DNA from: Eledone cirrhosa
Taxonomy: Eukaryota
Assembly: GCA_964016885.1 (NCBI GenBank)
Contig: OZ024743.1
Span: 157,604,001-157,668,000, forward strand
DNA length: 64,000 nt
Direction of reading: 5' to 3'
In this document: in pieces, positions 1 to 64,000 of the stretch
Numbering within the stretch: the stretch's first letter is position 1
How the letters are laid out: each line of letters starts with the position of its first letter
The notes under the pieces: model-generated
The model's database searches: none
The model's input: only the letters and a program-made list of their open reading frames with translations
Told to the model about the DNA's origin: nothing
Program-made: the position numbers and the translations under genes

Positions 1-10
1 AAATCTGCAA

Positions 11-106
11 GACGTATCTGAGGACGTTGCGATTTCAGAGTAATGTTCGATCATCACATCGATATGTGCCTCGAGCTAGTCGCCATAGAAACGATTGTAA
101 TATGTC
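11..106 (+). ncRNA. Type I hammerhead ribozyme motif with extended stem II, in a PLE pLTR remnant ending at (TA)n ~150
   Basis: GACGTAT-CTGAGGA-[long stem II, ...GCGA/TCGC...]-GAAA-CGATTG-TA-ATATGTC. Stem I is 7 bp and stem III is a near-palindrome (ACGAT(C/T)GT). Confidence 0.7.
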
Positions 107-149
107 CAATAAATTCCATTCGTCTCAACACTGATTCTCTTTTTTTGTG

Positions 150-191
<42 letters not shown>

Positions 192-464
192 ATATTCATA
201 GATGCATACGTACATAATTGAATTATTTTCTTTGTTTTTTCCATCACAACCAAGGGTGAATGTATAAAACATAATCGTTCAATGACGCATCATTTTTGTG
301 TCATGTTTGTGTATATTGAAGAGTCTAATTGATGAGTCTAGTTGTTGATTTTTTGATTATTGGTGGTATCGCTAAAAGGCATATCAGCAAATTGCTTGAG
401 AATGCTTTGTTTTCATGATACCCCTTTGCACATTGTTGATTATATACCAAAGAGAGGGAAAGCC

Positions 465-495
<31 letters not shown>

Positions 496-1618
496 CATTT
501 TAGAATGCTGGGGGAATCTCAGCAGAATCAATATCATATTTTGTACTCTATTCTTCGAGATAGTCGTAAAATTGAACAATTTCAAATGCAAAAGAATTGC
601 AGCATTGATACAAAATTACGAAACAAAATTGTCGAGAATTTTCCACATATGCAATTGGAGAAGAATAAAGACCATAGTCTCCTTGTAATAAGTTGTAAAG
701 TAGTTATAAATTATTATTATCAAATGCAGACAGAATCTTCTCCGTTTTACTTTTCCACCGAGCATTTTGCATGATACGACATTTGTGCTCTAAGTTACAT
801 TTCACTTCCGTCAACAATATTATTTTATAAATTATATATAAATAAATATATAAATATTATTAGTATATATATTGTTTATAGATTTCTAATATATAAAAAA
901 TTTCTTATAAAATGTTATATTTCCTTAATTACGTCCCTTATTTTATTAACTCCCTTTGTATTAATTCATTAACTTTTTCAAAATCTAACGGTTATTTTCA
1001 ACATGTTACTACCATTACAATCTTAAGGTTTCTTACAAGCTGATGTTTGGACTTTAACCGTAATAGAAATTGGTGTATTACTTTGAGGAATGTCAACTAG
1101 GATAATATTCAAACACCGATTATGGCACAACAACAAGAACATCGACTTTATAGAACATTGAAGTACGTTATAACCCATACAAAGGATTAAATGTTTGATT
1201 TATATATTTATTTGAACTTTACAACTCCATAGTTATTGCTTACACACGTCATAACTATAGATATTAACATTTTCTACATGAACCTTTTATGAAACCTCTT
1301 GCATAACATCGTTGCTTGTAACTAATTCATCATATAATGCTTACATAACATATATATGCATGATATCACTACACATCTGTCTTACCTTAATGCATACTAT
1401 TATTTACATTCTTTGTATGATATGCTTCATATATTGACTTTAAGTAATACTCTCTTTATAATACTTTTCAATATTTCATTGTAATATTATTTTGTTCAAT
1501 ATTATTTTGAAATATTATTTTGTTCAATATATTGTTACTGACACTATTAATTATAATGTATCTTAATGAATGTTCTAAGGATTAGGAATTTATTTATTTA
1601 TTTATTTTATCATTGTAT

Positions 1619-1665
1619 ATTCTCTGATGATCCTGACATTTGTCTGGAAGAAACGATCGTCAGCA
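1619..1665 (+). ncRNA. Minimal type I hammerhead ribozyme motif (PLE-type)
   Basis: CT-CTGATGA-TCCTGACATTTGTCTGGA-A-GAAA-CGATCG-TC-AG. Intact core, stem II hairpin and palindromic stem III ACGATCGT. Lies in an AT-rich stretch (~850-1810) that may be a decayed PLE 3' end. Confidence 0.75.
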
Positions 1666-1855
1666 ATTAAATGCATTAAACAAAAATTGGATTGTTTTCT
1701 ATGTTGTATTTCTGCTCTGTAATATTTCTGATATTTTACATTGAGCTAATTTTCTTACCGGTAACTGGGTAATACACAATATTACCCTTATCTTATTTAC
1801 GATTATATATAGATTATATATATGAGTATAAATATTATTATTATTATTATTGATT

Positions 1856-2020
1856 TTGGCAGTATTTGCAGCGAAGAGTTACGTCCCTTTATGGTCTGAG
1901 TTCAAATCCCGCAGAGGTTAACTTTGCCTTTCATCCTTAAAGGCGCGATAATATAAAGTACGAGTAATACACTGGGATAATTGCTGGCCTTGTGTCAAAA
2001 GTATAAACAATTATTATTAT
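1856..2020 (+). mobile_element. tRNA-derived SINE (octopod-type), internally deleted
   Basis: B-box GAGTTCAAATCC, body GAGGTTAACTTTGCCTTTCATCC and (ATT) tail; same family as the copies at 14-18 kb and 35-37 kb. Confidence 0.75.
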
Positions 2021-5000
2021 TGTTTTTATTTTCTTTCATTATTGTTTCTGAGATATATGCCGAGTGTCTTCCTGACACCTAGGGCAAATAAATTCACAGT
2101 GTGCATACTCACACATGCATCTTTAGTGTTTAGACTTGTGATGTACTTATATTGACAGAATCTTCCTTAGTATATGGGCAGTTCCCATTAGTACTATCTT
2201 TTGTATTTCTCCTATACGCGGGTTTCCTGGGATTTGCGATAAGTAATCATTAGACCCCTTAGGTATCATTCCCAGAGCGCCTACAACCACTGGTATTGTT
2301 TTAGTTCTTAATTTCCACATTTTTCCAATTTCTATCTCCAGGTCCTTATACTTGCTCAATTTTTCAAATATTTTTATAGATACATTCTTGTCTATTGGAA
2401 CAGACATATCAATTAGCACGCATACCCTCTTTTTAAAGTCCTTCAATATTATATCAGGTCTATTTGAATTTATTTTTCGGTCTGTTTGGATGCTAAAGTT
2501 CCACAAGATTGAGATGTGATCTTTTTAAAGTATGGGAGGTGGTTGATGCTCCCACCAATTCTTTTGATGGGGCAGTTCAAAATGCTTACACATTATCCAA
2601 TGTATGTATTGTGCAGCTCTGTCATGCCTGTTTAGGTATTCGGTTGGAGCTATAGGACTGCACATTGAAATTATATGGTCAATGGTCTCTGGTTGTTTTT
2701 TGCATACACGGCATAATGGGCTGCATCCATTTTTTATTATGTTGGCTTGGTAATTTTTTGTTGGCAGACACTGATCTTGTGCTGATATAATCAGTCCTTC
2801 AGTCTCCGATTTCAGTCCAGAGAATGCCAACCACCGACTGTTTAAAGTTTTGTCAACATCAGGATTGTTAGCTCGCTCTGGGTATTTTCCATACAGAGGC
2901 TTTTCTTGCCATTTCTTAGCCAGTTTCTGTAGCAGTTCTTTCTTTGCAGTTACTTTTACCTGCTTTGCTTTTTCTGTGTTTTCCATTTCAGCAGTAAATG
3001 GGACTTCTGAATGTGTAGTTCATTATTATATCTTTGTGCATCTTTTGTAATGGAATATGATCTTTTGATGCTTTCGTGTTTCAAAACGAGTTTGATCATC
3101 CAATCGTGTGATGCCTTAGATATGTAGATAATCCAATTGTTGCAGTTTTCAACGCAATGTCTAACTGGATTAACCCACGTCCTCCCTCTTTCCCAGGGAG
3201 ATATATTCTATCTATATCTGCCTTAGAGTGATGCATTCTGTGCATGGTTAAGAATTTTCTAATTTTTGTATCGAGCCTACGGATCTCTGTGCTTGACCAG
3301 TTGATGACATTGTAACTGTAGGTTACTACTGGTATGGCAAGCGTGTTTATGGCATCGATCCTATTCCTTGCATTCAATTCCGTTCTTAAGATTGCTCTTA
3401 CTCTGCGGTAACATTCCTTCCTTATCCTTTCCCTCATTGTCGAGTGCTTGATTCCGTCTCCTTCACAAACACCTAGATATTTGTAAGTTTTTTCTTGATC
3501 AAGTTCTCTTATCACGTTCCCCCGATCAAAATTAATGTCTGAACTCTTCAGCAGCTTTCCTCTGGTGAACGTTGCTTTGGCGCATTTATCTAATCCAAAC
3601 TCCATTTTAATGTCATCACTGAACTGCTCCACAGTGGATAATAGCCCTTGCAATTGTTCATCATTTTTTGCAAATAGTTTCAGGTCATCCATGTAGAACA
3701 AGTGATTAATAGTTTTGTCATAGACTTTATATACATGTTTTGTTTCATTGAGAATAAAAGCGGTGATAAAGAGTCACCCTGAAAAATACCACAATTAATA
3801 TTAACTTCTCCAGCTTCCAGTGATTTTGTTTCACTATTCAAAAGGAGTGTCGTTTTCCATGTCTTCATACTGAATGACAAAAACCTCCTGACAACGTGGG
3901 ATATTTTGAAAATCTCTAAACATTTTTCAATCCAACTGTGTGGCAAACTATCGAATGCTTTTTTATAATCTATCCAAGCAATCGATAGATTTTTGTGTCT
4001 ATTATGAAAATCTTCCAGTATCATTTTGTTAACCAAAAGCTGATCCTTACAACCATATGAGCCTCGTTTACACCCTTTCTGCTCAATGGGAAATAGGTCA
4101 TTTGTTGTCAGGTGGTCATATGTGTATTCAGTTAGGACTGAAGTTAAAATTTTATACATTGTGGTCAAGCAAGTTTTCGGTCTGTAATTTTTGGGATTGT
4201 TTGTCTCATCATTCTTCGGAAGCAGGAATTTAATGCCGTTAACTAGCCATGATGGTATCTTACCTGGCTCCTTAACTATTTCATTGTAAAGTTGGGCTAA
4301 CGGCTCATGAGACTCTGTGAAGGCATTTATCCAAAAGTTTTGTATTTTATCTTTTCCTGGGGATTTCCATTTGCTGGTTTTTCTTAGAGCCAAGCGCAAC
4401 TGTTCAACTGTTATATTTTCCCATATTTGTTCCTCAAGGTGAGCTGTATCTTTCATTTGTCTGTCTATCCATGGGGCATGTATGTTATGAACTTTTTCTT
4501 CGGCCCAGATCTTTTCCCAGAGTTCTTGCACTTCCTCCTTGGGTGGTATTGATTTAGCAGTTATTGTTGACTTACCAATTTTTCTGTAGAAGTTTCTTTG
4601 GTTATTTTTTAACATATTATTGTCCTTATAGAATCTAGATCGTTTTTCAAAGCGCCTTATACGAGCAGCTTTGGCCGAGATTTTTGCTTGATTATTTCTA
4701 TCAGCATGTCTATGTCACTTGTTGATTTTATACTGTACTTTCTTTTCAATTTTCTAAGTTTAGTTTGTTTAACACGTTCACCTACTTTATAGTTTGTTAA
4801 AATGTCTATGTCAGATCGGAGAAGGTTTATTTGGCGATTGTTGTTCTCTTGCCAAGAAGATTTCTTGTGGGAATTCCTTTGTTTTTTCATCTTCACTCCA
4901 CATAAGTGAGTGGTGACTTTAGCCGATGCATAATAGAGATGATTTAAATCAGTAATGTTTAGTTTTTTTGTGATGATAATGTTTTTGAGAATTATGTTAG

Positions 5001-5800
5001 TCTTGTGTATTATCTTTTGGTTCTGTTTGGAGTTCTGGATCTTAGGGAGGGTGTCTCGTTGCCCCATGTCAGATTCTTTCATTTTCATCCATTCGATCAT
5101 AATTTCATCCTTCAAGTTGGCAAGTTCATTCTCATTCATTTCTTTATCATTTACGATCTCATTATTTTCATTTGGAGTTTCATCTTGAGCATGCACTCCC
5201 TCCACTTTTTCGATCCTTTTTTTAATTTGTTCTGTTGCCAGTGATTCCGCCCCAACCCTGGGATTCGAAGTGTTACAATTTACCTCATTTTCACTGACAC
5301 ATGTTTCATTTTCCCTTCGCTGTCTTTGTGCTAATAGCTTGATCTGATCAATTTCTATATCAGTTAGTAACTTTTTTCTTACAGTATTTCTTCGTATATT
5401 GGCTAGTTTGTTACTGTCAATATAGCCTCTGTTTTCGGGATGTTTCTTTTTCCAGTTGATATATGTCTGTTCTGTATTCGATGTATTTGATGGGTAGTAC
5501 ATGGCAGTGTAGAAAGCCTCAAGGACTTCTTTATTATCTTCCCTTGTCCATTTTTCTCTCTTTTTCTTTGGATTTCTTGGTGGTGAGCATGGAGGGCCAA
5601 CAGTATGAGTATTCCGGTTATAGCTGATTTTTCGACCCCAGTCTGGTTCCTCTCTGAGGGACGCGGCCCTTTTTTACCCGGGTGACGGCCGATCCGGTAT
5701 GAGATTTTATCATTAGACATTTACTTTATTTTATCGCGTTTTATCCTTATCCGCCAAGGCGTAATCATTTCGTGTTACCACTTCTAGAACGAGTGTCAAC

Positions 5801-5802
<2 letters not shown>
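2021..5802 (-). mobile_element. R4/Dong-clade non-LTR retrotransposon (RT + CCHC + restriction-like endonuclease), near full length, frameshifted
   Basis: ORF pieces from 5720 to 2147 carry RT motifs (WKSPGKD, NYRP, EQKG, WIDYKKAFDS, GIFQGDSLSPLLF, YMDDLKL), CRVC..ETIDHIISMC and the RLE signature RPDI..IDMSVP..K.SKY. Both ends abut (ATT)n/(TAA)n, the known Dong target. Confidence 0.92.
2147..5720 (-). pseudogene. Disrupted single ORF of the Dong element
   Basis: Six consecutive minus-strand ORF fragments (5403-5720, 4657-5502, 3680-4615, 3096-3701, 2525-2986, 2147-2506) in the expected domain order. Confidence 0.88.
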
Positions 5803-5855
<53 letters not shown>

Positions 5856-5858
<3 letters not shown>

Positions 5859-6310
5859 ATTGTTCTTTGAGTCTCAGTCATTGATGTTAGTTAACTGGAA
5901 AGTTTGTTGAAATGAATACCAAGCCAATACCTGCATCCTCAGATATTCAGGACGTATCGGAGGGTTATTGCTGTTCCCAGCAAGCATACCTTTCGAAGCG
6001 TTCCAAAAAGCGTGGCGGGGCCAATTTTCTTTAACCATTCCTGGAAACTTTTTGAGATAGTACCTAGTGCGCCTATGACAATCGGGACCACTTTGACTTC
6101 ATGGCAGTTCCAAATCCTTTTTACCTCTCACTTTAAGTCCTCTCCTCCTTCTCTTGCACTCTCGAATGGCCAGGCCAAATCCACAATCAGGCACGATCAG
6201 AATGTGGTAAATTGTTTACTTTGCACAGGTGCCAGTGGATCACCCTGCCTATCACATCATGTCTCCAGCCCTTATAGTGAGTCTGGGCTAGGTGTTTACA
6301 CTTGGATACA
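5856..6310 (-). mobile_element. 3' fragment of a second Dong/R4 family, internally deleted
   Basis: Aligns by eye to 6345-6960 with two internal deletions; flanked by (ATT)n. Confidence 0.85.
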
Positions 6311-6344
<34 letters not shown>

Positions 6345-7877
6345 GTTGTTATTCCTTGAATCTCAGTCATTGATGTTGGTTAACTGGAAAGTCCGTTGGA
6401 TTGAATATCAAGCCACTACCTGCAGCCTCAGATATTCAGGACGTATCGGAGGGTTCTTGCTGTTCCAAGCAAGCATGCCTTTTGAAGCTTTCCAAAAAGC
6501 GTGAAGGGGCCGATTTTCTTTAACCATCCCTGGAAACTTTTGGAGATAGTCCCCAGTGCGCCTATGACAATCGGGATCACTTTGACTTCATGGCAGTTCC
6601 AAATCCTTTTCACCTCCCACTTTAGGTCCTGGTATCGGTTAATTTTCTCCCTCTCCTTCTCTTGCACTCTTGTGTCGAACGGGCAGGCCACATCCACAAT
6701 CAGACACGATCTTTTTTCTTTGTCCACAACCACCAGGACAGGTCTATTGTGTTCCAGTTTTTTGTCCGTCTGTATCCTAAAATCCCACAGCACCTTCACC
6801 TGATTGTTCTCCATCACCGCCTCTGGCCTATGCTCATACCATTTCTCAGAATGTGGTAAATTGTTTACTTTGCACAGGTGCCAGTGGATCACCCTGCCCA
6901 TCACATCGTGTCTCCAGCCCTTATGGTGGGTCTGGGCTAGGTGTTTACACTCGGACACAATGTGAGCCACAGTCTCCTCTCTCTCTCCACAGATCCTGCA
7001 CAGTGGGCTAGCCTCCTCCTTGTAAATATGGTGCTTCAACCACTTCGTTTTGAGGGCCTGCTCCTGCGCAGCCATTAGCATTCCTTCTGTAGCCTTTTTG
7101 AGGTCTCCTCTTCTCAACCAGTTCCATGTCTGTGGATCTCTAAATTCAGTTTTCTCAAAGAAGGTACTATGAAGGGATTTTCCGTTAAGGCTGCTCTTCC
7201 TCCTTGATGTTATTTCCTCCTTGGACATCCCCTGGCCTACTGTCCCCTCCTTCAGTACAGTTCTGAGCATTGGCTCCTTACTATAGGTCACGTATTTGTA
7301 TAGGTTGTTTTTCTCCATCTGAACACAGTCCTCTATGCTGATAAGACCTCTTCCACCCTCAGATCTCCTTAGGTAGAGTCTATCGACATCACTCCTCTTG
7401 TGGAACATGTTGTAGATAGTCAATAGCTTCCTAGTCTTCCTATCCATTTCTTTTTGTTCAGCAACATTCCATCTCAGAATTCCCGCACTGTACCTAATAA
7501 TAGACACAGCTCGGGAATTTACTGCGCTTATGGCATTTCTGCTGTTCAGATGTGACTTCAATACGCTCCTTACTCTTCGAATGTATTCAGTTCTTAACAA
7601 TTCCTTCATTTTTTTGTTCTTTATGCCATCAGCTTCCAGAACGCCCAAATACTTGTATCCTTCCTCAGAGTCAATTTCCTTTATCATCTCACCTGTTGGT
7701 ATCTGGATCCCGTTACTTCTGCTCAACCTACCTCTCCTCATCACAATGACTCCACATTTACCAATACCAAACTGCATACATATATCACTGCTGAAAATAC
7801 GGACAGTGTCAACAAGCACATCCAACTCCTTCTCACTTTTCCCGAAGAGCTTAAGATCGTCCATGAAGAGGAGGTGA
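6345..7877 (-). mobile_element. 5'-truncated R4/Dong LINE (second family); open 478-aa ORF from RT motif C to the RLE
   Basis: HLLFMDDLKL, YKYLG, GGRGL, CRICG..ETVAHIVSEC, RH, RP(D>V)LVV..IVDVACP..EKINRY; flanked by (ATT)n on both sides. Confidence 0.92.
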
Positions 7878-7915
<38 letters not shown>

Positions 7916-7917
7916 GT

Positions 7918-8180
7918 TATTGTTATTCCTTGAATCTCAGTCATTGATGTTGGTTAACTGGAAAGTCCGTTGGATTGAATATCAAGCCACTACCTGCAGC
8001 CTCAGATATTCAGGACGTATCGGAGGGTTCTTGCTGTTCCAAGCAAGCATGCCTTTTGAAGCGTTCCAAAAAGCGTGAAGGGGCCGATTTTCTTTAACCA
8101 TCCCTGGAAACCTTTGGAGATAGTCCCCAGTGCGCCTATGACAATCGGGATCACTTTGACTTCATGGTAGTTCCAAATCC

Positions 8181-8181
<1 letters not shown>
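7918..8181 (-). mobile_element. Short 3'-terminal copy of the same Dong family
   Basis: Near-identical to 6345-6607; bounded by (ATT)n. Confidence 0.88.
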
Positions 8182-8265
<84 letters not shown>

Positions 8266-8712
8266 GGCGACCTACGTAGTACATCGTATCATCGTGAGCT
8301 CCGCAAAGCTTTGTTATTTTCAGTTGTTTAAAATTACCATTTATGGAAAATTTTTATTGTTAACTGTATATAAGTGCACATATATTGATTTCTGAAAAGG
8401 ACACTCAAAAAGATTGGGGTCTTGGGCCCAAAATTTTAACTTTTTATAATTATCAAACAAACTAAATCATAGCCGACCCAGAATCACAAATTCCTCAAAA
8501 ACTAACACCTCACACCGACACCACCATTGTAAATATTACTACGTTTGCCAACACTAAAAATATAAGCAGTAGCAATATTTTAAATTTGTCTCAGGCAGAC
8601 ATTCATTTCCCGCCATTACCAATGACTGCAGGTGTTAAATCCGCCACCCCCACCCCCACACACAACGACAACAGAAACAAAAGAAAAAAATTAATTAACT
8701 CGTGATATCGAA

Positions 8713-9917
8713 ATGAATTCAACCAAAATGAACTCTTCCACACATAACACCACTGACGCCACCACCACAATAACTGAAACTGAAATTAACAATAACAAAA
8801 ATAACGATAACAGCAACAATGAAATTAAGAAAACCACCCTGAGTTTTGTCAGAGTAGCAAAACAGTGCGAAGCATTCCAGGTAACTCAGGAGGAATTAGA
8901 AGAAGCCAAAAAAAATGGTAAAGAAAGATGGGTACAGGGTCAGCCTCCCCCCCCCCTAATAAAATTGACCATCGGCGCCTATGCACCGTGTCTTATCGGA
9001 CGATTAGCATAAAATCACGCGGAGTGGAACGGGCATCCGAGTCCCAAATCCAAAAAGCTTTGGGACATGTGTGGGCAAAAAAAACCCACATCAGACGTGG
9101 GCAGAAATATGGAACCGTGGACGTGTTCTTTGAAACACCAGAGGAGGCTAGAGAACACTCCATGGCCCCATTAAGAAGTGACGACTTCACACTCGTCCCA
9201 AGCTATTGTGGCCAGAGACTCGTAAAGATCAGGGTGACCCACGTTCCACCGGCCATCGAAATTCCCTGGCTAATAGCTGCCGTCCTCGCCGGAATCGAAG
9301 CCAACACAAAGATAATCGAAATAGCGAAAGAAAAGCAGGAGAACTGGTCCGGATCTGGGATGGAGCTCCTGATCCAAGCGGACCAAAAAAACATTGAGGA
9401 GATCCCAGAGGTAATAGACCTCACTGACGGCAACCACCTCCCCGTAATCGTCGAGGGCAGAAGGCCTAGGTGTGTCGTTTGTGGTGAAGGAACCAACCTA
9501 AGGGCTTTCTGCCCTCAGGCTAAAAGGTTGAGGCCACCTCTCTTACCAACACCAGTGACTCAACCATCAACACCAGCAGCAGCAGAGATGGCAACAACAA
9601 CTGTAGCAGCAACAACAAAAACAACTGTAGCAGCAACAGTAGCCAAACCAACACCACCACCACCCACCGCGCCAGATTTAGTACCAGCGCCTCCACCATC
9701 CAACACGCCACAACCAAAACCAACGCCTGTGCAGGATTTTCCACTTCCCGACCTATCCCAACTGGATACAGATTGTGACGATGAGAAGGAGAGTGAAATG
9801 GTATCAGGAAAAGAGAAAAAGAAAAAAGAACCCCAAAAAGAAAAAAAATCCTCTTTCTTTGCCCTCCAAAAACAAAATACAGGGGGAAACAAAGAAACTA
9901 ACAAACAAAAAAGTTAG
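8713..9917 (+). pseudogene. Tx1 ORF1 (gag-like) with zinc knuckle and Pro/Thr-rich tail, frameshifted near 8950
   Basis: EGRRPRCVVCGEGTNLRAFCP is a CX2CX4(H>N)X4C knuckle in the usual L1/Tx1 ORF1 context. Confidence 0.75.
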
Positions 9918-10438
9918 GACAGCTATGCCACCATCCACACCAGCATGACCAACCCCATCGCCACAAACACCAACCCCATCACCACAAACACCAACACCAT
10001 CACCATCATTAACCCCAACACTATATCACCAACACCACAAAAGTCACCAAAAAGCGAAACAGAAACAAACCCACAACAAACGCAAACAAAAATAACAACC
10101 AAAACGATACACACTACACAGCAATAAATTTGAACAACAACGAATTATTACACACATCCAACACAGCACCAGCATCACAGAAAAAGACTACACAACACCC
10201 CAAATATTCACACCACCTCCACACATACAAATCACTCGCATCACACGAAAAACGTACACGACACTAAAACAAAAATTTCCCAAAGACATCGGAGACTTCC
10301 GACAAACACTCTCCAGGAAGATTTATAACGACATCCTTACGGGGGACGCCACAAGGAGTGAGAAGGATGGAAAACCATCCTCCCTGTACGAAAAGTGAGG
10401 TAAGTGGTCTTTCCCATCTTTTTCCACTCCTTTTCAAC

Positions 10439-13400
10439 ATGACCTCACTCAGAATAGGCAGCATAAATGCACTTGGCTTGGGTTCGTCATGGAAGCAGGG
10501 CCACCTGCTCAACGACCTCAGGTCACTAAACATAGATGTGGTGGCCATCAGCGAGACCAGAATCTCCGAAAACAGGGCCTTTGCACCGATCTTCGGCAGC
10601 TACGATGTGTAACGCATCTCCCAGCCGTCAGGGATCGGGAGGAGGAGTTGCTGTGCTTTTTCGGAGAAGTTTGGATCCTGGACCCAGAAGATAAGTTGGT
10701 GGTGCTGGAGGTGACCAGCGGAGACGGGCAAGCTTTAAGGCTAGTGGCCGTCTATGCCCCGACAGGAGCAGGGCAGCCTGTTTTCTTCGGGCGTCTGGAG
10801 ACTTTTCTTGGAACGTCCCTCTCTTTAGTATTAGTGGGCAACTGGAACGGGATCTTAGATGCACGCTGGGATTGTGTGGGATTAGCGGATAGGAGAGGAG
10901 GGTGAAAGAGCCTCACCAACCTGCTCAGGCGTTTTGAACTGTCTGACAGGTACCGATTGGATTTCCCGAATGTGCCAATGTGGACTTGGACAAACCGCAT
11001 AGGGTCATCCAGATCATATCTAGATAGAGTATTTTGTAGGGAAATAGATAGGTCTAGCATAGGCTGTCCACAATTCAAGATAGTCAGCTACACGGAACAC
11101 GAATTTGTGATCTGTGTGCTTGACTTAGATAGGCTTCGTAGACAAGGACCCGCCTAATGGAAGCTGAACGTGTCATTAACAGCGCGCAAAGCCTACAGAG
11201 ACCGGATTAGCGAACTAGTTAAGCAGGCGTTGACGGGTGCCATCGTCAACAACAAATAGTGGTTTGCTCTGAAAAGAGCGATTAGAATAGAGTCCATTAA
11301 GTTTAGTAAGGCTTTCAAATAGAGAAATATAGAGCAGACGGAGAACTAGTTAGAAAATTAGACAAGGCGCTTAGCAAAGGCATCGCGACAGACGTACTTG
11401 CCGCGAAATTGGCCCTTGACCAATTCTTCAATGCAAAGCACGAAAGCTGCGTTGTCAGAGCTAGGGTGCGTGCTCTCAGACACGCGGGGACGAAAGCCGT
11501 TCAATGGGCCCGAGTGGCGGTGGCGCATCGTGGAAACAAAGCCACGATCAGGTCTTTGGTGGATCACGACGGGCGCATGCTACTCGATCCTTTTCAGCGA
11601 CACTTTGCTTAGCTGTTCGGGACCGGATCGAGGGATGGACTTTAGTGTATACCTCGACAGACTGCCGCGGCTCTCGGTCACTGAGGCGGAGTGTTGCGAA
11701 AAGCCGATAACAGCCGCTGAAGTACGGGAGGCAATGACTAGCTGCACAAGGGGTAAATCGCCTGGTTTGGATGGTTTGCCTTATGAACTTTACATACATA
11801 TACCAGACTTGTTCGGAGGCCTCCCGGCCGACGTCTATGGCAACTGGCAACTGGCAACAGAACGGGAGAATTCCCAGCTTTTGCTGAGAAAAGATCCGAA
11901 CAAGGGGGATAACATAGATAATTTCAGACCTATAACTCTGTTAAACACAGAGTTCAAGATTTTGGCTAAGGTGCTAGCAAAAAGGTTGGCGCTTGTCGTT
12001 AGAGGTCTGGTGGGAGAGGCACAGACATGCGCCATTCCCGACAGATCCATCCACGACAACCTCCACCTTATGCGATACATCATGGAGAGGATAGCTAGGG
12101 AAACTGGCACGGGTGGGTCCTTGATCAATTTAGATCAGTCGAAAGATTTCGATAGGATCGACCATCGTTATCTGACAGAAGTCCTGACGGCGGCTGGCTT
12201 TGGGCCCGTCTTCAGAGGCTGGATCGCTGTGACATGCACAGCGACATCTGCTCTGTGGTGAGAGTGAACGGTCACCTTCCGGAACCGTTCAACATCATGC
12301 GCTCGGTCCGCTAAGGATGTCCCCTCACGTCCTTCTTGTACGTATTGACTCTCGAGCCATTACTGCAAAAACTGGAGACGTTTAGGGGTGTCACACGCGA
12401 ACTAGGATGCGGAAGATCCGTATCAGTATATGCAGACGATGTCACCGTAGTGGTGTCGAACGCCAAACACATGGAGGCGATTGGCACTACACTAAGAGAA
12501 TACGAAGCGGTGACAGGAACAATGATCAACCAGGAAAGTCGGTAGGCCTGCAGCTCGGCAGCTGGAGAGGCAGGTCCATGCCGTCCAACAGCGTCGTCGG
12601 ACGCTGGAGGGACGGACCTTTAAATTGCTAGGGGTCTGGTTCGGTCCGGACCTCCAAACGGATAAAAACTGGGACGAAGTGACGAGCAGGGTGGCTTCTC
12701 TCACCCAGAAATGGGCGGAGAGGAAGCTATCTCTGAAAGGTCGAGCGGAGGTGGCTAACGCGTACATAGCGTCCGTCATCTACTACCGCCTGACCGTCGT
12801 GCCATGTCCTAACCCTCGCCTGACTGCGCTGGAGCGTTTGCTCTTTCGCTTTTTGTGGAAGGGACGCGATCAGATGGTCAGTCGGTCCATCTACTATCAA
12901 CACTCACTACGTGGAGGGCTGGGCATGCCGTGGCTGATGATGCGCAGACACGCGCTCAGGCTACGACATCTCCACCTCTTCCTCGACGGTGATCAGGTGT
13001 GGTCACCGTTTTCTAGACACGTCTTTCCCCAGCTCGTCTCCTTGACGGAGCTGCAGTCCTGGGTCAAGCGAAGACCGAGAGGGAGCGCTTGGAGACTGAA
13101 ATGTCTTCAGGCGCTCAAAGCCCTCGTCCAATCAGGCAATGTGATCGGTGGAAACTCAACATTGGCGTTTATAGAGGATAAGTGGAGGGGAAGAGTGACG
13201 ACGTACTTGAGGAAACTCTAGGCGTCGACGAAAATCAACTAGCCAATCTCTTCGGAAGAACTTTCGGGCCGGGGCCTAGGACAACTTCCAGAAATCCCTG
13301 GCCTGGCAGTACTACCGAGGAGCTCTGCCATTTCGGGATAAACTCTACAGGAATGGAGGTGCCGTCAACCGGGCATGTCCGAGATGCGCGCAGGGCGACG

Positions 13401-13755
13401 AAACCGTCCTGCACACACTCGTCCAGTGTCCGAGCATTGCTGACTTGTGGCTTTATGTCGAACACCTGATGTCGTGAGTATTTCCCCGCCCTCTTCCTTT
13501 AGCCGGGAAGGACAGGCAATGTTTATCTGTCTGGTGGCCATGGCAAAAGAGATAGTATGGTGCACGCGTTTGAAAGGGCTGAAGACGAGCACTTACTTCT
13601 TCAGTGATGCCCTGATTAACTTTTTCAAATTTCATTTAAAAAGGAAAATCAGGGTAGAGAGAGAATTGCCCTCTTCCCAGCATTTTGTTGAAAGATGGGT
13701 GAGAGAGGCAAGAATGGCCCATGTGAATGGGCCTACTCTGAGTATGTGCCTGTAA
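10439..13755 (+). pseudogene. Tx1 ORF2 (APE endonuclease + reverse transcriptase), multiple stops and frameshifts
   Basis: MTSLRIGSINALGL..., LSLKGRA..N, GGLG and the other motifs listed for the element. Confidence 0.88.
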
Positions 13756-14010
13756 ATTGAAGGTGGAAAACTGGGAGAGGGCACTTGCCCTGGTGGTCAG
13801 GGTCACCGTGGCTTTTTTTTAATGGGTTTTCTCCACGAATGTCCCTCGGAAGTCTCCCCACTATTGGGGAATTTTTTATTGTTTCTTTTTTGTTAAATCC
13901 TCTGTTTTTTGTTTTTTTACACGCAGAAATGCCCACTTGTACCGTCCTGTATTGTCCTGTACTGTCCTTAATGTCTACTTTGTGTAAACACTTGTGGTTA
14001 ATAAAGAAAG

Positions 14011-14041
<31 letters not shown>

Positions 14042-14044
14042 TAA

Positions 14045-14232
14045 TTATTTTTACTTTTTGGCACAAGGCCAGCAATTATCCAGTGTATTACTGGTACTTT
14101 ATTATATCGACCCCGTAAGGATGAAAGGCAAAGTTAACCTCGGCGGGATTTGAACTGTCAGCAAAGGGACGTAACTGTGCTGCAAAGCATGGCGTCCGAC
14201 ACTCTAATGTTACTGCCAATTCACCGCCCTTA
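14045..14232 (-). mobile_element. tRNA-derived SINE
   Basis: Reverse complement of GGCGGTG..TGGCAGT..GTTCAAATCCCGCCGAGGTTAACTTTGCCTTTCATCC..GGGGTCGAT. Confidence 0.85.
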
Positions 14233-14632
14233 TTATTATATATATATAATGGAATATATATATAGTAGTGTAGTAAATACGAAGCAGAGTGAGATCTATA
14301 ATAAAAGAAGGATAAGTTAAAGAGCCGGTACGAAGCCGTTCAAAATTACACAGCGCAAATGATAAAACGAAACAAAGTAATGTTTTACTCATAGTCGGAT
14401 CACAGAAATAGGATATCTTGATGGAATTGCCTTCGGCGATTTTATTGTATCTATGTTGTGGTGGTAAATGTCTATCTATTAAATCTAAAAACCCTTTACC
14501 TCCGTTAGTCTTTACGTTAAGTGAAAATGGGGTGCGAACAAGATAATTATTCTTTTTTCTGTTAGCATTTTTAGTATGGTTGGGAATGATTGGGTGTGTA
14601 CTTAATTTTGTCCTTAAACCGACTATCTAGGG

Positions 14633-16800
14633 TAGGGGTCGGCAACCTTTTCGAGAGAGAGGGCCAAACAGCTATGCAGTTTCATGGAGGAGAGCCATGT
14701 TATTAAATATGCAAATAAATTTTCTGGAAGTTTAAGGCAAAACAAGGAATTTAATATAATTTTATTTTAAGAAGGCCCCTTATTTTACTGCAGGAATAAC
14801 ACAAAACAAAGAAAAAAAAACTACAAACACATTCAACAAAAAAAAGCAAATTCCTTATTTTACTGCAGGAATAAAAGAAAACAACTACTATCACAATCAA
14901 CAAAAAAAAAGCAAATTCCTTGCTGCAAACGAAATACAGTTAGAAAAGGTAAATGATTTAATGAGACACTTGTTTAACTTCTCCACATCAGCTGAAATAT
15001 TTGTCAATGACAGGAGCAAAACATCATCCAGGTGGTCGTCACGCAACCTTGTTCTTAAATGACTTTTAGTATATTTCATTTTGGAAAAAAATTGTTCACA
15101 AGCATATGTACTTCCAAATAATGATATCATCAGTTTCGCATTAATCAAGATGTTTTTATATTTTCAGTTTGGCAATATATATTTCTTGTAGAAGTCAGCA
15201 GTGGATTTGAACTGAAATTTCGATTTCAAAGATTCGTCGCATTGTAAGTCAATTAACTCCAACTGATATTCTTCTGCCACTTGCTCCACATCAGTTTCGT
15301 AAGGAGTACCAAATAACTTAAATAGAGTTCCATATAGTCGGAAGTCAGCAAAACGAGAGGAAAACTCGCTTTTCAAATCCTTAATAGAGCTCACAAAGAT
15401 GTCTGGTATTATATCTCTCTTGTGATTTTGGAGACTTGGGAAATGGGAGTAGTTTTCTTTTTGAAGTTGTGATTCCCACAGTCGAAGTTTTCTCTCAAAA
15501 GCAGTAATTTGACCAAACATCTCAAATACAATCTTGTTCTTTCCTCGAAGCTCAAGATTCAAAGTGTTCATGTTGGTCGTGATGTCCACTAAAAAAGCTA
15601 ACTTGACAACCCACTGTGGTTCCTGAAAGTAAGAATTATCTTGGTCTTTGCTCTCTAAAAACAGAGAAATCTCTTCTCTCAATGCATATACTCGTTCTAT
15701 CATTTTTCCGCGGCTAAGCCATCGAACATTTGAAAAATATGTCAGGTCGCCATACTCTGCTTCAATTTGTTTTAGAAATTCTTGAAACTGGCGGTGATTT
15801 AGTCCTCTTGACAGTATAAAATTCACTGTTTTCACGAACACTGCCATGATGTCCTTAAAATTCAGTGACTTTGCACATAATGCGTCTTGATGAATAATTC
15901 AATGAAGTTTGATTAATTTTTTATCAATACCGATGTGGTTTTGGAGCAATGCAACAAACCCCTTTTTCTCTCCAACCATTGCTGGTGCTCCATCTGTGAT
16001 TACTCCAGAAAGCTTTGATAAATCCAGATTCATTTCGGTAATCCATTTTATTATGCTTTCCAAAATATCTGCTCCAGTGCTAGTGTCCTTCATAGGAATC
16101 AATTGAGCAAATTCTTCCACATTGTCAAATGTTGGTGTTACACCCCTCACAAACACTGCAAGTTGACAAGTATCCTTCATATCTGTGGTTTCATCGATAG
16201 CAATGGAATAATACTCCAGATTATTTAAAATGCACTCCAAGCAACTTCTGACATTTGCTGCCAACTCTTCAATTCGCCCTGTTACTGTTCTTGCCGATAG
16301 GCTGATCGCCGAAAATAATTCACTTTTTTCTGGACAAACAACATCTGCTACCTTCATAAGTAAAAGGGTTCATCCTTTTTGCAATTAGATTTTACACCTC
16401 GTAGCTAGCACGAGTTGTCGGTCACTTTCTTCAACTTTTCTACTGAAAAAGGATGATTGCTTTGTTACATTATTTCTCAGCCGTGCAACTTCGTTTACTC
16501 GTGCTTTTCCAGTAAAACTGTTGTAATGATTATGACGTGTTTCATAGTGCCGTTTAATATTTGAAACTTTCTTCACGGCAATGGTTTCTTGACAAATTAA
16601 GCAAACACATTTTTCGAAGTGCTCAATGAAAAAATAGCTAAGTGTCCAGCTATCGTTAAAAGTTCTGCATTCCAAATCCACTTTTCTTTTATTAGCTTCC
16701 ATGGGATTGTTTTTGAAGAAATAAGAAACAAGGAAAACAAATGTAAATGCAAATACAGTAATGCGATAAAATATGATAATTGTGAATAAATTATATAAAA
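14633..16800 (-). mobile_element. hAT DNA transposon (SPIN/Charlie-like; GTF2IRD2-like transposase), one terminal inverted repeat (TIR) visible
   Basis: TIR-like TAGGGGTCGGCAACCT at 14633, preceded by ATCTAGGG (resembles the NTCTAGAN target). Transposase motifs CLIC..NIKRHY, DETTD, TDGAPAMVG, VRWLSRG, FGSTYACEQFFS. The other TIR was not found. Confidence 0.88.
14897..16702 (-). pseudogene. hAT transposase, frameshifted
   Basis: Four colinear ORF fragments: 16385-16702, 15899-16357, 15164-15847, 14897-15148. Confidence 0.88.
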
Positions 16801-17282
16801 CCAGGTTACTAACGACGTTGTTAGATCAGGATTGCCATTTGTTTTTTTAAACCACTATTGGCCTAATTCTAATAATAATAATTCACACAATTTATCACAA
16901 ATAATTAAATAAATGTTATTATTGAATAAAGATACCTACTGTATAGTTGTTATACCACCAGACAACAAACTCAAATGAAAATACTCTGGGGAGGAGGGAA
17001 CGAAGTAATTTTTCCAAGGACAGCTTTACCTTGTGCTGGGGGGCACAGGTAAGGTCAGGCAAACGAAGACGACAATAATTCACGAGTGATTTTATTGAAT
17101 GACAATATGGGTATAAAAGTGAGTCATGCGAACCGTAAGGAAGTATACCTTCCAGTCGCTGACGAAAATGCATACTTCCAGCCAACATTTGTGTTTGTTG
17201 ACTCGAACAAAAACACATACATGAAATCACAGGAAATAATAATACAGGTGATATATTGAAAAAGATGGATAAGAGGAAATAA

Positions 17283-17797
17283 TAATTGTTTCTACATTTG
17301 GCACAAGGCCAGCAATTATCCTAGTGTATTGCTGGTGCTTTATTTTATCGACCCCGTAAGGATGAAAGGCAAAGTTAAACTCGGCGGGATTTGAACTCAG
17401 ACCATAAAGGGACGTAACTCTTTGCTAATAAATGGAAAATATAATTGTTTCTACTTTAGGCACAAGGCCAGCAATTTCCCAGTGCATTACTGGTACTTTA
17501 TTTTATCGACCCCGTAAGGATGAAAGCAAAGTCAACCTCGGCGGGATTTGAACTCAGATCGTAAAGGGACGTAACTATGCTGGAAAGCATGGCGTACGAC
17601 CCTCTACCGATACTGCCAATCCACCGCCTTATGGAAAATGGAAAATATAATAAGGTTACAAAGGCGGTGGATTGGCAGTATCGGTAGAGGGTCGGACGCC
17701 ATACTTTCCAGCATAGTTACGTCCCTTTACGATCTGAGTTCAAATCCCGCCGAGGTTGACTTTGCTTTCATCCTTACGGGGTCGATAAAATAAAGTA
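17283..17797. mobile_element. Cluster of three SINE copies: two on minus (17283-17420, 17443-17630) and one on plus (17661-17797)
   Basis: A-box TGGCAGTATCGG and B-box GAGTTCAAATCC; the last two copies form a head-to-head inverted repeat. Confidence 0.88.
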
Positions 17798-18288
17798 TAA
17801 CTTAAATCAATTCAAGTGTGTATATTTGGTTTTCAAGAGAAAATTAGAAATTTGATCGAACTACATGTTTCAATTAACCTTTTTTCATATCAATCTTAAA
17901 ACAAATTCAATGAGAAACTGATAAAAATCGTTTAAAAAAACAAACTATCCATTTGAATTTCCATTCGTGAAAAATACGATTATATTTATTTATATATTTA
18001 CATTTGATGTCGCGTATTCTATTCGAACTTATGACACAGAAGTAAAACATGTAAGCCACTACTTCATTTTGTTTTCCTGCTTTGAAAATACTACATTTCG
18101 ATTGGTATGATGTTAGTCCTTGTAGTCATAACTGCGTTAGTAATGCTTATAAATAATCTGCTCGGCTGAGATTTACTTCTTAAGCTAAATGAGAACATGA
18201 GTACACTCACACAGACGTTTTAAATATGTTCTCATTTAACAAAGAAGAGAAAAGAGACGTTCCGAAATTATATGGAGTGTTAATAGTG

Positions 18289-18503
18289 GTTTCTTATATA
18301 GGCACAAGGCCACCAATTTTGGGGGAGGGGAAAGTCGATTAAATCGACCCCAGTGCGTGACTGGTACTTTATTTTATCAACCCCGCAAGGATGAAAGGCA
18401 AAGTTAACCTCGGCAGGATTTGAACTGAGATCATAAAGGGCCTTAACTCTATGCTGCAAAGCATGGCGTCCGACCCTCTACCGATACTGCCAATCCACCA
18501 CCC
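18289..18503 (-). mobile_element. Full-length SINE with a 20-bp target-site duplication
   Basis: TATATGGAGTGTTAATAGTG occurs at 18269-18288 and 18504-18523, flanking the SINE. Confidence 0.9.
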
Positions 18504-20074
18504 TATATGGAGTGTTAATAGTGTTACACGTTGCTTATGTCTGGTTGATAGTAACTCAACTAAAGTATATTGGCTGTGAAAATAATGAAAGTATTTAATA
18601 ACATTTGAGAAATGTGAAAAAAGATAAAAATAGAATCTTTTCTGGTATTTTCTTACAAATGTGGGGTTTTGTGTGTGTCTGTATGTATATGTATAGTGAG
18701 AAGCGTGTGTGGGACGAGTGGACTTGTAACTCCTGATATGGTCGTAGGAGTACGGTCGTGATATTTAATGCTTTTCGTGGGCACTTTAAATATGGCTGGG
18801 TTTAACTCCTCTCCATGTTTGATCATAGCTGATTTCTTCCGAAGAAGGAGAGAGATAGGGAGAGAGAGGAAATGAGAAAGAATTAACCCTAGTAGTGACC
18901 TGGTAATTTTTTTATAGACCTCGAAAGAAGGACAAGTAAAGATGGCTTTCGTTGGATTTGAACTCAAAGAGTACAAAGAGAAGGAACGAATATCAAAGTA
19001 TTCTAACCGACCTTCTAATAACTCTGCCAATTTGCCTAAATATATATACATATGTGTGAAAATAGTATTAGAAGATTTAAAGGTATTTAAACTATTACTA
19101 CCGGAAATAGTCTTATAACAAACGGAGGAAATTATATCAGCATGCATGGGAATCGAACCCACAGCTCTTATTGACCTAATAGGAGTGCTATAGGTGTGCC
19201 CACACGATTTTCCTCGGTTAAATTCAGAAAGAATGCGTTCATAGCAGTATATGTAAATAAGTTCGGGTTTTTTATTTTTTTTAGAATACCACCAGGATTG
19301 AAATTTGGAGATAGAAGATTTCACCGAATTCACGGAATAAAATGATCATAATGATATAGCATGGCAATTTACATATAAAGGTTAAAGGATTAAAATGAAA
19401 ATAAAAATAAAAATAAAAATAAAAATAAAACATTGGCAGTTTATGAAGATAAAGCAAGAGGAAAGTTTAGAGTAGTCAGTGTATGAAACAATCTCACGTG
19501 TAGCATGCACGCGTGTCTTATTTATACAGGATTAGAGTGCGGCAGATTGTTACTTGTAGAATCAGGCAGTTAAAGCAGGCAATCAATATTATCATGTGGG
19601 CCGTATTGTTATATCATTTTTTCGCATTCACCTGTATGATATACAATCCCGAATGTAGAGAAACACCAAAATATCAAAAATATCAAACATATCACAAAAC
19701 ATATTATAAAATAGGCAAAACAGCACCACTGTGTTCGCACACATCACCACTCACACAATCCATGAAACGCAATATATAGACTACAGGTCTATCACACAAT
19801 CCACTATGATTCAGCATTGGGTGTCTGGAGAGTCAAGCTATAAACCATATCTTGTCGTTTCATATTTTGATTAATAGATCAGGATGTTTTAGTTGTGTGA
19901 GAAGACATTGTATATTCCGGAAGTGTGTGTGTGACTAAGGGGAGTTAATGCGTAAGGGGAGTTAATGCGTAAGGGGAGGTAACTAGCTGATTTTCATAGT
20001 TAAATTTATTATCTTAAACTACATTAATGGTGTTTCAAGTGAGTCCCTATCATATGAGGTTATAACCAATTTCT

Positions 20075-21077
20075 AAATTAAGTTACTTATCTATAAACTA
20101 CAGTGTAGTCTATTAAGAAGTACTAAAGGTGTTCATATCAGGATTTTTACCTTCTATTATGGAGTGCCACACCTGAACATTCTATAAGAAGAGTCAGACC
20201 TCCAAATCAATGATCTTTGTAAGTGTATTCCACCCGCAGGACGTGGCAGGGTCTTATTACTATATATGACTCCCGGTAAGCTCTGGGTCATTGTATGCCT
20301 GAATCCTTGGCAAATTTAAATATTACCAGGGTGGTCCGGAGATCAATTCTCTCATACAAAGACCCTAATCTGGCCATCAAGCAATACATAAACTCTCAAC
20401 TCATATATAAATTAGGTTTCTTATCTATAAATTACAGTGTAGTCTACTAAGAAGTACTAAAGGTGTTCATATCAGGGTGATTACCTTCCATTATGGAGTG
20501 CCACACCTGAACAATTTATAAGAAGAGTCAGACCTCCAAATCAATGATCTTTGCAAGTGTAGTACACCCGCAGAACCTGGCAGGTTCTTATTACTATATA
20601 TGACTCCCGGTAAGCTCTGGGTCATTGTATGCCTGAATCCTTGGTAAATTTAAATATTACCAGGGTGGTCCGGAGATCAATTCTCTCATACAAAGACCCT
20701 AATCTGGCCATCAAGCAATACATAAACTCTCAACTCATATATAAATTAGGTTTCTTATCTATAAATTACAGTGTAGTCTACTAAGAAGTACTAAAGGTGT
20801 TCATATCAGGGTGATTACCTTCTATTATGGAGTGCCACACCTGAACAATTTATAAGAAGAGTCAGACCTCCAAATCAATGATCTTTGCAAGTGTAGTACA
20901 CCCGCAGAACCTGGCAGGTTCTTATTACTATATATGACTCCCGGTAAGCTTTGGGTCATTGTATGTCTGAATCCTTGGCAAATTTGAATATCACCAGGGT
21001 GGTCTGGAGACCAATTCTCTCGTAGAAAGACACTAATCTGGCCATCAAGCAATACAGAAACTCCTAACTCATATATC
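20075..21077. repeat. Tandem repeat, 3 units of 334 bp
   Basis: TTATCTATAAA.TACAGTGTAGTC recurs at 20087, 20421 and 20755; the units are highly similar. Confidence 0.92.
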
Positions 21078-21689
21078 ACCTGTACATAATTCATTGTACT
21101 CAGCATATAGAGTATATAGTCCCTTTAATAATAAATTAATTACTTAATCATATATCTATCCTATGGTGGCAGTCCATGCACAGGACTATGTTAGCACAAC
21201 CAAAACAGTGCCTACAGTTTACATTAATCATATATTTGTGCAATGTAGTCCAAGTAATTCAAGGCCAATATATCAGAAGTGGAGGTACATTGGGGTATCT
21301 CCACGGTAAAAGGTACTATAAGGGTGCCACTATTTGCGTTAGAGTGTATGAATGGGTGTGGAGATGAGGTGTAAGGTGTGCCACTGATGCTGATTGCTAG
21401 AGGTGGGTCAATATATGCACTGTGGGTCAATATATGCATATGTTTTTATATGTCTCTTGTGTTGAAAAGGAGGTCAAGTATGTTATAGATCACTAAATAG
21501 TTGCTCCGAAGAATACAAACCTCGGTTTGGAGGAAACAATTGTAAGCTAATAAATGATTTAAACTGAACTTTGATTATTGTAATCTCTCTCTATATATAT
21601 ATCAAGATGGATTCAGTTTGGAACTGGATAGACCATAACTCATCAGAGTACTCGATAGTTGGGGTAGTAGAATATGGTTATAATATAAA

Positions 21690-22310
21690 AACAAATAACG
21701 AAACGAAATTAAATTTCGTTTCGTTTGTAACTCACTTTTGTATGACTGACGCTTAAACAATTAAGTTAAAAATGTACATCCACATATGTATACTGAAATA
21801 CTAGTATGCATATGAATACACACACGTATACATATGTAGATGTACCGAGTTTTTCACTGGTCACTTTACTGTGTGTGTCCAGCTATTCTGTATGTAAACA
21901 CAGACAAACCGGTTTTTAGAGTCATACTGGTTTTTGAGGAAACACCTTTCCTCTATTCTCCAGAAAGCCAGACAAGGAATATTGAACTAGTTTCGTTGTT
22001 GTTACAACTCATCAGCAATATTTACCTATCTTCCGGCCTTTCTAGAGAATCGTAAAAGCACATATCGTTATATGCTTTTTCTATGAAAATTAGTAGTGGG
22101 CAGACTAATTTGCATAGAGCGTGAGTACGTACCGGTTCAACGGAGACGATAAAAACAAATAACGAAACGAAATTAAATTTCGTTTCGTTTGTAACTCACT
22201 TTTGTATGACTGACGCTTAAACAATTAAGTTAAAAATGTACATCCACATATGTATACTGAAATACTAGTATGCATATGAATACACACACGTATACATATG
22301 TAGATGTACC
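21690..22310 (-). mobile_element. Non-coding hammerhead-bearing element (retrozyme-like), 464-bp period, ~160-bp terminal direct repeat, 13-bp TSD
   Basis: 21685-21847 is identical to 22149-22311. GTTATAATATAAA occurs at 21677-21689 and 22311-22323. Hammerhead in the interior; no credible ORF. Confidence 0.78.
21978..22022 (-). ncRNA. Type I hammerhead ribozyme, canonical core
   Basis: Minus strand: AATATTG-CTGATGA-GTTGT(AACA)ACAAC-GAAA-CTAG-TT-CAATATT. 7-bp stem I and palindromic stem III ACTAGT. Confidence 0.88.
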
Positions 22311-23354
22311 GTTATAATATAAAGAGTCAAGAACTCGACGGCTGTGCTCTTGCCCTTTCAACAGCAAGAAACAGACCGATCGGTAAATGCATGTGCGGTT
22401 AACAGACTGTGTCATCAGGAGGTGTGGTTTATTCAAATAAGGACATACATTGTTTATCCAATTGTAAATCTCCTCACAGAAGTGTTTTATTATTGAGGAG
22501 TGGTTGTATGTGGTTGTGTGTATAGATATCTGGCTTAGTGAGTGTTTATATGTATGCGTCTATATGCGCGCCCAAGTGTATCCGTCTTCTTAGCTTGAGA
22601 TAGAATAATTACACTGAATGGGAAGGAATATATTTACAAAGAAAACATGTCAGTGTTTGTGTGTGTGTTTGTCTGCTCCTAGGCATAGTTATCATGACCC
22701 TCAGACAACAGGTCTATAGAATTGGCGTCAGTCCTCGCAGCAAATCGCTTTTATCAAGGAACAGTACAAGGTGACCGAATAGGAGATATATCTGTCAACG
22801 AAGTGACGACTAAATTCTTAGTTATCAGAATAAACGAGGAGCAGCCAGCCAATTTAACAGCTCACACATGCATTTGATGAGACAGTGATATAACGTTAAT
22901 TTAAAATGTTGATTAACTTGAGGATATTGGATACTATTTAAATAAGCTATTCCTGAACTTTCATAATACATATTTTTTAAAAAACGAAGCTTTGCACAGA
23001 TATATTTTAAAAGAAAACCTTGAAGATAACGATTGCATTGATGAAAGCAATAATAAAATACCTATAACGATATATAAATGTGTTTAGTATAATGAAAAAA
23101 ATCATGAGTATACACCTTTAGCCTACTAGCCAGTGTTTTTTAAGTAAAATCTTGTGGAACTTATTTAATACAACTACTCTAGTATTTAAACAAGTTTGAA
23201 TTACCGTTAGGAGTATAGATTTGATTTACTTAAGATATCCACGTTTCGTGGTATGACCGAGTTTCTACTAGTGATTATATTTCATATATTTATTGTGGAA
23301 TAAGTAGTATATGTAATTACTATATATTATGCAATGTAACGGCCTATGTTTTAT

Positions 23355-23420
<66 letters not shown>

Positions 23421-23425
<5 letters not shown>

Positions 23426-26400
23426 ACTCTTTTACTCTTGTACCTGTTCCAGCCATCCGGCTGAGGCCATGCTGGGGACCGCCCTTGTTGCTACACATTT
23501 TATCTCCAGCCTGTATTGGTTGGCCACTGGTGTAAGAGGGAGTTTGTTGCTGCTATCCTTAGGTTTCCCTCGTGCCTTGCTGTGGGCTCATCCGGGATCC
23601 TGGATAGCAAGGTGTCGATATGTCTCTTGAACACATCCACCTCCACACCATGCAAATCTCTCAGATCCCTCGGCAGCTTGTTGAAGAGTTGAGGGTTTTG
23701 AATCCCAGGCTATTGCAATATCTGCTCCTTATTCTAGATGTGGAAGACACCACACAGTGATGTCCTGTGTGGCACCACACAGTGACGTCCTGTTCGACGA
23801 TTGGTCCAGCTCCCAATGCCAAAGTTTGGTGCTAGTCCCTCCAGGATTTTTCACATGTAGATCACTGCGTATCTCTCCCGTCTTCGTTCCAAGGAGTAGA
23901 GGTTCAGTTATTTTAGCCTCTCCCACTAGCTTATCTCCTTCATCGTGGCAATCCTCTTGGTGTAGCTTCGCTGGATTGCCTCGAGCTCGGTGGTTAGTTT
24001 GATACTTAGGGGTGACCACAACTGGAAGCAATAGTTCAGGCGGCTTAGGACAAATGTCCTCCATAATGTCAACATGGTGTCTCGGTCTCTTGTCCGGAAA
24101 GTCCTCAAGATCCAGCCAGCGAGTCGTCTGCATATTGTCGCCACTTTCATGATGTGTGAGGAAAAAGATGCATCATCGCTCATGTCTATGCCCAGGTCTC
24201 GTATCGATTTTGACGCGGGGATATCGGTCGCTCCTGGTCCTGCGTAACTGTGCTGTACTGCATTTGTGTTTGCAGGTTTGTATTATAGGGCTTGGAATTT
24301 GCCAGCATTGAACTGCATGTTGTTATCTTCCGCCCATTTGTATATGGCATCCAGGTCTTGTTGTAAAAGGGCAGCGCCAGCCGGGTTTTTGATTGCCTGT
24401 GCTACCTTAGTGTCATCAGCATAGCTAGTGAGGGATGTTGTATGTACTACAGAGGGCATGTCTGAGAGAGCCACCAAAACAGTAGTTGTCCCAGGACTGT
24501 CCCTTGGGGCACCTCACTTGTTATTGATGTTTCCTTTGAGAAGGCACCGTTTGCTGCGACTGTCTGGCTTCTGTCCTTTAAGAAGTCATGCAGCCACTCA
24601 CCTACTTTTCCAGTTATACCGAGTCCGTGTAGTTTGTGACATATCATTCCGTGGTCGACCTTGTCAAAGGCCTTCGCAAAGTCAAGATATATCACGTCCA
24701 CATCTGAGCTGTCTAGCAGTTGTTTCAGTACCCAGTCGTAGTGATGTAGCAGCTGTGTAAGGCAGCTTCTTCCTGGGCGGGAGCCATGCTTCGTGCTAGT
24801 CAGGCGGTCATTTTCCTCGAAGAAAGTGATCAGTTTCTTTCTGACGACTCGCTCCATGAGCTTACTGATATGCGACGTCAGAGAGACTGGCCTAGAGTTC
24901 TTGGCCTCCGCTCTGCTACCTGCTTTATGGATAGGGCATATTGTGCCTTCTTTCAGCTCCCTGGGTAGTATACCGCTAGCCAAGGAGCTTCTGAAGAGTA
25001 TCTTCAGTGGAGTTGCTAAGGCCCGCTTACATGTTTTTAAGAGGACTGCTGGGAATCCATCAGATCCAGCAGCTGAGTCTGTTCTGATTTCATCTATGGC
25101 GTATACCACATCCTCCTCCGTTATGTCTATGTGGTTGATGGTCGCCATTTCTTCATGTAGTGTTGTGGCATCAAAGAACTCCTCCGGCTTTGTTATTTGC
25201 ATGTGCCTCGGTGGACATGTGAACACACTTTTGTACTGTTCGTTCAGTATTTCACATATCTCTTGGGGATTCTCGGTTAATGAAGCGTCTGTCTGGAAAA
25301 GTGGCCCAATCTTACAGTGTACCGAGACAGTTTCTTTTGCAAATTTAAAGAAGGCCTTAGGGTTTGTTTTAATGTTTTCTATGGCCCTGCTTTCTTTCTT
25401 TGCCCTCTCATTTTCATGGGAAAGTTTGAGTGCAATCTCGGTGCCAAGTGGTGCACGTTTCAGATAGGATTCCTTTTTGTTTTTGTTTTCTTTTTGTGCA
25501 TTCAACTGGTTTGAGAGCTTGGTTCTACGTCTCATAAGGATTTTGCCATCTCCGGGCATAATATTTTTGTGTCTGTTTGCCTTTTTCTCCGGGACAAACG
25601 TTTTGCATATAGTGTGTATCGTTGTCATGAAGTGTTGAAATTGTGTGTTGGTGTCTTGTGTGGCGGTGTTTTCGGTCCATGTTTGCTTCCGGATTTCTCT
25701 CTTGATCTTTTTCCAGTTAGCCTTGTAGAAGTTAAGGCTGGATAACGACCCGGTGCTTCTTGGTGGTTTTGTCTCTGTTGGTTCTCACGGACCACATATC
25801 ATTAGTTCTACTAAGTTATGGTCCGAGAAAATTGTTGGTGTCACCTTTACATTGTGGACGAGCACTTCGTTATTTGTAAAACAGTGGTCCAGGATATTTT
25901 CGCCTCTTGTTGGGAGGGGGTATTGCTTGTTCCATGAACAGCCTGTGTGTGAGGGCCAGCAGGGATTCCGTCTGTCTCTGTTCTATCGATGTCATTCCAG
26001 GGAGGAGGTGGCTCTCAGGCCATTTGACCTTTGGCAGTAGAATGTTGAGACCCTGGTCCAGTTTGTCAAGGACCTTTTCTATCCTAATGAGGCTATATTC
26101 AAATTTACCCTCATGACCCGGGAGCATCGGGCGGCCGATATGTGACACATATTACTGTCTGTAGTTGCTTCATATGTACTATCAGTGTGCCACAGACTGA
26201 GTTTGAATGTGTCAACAGTACAATTGGTGTGATATTTTCACGGATATACAGAGCAACCCCACCATGAGTTCTCTCCTTCCTGTCCGAACTAAATACAGTA
26301 TATTTCGGTATATGTATTATACTTCTGCATCTGCTATACTGCTTGTCAGGTGCGTTTCGGTTAGTGCCATGAATAATGTTTGATTGCTTATGGGTAAATC

Positions 26401-26568
26401 TACCATGTAGGAAATTTTACTCATGTTACTGAGTTTCACCAGGTCTCTGACATTCAGCAGCAGCACTGGTGTGACTTTTGGGGTGCCAGTAATATCTGTC
26501 GGTATGACACCTGGTGTGGTGTCAGGCGACCACTCTGGGTCCCTTACGTGTGGTGGTCTCGAGTGCTG
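23421..26568 (-). mobile_element. CR1/L2-group LINE, ORF2 (APE + RT), 5'-truncated and degenerate
   Basis: LLNVR, ALTETHL, DR..RTHGGVALY (APE); RPVSLTS, YLDFAKAFDKVDH, VPQGTVLG, YADDTK (RT); 3' tail (GAGTAAAA)n; flanked by (TA)n. Confidence 0.88.
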
Positions 26569-26952
26569 GTATATATATATATATATATATACATATATAA
26601 ATTAATAAAATAATGAATAAACAAAGAAACAGTTCCTTATATTAAAAAATTCATCATTTTACGATCGTTTCTAGGATATATATGTTAGTGTTGGTATGCA
26701 TATCCTATAGATCTATGTAAATTTTTTACAAACTATCAGAGGGAATATACATACCTACACATATATATGCTGTCTTCAGAAATAATGATATTTGTTTATT
26801 GAAAAAACCAACAAAGATTTAATACAATAGGTCTGTTTGGGAACAGGTTTTGAATTGACCAATAGAATGATAGTGAAGGTCAAGATAGTAATATAGTAGT
26901 AAAAGAACCATACTTTGCTCCTATTTTTATGCATTTTGGTAGATTTATCTAC

Positions 26953-27030
<78 letters not shown>

Positions 27031-27411
27031 CAAGCACATATAGACAGACAGACAGACAGACAGGCAGAATGGACTGTCGTTCATTTAGACGATGGGTGTT
27101 CTAGTTGTTTCATCAACATGCAATTAACGTGCAAGTAGCTGAGCATCCCACAGATATGGGAATATTTCTCAATGTGATTTAGCGTGACACAGCTTGTGAC
27201 AAGGCTGGTCCTCTAAATTAAATATACAGGCTATAGACGGTATTTTCAAATGTTTTCCGTCTATCAAATTCTACTCAGGAGACATGGGTCGACCTGGGGC
27301 TACGGTATATAACACCTACACAAGATGCTCCGCAGTAGGATCTATCACGAGACCAAATATTTCTGAAGCGAACTTCTTAACGAGTCGTACATGCTGCGTA
27401 CCCACACACAA

Positions 27412-27703
<292 letters not shown>

Positions 27704-27825
27704 GGATTGAGAGGGACGAGACTGCGTGGTGACTGATAACGAATGATAGAAAGTTAAGGGAACACAAACAAGAGATAGATATCAGTTGTCTACTACAGAT
27801 CATATATATGTATGTATGTATGTAT

Positions 27826-28310
27826 GTCGCGTCACTCTTGAGTGCTACTGGTAACACGTAACCCAGTACAACCTGTCGCATGGTCGGGTCGGCGGTGACT
27901 AAACCGGCAACCCCACCAAGTTTACTTGGTAAGGAGGGTGATTTTGGACACCCTGCGGGACAAAAAGCAAAACCTGACAAAGGGCGGAAGAACTCATAAG
28001 AGTCAACAGCCATCCGGAATTGTGTAAATATGTATATACACTTGTACCACGCGGTTAAACCACTGGGAGTGAAGGACTCCTAGCCTTTGTCAGGGCATTC
28101 TACTAGGAGAATGCAACTCAGGAAACTGGGATAACTCCTGCGGCTCAGTAGTTACCGCTCAGAGAGTGGGATTGGCTCAGTGCACAGTCTTTCCTCACTT
28201 TAAAAAATATATTCACGCACAGACATTGCACGACAGAATTAATTAATAATTATTAATAATGGTATATCGTGCAATGGCCATACTCGATAACGAGGGGGCA
28301 GCCATCATGT
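27826..28310 (+). mobile_element. RTE-derived non-autonomous bipartite element (5' leader + 3' end)
   Basis: The 5' part is homologous to 46597-47000. The 3' end TGGCC.TACTCGA.AACGAG..GGCAGCCA.C followed by (ATGT)n is shared with 47175-47207. Confidence 0.65.
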
Positions 28311-28317
28311 ATGTATG

Positions 28318-28400
<83 letters not shown>

Positions 28401-29619
28401 ATTTACACATGACTGCTTATATAAGTGTGTCAGTACATATATATGTGTGTGTGTATGCATGTGTGTGTTTTGGTCACTGTGAGTGCATGCGCCTGTGTGT
28501 GTAAGTGCTTCCATTTTTCCTTTACTGTTTTGTATTTTAATTTTTATTTTCATTCTGTTGTTCTGTACATATATTTCAAAGTTTCCCCCATACAATTTTA
28601 AGCCATCAAATGCATTCTGGAGTGACATCAGAATTGTCACAGGTTTCTTAGATTCTAAAATAAAATAAAATTTGGTAACATGTAAAAGTCATTAAAAGTG
28701 TTTAAAACATTTTTTCTTGGATTCCAGAAATGATGTCATTTTTTATTCACTGACTTGGCAATATTTTCTTTTTTATTCATCACTAATGAAAGCTGACATC
28801 TCTCTAGAATTCTTACCAGCGTAGTATCTAATGACGCATTTATAGCCATACACAAACATACACTATATATATTCTCACTCGAAGTTTTCCTCAGATCAGG
28901 AACTTTCTTTCACCCTTCCTGTGGTCATCAAATAAAAATAGTATACAAGGTCATGTGTCAATGTAACCGACTATCCTCATACTAAAATATTCAGGCCTTG
29001 AAACAGTTATATTTTCTTGTCTATGTGTGTCCTACTGTGTTAGATAAATAAAACACCATGCAATATGTTAAGACAATTCCATATACACCACTTACAACTC
29101 AACAAAATAGATTTTGTCAATGATCATCAGAAATAATCAAATGTGTTAGTTATGAGAGATGTTATGAGGACTTTACCGTGTCATTGTTTGCCTTTTTTAT
29201 TCTGAATTTAAAACTTTAATCTAAATAATTTCAGTATTCTTGGTTCCAGAGCAATGAAAAAAAAAAGGTGCACGAATTAATAGAATCAAATCATAAATTT
29301 CTTTGATCATAATAACCATTTCTTAGAAATACATGATGCTTTACATCTTTTGCAAAGGGAAATTAAAAATTGTGACCTTCATATTTGTGTTGTGCTTATA
29401 GCAGTGTATCGCTATCTCATTTCTTTTAAATAGACATCAAAATAATTGTTTTATCGGAACTGCAAAATTGAGTGTATTAGTGTATATTGAGTGTATTAGT
29501 GTATATAACAGATAGAGATGTTATTTTTAGTGGGGTGTAGTGCAACGATGATTCTACTGGGATCTGAACGTGGGTTTATGAAAGCTGGAATTAAGTATAT
29601 TCTAATGCACTAAGTTTGA

Positions 29620-30016
29620 TACGAGGGCAATACCAAAAGTAAGGTCTACTTCCGATATTGCATCTTTTCCATTAAAATCCTGTGGATGGTGCTTTGGGAA
29701 ACCTCAGGAACCAAAATGCAGAGAGCATCCAGAGTGATCCGCCGATATTTACGCATGTTTTCCTCGGAAGGAGACCTTACTTTTGGGATTGCCCTCTATA
29801 TAATAACTGCGCGAAATTCGCACTTGGCGGTAGCGTTCAATGGGAGCTCCAATCTCAACGGCTGCCAAGCCAAGATTGAGCATCCCAGCGAAGTGCGCGC
29901 ATGCTTGTTTGGGAGTGAAGGAAGCACAAATCACAACAGTGTAGCCAACAGCCGTACGAACAGTTTCTCTGCATCCCCATCGCTTTGGAGACCTTACTTT
30001 TGGGATTACCCTCGTA
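29620..30016. mobile_element. Tc1/mariner-type MITE with TA TSD and an extra internal right TIR
   Basis: TA|CGAGGGCAATACCAAAAGTAAGGTCT ... AGACCTTACTTTTGGGATTACCCTCG|TA; a second copy of the right TIR lies at 29772-29799. Confidence 0.85.
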
Positions 30017-31580
30017 CTTAGTCGTGCTAATCATCACCACACGTCGGGTAGATATTTGAGCAAGGTCTCAACTTTATAGAAGTCGCTTGTTGTTTACGGA
30101 ATCGACTCCTTTACTTATCCGGTTACTTATTTTAACGATCCTGGTGAGAATAAAATCAAAGTCATCACTAAGTTTAATTGAACTAGGAAAAATAAAGAGG
30201 TATAATTAAACAACGCTAGATAGTGAGTTTTCTTCTTATATTGGCTCAGGTTTTTGAGAGAGATCAAAATCAATGTATCATATCTCGGTACATGAAAATC
30301 AAAAACGGGATAATGGCAGGTAAAGCTGAATGCATTATAAATTTAAATGAACATAACGAAACATCCAAATACAGTTTTTCTTCCTCTCTACAGGTGTTCA
30401 GCATATTTCATTTTTACTTTTCTGGGTCTTCTAACAGTTTCCAAGTTGAATTGTTAACATTTCTTACCTGTGTAGAATAAATATTTAACGTTTCAAAATC
30501 TGGTGTAAGATTTAGTACATATATTGTATGGCTTAGACAAAGTAAAATGGATAATACCCATGATATGTGTAGCTTACATAGCTGGTGTGTGAAGAAAGAA
30601 AGAAAGAAAGCTACTACAACTCAGGCTACTAATGTGATTGGTTAAAACAAAGTGAACTCTGTTAGAGCAGATGATAGTATTTAACTTGGCAATAGATTCA
30701 GTTGTACAGCTAAGGCATATTTATTCTCTGTCTTGTAGTGATTAAATGTGATTCGTTGGGTTATAGAAGCCCAACATGAAGAGCTCGTCTTCATAAACTG
30801 TTTCTAGGGTAGGTGAAACCATTGCTCTCCAAACCACACATTAGAGTACATTTCAACTCAACACTGCTTCATACTGAAATATTCGTCAATCATATAAAGC
30901 CTCTACCTTTAAGAGCAGTGATTATCATCACACCAAAGTACCTATTTGCAGCTAGATGTGTAGAGTCATTGAAGGTTATGTGACATTAAAAGATTACACT
31001 TCTACTAACATCTGTTCAGCAAAACCAGCTGTTTCTTGAATTGATTAAACGGAAATAGAAAAAAATAATATTCTTCGTATAAAAAGCAAATACTTAACAT
31101 TTAATTGGAAATACTAAATAAAAAAGGCACAGTTAAAGAAACTATGAGAAATATTTACAGTTTATCTCGTAAGAAAATGTACAAGACGGAAAGTAGACAA
31201 GAGAACAATAATATCTCTTAAAGTAAAGAAATGAAATTATTGACTTAAACACTCATTAATCTTAATGTATTAAGTACAGACATATGGCTGACTTCCAAGT
31301 AGGTATCAGACGTTCTAATAATTGACCAGCGAAAGCCAAAAACATCTAGACAGATAGATATACATATAATTAGAAAAATACATAGGTAAATAAATGGATA
31401 AACAGACAAAATATTTATAGTTAATATATGATAATATTCTGCTACAATCACTGTCTGTAAAACCTAAACATGGAAGGAAAGATATAATCTACTGTGCTCA
31501 AAATATTTATATCCTTTGTAAAACAATTGTCTGGAAATATATATATATAACATTAAAGGATAAATACACACACTACACCC

Positions 31581-31611
<31 letters not shown>

Positions 31612-34600
31612 CGCGCGTACGTATGTATTTATGTAAGTATGCATACATGTATGTAAATATATATACATATACATATGGAAGCTGATGGAACAGATAGGAA
31701 ACAAGCCACACTACATGCTCAAATAGCCGCCATTCCAAGAAATAGTCGACAGAAACATCTACCATTCGCTAAGTCCTTGTTCACTAAGTGTATAGAGCCT
31801 CTGTGCTAAGTTAAAGCCTATTTGTCCCACAAGTAATATTTGATTGGCAGTTTTGTCACAGCGTAGAGCAAAATGTCTTACGATATACTTTAGGAGTCTG
31901 CGATTTGTGTTCAAATTGCACTAAAATGGCAAATTCGCATTTCACCATTCCTAGATTGACAAATAAAGTATCATTCTAGAAGCGTGAGTTTGTGAAGTTA
32001 TTAAAACCCCAGAAAATATGGTTTGTGGTATTTCTTCTGGCTCTTTCCTTTCTAAGTTTATATCCCGCTGTAGCCTGCGTGGGTGGTAAACTTAATCCAA
32101 CTTGTACATGTGCAGAAATGGCAGTGTAGTAAAGAAGTTTTCATCTCAACCATGCAGAGGCGGCGTTTATACGATTGTATAGCACTGTGAGTGTCTTCTA
32201 TCATAGGATTGTATGGTCCAGTACCTTATGGAAGTAATGTACTTGTCGTATGTGAGTGGGTATATTCCGATCGTGTGTTTAGGTAAATAATATTAACATT
32301 GGTAAGAAATTGAAACCCCGTAGTCATAAATGCAGTGGAAACTGCTAACTAGGATTTAAAATAAATAAATAAATAGATAAATAAATAGATAAATAAATAA
32401 TAGTACAGCATGTTTATGTATATCTTCATATACTTAGATAAGCAGGCTGGTAATGTGCAGTTCAAATGCCACCAAACACTGAATGATCTCCCAGTAAATG
32501 GCTACTTCGATATTTAAATATCATCTTTTCTCATAAAGTATAGAATAATCATTTGAAAGACTTACAGCTAAAAGTACATATGTTTCATTGATCTTCGCGT
32601 TACGTAAGTATTTTTAGAGCTATTGTAATCAATTATTCTTTATTGGATTTTATGTTACATAGTCTTGCTTCATTATGACTTATTGTGTTATAGAAACCTA
32701 CTTGACATGCAGTTATTGTGCTATTAACAGACTCTTGTCTAATTTAGTTATTCGTGTATAAAGCAAGAATTTCGTTTTTTTCTAGAAATATATATATAAG
32801 TTTATTGTATGACTTAAAGTATAGAATATGAAAATGGACCTTCGTAGATTGGATGATGAGTGCTCCAGTTGTTCAACTAATTGTACAGCCTGTCCCTGAA
32901 ACCAAACAAACTTAACATATACGTGTAGACTTAACGAAATTCTCAAAGAGATTCAATGTGTGGTAAAACTAGTATTTTTAATTACATGTGCATTCTATGC
33001 AACGGAGTTCGAAAGAGTTTCTGTTTACCTATTTTCAGTCACAAGGCTTCAGTTTACTTGATGCTTTAGTAAATGGCATCTGCCGAAGATGTGCGATCGA
33101 ACTCGGAACCTTATAATCACACAGCAAACGTCTTAACGATTTGGCCTTGCTGTGTCCACAACTTTGATAATACTTTGTAATAACTAACAGATTTAAAGTT
33201 TGATTTTGTGGCTGTTGTTTATTATTTGAACTTCACATGATAATAATTCAATTTTGATTACCAGTTTGCTTTTTATTTCATCTTCGTTAGGACTTCATTA
33301 AAACGCAAATATAATTTAGAATAACGTCGATGAGTTTAGGATATCTTCTCTAAACCCGTGTTTAATTATACATTGGCAACATCGTCATTGTACTCTCAAC
33401 TAGGAATAATGAGATGTAGCTGATTTAGTCAGTCAGTGGTTTCTTTCGCAATCAATTCTCATGAAATTACAATAATTAATAATATTGATTACATACTAAA
33501 ATTGCGATAAGGCGGGATGGTATTACGATTCATTAGCAGCTAATTGATGCAGCCTAAGTCGGGGTGAGAGAAGATCAATTAGGGGACGAAATAACTACCC
33601 ATGAATTATAGCTAATTTTTGGTGATAATTTGGATTAACCTTTATCTGTTCATCTCATCTTGGACATATTTATTTGATCGGTTTTCTACCCATAACTATT
33701 TCGCTTTTACTGTGAGCATATCATTTTGCGATTTAGACATAAGACAGTTCATCTTTCTTTTAAATTAGATGAGCCATCTGTTCTTGGAGATTTGCCTTCT
33801 ACCTAAAGGATGCCGAGATAGTATCCCTCATTTTCTGCAGGTAGATGTGTAAGGGGATATTGAAGATAGCCAATTAATTAATTAGTCAAACTTGGACCCA
33901 TTCGAGAGAACATAGAATGAATAAAAATAAAATTTCTAAATAAAATAATATTTGCTCTGAGAATAATTGGCGACTACCATATGTATTCTTGTTTTACCCT
34001 TGCTTCCACGAAACTATAAATAACATTATACAGCACACTGTAATCTTTTCTTACTGGAATGAGAATACTGACTCCTTCTATCAGAAGTACCTATTTGCAC
34101 AAACAATTCAGATGTAAATTCTGATTAACCTTATCAGATTTTGTGTAAGAGTAACCTTATTCCATGTATCTATGAAGATGGGTAGTGTTAACCACGTTGC
34201 AGGTCCTTGCCAAAACAATTTGTGATAGCTACGAAAATATGCTGAACGGGGATGTCGTTTTATATTCTATCTTATGACGTTCAGTAAATATTCCCTGGCG
34301 GATGTGACACCGATGTACTCATTAAGATATTGATTGAATTTACAGCTTTATAACAAATAATCATTGTATAGAAAATCTCTGCTATGCTTTCTCTTGTTGT
34401 GTTGGGTTTCTTTTTTTTTTGTTTTGTTTTTCCTGTGATGAGGTGAGCGTTTATATATGTTATTTATACCGATATAAAGCTATATGTTTCGTCACATTTG
34501 TTTAAAAAATTGAACTTAATCATTCGATAAATAGTCATCGAATACATACGAACGCGGCTGAAATAAGTAAAGAGGTTGGTATGATCGATTAAAAAGGAAG

Positions 34601-35045
34601 TGGCCCAAGTATGGTTTCAATTCATATCAGACCCAAAACATCTGATGTCAAATTAGAGCACCCCAAATCCATCAAGATGTTCATGTGAGGCTCATTTATA
34701 AATGTCAATTCAAATATGTTACAATTTCGATATATAGACATTAAACGTATGTGAATAAAATATAAGAGAATTTAAAATATATACTATAAAAGCTAAGAGC
34801 ATTTGGCATGAACAAATATATAACATACATTTTAAACAAAAATTCTAAGGAAAATTCGAGGCCAAGAGCAAACTGCTTATTAGGTTTATCATCTTGAGTG
34901 AATAACATATAAACGATTTAAAGATTGTTACAGATAGAAAGCGACGACGGACACAGTTCATTGATAACTTACATGCTACCATACATAAATTCTTTATTTT
35001 ACAACTATGTATTATGAAGTACTTTTTCATCCCATATTTACATGA

Positions 35046-35109
<64 letters not shown>

Positions 35110-35413
35110 TATAGCGCAGCTCTCTACAACACAGTTTTGTTGCTACCATGCTACCATTCGTTTCCAATACCACATTTGCCTTCGTTTGTGCATATCCATT
35201 CCTCATGCGAGACCTTCGTTTAGCCAACTATAAGACACAGATGGGTGGTGTTATTTCTTTGGGATCTCATTCGTTGCAAAGGGATAACACTTTACCTTAA
35301 TTAACAGTTTGTTTTGTTTTTTTATCAATGCGAATAACTCTCGCTAATTTTGCATTTATTTCGTTAAGCTTATTGATATTATATTAAGGTGTTGCTTATT
35401 GATATTATACTAA

Positions 35414-35605
35414 GGGCGGTGGATTAGCACTATCGGTAGAGGGTCGGACGCTATGCTTTGCATCAAAGAGTTACGGCCCTTTATGATCTGAGTTCAAATC
35501 CCGCCGAGATTAACTTTACCTTTCATCCTTACGGGGTCGATAACATAAAGTACCAGTAATACACTGGAATAATTGCTGGCATTGTGCCAAAAATAGAAAC
35601 AATTA
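35414..35605 (+). mobile_element. tRNA-derived SINE
   Basis: A/B boxes and family body; TATTATATTAAGGTGTTGC is repeated on both flanks. Confidence 0.85.
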
Positions 35606-36714
35606 TATTAAGGTGTTGCGAAATACACTATATATGTGTGTGTATACAATTATACGTATCCCGGTGTGTGATCATTGAAGCTGGTTGTATAATTGTGATA
35701 TTATTGGTTCATGGAGAGTATATGTGTCTTAATATTTGGGCATTTTCTGAACACTTTGACTTTACGCTTCTATCAATTTGGCGAGGAGTTCAAACTCTGC
35801 AAGATTCTGTATTTTTCACTAATAAAAAGTGCACGTCCTTTGGTTCCTTTAATGCAGGCCTTGGTTTACTCCAGGATCTTCCATTCCAGCTTGTATGGTA
35901 TGTTTTATTTCTTTAAGCTTCCAAACTCGGGTGGCCATTGCCATTGTTCTTACCATATGTTGGTATCAAAATGACGCGATATTTGCGGACGTTTGTCATT
36001 CTCACATAACGTTCACTTGCTGCCATTTGGCCGTTTACAGTTGGTATAATAGGGGTTTCATAGGCGAGAAATTTGGTGTTACATCTATGTTGTAGTGGGC
36101 GTTCCTCCTTTTTCTTACATCGTGTGTTGTCATCTGATGTTCATTTTGCAGTTATGTTTGAATTCATCAATGGGCCGCAGGAGTAGCTAACTTTGACCGG
36201 CTGCCTGCTAAATATCTTACTATACCGGTGCTGAAATGGAAAGTGCTTATCTATTAATTGTAAGAATTTTCTACGGATTTAGCCTTCACTGCTACATAGT
36301 AGGGTGGTGTGAACCAAATGAACTTTCTAATCTTATTCTTACTCTTATTTTGATTACTAGACTTTGGTATATATGTAGTCTTCTCCTTGAAACCACTATC
36401 ATTGATTGATTTATCATAATGTTTCATGCTCGGGATACCCGTGTCGGTTGAATTCTAAACCCGTGATTGGTCATTCTGTATCCTTATGTGTGTCTGGCTG
36501 GTTCGTCCACAGATTTCTTGTGATTTTTGTTGTGTTAACACTGGTCTGAGGATCAGGCAGGCTAGTAGTCTGGGCTGGGATAACCCCAGATCAAGAGCTG
36601 GTTGCTTGAGAAACATTTGTAACCAGGATTGAGCAATAAATCTCCTATGTATCACTATCAATTTGTTCGGTGGATTGGCATTATCGGGAGAGGGTCGGAC
36701 GCCATGCTTTGACG

Positions 36715-37120
36715 CATCTACTACCGCCTGACAGACGTGCCTTGTGCTAAGCCTCGTTTGACTGCACTGAAGCCTTTGCTCTTCCGATTTTTCTGGAGGG
36801 CCGTCTCCTATGGTCAGGCAGTCCATTTGCTGTCAACACCCGCCACATGGAGGGCTGGGCATTCCGTGGCTGATGATGCGCAGATTTGAGCTCAGGCTAC
36901 GGAATCTCCACCTCGTCCTCGACGGTCAACAGCTGTTTGCTAGACGCATTTTTACCCAGCTCGTCTCCTTGACGGAGCTGCAGTCCTGTGTCAAGCGAAG
37001 AGGGAGCGCTTGGAGAATGGAATATCTTCAGGCACTCACAGCCCTCGAACAATCAGGCGATGCATTCGGGGGAACTCCACCTTGGCGTTCTATAGAGGGT
37101 TAGTAGAGGGAAAGAGGGAC
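36715..37120 (+). mobile_element. Internal fragment of the Tx1 family seen at 8.3-14 kb
   Basis: Homologous to 12780-13200 (GGLGIPWLMMRR..LRLR, QLVSLTELQS). Confidence 0.82.
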
Positions 37121-37124
37121 GACT

Positions 37125-37350
37125 CTGGCTTATGCTCATACCACTCCCCAGAATGTGGTAAATTATTTAGTTTGCATAAATGCCAGTGAATCACATTTCC
37201 TGTCATATCATGCCTTCAGTCTTTATAGTGATTCAGGGCTAGGTGTTTACATTCGGATACTATGTGAGCCACAGTCTCCTCTCTCTATCCCTATATCCTA
37301 CAGAGTGAGCTAGCCTCCTCCTTTTCAATATGGTGTTTCACCCACTTCGT
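37125..37350 (-). mobile_element. Dong (second family) fragment, CCHC region
   Basis: Homologous to 6822-7050. Confidence 0.78.
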
Positions 37351-37387
37351 TCTTCTTCGTATTATTATTAATTCACGACCCTTGCCA

Positions 37388-37712
37388 TTCTGAGTTCAAA
37401 TCCCGCTGAAGTTAACTTTGCCTTTCATCCTTACGGGGTCGATAAAATAAAGTAGCAGTAATGCACTGATATTTGATGGCCTTGCGCCAAGTGTAGAAAC
37501 AATTATTATCAATTCAGGGCGGTGAAATGGCAGTATCGCTAGAGGGTCGGACTCCATGCTTTCCAGCATAGTTACGTCCCTTTTATGGTCTGAGTTCAAA
37601 TCTCGTTGAGGTTAACTTTGCCTTTCATCCTTACGAGGTCGATAAAATAAAGTACCAGTAATGTACTGGGTCATTGCTGGACTTGTGCCAAAAGTAGAAA
37701 CAATTATTATTA
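37388..37712 (+). mobile_element. Two tandem SINE copies
   Basis: B-box and family body occur twice, each with an ACAATTATTAT tail. Confidence 0.85.
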
Positions 37713-37879
37713 ATTTTTACATGGTTTTTCTGCATCACTTGTGTACATCTGTGAGCAGCATTTTTCTTGAGTGGAAGTCAATACATCAGTCTTTTTTGTA
37801 TTTTATTTATTTCATATATTATTTCAGCTTTTATTCTCTTATATGTAGTATGGGTAATGTGAGTTGTGTTATTTTATTG

Positions 37880-38660
37880 GGGGTTAATATTTTTGAGTAT
37901 ATATTGTGTGAGCTGTGATGTTTTATTTTATTAGTTCCTTATTTTATAGTGTGCTATATATGAAAATTGTTCTATTTGTGCTGAGCTATCGAATCGATAA
38001 TATCTTGCACAGAATGTGGGCTGTTTGTAGCAGATCTATTTTGGAGACTCTGTGTAGTGTTGTAAGTCATGGTATAACGTCTATGATTGTTTTCATAATT
38101 TTTATCATATCTAGTGCTTTAATTATTATTGGCATTGTTTTACCTTTAGTTTCAGGTTCCAATTCTTTTCGGGTAATATATTGGTCAGAAGGGAATCCAA
38201 TATATATCGATGTGTAAGTGTTCTGTCTTTTTTTCAATCCTTAATTATGTCTTGATCTATGTTATGATTGTGACCAAGTTATTGTCATGTACCACTTTTG
38301 GTACATTATTATATTACTTCTTGTCCGGGTTTACATTGAAGTGTTGGCATACTGCCCAGCGGATATTGCTACCAGCTTAATGATTTCTCTGTATCTGTTC
38401 AGACTTGGCTAAGACTGGTAAACCGGATGTGACGTTTTCAACCGCCCGTCTCATTGTCATGGTTGGGCATTCAGCATCTGGTGATAGGATCCGTTTTCAT
38501 TAGTTTATGCTTATACATGTTTATGGTCAGACATTGGTCTAGTGAAGCAAAAATTAGTTCTTCAGTGTCTGCTTTTACTCCAGATCTTTTGAGCCAGTGT
38601 TGTCTTTCACTTTGCTTACTTCTCTATTAACCATTGCTGGGTATTGAGAATTGATTGATT
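37880..38660 (-). mobile_element. Highly decayed R4/Dong 3' remnant
   Basis: Minus-strand translation near 38600 reads HWLKRSGVKADTE (compare WLAFSGLKSETEG in the 2.5-3 kb ORF). Confidence 0.55.
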
Positions 38661-39011
38661 TTTCTCTCCGTTGCACATACGTATATGTATTTGTGTGTGT
38701 ATGTGTGTGTGTATGTATATGTGTTTATGTCTATAATATAGCGTGTAAAATATTACAGACATAAAATATAATGTGTGTATATTATGTGTTTATGTGTGTG
38801 AGTGTGTGTTTATGTCTATAGTACACCGTTTCTGCAGAAAAAGGTTTGATACAATGACTAAAGCTGAAAACAAGTATTTCGGTCGATGTTGTCGACTAGA
38901 CCACAGCAGAGCACCAGCATGGCCACGATCTTGAAACAATAAAAAGTAAAAGAATATACGTAAAGAGAGAGGGAGAAAGAGAGAGATTGGGAAGTAGAGG
39001 TTTATGTATAT

Positions 39012-39099
39012 GTACATACATACATACATACATACATACATACATACATACATACATACATACATACATACATACATACATACATACATACATACATAC
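39012..39099. repeat. (TACA)n microsatellite
   Basis: Direct inspection. Confidence 0.97.
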
Positions 39100-41189
39100 A
39101 AGCTGTACTTACTATTGCCAACATTTTATAACTAAAATTATTTGCTCACCACTAACGGAAGTGTCTCGGTTATGTTCGTTTCTTAAGACGCAGATAATTG
39201 CCATTCTGTCAAAATACGTTATTCTTGTAAAGCATCCGCTAACAGTGTTTGTAATTTAGTAGTTAATTTGTCCGAAAACGTAGACCAAAGCTTTTCTCGG
39301 TAATTTAGTTCCGATGTTAATTAAGTCATGCTGTTACAATTACCTTTTGACACTATTCTGGTCTCGTACATTTAATAGCTAGTTACACTTCGTAGCCAAT
39401 GAAATATCTTCAGCTAATGAATCACCACTTTCATTATAGCTAATCTGGTGTTAGTTATGAATTCTAAATGACTGTGTAGGAATGGGTGTGGGAAAAGCCT
39501 GCCAATGAGGGTTTTCAGAGAATAGAATATATGAGAGGGGAACGAGAGAGAGAGAATGAAATGAGAGGGAGAGAGATACAATAACATATTGCAGAAAGAC
39601 ATTGCTGTATCGTAAATAAAACGTAAATGAAAAAGAAATAGTTGTTTGTCAAATATCTTTATATTTGAAAATACATGCTATGAGCTTCGTTTTATTTTCT
39701 GAGTCTAATTCGCGAAATCATAATACTATAGTTTAAGGACTTAATTATGTAATTCTAACTTGATTTCTGTCACTTACTGGTTCCATTACAATTCGTCGGT
39801 GCTATTACGAATTAATAGCAAAATGCAAGCGTCATTTGCAGAGTGGATGTGTTCGAATTCAGGCAGGAATATGACACCTGATGACCCTTGAATATCAAAC
39901 TGATTGAATCATACCATAGACATGATTATTTTAAATGTTTCATCGCTGAAGATGAGCTTACTATTCCTAAAATATATAACCATATTAACAATAACTCATA
40001 CCAGACATTTAATAAATACTTGTTTATATAAAACATATTAAATGATTTGTATTTGAAATCCTGTGCTTGGGAAATAATAGAAACAATGGAAAAAGACTGC
40101 CTTAAATAAAGAAAGTTCCCTTTAGCTGATATGATTCTATAAAACCGTAAAACAACGAAATAGTTCCGAGTGGGATTCCCTTTATCATAGATCTGTTTAA
40201 TCGAGGTTGACCTTTGAATAAACAACCACAACACTAACAACAATAAGATCAACAACAACAACAGTTCTGTTAAGAAATTATAAACTTATGGCAATGAATT
40301 TGCAAGATAAAAACTTAGACGAAATTCTCTAAGCTGAAACAGTTATCTTCGTGTGATCCGTTAAAACTGCTAAACATTTCATTACAAATAATTTTCTAGT
40401 AAGCTCCTGCATTATGTGTACAAATATGCCATCATCTGCAATACAAATTATTGCCTTAACATCCTGTCGCTACGTATTTCATGTGTGTAACAAACAAACC
40501 AAGTTTAAGAGTGGCAGAATATATGGAAAAAGAGAAGATAAAGATAGATTGACACCAAAATTAAAGCGAGAGTAAATGACAGAAACGAATTGCAGATTAA
40601 AGAGGAAAGCGAAAGATAGCAGTGTGTTACATGAAGTCAGACAAAATTGGAGTATGTGAGAAAAACTAAAATAAGAGAAACAACAAAAAGACAAGGAAAA
40701 CTAAGAAAAAAGGATATGGGAATATAAATGTGTGGTGAAAGGAGAAAGACGTCTCCGAATTGCAGACGTGTAATGGGTAGAAGGGATAGAAACGGATGAC
40801 AAAATAGAAAGCATTTACGTGGATACGTTGCGATACCAAGAAATTATTGTACATGGATGTTGTTAGGAATATTACTGAGTGGTTTACTCGGATGTTGTAC
40901 GTTGCAATTTGATTGAATATTTTAGCCAATTGCTTTGGGATGATACTTTTTAAATAGCTTGTTCACCTTTTCATGTGAGAGGTGGACCTATCCCCAGACT
41001 GAAGGCTTGGTCTGAATGCTTCCAAAAAGAATACACTCCCATACAGGGACCAGCGAGGAGCAGGAACATTCTTTCTAAGGGGACTTCATGCTGTTTTGTT
41101 AATCAAATTTTATGCACAAGTATTTAGGCGATCAGGGTCATTTGGTAGAAAACAATTGCTTAGTGAAGGAATAATTAGGAAGGATTGGT

Positions 41190-41244
<55 letters not shown>

Positions 41245-41247
<3 letters not shown>

Positions 41248-41503
41248 AATTAGTATATCTACCAACATATATATACAGATGCATACCTATGCTAGCAAAT
41301 ATATAGGTTTTGTCTTAGTAACTTTGTGGTTCAATGCAAGGGGATGCAGAACAATTATATGAAAGACGTAAAATAAGAAAATTATAAAAATTAACTTACT
41401 TACTAAAATTTCACTTCAACTAATTAGTTTCTGAAAGGGAATAAACATGGTTTCCGAATGGAACACATGGAGAATGCCTTTCGTTATTTTACGTCTTTCA
41501 TAT
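41245..41503 (-). mobile_element. PLE pLTR/tail fragment with a short inverted arm, between (TA)n; same family as 56377-56585
   Basis: Half hammerhead on minus (GAAAGG..CCTTTC-A-GAAA-CTAATTAG-TT); inverted arms 41357-41378 and 41484-41505. Confidence 0.65.
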
Positions 41504-42876
41504 ATATATATATATATATATGAAGAAAAGAGTAGTCTAAGTTTATGGATAGTTTAAATTAGTGAATGTTATTAGCCGGGAGGAGAGTAGACAAGAAAGT
41601 AGAAACAGGTCAAACATATTAGAGGTCACTTGGCAATAGAGAAAATGCACTTTATGATTTATCAGGGGAAACATTGACCACTGCTGTTATTCTTATTTAT
41701 CCTCATGTCAGTCTGAATTCTCAGGCAATTATCAACGAGGTTCTAGCCTTATTTAAGGCATTGTGCATCAAGGATATCCAAATCATCCTTCTTTTTAGTT
41801 GATGGGAAGTGATTCAAAAGGACGTTTGGCTGCTGTTTCTAGTAGTTCACATGACCAGATAGAGACATTTTTGTTCGTTATTTTTTAATTGGTATGTGAA
41901 AGAGAAGATGCAGTTCGGCAGTAGGTCAAGAGTTGTAGTTTGTCGGTGTTTGAATGTTTACCTTAAGTAATCTTTTGTCATTTTTTCCATTACGTTTTTA
42001 CCTTGGTTATAGGGGCAGTTTTCTTTTCTATTATCATGAATATTTGAGCTTTGTTAAGAAATAAGCAGTATTTTCTTATTCTAAATCTTCAAGTATTCAA
42101 AACACTTTTGACTTTGTTGTATCTTATAACATTAATACTCAACTTTCATTTCAATAGTATAGATATTTCCAAAGTCATTCCATTGATATGGTTTCTCAAT
42201 TTTATGTATATATTTACTGCTGATTTCTTTTCTTTTTGTTTTCATTCAGACATTTCTTGGTCTGGAATACCAAACTCAGGATAATGAGCTCAGCTTATTT
42301 CATCCATTTCAATTTCATTTCTATGGTTTCGTAGAAAACTATGTGTTAGTATGTCATTTAGAGACTTCACACATTCAATATATCAAAACAAAAATATAAA
42401 AGAAACGAGAACGGAATAGTTTAGTAAAATGTCCACATCGATAGTTGCCAATCTCTCAAACAATATAGTTTTCAATGTACTTACGTTGTTGTAAAATGAA
42501 ATAGTGACTGATTTTACATTACACCGCGAAAGAAAACAGAAAATATCAAAAAGCTTGTTGAAAAGAAATGATCTTTCAACGCAATGATACGAATTAATAC
42601 AGAAGTTATGCAGAGTATCCTTGATTCAATTTTTATATGTAGATATTATTTCTTCTTCACCTGCATTTTACAAAATGAAGTGAAACGAAAACAAATTCAA
42701 TGGAATATAATATTTAAATTTTATTTAATCAATAAAAAGGCTATATTCAATCCTGTACTATATATTCTAAATATTGCGGTTGAAAAGTGTATTTTTGTAA
42801 TACGATCTTATTTGAATATATGAACGTTTTTACTGTGTAAGTCTTTGTTGTGAATATATATATATATATATATATA

Positions 42877-43853
42877 AATGAAGTAATTCCATCGGAAAAG
42901 TCCAGGAAAAAAGAGTGCTCTATGTAGGCAACAGAGCTTAATTATTATTATTATGTAATAAACAACATAAGGCAATTATTCCATTTACCAGTGGTTTCTT
43001 AAAAGCAAAAGGTTTTGCTTTCAATCCTCAGAATGAAAAAATCCTGGTTTGTTTATTGAATTTGGATTACAAAAACAAAAATGCAATCTATATGAAAGTG
43101 AGGCTGAGAATTTTCCGTCCCATAATATCGGTTTATACCGTGATGACGGATTAGCAGTTTCTCATACCACCAACGGCCATAATCTTGATAAATTCCGTAA
43201 AGATTTAATCAATACTTTTGCTAATCTTAACCTTAAAATTACTATAGATACGAACCTTACTAATGCTAACTTTCTTGATATTAATCTTGATCTACTTACT
43301 GCCTCTTTTAAACCCTATCATAAACCTAATGAAAATCTTAGGTATATACACAAAGAGTCTTGCCATCCCCCTATAGTTTTTAATAATCTTATTCCTAACA
43401 TTAGCCGTAGGATTTCTACCGTATCTTCGTCTATAGACATTTTTAATAAAGCCGCATCTTATTATAATAAAGCCCTTAAGAACAGCGGTTTTACAGAAAA
43501 CATTTCTTATTTACCTACTCCCCCCCCCCCCTAAAACTAACCATAATAACATGAAAAGGAAGATTATTTGGTTCACACCCCCTTCTCTCTAACTGTCAAA
43601 ACTAATGTAGGAAGGAAATTCCTTGAACTATTAGATAAACATTTTCCTCCTAGTCATAGATATTATAAGATTTTTAATAGGAATGTAGTTAAGATCAGCT
43701 ACTCTTGTTGCCCATCTATGAAGTCCAAAATCACCAGTTCAAACCGTACGAGGATAAATCAAGGATGCAGAATTGAAAGCAAAACCTTTTGCTTTTAAGA
43801 AACCACTGGTAAATGAAATAATTGCCTTATGTTGTTTATTACAGAATAATAAT

Positions 43854-43860
<7 letters not shown>
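42877..43860 (+). mobile_element. Naiad-type PLE fragment (RT motif C/thumb) between inverted pLTR pieces and (TA)n
   Basis: GLYRDDGL, NFLDINLDL, PYHKPN, YIHKESCHPP, W(F)TPPFS..VKTNVGRKFL.LLDKHFP..H.YYKIFNRN.VKISYSC; inverted repeat 42943-43025 vs 43772-43858. Confidence 0.85.
42982..43035 (-). ncRNA. Type I hammerhead ribozyme, canonical core
   Basis: CATT-CTGAGGA-TTGAAAGCAAAA(CC)TTTTGCTTTTAA-GAAA-CCACTGG-TA-AATG. Confidence 0.88.
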
Positions 43861-43899
<39 letters not shown>

Positions 43900-43925
43900 G
43901 TATATATATATATATATATATGTAT

Positions 43926-44055
43926 GTTGATGATTTCTCCCGAATGAAACAGTTCTAGTCCTGTAGAAGCCATTTCTATATTAAAAATGTATACTCTGCT
44001 ATGTATTGAGTACCTTACTTACTGTGGTTACTCCCGATTGAACCCGGGATAAACT
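43926..44055 (+). mobile_element. PLE 3' tail starting at the hammerhead core; same family as 55688-55870 and 44297-44348
   Basis: TTGATGA-TTTCTCCCGAAT-GAAAC-AGTTCTA-GTC, then GTATTGAGTAC, ending in (TA)n. Confidence 0.7.
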
Positions 44056-44144
<89 letters not shown>

Positions 44145-44260
44145 GTATGGTAATTGCGCTGGCTTTTTCCTAGTCCATTGAGCGCTTGCTAGTCCATTGA
44201 GCATATCTCTAAAATTGCGCTTCGTTTTGTTTTGGCCTCCATCGAAATACGATCTCACTG

Positions 44261-44298
<38 letters not shown>

Positions 44299-44369
44299 TT
44301 TATCCGGGGATCAATCGGGCGTGACCACAGTTTGCAAGGTACTCAATATATATATATAGAGAGAGAGAG

Positions 44370-44578
44370 AGGAACGAGTAGGACCCCGACGGCTGAGCTC
44401 AAGCCGTTTCGACGGCTAATTCTGGACTAAAAGTCTATTTAGTCCAGAATTAGCCGTCGAAACGGCTTGAGCTCAGCCGTCGGGGTCCTACTCGTTCCTA
44501 TTACCCACTCTACTACCCTAAGTATTGAGTACTTTGGTGCGTTATGGTCCACCGTGTCCTTACCACATTTCCTTCGTT
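44370..44578. repeat. Perfect 62-bp-arm hairpin (6-nt loop) plus tail; PLE-derived
   Basis: 44370-44431 is the reverse complement of 44438-44499 and contains the hammerhead 3' half GAAA-CGGCT(TGAGCTC)AGCCG-TC. Confidence 0.85.
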
Positions 44579-44789
44579 ATATATATATATATATATATAT
44601 ATATTCGTGTGTGTGCATGCGTACGCTTAATAATGAGGATCGTAAAAATGAGTACTCAATACTATTGTAGAGATTAATATATTATTTATTATTAACATGA
44701 GTCTAGGTTTGAGACATTCCTCTAAAGTTTCTACCGTGTACACATAGGATCTGCTGACGGTTCTGAGTGAAGACAGGAGAATCTCAACT

Positions 44790-44990
44790 TTGGACGCATA
44801 CATACATACATGGTGGCTGCCAACTCGTTTTCGAGTACGGCCACTACTTTATATCCATGTAGGAGAACCCCTACCGATGCGCTGAACGAGTGTGACTTTT
44901 TAGTCCAGCCAGCGACTTGAAAACTGGTACAAACACTAAACTTGTCACAATTATTGACATATAGTTCTGGGCCCATGGTACCATGTGATG
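44790..44990 (-). mobile_element. RTE 3'-end fragment
   Basis: Reverse complement of 47030-47207; encodes ..[15 protein letters not shown]; (TATG)n tail. Confidence 0.75.
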
Positions 44991-45030
44991 TACATACATA
45001 CATACATACATACATACATACATACATACA

Positions 45031-45061
<31 letters not shown>

Positions 45062-45063
<2 letters not shown>

Positions 45064-45748
45064 TTATGAAAAAATGTAGTCCTTCATTAGTGATCTTACA
45101 ACCTTCATTGGTATTTCATCGCTTTGAAGACCATATACCTCCGGTTGGTGCGAGCAACGGCTAAAAAAGTCGTTGGGACACGTTAATAAGGGGAACGAGC
45201 GAGACTGTAAACAATCAAAGATGGTAATGCAACGAAAAGTGAGGAAGAAATAGTCAAGTCCCTGAAATCAATGAATATAAGTTCTGTGAAATCGTGGACG
45301 AGAGAGAATAAAGACCATCAAACCTGGTCGAAATGTGAGCAAGGAAAGAATTTCGCACAGGTCAAACGGAAGGAAGAAGAAGACAAGTCCCTGAAATCGG
45401 TGAACATAAGTTCTGTGAAATAGTAGACGAGAGAGAATAAAGAACAACCGACCTGGTCAAAGTGTGCGTGAGGAAAGAATTTCGCACAGGTCAAACAGGA
45501 GGAAGTAGGAGAGGGAGTAGCAGAGAGTGAGTGAGTTAAAGGTGAGGAAGAGGCTAACAGAGAGAGTGACTGTTAGAGGGGGTAAAGGGAAGTGAGAGAT
45601 ACAGAGAAAATAGGAAGCAGTAAGAAAGAAACAGACGGGTGACAGCGGTGGAAATTATATATATGTGAATATGAAAACAAGACGTGCTGCGTGGTTGCAA
45701 AAGGGTTACATATGAATAAATTTAGTCCTTCATCAGTGATCTTCCAAC
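45062..45748 (-). mobile_element. Non-coding repeat with terminal direct repeats (family shared with 53392-54052); internal 129-bp tandem duplication
   Basis: TAGTCCTTCAT(C/T)AGTGATCTT occurs at ~45077 and ~45723; GGTTGGTGCGAGCAA is shared with ~53521. Confidence 0.7.
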
Positions 45749-45774
45749 ATATATATATATAAGAGAGGCACATA

Positions 45775-45992
45775 ATGTCGTGGGTTCAATTCATGGGCTG
45801 GGTTGTTGTATTGTGTTCTTGAGCAAAAACAGTATACTCAGCTGAACTTGAGTACCTGCAATAGCTGGGTGGGTTAGCCCTACGATGGACTGGCATCCTG
45901 TCCAGGGGGTAGTGTTGTACTCTCAGTCACACCAGATCATGAAACTGGGGTAAGCACCGTCCAAATGAACCTTCTGGCTTAAGACAGAATTT

Positions 45993-45998
<6 letters not shown>
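45775..45998 (+). mobile_element. SINE of a different family with a V-domain-like core
   Basis: B-box-like GGGTTCAATTC, TTGTGTTCTTGAGCAA, and GCCCTACGATGGACTGGCATCCTGTCCAGGG, which resembles the V-SINE central domain. Confidence 0.55.
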
Positions 45999-46026
<28 letters not shown>

Positions 46027-46029
<3 letters not shown>

Positions 46030-46596
46030 GGAAAGGAATGAAACGAAATTTCCTTTCTCACTCTTAGTACGTCTGATACCTAAATATAAGTATGTATACG
46101 TACATACATATATGTGTACAGACGTACAGTAGTATGTATATATATACATACATACACACATATATATATGTACGTACTAAGAGTGAGAGATGAAATTTCG
46201 TTTCATTCTTTTCCATTTATCTTTTTCGGTACGCCCGGCCGACTAACTCACTCGATATACAAATTAGGCTGCTCAGCCGTTAATATGCAGAAGGAAAGTA
46301 TATACTTTCAAACGTTCAATCATCTGACAGAAAGGTATACGATGCTGACGATAGCTAATAAGCTTGAAGCTAGTACATCTTTCCTGTGTCAGTGTTGAAC
46401 AAAAGGGTGACGGGGTGGCCTAAACACTGTACGGTGTAATTCGGGCTGTTTGTTTACAAACAAACAAACCGAGCATTATAATAAATGTTCGGTAAACCGA
46501 TACGTGCATATATATATGTGTACATGTATGTATATATATACATACTACTGTACGTCTGTATACATATATGTATGTACGTATACATATATGTATATA
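46027..46596 (+). mobile_element. Non-coding hammerhead element related to 21690-22310, with an inverted left arm
   Basis: Shared blocks AATTTCGTTTC, CGGTACG, ACTCAC..AT(A/G)CAAATTAG.CTGC.CA, the hammerhead and TGTTTACA. The left arm 46027-46172 is an inverted copy of the unit end + unit start. Confidence 0.7.
46341..46379 (+). ncRNA. Type I hammerhead ribozyme (A15.1>G variant)
   Basis: GATG-CTGACGA-TAGC(TAATAA)GCTT-GAAG-CTAG-TA-CATC. Confidence 0.8.
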
Positions 46597-47205
46597 TGTC
46601 AGGTCACCAGTTGGTGCTACTGGTAACATGTATTCCAGTACAACCTGTCCCATGGTCGGGTCGTTGGCGACTAAACTGGCAACCCCACCAAGGTTTCTTG
46701 GTGAGGAGGGTGACTTTGGACATCCTGCAGGACTAAAAACAAAACCTGTCAAAAGGCAAAGGAGCTCTTAAGAGTCAATGGCCATCCAAAATCACCGGGA
46801 GAGATGACCCCTTAGCCTTTGTCAAGGCAGAATTCTAGGAGAAGGAAAACTCTGATATAACACCTGCAACCCTGATGGTATCCAATGATGTTGACTTGTT
46901 CTTCTTTTTGGTAAATATCATCTTGGTTAAGAGAGTGGGACTGGCTTTGTGCAGTGCCTTTGCTCACTATAAAAGCTTCACGGCACAGGCATTGCTTTAT
47001 ATCTGGAGATCTCTCTGCATTTGTCGTCACATGGTACCATGGGCCCAGCACTATGTGTCAATAATTGTCACAAGTGTAGTGTTTGTACCAGAGCTTTCAA
47101 GTCGCTGGCTGGACTAAAAAGTCACACTCGTTCAGCGCATCAGTAGGGGTTCTCCTACATGGATATAAAGTAGTGGCCGTACTCGAAAACGAGTTGGCAG
47201 CCACC

Positions 47206-47207
<2 letters not shown>
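46597..47207 (+). mobile_element. RTE-derived bipartite non-autonomous element
   Basis: A structured 5' leader is joined to the ORF 3' end, which encodes the C2H2 finger [22 protein letters not shown], followed by a short 3' UTR and ATGT/TA tail. Confidence 0.72.
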
Positions 47208-47240
<33 letters not shown>

Positions 47241-47260
47241 CATATATATATATATATATT

Positions 47261-49360
<2,100 letters not shown>

Positions 49361-49399
49361 ATATATATATATATATAGTCTAAAGTGGTCTTTTTTTCC

Positions 49400-49438
<39 letters not shown>

Positions 49439-49674
49439 ACAATATAAAGAAATACACAGATACATGCGAACACATACATATACATGAATATATCCACATA
49501 TATCCCTGAATTTGTGGTGCCAACCTCACCGATGTTGCTCTATTAATAACTGGGACAAAATAATCCGAATGGATTAGATTGATTCAGTATCAGAGCTATA
49601 TAATACATTATAAAGAAAGAAGAAACATTAGATATAATTAATAATACATACCATACCCAAATTCCTACATTAGT

Positions 49675-49723
49675 TCTCGACTACGTAGTTTCGTGTCATA
49701 TTATGCAAAACACATCACAGAGA
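49675..49723 (-). ncRNA. Decayed hammerhead motif
   Basis: TCTC-TGTGA-TGTGT..GACAC-GAAA-CTACGTAG-TC-GAGA. All stems are present but the CUGAUGA core is damaged. Confidence 0.55.
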
Positions 49724-50281
49724 TATAGTAATTTTTGTGAGGTTTGCCGACTTATCAATAGGATACCTAATTAACAGTTTCAAAACACATCCGTAGGACG
49801 CGAGATAGAATCCCGAAAGGCGGAGGGGGAGTCAATCACGTGATATAGCGTTCAAGAAACAGAGCTAAGCCTCTTACAACCAAGAAAGAAATACCACAAA
49901 AGGCGGCGGGGGTATTTATATCAAAGCCGTAGAAGAGATGGCTAGGATGGTGAGAAGTATAAGTAATGATAGCTTTCCAGCAGTCACTACACTTTAAAGG
50001 TTACTCTACCATAGGGACGCGAGATAGAATTCCGAAAGGCGGATAGAATTCCGAACGGCTTTTCAAAATATTGTATTTTAAAGAGCACATTATTGACAGG
50101 GAGTAGCGAGAGTCTATGGCTCCGTTAATGTATCGTGATATATATATATATAGTAAGTGCATTATTGGTTGTGTAAAATGGTCCAATAACTTTATGTTAG
50201 CAATATTAAGTTCTCCACGCTTTTGTATATTTCCAATTCCATTCAAGGGAACAGCTAGATGATGTAAAACGGAGTATAAGT

Positions 50282-53200
50282 ATCAAAATGAAAATCCGAA
50301 GGCAAGGTAAAATTCCAATCATTTAATCACGACACATGTTTCAATAAGAGATAGATCGATTGTAAAGCTATGATCAATTATCACTGATCTCATCAGATGA
50401 AAATGAATTGTCTTCAAATTATTGATATGGGGGAGAAAAAATAACGATGTTCTCTCACAGAATTTATTCCCTCATATGAAGAGACACCAGTCAGAGACAC
50501 GGCGACTGCTATTAACTTCAGTTGATGTCATAAAGGTTTTCAGATTTTTATCGCTGCAAAATACACTGGACATCAATCAAAACTGTAGGGATACAATCTG
50601 TCACAGTTAATGTGAGTGGGTACACACCCATCCACACCCACATACACCGGCTCGAAGCCAAAGAAAAATATATACATATATATATACACACATCAACACA
50701 CTATTAAACCTGTAGAGTTTAATTGTGGAACCAATAAAACTACCGTTGAACGCAGTATGGAACGAGGTTCGAATAAGGAGAATAGGGACAGGTGTAGCAG
50801 ACGCATAGTGGATACAACCCCGGCTATCGAGGGTAATCCCAATGGCCGCCCTGGAGACTTGGGACGATTCAGAACACAATCGTGAAACCCCAGGACACCA
50901 TCGACCCACAGGCAATTTCCAGTTACAATAGACCAGTAACTACTAGGGAAACAGCTAATTCTAATATAGTTAGTAAGAACAAGAGGCATAGGACCAGAAA
51001 AGTCCTGTGGTATAATCCCCCTTACTCCACTGGCCTGACCACTAGTATAGCTAAGCTTTTCTTTAGGGCCTTGGACAAATGCTTCCCTAGATCGCACAGA
51101 TATTACAAAATATTCAATAGAAATACCATCAAGCTGTCCTACTCCACAACTAGTAACATAGCTCAGAATATAGCTAAGATGAATTATAGTAGACTTAGGA
51201 CAGTCCATGGGGGAATTAGGCATGGCAGGAACAATGGCGGCTCTATTGAGGAACTGACTCATACACGTGAGGCGAGTCGGGTCTCCCCAACCCCAGGTAA
51301 TTTACCCATAGAGCAGACAGGAACTGAGACCCGACCCCAAATGTACCGTGGTCCATCTGGAACTACCCAAGTCGATAGCAAAAAATATAACTGCAGAAGC
51401 ACCGCCACCTGCTCCCTGGCTGGGAAATGCCTTACCAAAAATATAGTCTACGACTGTAAGGTCTCCACTCCTGATAGAACCTTTAGGTATGTTGGGGCAA
51501 CTGCCAGGGAATTTAAGGATAGATGGTATAATCACCTCGATACCTTTAATAGATTAGATTAAAAAAATAGCACGGCACTTTCTGAATTAGTCTGGAGCTT
51601 AAACATCAGAATATAGAGCACTCCTTATCCTGGTACATAGTTTGCTCAGCCCAACCTTATAACGGCAGCACTGGCGTCTGCAATTTATGTATAGCTGAAA
51701 CTTTTAATATTATTAGAGGCGCCCCCCTATTAATTAATAGGAGAGCAGATCTTTTCAGCACCTGCCAACATAGAACCTCGGAAACCTTCCGCAGGATTTT
51801 TGGAAGGTAACCTACCACTAACTCCTCCTTCTCTGCTTTAGCCATAGAGTTATCTCAATAAACAGACAGTCACACACTCAGGTAGTTAGACGGCTAAGAT
51901 TGTTTGCGCACTTACAAAGGATACTCGGCCTGTTTCCACGGAGTTCTCACAGCTGAGAGCACTTTTTTAGAATACCTAGCTAGTAAATAGTTAGATTGAT
52001 TACACACTTAGTATACCTAGTTAGTAATTGATTGCACACGCAGACATGACCAATTACGCGCACCTACCTTTACTTTAAGATACCCTAACCATTGAGTTCT
52101 CTCAGTTGGGATATAGCTAGTCGTATAACACACTTAGTTAGGACCGATTACGCTCTCTATACATAACTCTACACACAGTACCCGTTTTCTTTAGACATGG
52201 AGCTCCCACAATTACGACCGTCACGTTCCTACCGACTGAACACTACACTATGTTTTGATCCCAGGAGGACTCACTGTTACGGATTGAACAATAATACTTA
52301 CACACCATTAATTGGCCTACACACATCCTTTGGATTTTACTATCCTGTGTTTTTTTACTTCACCTTCTATGTTGGATAACACACCTCCACCACTCAAACA
52401 ACTATCTTAAAAGCTCATTGGCCCATATGACGGGAAATCGCACAACTACGGACGCATTTACCCAATACCCAACCCTACACGGAGCCCTTTGCTGGCCTAC
52501 ATTGCGGGTGCTTGCACGCACGGATTTAGTGACCCGGATTCTCAATGGGACAGCGGTACATATTGAGTTCGATCTGAGCTGATTGCTTGCTCTTCACATG
52601 GATATGAATATACCCGGACACACCCTTTTTTGGACGATTCGGATGTGTATATACCATAACATACACTTGAAGATATGGATGTTACAATTCAATCTATACA
52701 CGTATAGCAGAACACTGAACTGAACTTACTTGCTTGTGTGTGGGGGGGGGGCGTTGGTTAGCCCAATATTTCCAATTTACATCGTCAAATTGAGATTTGA
52801 CCAATATAGCTTCTGTTGTTTTGTGAACTAACTTTCGGTGAGTGCTGTGTTGGTACATTCTTATATTTGATTCCTTATATTTTTTTTTCTCGGACATCGC
52901 TTCGGTGTGTGTGTACCCACCCACACCAACTCTACAGGTTTAATACTGTGTTGATGTGTGTATATATATATGTATATATTTTTCTTTGACCTCGATCCGG
53001 TGTATGCGGGTGTGGAATCTGTGTGTACCCACTCACATTAACTGTGACTGACTGTATCCCTACCGATTTGATTGATGTCCAGCGTCTTTTGCAGCGATAG
53101 AAATCTGAAAACTGTTATGATCTCAGCTGAAGTTAATAGCAGTCGCCGTGTCTCTGACTGGTGTCTCTTCATATGAGGGAATGAATTCTGTTAGAGAACA

Positions 53201-53363
53201 TCGTTATTTTTTTCTCCCCCATATCAAGAATTTGAAGACAATTCATTTTCACCTGATGAGATCATTGATAATCCGTCATGGCTTTAAAATCGATCTATCT
53301 CTTATTGAAACATGTGTCGTGATTAAATGATTGGAATTTTACCTTGCCTTCGAATTTTCATTT

Positions 53364-53368
<5 letters not shown>
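50282..53368 (+). mobile_element. 5'-truncated Naiad-type PLE with ~440-bp terminal inverted repeats
   Basis: 50282-50719 is the reverse complement of ~52928-53368. ORF 50882-51810 has WYNPPY, KIFNRNTIKLSYS, NCRSTATCSLAGKCL..NIVY..YVGAT..FKDRWYNH and CNLC..E. Confidence 0.88.
53249..53322 (+). ncRNA. Hammerhead motif with a long (47-nt) stem II region; inverted copy at 50327-50400
   Basis: TCAC-CTGATGA-[47 nt]-GAAA-CATGTG-TC-GTGA. Confidence 0.68.
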
Positions 53369-53391
<23 letters not shown>

Positions 53392-53401
<10 letters not shown>

Positions 53402-54052
53402 AACAAGGGGAGAAGAATACTGCATGGTTGCACATGGATTACATATTATAAAATTAGTCCTTCATCAGTGATTTGCCAACCATCATTGGTATTTCATCCC
53501 ATTAAAAATCACATACCTCAGGTTGGTGCGAGCAATAACTAAAATAAGCTATTGGGACAAGTGAAACGCGTAAAGCGAGTGAGACAAGTAAACAACAGAA
53601 GGAAATGCAAACCGAAGGATGGAAAACAGCAAGCCACATGATAGTTATCCGATCAGCATAATCTGGGTGAATTTCATGAGCGATCAGAGAAGCAGACCGT
53701 ACGCCGTGAATGCGGTGTGAGAAAGAAGGAACCCCACTACTAGCGAACGGGAGGAAGTGAGAAGGGGAGAAACAGAGAGTGAGTGAGTGGAAGTGCGAGG
53801 AAGAGGTCAGTCGAGAGAAAAAGTGTAACTGACAGAGAGGGCGAAAGAAGGTAAGAGAAACAGAGAGAACGGGGGAGCAGTAAGAGAGAAAGAGAGAAAC
53901 AGATAATCGCAGTTTAGGTAAATATATATGAAAAACAAGGGGAGAAGAATACTGCATGGTTGCACATGGATTACATATTATAAAATTAGTCCCTCATCAG
54001 TGATTTTCCAACCATCATTGGTATTTCATCGCATTAAAAATCAGATACCTGA
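53392..54052 (-). mobile_element. Non-coding element, 532-bp period with ~125-bp direct repeats, between (TA)n
   Basis: 53392-53520 is repeated at 53924-54050; CTGATGA lies on the minus strand in each repeat. Confidence 0.75.
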
Positions 54053-54061
54053 ATATATATA

Positions 54062-55065
54062 TAAGTATCGTGAGAGAGAAGCAGAGGTTTAACGGGATAA
54101 GCGATTCATATATTTAGTTGCCAAAAGGTTGCGCATTTGTGCTCAATACTTGTGCCTACAGGGTTAAATATTGGAAGCGTTAATATTTAGCGGGCGAAAA
54201 AATAAGCAGAGTGGTTACAAATGAAAGGATTACAAAGGAGAATATATACTGTTAGAACGTGTTGCTATAAAGCACCTACGTACGTTTCTCCCGAAAAGGG
54301 CTTCTCAGGGGCATAGAAAACTACAGATTGTTTTGAACGGGCCAGAAGTGGCCCCTATATAATGCTTAACGCTATTATGTCTAGATATGGTGCACCTATA
54401 AATAACATTAACTGTTTAAAAATAGATTTCGAACACATCTCCACTCTTTTAGAAACAAGAATCTAAAACACACCACATCACTCGCCAATTACATCACAAC
54501 ATTAAAAGACTCCAACATCAGCTTCTCCACACACTGGGAAATTGGCAGCAGGGCATCACCGTACAACTTCAAGAGGAAATGCGAGCGCTGCCTCATGGAA
54601 CTTTACCATATCATAAGAGCATCCGTCGAGCTCATCAAAAGCAGAGCAGAATCGGTGATAAACTGCAGGCACAGAACACAGCAGTCCTTCTTTGGATGGA
54701 AATGGACTGAGACATAAAAGCCATAAACTGGGTCCCCCTGTGCCAAACCATAACACTCCGGTGGGTAGGCTGTGCAAATAAACATCTGTACACCAACTAT
54801 ACATCTCAGACCCTGCCTGAATTGACAATGGTAAGGTAGCACCCACAAATTAGTATTGGGAAACCATTATCATGTGAACGGATAATAAGCCCTTTGGGGA
54901 CAATTATTGAAACACCGACCAGAGTTACTCCCCTTCTTCTGTGACAATAACAACGTGTATGTTTGACTAAGAATAAACTGTTATATATTTATCACTTAAA
55001 AACCCTACGTACGTGCTTTATATAAACATGCTCTAACAGTATATATTCTCCTTTGTAATCCTTTC

Positions 55066-55068
<3 letters not shown>
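54062..55068 (+). mobile_element. Short Naiad-type PLE: C-terminal half of GIY-YIG + 3' UTR, with inverted left pLTR arm
   Basis: 54415-54715 translates FKNRFRTHLHSF..TTSLANYI..WEI..RASPYN..KCERCLME..CRH. 54220-54285 is inverted at 55005-55068. Same family as 63558-63905. Confidence 0.8.
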
Positions 55069-55127
<59 letters not shown>

Positions 55128-55247
55128 GTCTGTATTTGTAAAGCCAAAACAATGCAGGTATGGACATAGAATATAAATGCAAATGTATATGTATGTATAT
55201 ATATATATATGTATGTGTATGTGTATATGTATGTATATATGTGTGTG

Positions 55248-55278
<31 letters not shown>

Positions 55279-55296
55279 TTTATATATATATATATA

Positions 55297-55675
55297 TACG
55301 ATATTATATAAATGGAAACTATATTTATAAAACCATATTTATTTCATTATATATATTTCAGGGATATCATATTAAAAATATGTTATGCCTTCTTCAGACA
55401 AAATACAATATAAACAGTCTTATAAATAGATAGATTCGACATACCTTTCAACTTCAACTTCCATTTAAAAAGTTGATTTGGTAGTGAAAAATATTAGGGA
55501 CAGTTATTTTTAATATGATATCCCTGAAATATATATAATGAAATAAATATGGTTTTATAAATATAGTTTCCATTTATATAATATCGTAAATATACTCCAA
55601 ATACTTGTTGAGTGCTTTTATATCAGTTATAAATATTTACTCGTTGTAACCCAACAATTTAAATAAAACTTTGCA
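55297..55675. mobile_element. Palindromic PLE pLTR insertion between (TA)n
   Basis: Arms 55297-55380 and 55505-55588. Confidence 0.78.
55344..55401 (-). ncRNA. Type I hammerhead ribozyme
   Basis: TTGT-CTGAAGA-AGGCATAACATATT(TTT)AATATGATATCCCT-GAAA-TATATA-TA-ATGA. Confidence 0.75.
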
Positions 55676-55687
55676 TATATATATAGG

Positions 55688-55863
55688 TACGTTATTCCGG
55701 TTGAATCGGAGGTAACCACCGTAAGTAAGGTACTCAATACATAGCAGAGTATACAAGTTTTAATATAGATGAGATTCTACAGGACTAGAACTGTTTCATT
55801 CTTTAGAAATCATCAGGATTCCTGATGATTTCTAAAGAATGAAACAGTTCTAGTCCTGTAGAA

Positions 55864-55870
<7 letters not shown>
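55688..55870. mobile_element. Palindromic PLE tail insertion whose axis lies at the hammerhead CTGATGA
   Basis: Arms 55769-55817 and 55821-55869; CTGATGA-TTTCTAAAGAAT-GAAAC-AGTTCTA-GTC on both strands. Confidence 0.82.
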
Positions 55871-55896
<26 letters not shown>

Positions 55897-55899
<3 letters not shown>

Positions 55900-56355
55900 A
55901 GGAAGTTATAGTTCACTTGAAGCATTGTGTAATGAGGTATAAACGTTTGTCTTTGTAAACCCAAAACAATGCAGGTATGGACATAGAATATAAACGCAAA
56001 TGCAAAAGACATTGTTGGCAATTAGTCTTTTACCTTAAATTTATTTGAATGTCCTTAATTTTCGAGATAGTATCTCTTCTTCGGAGGGAAATAAAGCGGT
56101 TAAACCAGTGTTCTAAATACCTAGCCAAGTCATGCAAGTTAATTAGAACACTGGTTTAACCGCTTTATTTCCCTCCGAAGAAGAGATATTATCTCGAAAA
56201 TAAAGGACATTCAAATAAATTTAAGGTAAATGACTAATTGTCAACAATATCTTTTGCATTTGCATTTATATTCTATGTCCATACCTGCATTGTTTTGGGT
56301 TTACAAAGACAAACGTTTATACCTCAATGCTTCAAGTGAACTATAACTTCCTCCA
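55897..56355. mobile_element. ~220-bp-arm palindromic PLE-type insertion between (TA)n, carrying a CCGAAGA hammerhead variant
   Basis: Arms 55897-56116 and 56143-56355. Minus strand 56053-56087 reads CCT-CCGAAGA-AGAGAT(ACT)ATCTC-GAAA-AT-TA-AGG. Confidence 0.8.
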
Positions 56356-56376
56356 TATATATATATATATATATAT

Positions 56377-56576
56377 AAAGAATTAGTATATCTGCTAACA
56401 TATATATACAGATGCATACCTATGCCAGCAAATATATAGGTTTTGTCTCAGTAACTATGTGGTTCAATACATGGGGATGCAGAACAATAATATGAGAGAC
56501 GTAAAATAAGAAAATTATAAAAATTAACTTACTTACTAAAATGTTACGTTAATTTTTATAATTTTCTTATTTTACG

Positions 56577-56585
<9 letters not shown>
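56377..56585. mobile_element. PLE tail fragment with a short inverted arm (family of 41245-41503)
   Basis: Near-identical to 41245-41410; arms 56490-56527 and 56547-56585. Confidence 0.72.
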
Positions 56586-56628
<43 letters not shown>

Positions 56629-56895
56629 CGGCGATGAATTAGTTTTGCGAGGTTTTTTATATGAAATCGTGTGTCGAAACAGATATTGTTATATTTGGGG
56701 AGGGTCATATTTGCGTAATATTGCCAGAATTAATAACAGAACACACTCACTGTTTGGTTGGTTTTCGCTTCTCGCTGTCTTTTATATATATATATCTGCG
56801 ATCTAACTTACTCGGTCCTCAATGTTGCCATTGACTGACCGGCGGTCAAAAATAATACAGATACAATATAGACAAACACATATATATATAGTTTA

Positions 56896-56950
56896 CATAA
56901 TTTACATAAATCTTTCGTTGCACATCTGCAACACCGTCAGTGGTGTTATA
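56896..56950 (-). ncRNA. Hammerhead in the inverted arm, core A9>G (CTGACGG)
   Basis: Reverse complement of 58605-58659 with one core substitution. Confidence 0.65.
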
Positions 56951-57220
56951 TTCATTGTTCCTCCTGTTGTGTTGTATGTCTACGCCATTTTTTTTTTTTG
57001 TTCAGTCTGTCTATATATTTATTTATTTATTTGCTTGTTTGTTTATCTTATTTTATTTTGTCTTCTTTGCGCATGCGTTTGCGTGTGTGTATAGTGTTAT
57101 GTGTGATGTGTGACTAGTGTGTATAGTGTTGTGTCTGCTGGGCGACCAGTGTGTGTTTATGTGCCTGTGTATGCACTCACCTATCCTATTTTATTTATTT
57201 TATTTAATTTACTCATTCAT

Positions 57221-58069
57221 TTATACTTCTCTTAGGTCAGTGTTGTTTGTTTGGGTGTTGTTGTTGTTCCACTCATTCTTTCTGTTTAGCTTTGGTCTTC
57301 TAATTTCTATTTCACTGGCCTCTCTGATTTGCCTATCTGCTGGGTCATTCCTATGTTTAGATATTATTCTAATTTCTATGTTGTCTATGTTACCGTCATG
57401 TTGTTGTCTAGCATGTTCGTATAGTACTGACCCATTTTTTCGTCCTTTTAGTTCCCCCCAGTGTTGGTCTATCCTTTCACCTATGCTACGAGCTGTCTCA
57501 CCTATGTATGTTGTTGTCGTGTTTCTGCAAGTACCCTCTGTACATCTTATGCTATAGACTACGTTTCTAGTTTTACAGTTTATCCGGGGGTTCACCTTAC
57601 ATATGATACATTTCCTATTGGTACAGTGGGTTTTCTTAAAAGGGTAGGTTTTGCTGATCAGGGATTTTATGGTGGTTCCTGGCTTTTCTACCACCTTTAT
57701 TTTTAAGTGGGTCTTTCTCAGGGCCTTTCTACACTGGTTAGCTAATTTCCCTCCAGGGGTGGCGTCCACAAACATGACACTCTGATATCTCTGGTTGTCG
57801 TACCATGATGTGGCCTTCCCTATCTTATGTCTAGCCCTATCTAAGCTATTCCATGATTTGCTCCTGTATAGTGGGCAAATTCCTTTCATGTCCAGTTCTA
57901 TGAGGGTCTTATACTTTTCCATGGCTCCTTCGTATACTCTGACTCTGTCTCTTTGGTTGTAGCCAGAGAACTGCATGCGGTTGATGAAGTGTTGGATGTG
58001 TCCTTCCATTTCTGTTGGGTCGCACATGCTGGACACATTCTTCATCACTCGTACCAAATCTGCGATCAG
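57221..58069 (-). pseudogene. Inverted duplicate of the PLE ORF C-terminus (thumb, linker, GIY-YIG)
   Basis: Translation matches the last ~278 aa of 58847-62479. Confidence 0.92.
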
Positions 58070-58604
58070 GATAGACCAACACTGGGGGGAACTAAAAGGA
58101 CGAAACTAAAAGGACGAAAAAACGGGTCAGTACTATACGAACATGCTAGACAACAACATGACGGTAACATAGACAACATAGAAATTAGAATAATATCTAA
58201 ACATAGGAATGACCCAGCAGATAGGCAAATCAGAGAGGCCAGTGAAATAGAAATTAGAAGACCAAAGCTAAACAGAAAGAATGAATGGAAGAACAACAAC
58301 ACCCAAACAAACAACACTGACCTAAGAGAAGTATAAATGAATGAGTAAATTAAATTAAATAAATAAAATAGGATAGGTCAGTGCATACACAGGCACATAA
58401 ACACACACTGGTCGCCCAGCAGACACAACACTATACACACTAGTCACACATCACACATAACACTATACACACACGCAAACGCATGCGCAAAGAAGACAAA
58501 ATAAAATAAGATAAACAAACAAGCAAATAAATAAATAAATATATAGACAGACTGAACAAAAAAAAAATGGCGTAGACATACAACACAACAGGAGGAACAA
58601 TGAA

Positions 58605-58659
58605 TATAACACCACTGACGATGTTGCAGATGTGCAACGAAAGATTTATGTAAATTATG
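58605..58659 (+). ncRNA. Hammerhead ribozyme in the upstream pLTR
   Basis: CA-CTGACGA-T-GTTGCA(GATG)TGCAAC-GAAA-GATT-TA-TG. Stem III AGAUUU is self-complementary with G-U pairs, and stem I can extend through ATAA/TTAT. Confidence 0.78.
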
Positions 58660-58846
58660 TAAACTATATATATATGTGTTTGTCTATATTGTATCTGTAT
58701 TATTTTTGACCGCCGGTCAGTCAATGGCAACATTGAGGACCGAGTAAGTTAGATCGCAGATATATATATATAAAAGACAGCGAGAAGCGAAAACCAACCA
58801 AACAGTGAGTGTGTTCTGTTATTAATTCTGGCAATATTACGCAAAT

Positions 58847-61800
58847 ATGACCCTCCCCAAATATAACAATATCTGTTTCGACACACGATTTCATATAAAA
58901 AACCTCGCAAAACTAATTCATCGCCGCTATGGCATTAGCTTGTGCCAAGCTGAAAGGTTATTGAAAGACACTGTTTTCTGTTATATAAAAACTACAATAA
59001 CAACAGAACAAATCCGCTTCTTAAAACACTGTGTTTCCTCCAAAACATACACAACAAACATATCAAAACAAGTAAATAATTTATTATTGAACAAAACACA
59101 AGCTGAACGGCTAAAACACACAATAACAGTTAATATGAAAAGAACAACATACACAAAAGTCAACGCACTCTACAGACAAAAACGCATCAACGGTAAGGAA
59201 ATCCGAAATCTCATCACAGCAAACGAGAGAGATGACTTCATGAGCGTCATCCGACGCGAAACGAAATATGCTCAAAACGAATGCTGTAGGCATTTCAAGA
59301 AGAAATTAGAATGGATGAATAAGAAAAAACTACAAGAAAGGAAAATCGAATATTCTCAAAAATACCCAGATAACATCGACAACATCCGTATGAGTGATGT
59401 AAAACTACCGGAAGAATTTACCAATGACCACACAGTAAATATCTATGGGAACACTTTAATCAGTGAACAAGAACAACAAATCCTAAAGTTACCACCAAAA
59501 TTTGCCATCTACAAAAAGATTAACCCTATGGAATGCAAAACGGAGCTGGAAAAGTGTTTCACAAAAATACGTTGGAATGCAAAGGTAAACAACAACAACA
59601 ATAATAACGGTAGTAGTAATATAAACAATAACTCTGGGTATAGAAATAACAGCCATAACCATAACAATGGCAGGAAAGTGAGAAATAGTGATAATAGTAA
59701 TAATACTAGCGATAGACAGAACAACAACAACCACAATAATAATAATAATAGAAACGTTAACCACAGACACAGCAACAGTGACCACAGTAGTAATAACTGT
59801 AACAATACGAACAACAACAACAACAATAACCGCAGTGGTAATAATGGAAATAGTACATGTAGCAACATCAACAAAAACAAGAAACATAATAATAGTAACA
59901 ACCACAATGGTAGAAATAGCAGTAACAACAACAACAATAACGGTGAAGTAAACAACAATACATCTAGCAATCATAACAATAATAATATCAATGCTAATGA
60001 TAGAAACAACAACAACCACCATGATAACAATAATAGCAACACACACAACTATGACGATAGAAATAACGACAACCCCTTAGAGAAACTATTTTTCAACCCA
60101 GCTGACAAAACATATAAGATGGGTAATATCTATCCTACGAGGTTACCCTTTAATAAAAGAGTTTGCATACCACAGCAAATAGATGACGAGACGGGGGCAC
60201 AGTTCACCATAGCTAGAAATAAGATTAGACAAGTAGTAGACAGGTACACTATGAGACAGAGCAGACCAGAGGCCCAACAACTTGGGATAAAACCTGTAGA
60301 AGGCTTGGTTAGCCTCAAGCAGCGCACAAGGGATGGTGAGGTAGTGTGTCTACCCACAGATAAGTCTGGTAGGATGTCAATAGATAGCATGCCGAACTAC
60401 ATCGAGGCAATGCAACCCCACATCACCAACACGAGCGAAGTTGCACAACTAACACACGATGGGAGAGAAAAAATCCTCAACGCTCACATGATGATGTGGA
60501 CTGACATCCTAAAGCCAAGCAGACGCACTGCCAACAACTTCCAGGCGTCTAACAATGGCATACCACCCTTGTATGGGCTCCGCAAAGACCACAAGACAGT
60601 CGACGACCCGACAACAGGACCACCAACAAGACCCGTATGCGGAGCTAATATAGCTAGCAACTACAGGATCTTCTACTTCCTCTCAATGGTTATGCGCCCC
60701 ATAATCAAGATGTCCCCAGATGTATGTGAAAGTACAGAGGACCTCCTCAGCAGAATCAGTGAGTGCAACAAAAACAGGAGCCTATCCAACTGCATAATAG
60801 GCAGCATGGATGTGGTGTCACTGTACCCATCCATTAACATTGATTTTGCTGTGAAAAGATGTGTGGAGATGATCATTGAGAGTGAGGTGGAGTTCTGCGA
60901 CGTCGACACAGACGAACTGGGCCTCCTACTTAGACTTACCTACGACACTGACTACCTAGACAGCCATGACCTTAGATGTTTCTGCCCTAGTAGACCTATA
61001 AGATGTAGACCCCCCACCATAACCTCAATGGCTAAAAAGACTCCCTTAGGAAGGTGGATTGGGTGGACCAAAGCTATACGGACCCCCCAAAACACTGATC
61101 AGGTAAGAAAAATGGTCGCACATGCAAAAGGGGCTAGTATCAAAACTACCCTAAAGGGCCACATATTTAAGTTCAATGAGAAAATCTACACCCAAAATGA
61201 GGGAGCAGCCATCGGCGTCAGCATAGCTGGTGATGTTGCCAACCTTTTCATGGTATGGTGGGAAAGGAGACTTAAAGATCTCCTTAATGAAAGCTCCATA
61301 GACCTCATCATGTACTCTCGTTATGTAGACGATATCAATATAGATATAAGAACACCCCCACTAGAGAGCACTAACAAGTTTGATTTAGAACGTAGCACGA
61401 TGGAAAGCATCCAGCAGATAGCTAATTCCATACACCAGAGTATAACTGTAACTATAGACTTCCCTTCCAAACACCCTAACAATAGACTACCTGTATTAGA
61501 CACAGAACTCTGGATTAACACTATAGACGAGAGAGCCCAAATTCTCCACTCACACTATGCTAAACCCATGGCCTCCAAATACCTGATACTCAAAAACTCA
61601 GCAATGTCCAGTAGTGCTAAGTTTAATATTCTGATCGCAGATTTGGTACGAGTGATGAAGAATGTGTCCAGCATGTGCGACCCAACAGAAATGGAAGGAC
61701 ACATCCAACACTTCATCAACCGCATGCAGTTCTCTGGCTACAACCAAAGAGACAGAGTCAGAGTATACGAAGGAGCCATGGAAAAGTATAAGACCCTCAT

Positions 61801-62479
61801 AGAACTGGACATGAAAGGAATTTGCCCACTATACAGGAGCAAATCATGGAATAGCTTAGATAGGGCTAGACATAAGATAGGGAAGGCCACATCATGGTAC
61901 GACAACCAGAGATATCAGAGTGTCATGTTTGTGGACGCCACCCCCGGAGGGAAATTAGCTAACCAGTGTAGAAAGGCCCTGAGAAAGACCCACTTAAAAA
62001 TAAAGGTGGTAGAAAAGCCAGGAACCACCATAAAATCCCTGATCAGCAAAACCTACCCTTTTAAGAAAACCCACTGTACCAATAGGAAATGTATCATATG
62101 TAAGGTGAACCCCCGGATAAACTGTAAAACTAGAAACGTAGTCTATAGCATAAGATGTACAGAGGGTACTTGCAGAAACACGACAACAACATACATAGGT
62201 GAGACAGCTCGTAGCATAGGTGAAAGGATAGACCAACACTGGGGGGAACTAAAAGGACGAAAAAACGGGTCAGTACTATACGAACATGCTAGACAACAAC
62301 ATGACGGTAACATAGACAACATAGAAATTAGAATAATATCTAAACATAGGAATGACCCAGCAGATAGGCAAATCAGAGAGGCCAGTGAAATAGAAATTAG
62401 AAGACCAAAGCTAAACAGAAAGAATGAGTGGAACAACAACAACACCCAAACAAACAACACTGACCTAAGAGAAGTATAA
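58847..62479 (+). CDS. PLE polyprotein: reverse transcriptase + Cys-rich linker + GIY-YIG endonuclease (Neptune/Nematis-like architecture), uninterrupted 1210 aa
   Basis: PTDKSGR, LYGLRKDHK..RPVC, SMDVVSLYPSI, QNEGAAIG..ANLFM, YSRYVDD, LPVLD, CxxxxCxxC..C, NVVY..C..C..YIGET.R..ER..QH, R.IREA..I, LNRKNEW. Confidence 0.95.
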   Translation: MTLPKYNNICFDTRFHIKNLAKLIHRRYGISLCQAERLLKDTVFCYIKTTITTEQIRFLKHCVSSKTYTTNISKQVNNLLLNKTQAERLKHTITVNMKRTTYTKVNALYRQKRINGKEIRNLITANERDDFMSVIRRETKYAQNECCRHFKKKLEWMNKKKLQERKIEYSQKYPDNIDNIRMSDVKLPEEFTNDHTVNIYGNTLISEQEQQILKLPPKFAIYKKINPMECKTELEKCFTKIRWNAKVNNNNNNNGSSNINNNSGYRNNSHNHNNGRKVRNSDNSNNTSDRQNNNNHNNNNNRNVNHRHSNSDHSSNNCNNTNNNNNNNRSGNNGNSTCSNINKNKKHNNSNNHNGRNSSNNNNNNGEVNNNTSSNHNNNNINANDRNNNNHHDNNNSNTHNYDDRNNDNPLEKLFFNPADKTYKMGNIYPTRLPFNKRVCIPQQIDDETGAQFTIARNKIRQVVDRYTMRQSRPEAQQLGIKPVEGLVSLKQRTRDGEVVCLPTDKSGRMSIDSMPNYIEAMQPHITNTSEVAQLTHDGREKILNAHMMMWTDILKPSRRTANNFQASNNGIPPLYGLRKDHKTVDDPTTGPPTRPVCGANIASNYRIFYFLSMVMRPIIKMSPDVCESTEDLLSRISECNKNRSLSNCIIGSMDVVSLYPSINIDFAVKRCVEMIIESEVEFCDVDTDELGLLLRLTYDTDYLDSHDLRCFCPSRPIRCRPPTITSMAKKTPLGRWIGWTKAIRTPQNTDQVRKMVAHAKGASIKTTLKGHIFKFNEKIYTQNEGAAIGVSIAGDVANLFMVWWERRLKDLLNESSIDLIMYSRYVDDINIDIRTPPLESTNKFDLERSTMESIQQIANSIHQSITVTIDFPSKHPNNRLPVLDTELWINTIDERAQILHSHYAKPMASKYLILKNSAMSSSAKFNILIADLVRVMKNVSSMCDPTEMEGHIQHFINRMQFSGYNQRDRVRVYEGAMEKYKTLIELDMKGICPLYRSKSWNSLDRARHKIGKATSWYDNQRYQSVMFVDATPGGKLANQCRKALRKTHLKIKVVEKPGTTIKSLISKTYPFKKTHCTNRKCIICKVNPRINCKTRNVVYSIRCTEGTCRNTTTTYIGETARSIGERIDQHWGELKGRKNGSVLYEHARQQHDGNIDNIEIRIISKHRNDPADRQIREASEIEIRRPKLNRKNEWNNNNTQTNNTDLREV

Positions 62480-62747
62480 ATGAATGAGTAAATTAAATTA
62501 AATAAATAAAATAGGATAGGTGAGTGCATACACAGGCACATAAACACACACTGGTCGCCCAGCAGACACAACACTATACACACAAGTCACACATCACACA
62601 TAACACTATACACACACGCAAACGCATGCGCAAAGAAGACAAAATAAAATAAGATAAACAAACAAGCAAATAAATAAATAAATATATAGACAGACTGAAC
62701 AAAAAAAAAATGGCGTAGACATACAACACAACAGGAGGAACAATGAA

Positions 62748-62802
62748 TATAACACCACTGACGATGTTGCAGATGTGCAACGAAAGATTTATGTAAATTA
62801 TG
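62748..62802 (+). ncRNA. Hammerhead ribozyme in the 3' pLTR
   Basis: Identical to 58605-58659. Confidence 0.78.
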
Positions 62803-62996
62803 TAAACTATATATATATGTGTTTGTCTATATTGTATCTGTATTATTTTTGACCGCCGGTCAGTCAATGGCAACATTGAGGACCGAGTAAGTTAGATCGC
62901 AGATATATATATATAAAAGACAGCGAGAAGCGAAAACCAACCAGTGAGTGTGTTCTGTTGTTAATTCTGGCAATATTACGCAAATATGACCCTCCC

Positions 62997-63000
<4 letters not shown>

Positions 63001-63050
<50 letters not shown>

Positions 63051-63175
63051 CACACACTTATATACATACATATACACATACACATACATATATATATATA
63101 TATACATACATATACATATATATACATATATATATATAGTTATATATACATATATATATACACATATATACACAT

Positions 63176-63206
<31 letters not shown>

Positions 63207-63259
63207 CATGTATATACACATACATACATACATATACATACATACACACACATATACAC

Positions 63260-63310
<51 letters not shown>

Positions 63311-63524
63311 CATATATATACATATATGTGTGTGTGTGTGTATATGTGTGTGTATGTATGTATGTATGTATGTGTATATACATGTATATATATATGTGTA
63401 TGTGTGTGTATGTGTATCTATGTGTATATATATGTATATATATATGTATATATATGTATATATGTATATATATATGTATGTGTATGTGTATATGTATGTA
63501 TATATATGTGTGTATATGTATATA

Positions 63525-63556
<32 letters not shown>

Positions 63557-63557
63557 G
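63001..63557. repeat. Compound TA/CA/TG microsatellite
   Basis: Direct inspection. Confidence 0.95.
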
Positions 63558-63900
63558 ATGAAAGGATTACAAAGGAGAATATATACTGTTAGAACATGTT
63601 TATATAAAGCACCTACGTACGTTTCGCCCGAAAAGGGCTTCTCAAGGGCTTAGAAAACTAAAGATTGTTCAGTACAGGACCCAGAAGGGGTTTTAAAGTG
63701 ATAAATATATAAAAGTTTATTCTTAGTTCAAACATACACGTTGTTATTGTCACAGAACAAGGGGAGTAACTCTGGCCGGTGTTTGAATATTTGTCCCCAA
63801 AGGGCTTATTACCCGTTCACATGATGATGGTTTTCCATTACTAATTTGTGGGTGCTAATTTACCATTGTCAATTCAGGCAGGGTCTGATATGCATAGTTG

Positions 63901-63905
<5 letters not shown>
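63558..63905 (-). mobile_element. Naiad-type PLE 3' UTR/pLTR fragment
   Basis: Reverse complement of 54787-55068, plus the hammerhead segment that is deleted there. Confidence 0.8.
63609..63649 (-). ncRNA. Hammerhead ribozyme, U3-A8 core variant (related copy 54272-54312 has C3/A8)
   Basis: GCCC-TTGAGAA-GCCC(TTTTC)GGGC-GAAA-CGTACG-TA-GGTGC. Confidence 0.78.
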
Positions 63906-63955
<50 letters not shown>

Positions 63956-64000
63956 AACATACACATACAAACACATACGCAAATACATATAAATGCACGT

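What the first reader, a model, noticed from the sequence alone, without database searches (positions are those of the whole stretch)
46027..46596. A diverged relative of the 464-nt element shows an end-to-start junction in its inverted arm
Seen: 46170-46596 shares ordered blocks with the minus strand of 21690-22310 and has its own hammerhead. The stem I and II sequences differ but pairing is kept, with the same CTAG palindrome. Read on minus, the left arm (46172 to 46027) runs from the AT-rich unit end directly into the unit start (GTACTAAGAGTGAGA...). Inference: the template was tandem or circular, the ribozyme fold is under selection (natural covariation between two subfamilies), and PLE machinery inserted it because it shows the same (TA)n target and inverted-arm signature.
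Basis: partly seen in the sequence, partly recalled or inferred. Interest (0 to 1): 0.72.

Follow-up and report, generated by a model that had tools for sequence, protein, structure and literature searches.

The report
Two-armed hammerhead retrozyme with Penelope footprint
This is one decayed copy of a roughly 440-base non-coding repeat, present in tens of thousands of units in this animal genome, that carries a predicted self-cutting RNA; its back-to-back arms with one long and one short end suggest that a Penelope-type retrotransposon enzyme likely copied a small RNA circle from both ends of cut TA-repeat DNA.

Summary
Real, and a known kind: a non-LTR retrozyme. The element (family A, unit 430-484 nt, at least 29,011 units) is homologous and collinear with the 464-nt family B (61% over 416 columns, E 2e-24); 7 of 15 hammerhead pairs change on both sides. 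Corrections: this copy's hammerhead is mutated (core A15.1 to G, one helix I pair broken), and the 'unit start' is not a terminus but this copy's 5' truncation point. True 3' ends lie at two fixed sites, long (L; the arm's outer end) and short (S), at homologous columns in A and B. Two-armed insertions pair L with S in 18 of 18 classifiable A, 14 of 14 B and 7 of 7 Hydra-like PLE cases. One B insertion has 18 identical units across both arms, which favours rolling reverse transcription of an RNA circle from both target strands. No PLE sharing the tail was found; one possible chimera points weakly to a Hydra-like family. No RNA data. The scan has reported the same two-armed pattern for other retrozyme families in this genome.

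The parts
45997..46026 (.). (TA)15 run, left target
   Evidence: TRF
46027..46174 (-). Inverted arm, about 147 nt, 5'-truncated; its outer end at about 46027 is the family's long (L) 3' end
   Evidence: L end in 40 of 93 sampled 3' ends
46170..46177 (.). Head-to-head joint of the two arms: 8-nt palindrome with a 2-nt overlap at 46173-46174 (inferred microhomology join of two cDNA ends)
   Evidence: sequence; overlaps of 0-5 nt in 14 of 28 sampled joints
46173..46586 (+). Main arm, about 0.95 unit of family A, 5'-truncated, ending in the short (S) end cluster a few bases before the first S site
   Evidence: 92-94% identity to the top genome copies; end classes
46187..46204 (+). Hairpin just upstream of the L site (L site read through at about 46219); B has a homologous hairpin
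   Evidence: circular folds; alignment
46333..46385 (+). Type I hammerhead: core from 46345, predicted cut between 46375 and 46376, palindromic loop III; private changes at 46369 (A15.1 to G) and 46380 (helix I pair broken)
46505..46582 (+). Long TA-rich hairpin of the unit, also present in B
46587..46600 (.). TA-rich right flank, start of an unrelated repeat (83% to window 27812-28015)
21686..22311 (-). Relative, family B: single-armed insertion of 1.35 units of 464 nt, L end at about 21686, intact hammerhead at 21962-22033, 13-nt direct repeats at 21677-21689 and 22311-22323

Best explanation
This is a decayed, two-armed insertion of an abundant non-coding hammerhead repeat (a non-LTR retrozyme) that was likely made by a Penelope-like element's enzyme copying one small, probably circular, RNA from both ends of cut TA-repeat DNA. 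Shown: high copy number, tandem arrays, hammerhead fold with covariation, two fixed 3' ends next to TA runs, scattered 5' ends, L+S pairing, near-identical units within an insertion. Inferred steps: (1) tandem arrays are transcribed and cut by double hammerheads, because helix III is one pair plus a palindrome; (2) monomers are ligated into circles in which the lone hammerhead would be quiet; (3) a PLE RT-endonuclease, probably a dimer, cuts both strands in AT-rich DNA and starts at two sites 57-74 nt apart, one per strand; (4) both cDNAs roll round the circle, stop at random and join head to head by microhomology. Here the left strand started at L and made about 147 nt; the right started at S and made about 414 nt.
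For: Copy number: 29,011 exact matches to an A anchor, 6,174 to a B anchor, 39,136 to the shared hammerhead pattern, reversed controls 0. 3' ends: 79 of 93 A and 41 of 43 B ends fall at L or S, at homologous columns. L+S pairing: 18 of 26 independent two-armed A insertions, with none L+L or S+S and 8 having an interrupted arm (p 4e-6 on 18); 14 of 16 B; 7 of 7 Hydra-like PLE loci with both arms visible. Arms of one insertion differ at 0.74 family-variable sites per 100 nt against 6.0 for random copies (comparisons not independent). 18 of 18 units are identical over both arms of one B insertion, which differs by 3-16 nt from six other arrays. No pile-up of 5' ends at the cut site: 2 of 96 within -3..+5; 43 of 96 segments exceed one unit. 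Four natural units fold as circles at z -5.7 to -11.4 with the same order of hairpins. Literature: PMC7229834 (circles, PLE candidate), PMC8557442 (inverted copy, one-sided tail, TA targets), PMC11167929 (two internal RT starts, both strands extended, predicted dimer), PMC4209133 (dimeric hammerheads).
Against: No cleavage, circle or expression is shown. No PLE with a shared tail or pLTR was found, unlike Xenopus retrozymes, which resemble pLTRs. In the similarity-picked set of 30 loci, about 9 two-armed copies are L+S but L015 looks S+S, L018 L+L and L023 is an unclear composite (read by eye). Identical units could come from assembly polishing or later homogenisation; a 30-unit array shows irregular shared variants, i.e. 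local duplication. PMC11167929 found uncleaved RNA to be the main PLE substrate in vitro, which fits a linear tandem template too. This copy's arms differ at 6 of about 106 compared sites, 3 of them family-variable. 3' breakpoints at the cut site are not enriched (36 against 35 at a control anchor).
Confidence: 0.7

Rival explanations
1. Same retrozyme and PLE machinery, but the template is a linear, uncleaved multi-unit transcript of a homogeneous array; the two strands prime on different units of it.
For: Uncleaved RNA was the main substrate for the anole PLE in vitro (PMC11167929). Long arrays exist. Two arrays show a two-unit period (L337, L338). It also explains lengths above one unit and no pile-up at the cut site.
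Against: It needs a transcript of 12 or more identical units with every hammerhead uncut although neighbours allow the dimer fold. Older arrays are heterogeneous (23 differences between two units in L243), yet young insertions have identical units. A dimeric circle explains the two-unit period as well.
Confidence: 0.2
2. The inverted arm comes from fold-back of one cDNA or from DNA-level repair or recombination in AT-rich palindromes, not from priming on both strands.
For: Several joints are palindromic with overlaps of 16-51 nt, and both arms sometimes stop at the same unit position.
Against: Fold-back needs one arm contained in the other; here the arms overlap only in part, and each ends at its own fixed site. 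It does not predict strict L+S pairing.
Confidence: 0.06
3. A LINE (RTE, CR1 or similar) or a DNA-based satellite mechanism spreads the repeat; the hammerhead is a passenger.
For: LINE fragments are abundant in the window. No PLE sequence homology was found. One copy has a 9-nt target duplication at a non-TA site.
Against: There is no poly(A) or simple-repeat tail encoded at one fixed end. Two internal 3' ends with L+S pairing match the Hydra-like PLE of this genome. DNA-based spreading does not give fixed 3' and random 5' ends.
Confidence: 0.04

Closest known systems
Metazoan non-LTR retrozymes (Cervera and de la Pena 2020, PMC7229834; parts 2-4 of 6 read)
   Same: Non-coding tandem unit with a canonical type I hammerhead, low GC, highly paired fold, no LTR. 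One-pair helix III with a palindromic tetraloop as in axolotl HHR_Amex1; U.U at the base of helix II as in HHR_Amex2.
   Different: Unit 430-484 nt, a little above the 170-400 nt they report. Mostly dispersed 0.5-2-unit copies. Two-armed inserts with fixed L and S ends are not described in the parts read. Circles were shown there and are untested here.
Retrozymes as non-autonomous PLE derivatives (Li, Clavereau, Pollet, bioRxiv 10.64898/2026.07.22.740005; parts 1-3 of 5 read)
   Same: Monomers, dimers and multimers of a hammerhead unit, co-occurring with PLEs.
   Different: Their link is co-occurrence and pLTR homology in vertebrates. Here no pLTR homology was found; the link is the insertion footprint.
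EN+ Penelope-like elements, Hydra clade (Craig et al. 2021, PMC8557442; passages and the Hydra section read)
   Same: 5' truncation, partial tandems, inverted 5'-truncated copy, tail often at one end only, (TA)n targets.
   Different: No ORF; tail 57-74 nt against 30-40 nt. The Hydra-like family examined here shows no canonical hammerhead core and shares no tail sequence.
Anole Poseidon PLE in vitro (Frangieh et al. 2024, PMC11167929; parts 1-2 of 4 read)
   Same: Two internal RT start sites that bound the tail; AT-rich cleavage; both strands extended; predicted dimer.
   Different: They saw no start-site difference between strands and used linear RNA. The genome record here shows the two sites used one per end.

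Membership tests
non-LTR retrozyme | Type I hammerhead in each unit | tested here: met
   Core and helices in family copies, 91.7% of cells paired; this copy is mutated; Rfam HH9 matches fall below the gathering score
non-LTR retrozyme | Tandem copies with two or more complete hammerheads | tested here: met
   A arrays up to 7.4 units, B up to 30; not at this locus
non-LTR retrozyme | Non-coding, a few hundred nt, GC below 50%, no LTR | tested here: met
   No stop-free frame of 120 aa here; units 430-484 nt; PBS and PPT not searched
non-LTR retrozyme | Highly self-paired circular fold | tested here: met
   61-69% paired, z -5.7 to -11.4 against 25 dinucleotide shuffles
non-LTR retrozyme | Expressed as linear and circular RNA; self-cleaves | not testable with these tools
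   No RNA holder listed; no bench assay
PLE-mobilised element | Fixed 3' ends with optional tail, random 5' truncation | tested here: met
   79 of 93 A and 41 of 43 B 3' ends at L or S; 5' ends scattered
PLE-mobilised element | Inverted 5'-truncated copy and partial tandems | tested here: met
   26 independent two-armed A insertions in 54 loci
PLE-mobilised element | (TA)n target bias | tested here: met
   69 of 79 L or S ends followed by TA-rich sequence; right flank of this copy only TA-rich
PLE-mobilised element | Sequence shared with an autonomous PLE pLTR or tail | tested here: inconclusive
   None in four families seen; the genome's PLE families were not surveyed
autonomous PLE | RT plus GIY-YIG ORF | tested here: not met
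   No ORF in the unit; no PLE ORF contiguous upstream in fetched A or B loci

The most novel reading that the evidence does not exclude
These repeats are a fossil record of a PLE dimer performing twin-primed rolling-circle reverse transcription on one ribozyme-made circular RNA, with each subunit fixed to one of two start sites. The client is a HHR-bearing circle recognised by structure, not by sequence shared with its Hydra-type host. That would explain in one step the PLE inverted copy, the one-sided tail and retrozyme tandems.
Probability: 0.5. Interest if true: 0.72.

Novelty: new member of a known kind. Interest (0 to 1): 0.5.

Why it matters
How animal retrozymes move, and why PLE insertions carry an inverted copy and a one-sided tail, are open questions in the papers read. 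Two families 61% identical that keep the same two start sites and the same strict L+S rule, plus insertions with many identical units on both arms, give a small defined RNA substrate and sharp predictions for an in vitro PLE assay. The locus itself is an ordinary, probably dead copy among tens of thousands.

Tried and rejected
(1) 'Unit start' as a terminus: rejected. (2) 3' breakpoints at the hammerhead cut as a sign of cleavage in vivo: 36 matches against 35 at a control anchor, many being small indels; not supported. (3) 5' ends piling up at the cut site, suggested by the top-30 set: absent in the position-ordered sample. (4) L237 as a retrozyme-PLE chimera: rejected; it is an insertion into a PLE with a 9-nt target duplication. 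(5) Partner search: the Hydra-like family at window 47400-49360, a second Hydra-like family, and the window's two other PLEs share no tail with A or B; 30 of 71 variant-hammerhead loci had no PLE ORF within 1.5 kb. (6) Rfam at gathering threshold: nothing in the window; miRNA-family matches are TA-hairpin artefacts. (7) Pfam: no family for four PLE proteins. (8) No RNA holder listed; the joint was not checked against independent reads. (9) Unconstrained folding of hammerhead dimers was uninformative. (10) Scan look-up by sequence returned nothing.

Full report
Observation. The element at 46173-46586 (+) aligns over 416 columns at 61% with the minus strand of the 464-nt element at 21686-22311 (E 2e-24). 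Outside the ribozyme, the 5' part is significant alone (score 69, best of 1000 shuffles 44); the 3' non-TA part is not (77 of 1000). An inverted arm at 46027-46174 reads from the AT-rich part into GTACTAAGAG and ends in a (TA)15 run. The arms meet at an 8-nt palindrome with a 2-nt overlap.

Family. The window lies in a 3.0-Gb animal genome; that it is a cephalopod is my guess from recalled repeats and was not tested. The core has 2,938 first-look candidates, the best at 92-94% identity. Exact anchors give 29,011 units for family A and 6,174 for B; a shared hammerhead pattern gives 39,136; reversed controls give 0. A units are 430-484 nt in several subfamilies. B forms arrays above 20 kb. Four natural units fold as circles at z -5.7 to -11.4, with the same order of hairpins in A and B.

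Ribozyme. The motif is a canonical type I hammerhead: a 7+3 pair helix I with a 2-nt bulge, a 4-pair helix II with a hexaloop, and helix III reduced to A-U around CUAG. On 16 hand-picked variants (15 seen in two or more fetched loci, plus this copy), 91.7% of cells pair and 7 of 15 pairs change on both sides. The covariation score is 0.435, against 0.173 shuffled and at most 0.122 with slid partners; the count of changed pairs alone is not beyond the shuffles (113 of 500). Most changes are the single A-B split; a few arise within a family. Most A variants have U.U at the base of helix II, as axolotl HHR_Amex2 does (PMC7229834). Such short palindromic helices III work as dimers and are thought to stay quiet in monomer circles (PMC4209133, passages). 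The window's copy has A15.1 changed to G (1 of 247 A-type motifs fetched, with repeats) and a broken helix I pair. Rfam misses it but finds a sister copy (E 0.017) and B (E 7.7e-8), both under the gathering score. That A15.1 is invariant is established knowledge; loss of activity is inferred.

Termini. I took the first 100 anchor matches on contig 1 (54 loci, 96 segments at 79% identity or more; 7 weaker or duplicate rows dropped; a few local duplicates remain). Of 93 3' ends, 40 lie at a long site L and 39 at a short cluster S, 57-67 nt upstream; 69 of these 79 run into TA-rich sequence. In B, 41 of 43 ends lie at the homologous sites. So the 'end-to-start junction' is the S-to-L interval, the PLE tail (PMC8557442, PMC11167929), and the arm's outer end is the real terminus.

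One long, one short. Of 26 independent two-armed A insertions, 18 pair L with S, none pair like with like, and 8 have an interrupted arm (p 4e-6). In B, picked for having opposite-strand hammerheads, it is 14 of 16, with 2 interrupted. An abundant Hydra-like PLE (713-aa frames, 71,287 first-look candidates that include other families; Hydra motifs as in PMC8557442, no tree built) shows L+S in 7 of 7 loci where both arms were visible among 30. Against: in the 30 similarity-picked loci two copies look like-with-like and one is unclear. The window's copy is L plus a slightly short S.

Template. Arms of one insertion are far closer than random copies: 0.74 against 6.0 family-variable differences per 100 nt (105 and 350 comparisons, not independent, TA-rich misalignments included). 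Among 13 long insertions, one B insertion has 18 of 18 identical units, 6 on one arm and 12 on the other, and differs by 3-16 nt from six other B arrays. Two arrays alternate with a two-unit period, one sharing an allele with its opposite arm. A 30-unit array has irregular shared variants, and an old A pair differs at 23 sites. With 43 of 96 segments longer than one unit and no stop at the cut site, the template is a circle or an uncut tandem. Identical units on both arms favour a monomer circle, sometimes a dimer. Polishing or homogenisation cannot be excluded. In this copy the arms differ at 6 of about 106 sites, about what its 6-8% distance from relatives allows.

Partner. No PLE tail or pLTR similarity was found in the four families seen. 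One insertion, duplicated locally (L106, L168), joins family A just before the cut site to the middle of the Hydra-like ORF without a TA spacer, with an L end from A and an S end from the PLE. It may be a template switch or a later deletion. Breakpoints at that site are not enriched (36 against 35). A second candidate proved to be a plain insertion with a 9-nt target duplication.

Mechanism. Shown: copy number, arrays, fold, fixed ends, pairing rule, unit identity. Inferred: dimeric cleavage of array transcripts, ligation to circles (shown for coral, mussel and axolotl in PMC7229834), cutting of both strands by a PLE protein, priming at L on one strand and S on the other, rolling synthesis and a microhomology join.

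Known and new. It is a non-LTR retrozyme by every feature I could test; PLE mobilisation was already proposed (PMC7229834; bioRxiv 10.64898/2026.07.22.740005). The inverted copy and one-sided tail are described for PLEs (PMC8557442). Six searches listed no paper on these families or on strict L+S pairing in retrozymes; supplements of the five papers, Dfam and Repbase were not seen and may list them. What I saw: PMC7229834 parts 2-4 of 6; the preprint parts 1-3 of 5; PMC8557442 passages and one section; PMC11167929 parts 1-2 of 4; PMC4209133 passages; other papers as listings only. Notes of this scan report the same two-armed pattern for other retrozyme families in this genome; they are not independent support, and they prompted the unit-identity test.

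Verdict. Observation largely real, two details wrong; new member of a known kind; a dead copy of a family with a clear mechanistic footprint. Interest 0.5.

Noticed in passing
window 47408-49370 (-): Two-armed, 5'-truncated copy of a very abundant Hydra-like PLE (713-aa frames elsewhere). No canonical hammerhead core recurred in 30 loci, although PMC8557442 calls hammerheads universal in that clade; its 3' UTR has two 139-nt repeats (47569-47824) with no Rfam match, possibly another structured RNA.
   Followed up: partly
L106 / L168 (G000:C3:90138316-90141957 and C3:89684755-89687782): Family A joined without a TA spacer to the middle of the Hydra-like PLE ORF, 5 nt before the hammerhead cut site; one event duplicated; possible RT template switch.
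   Followed up: partly
G000:C1:30831400-30841000 (L332, L333): Two-armed family B insertion with 18 identical 468-nt units; best locus for testing rolling-circle copying and possibly very young.
   Followed up: partly
L337 and L338: Arrays with an alternating two-unit pattern of variants, as expected from a dimeric circle or a two-unit duplication.
   Followed up: partly
window 58826-62479 (+): 1217-aa frame with RT-like and GIY-YIG-like parts (Neptune-like by recalled motifs; no Pfam match), inside nested inverted duplications 56583-63103; hammerhead-like cores at 58615 and 62758.
   Followed up: no
window 50275-53374: Another Hydra-like PLE fragment with 447-bp inverted terminal copies (92%).
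   Followed up: no
window 55763-56377: Nested inverted repeats with a minimal hammerhead-like core at 55822 and its mirror at 55816.
   Followed up: no
L237:4788-5661: Single-armed two-unit family A insertion into a Hydra-like PLE at a non-TA site, with a 9-nt target duplication.
   Followed up: yes
L131-L155: About a dozen low-copy hammerhead-like motifs with the same CUAG loop but unrelated flanks; no PLE ORF within 1.5 kb.
   Followed up: partly
window 20074-21076: 334-bp unit in three tandem copies, 95% matches.
   Followed up: no
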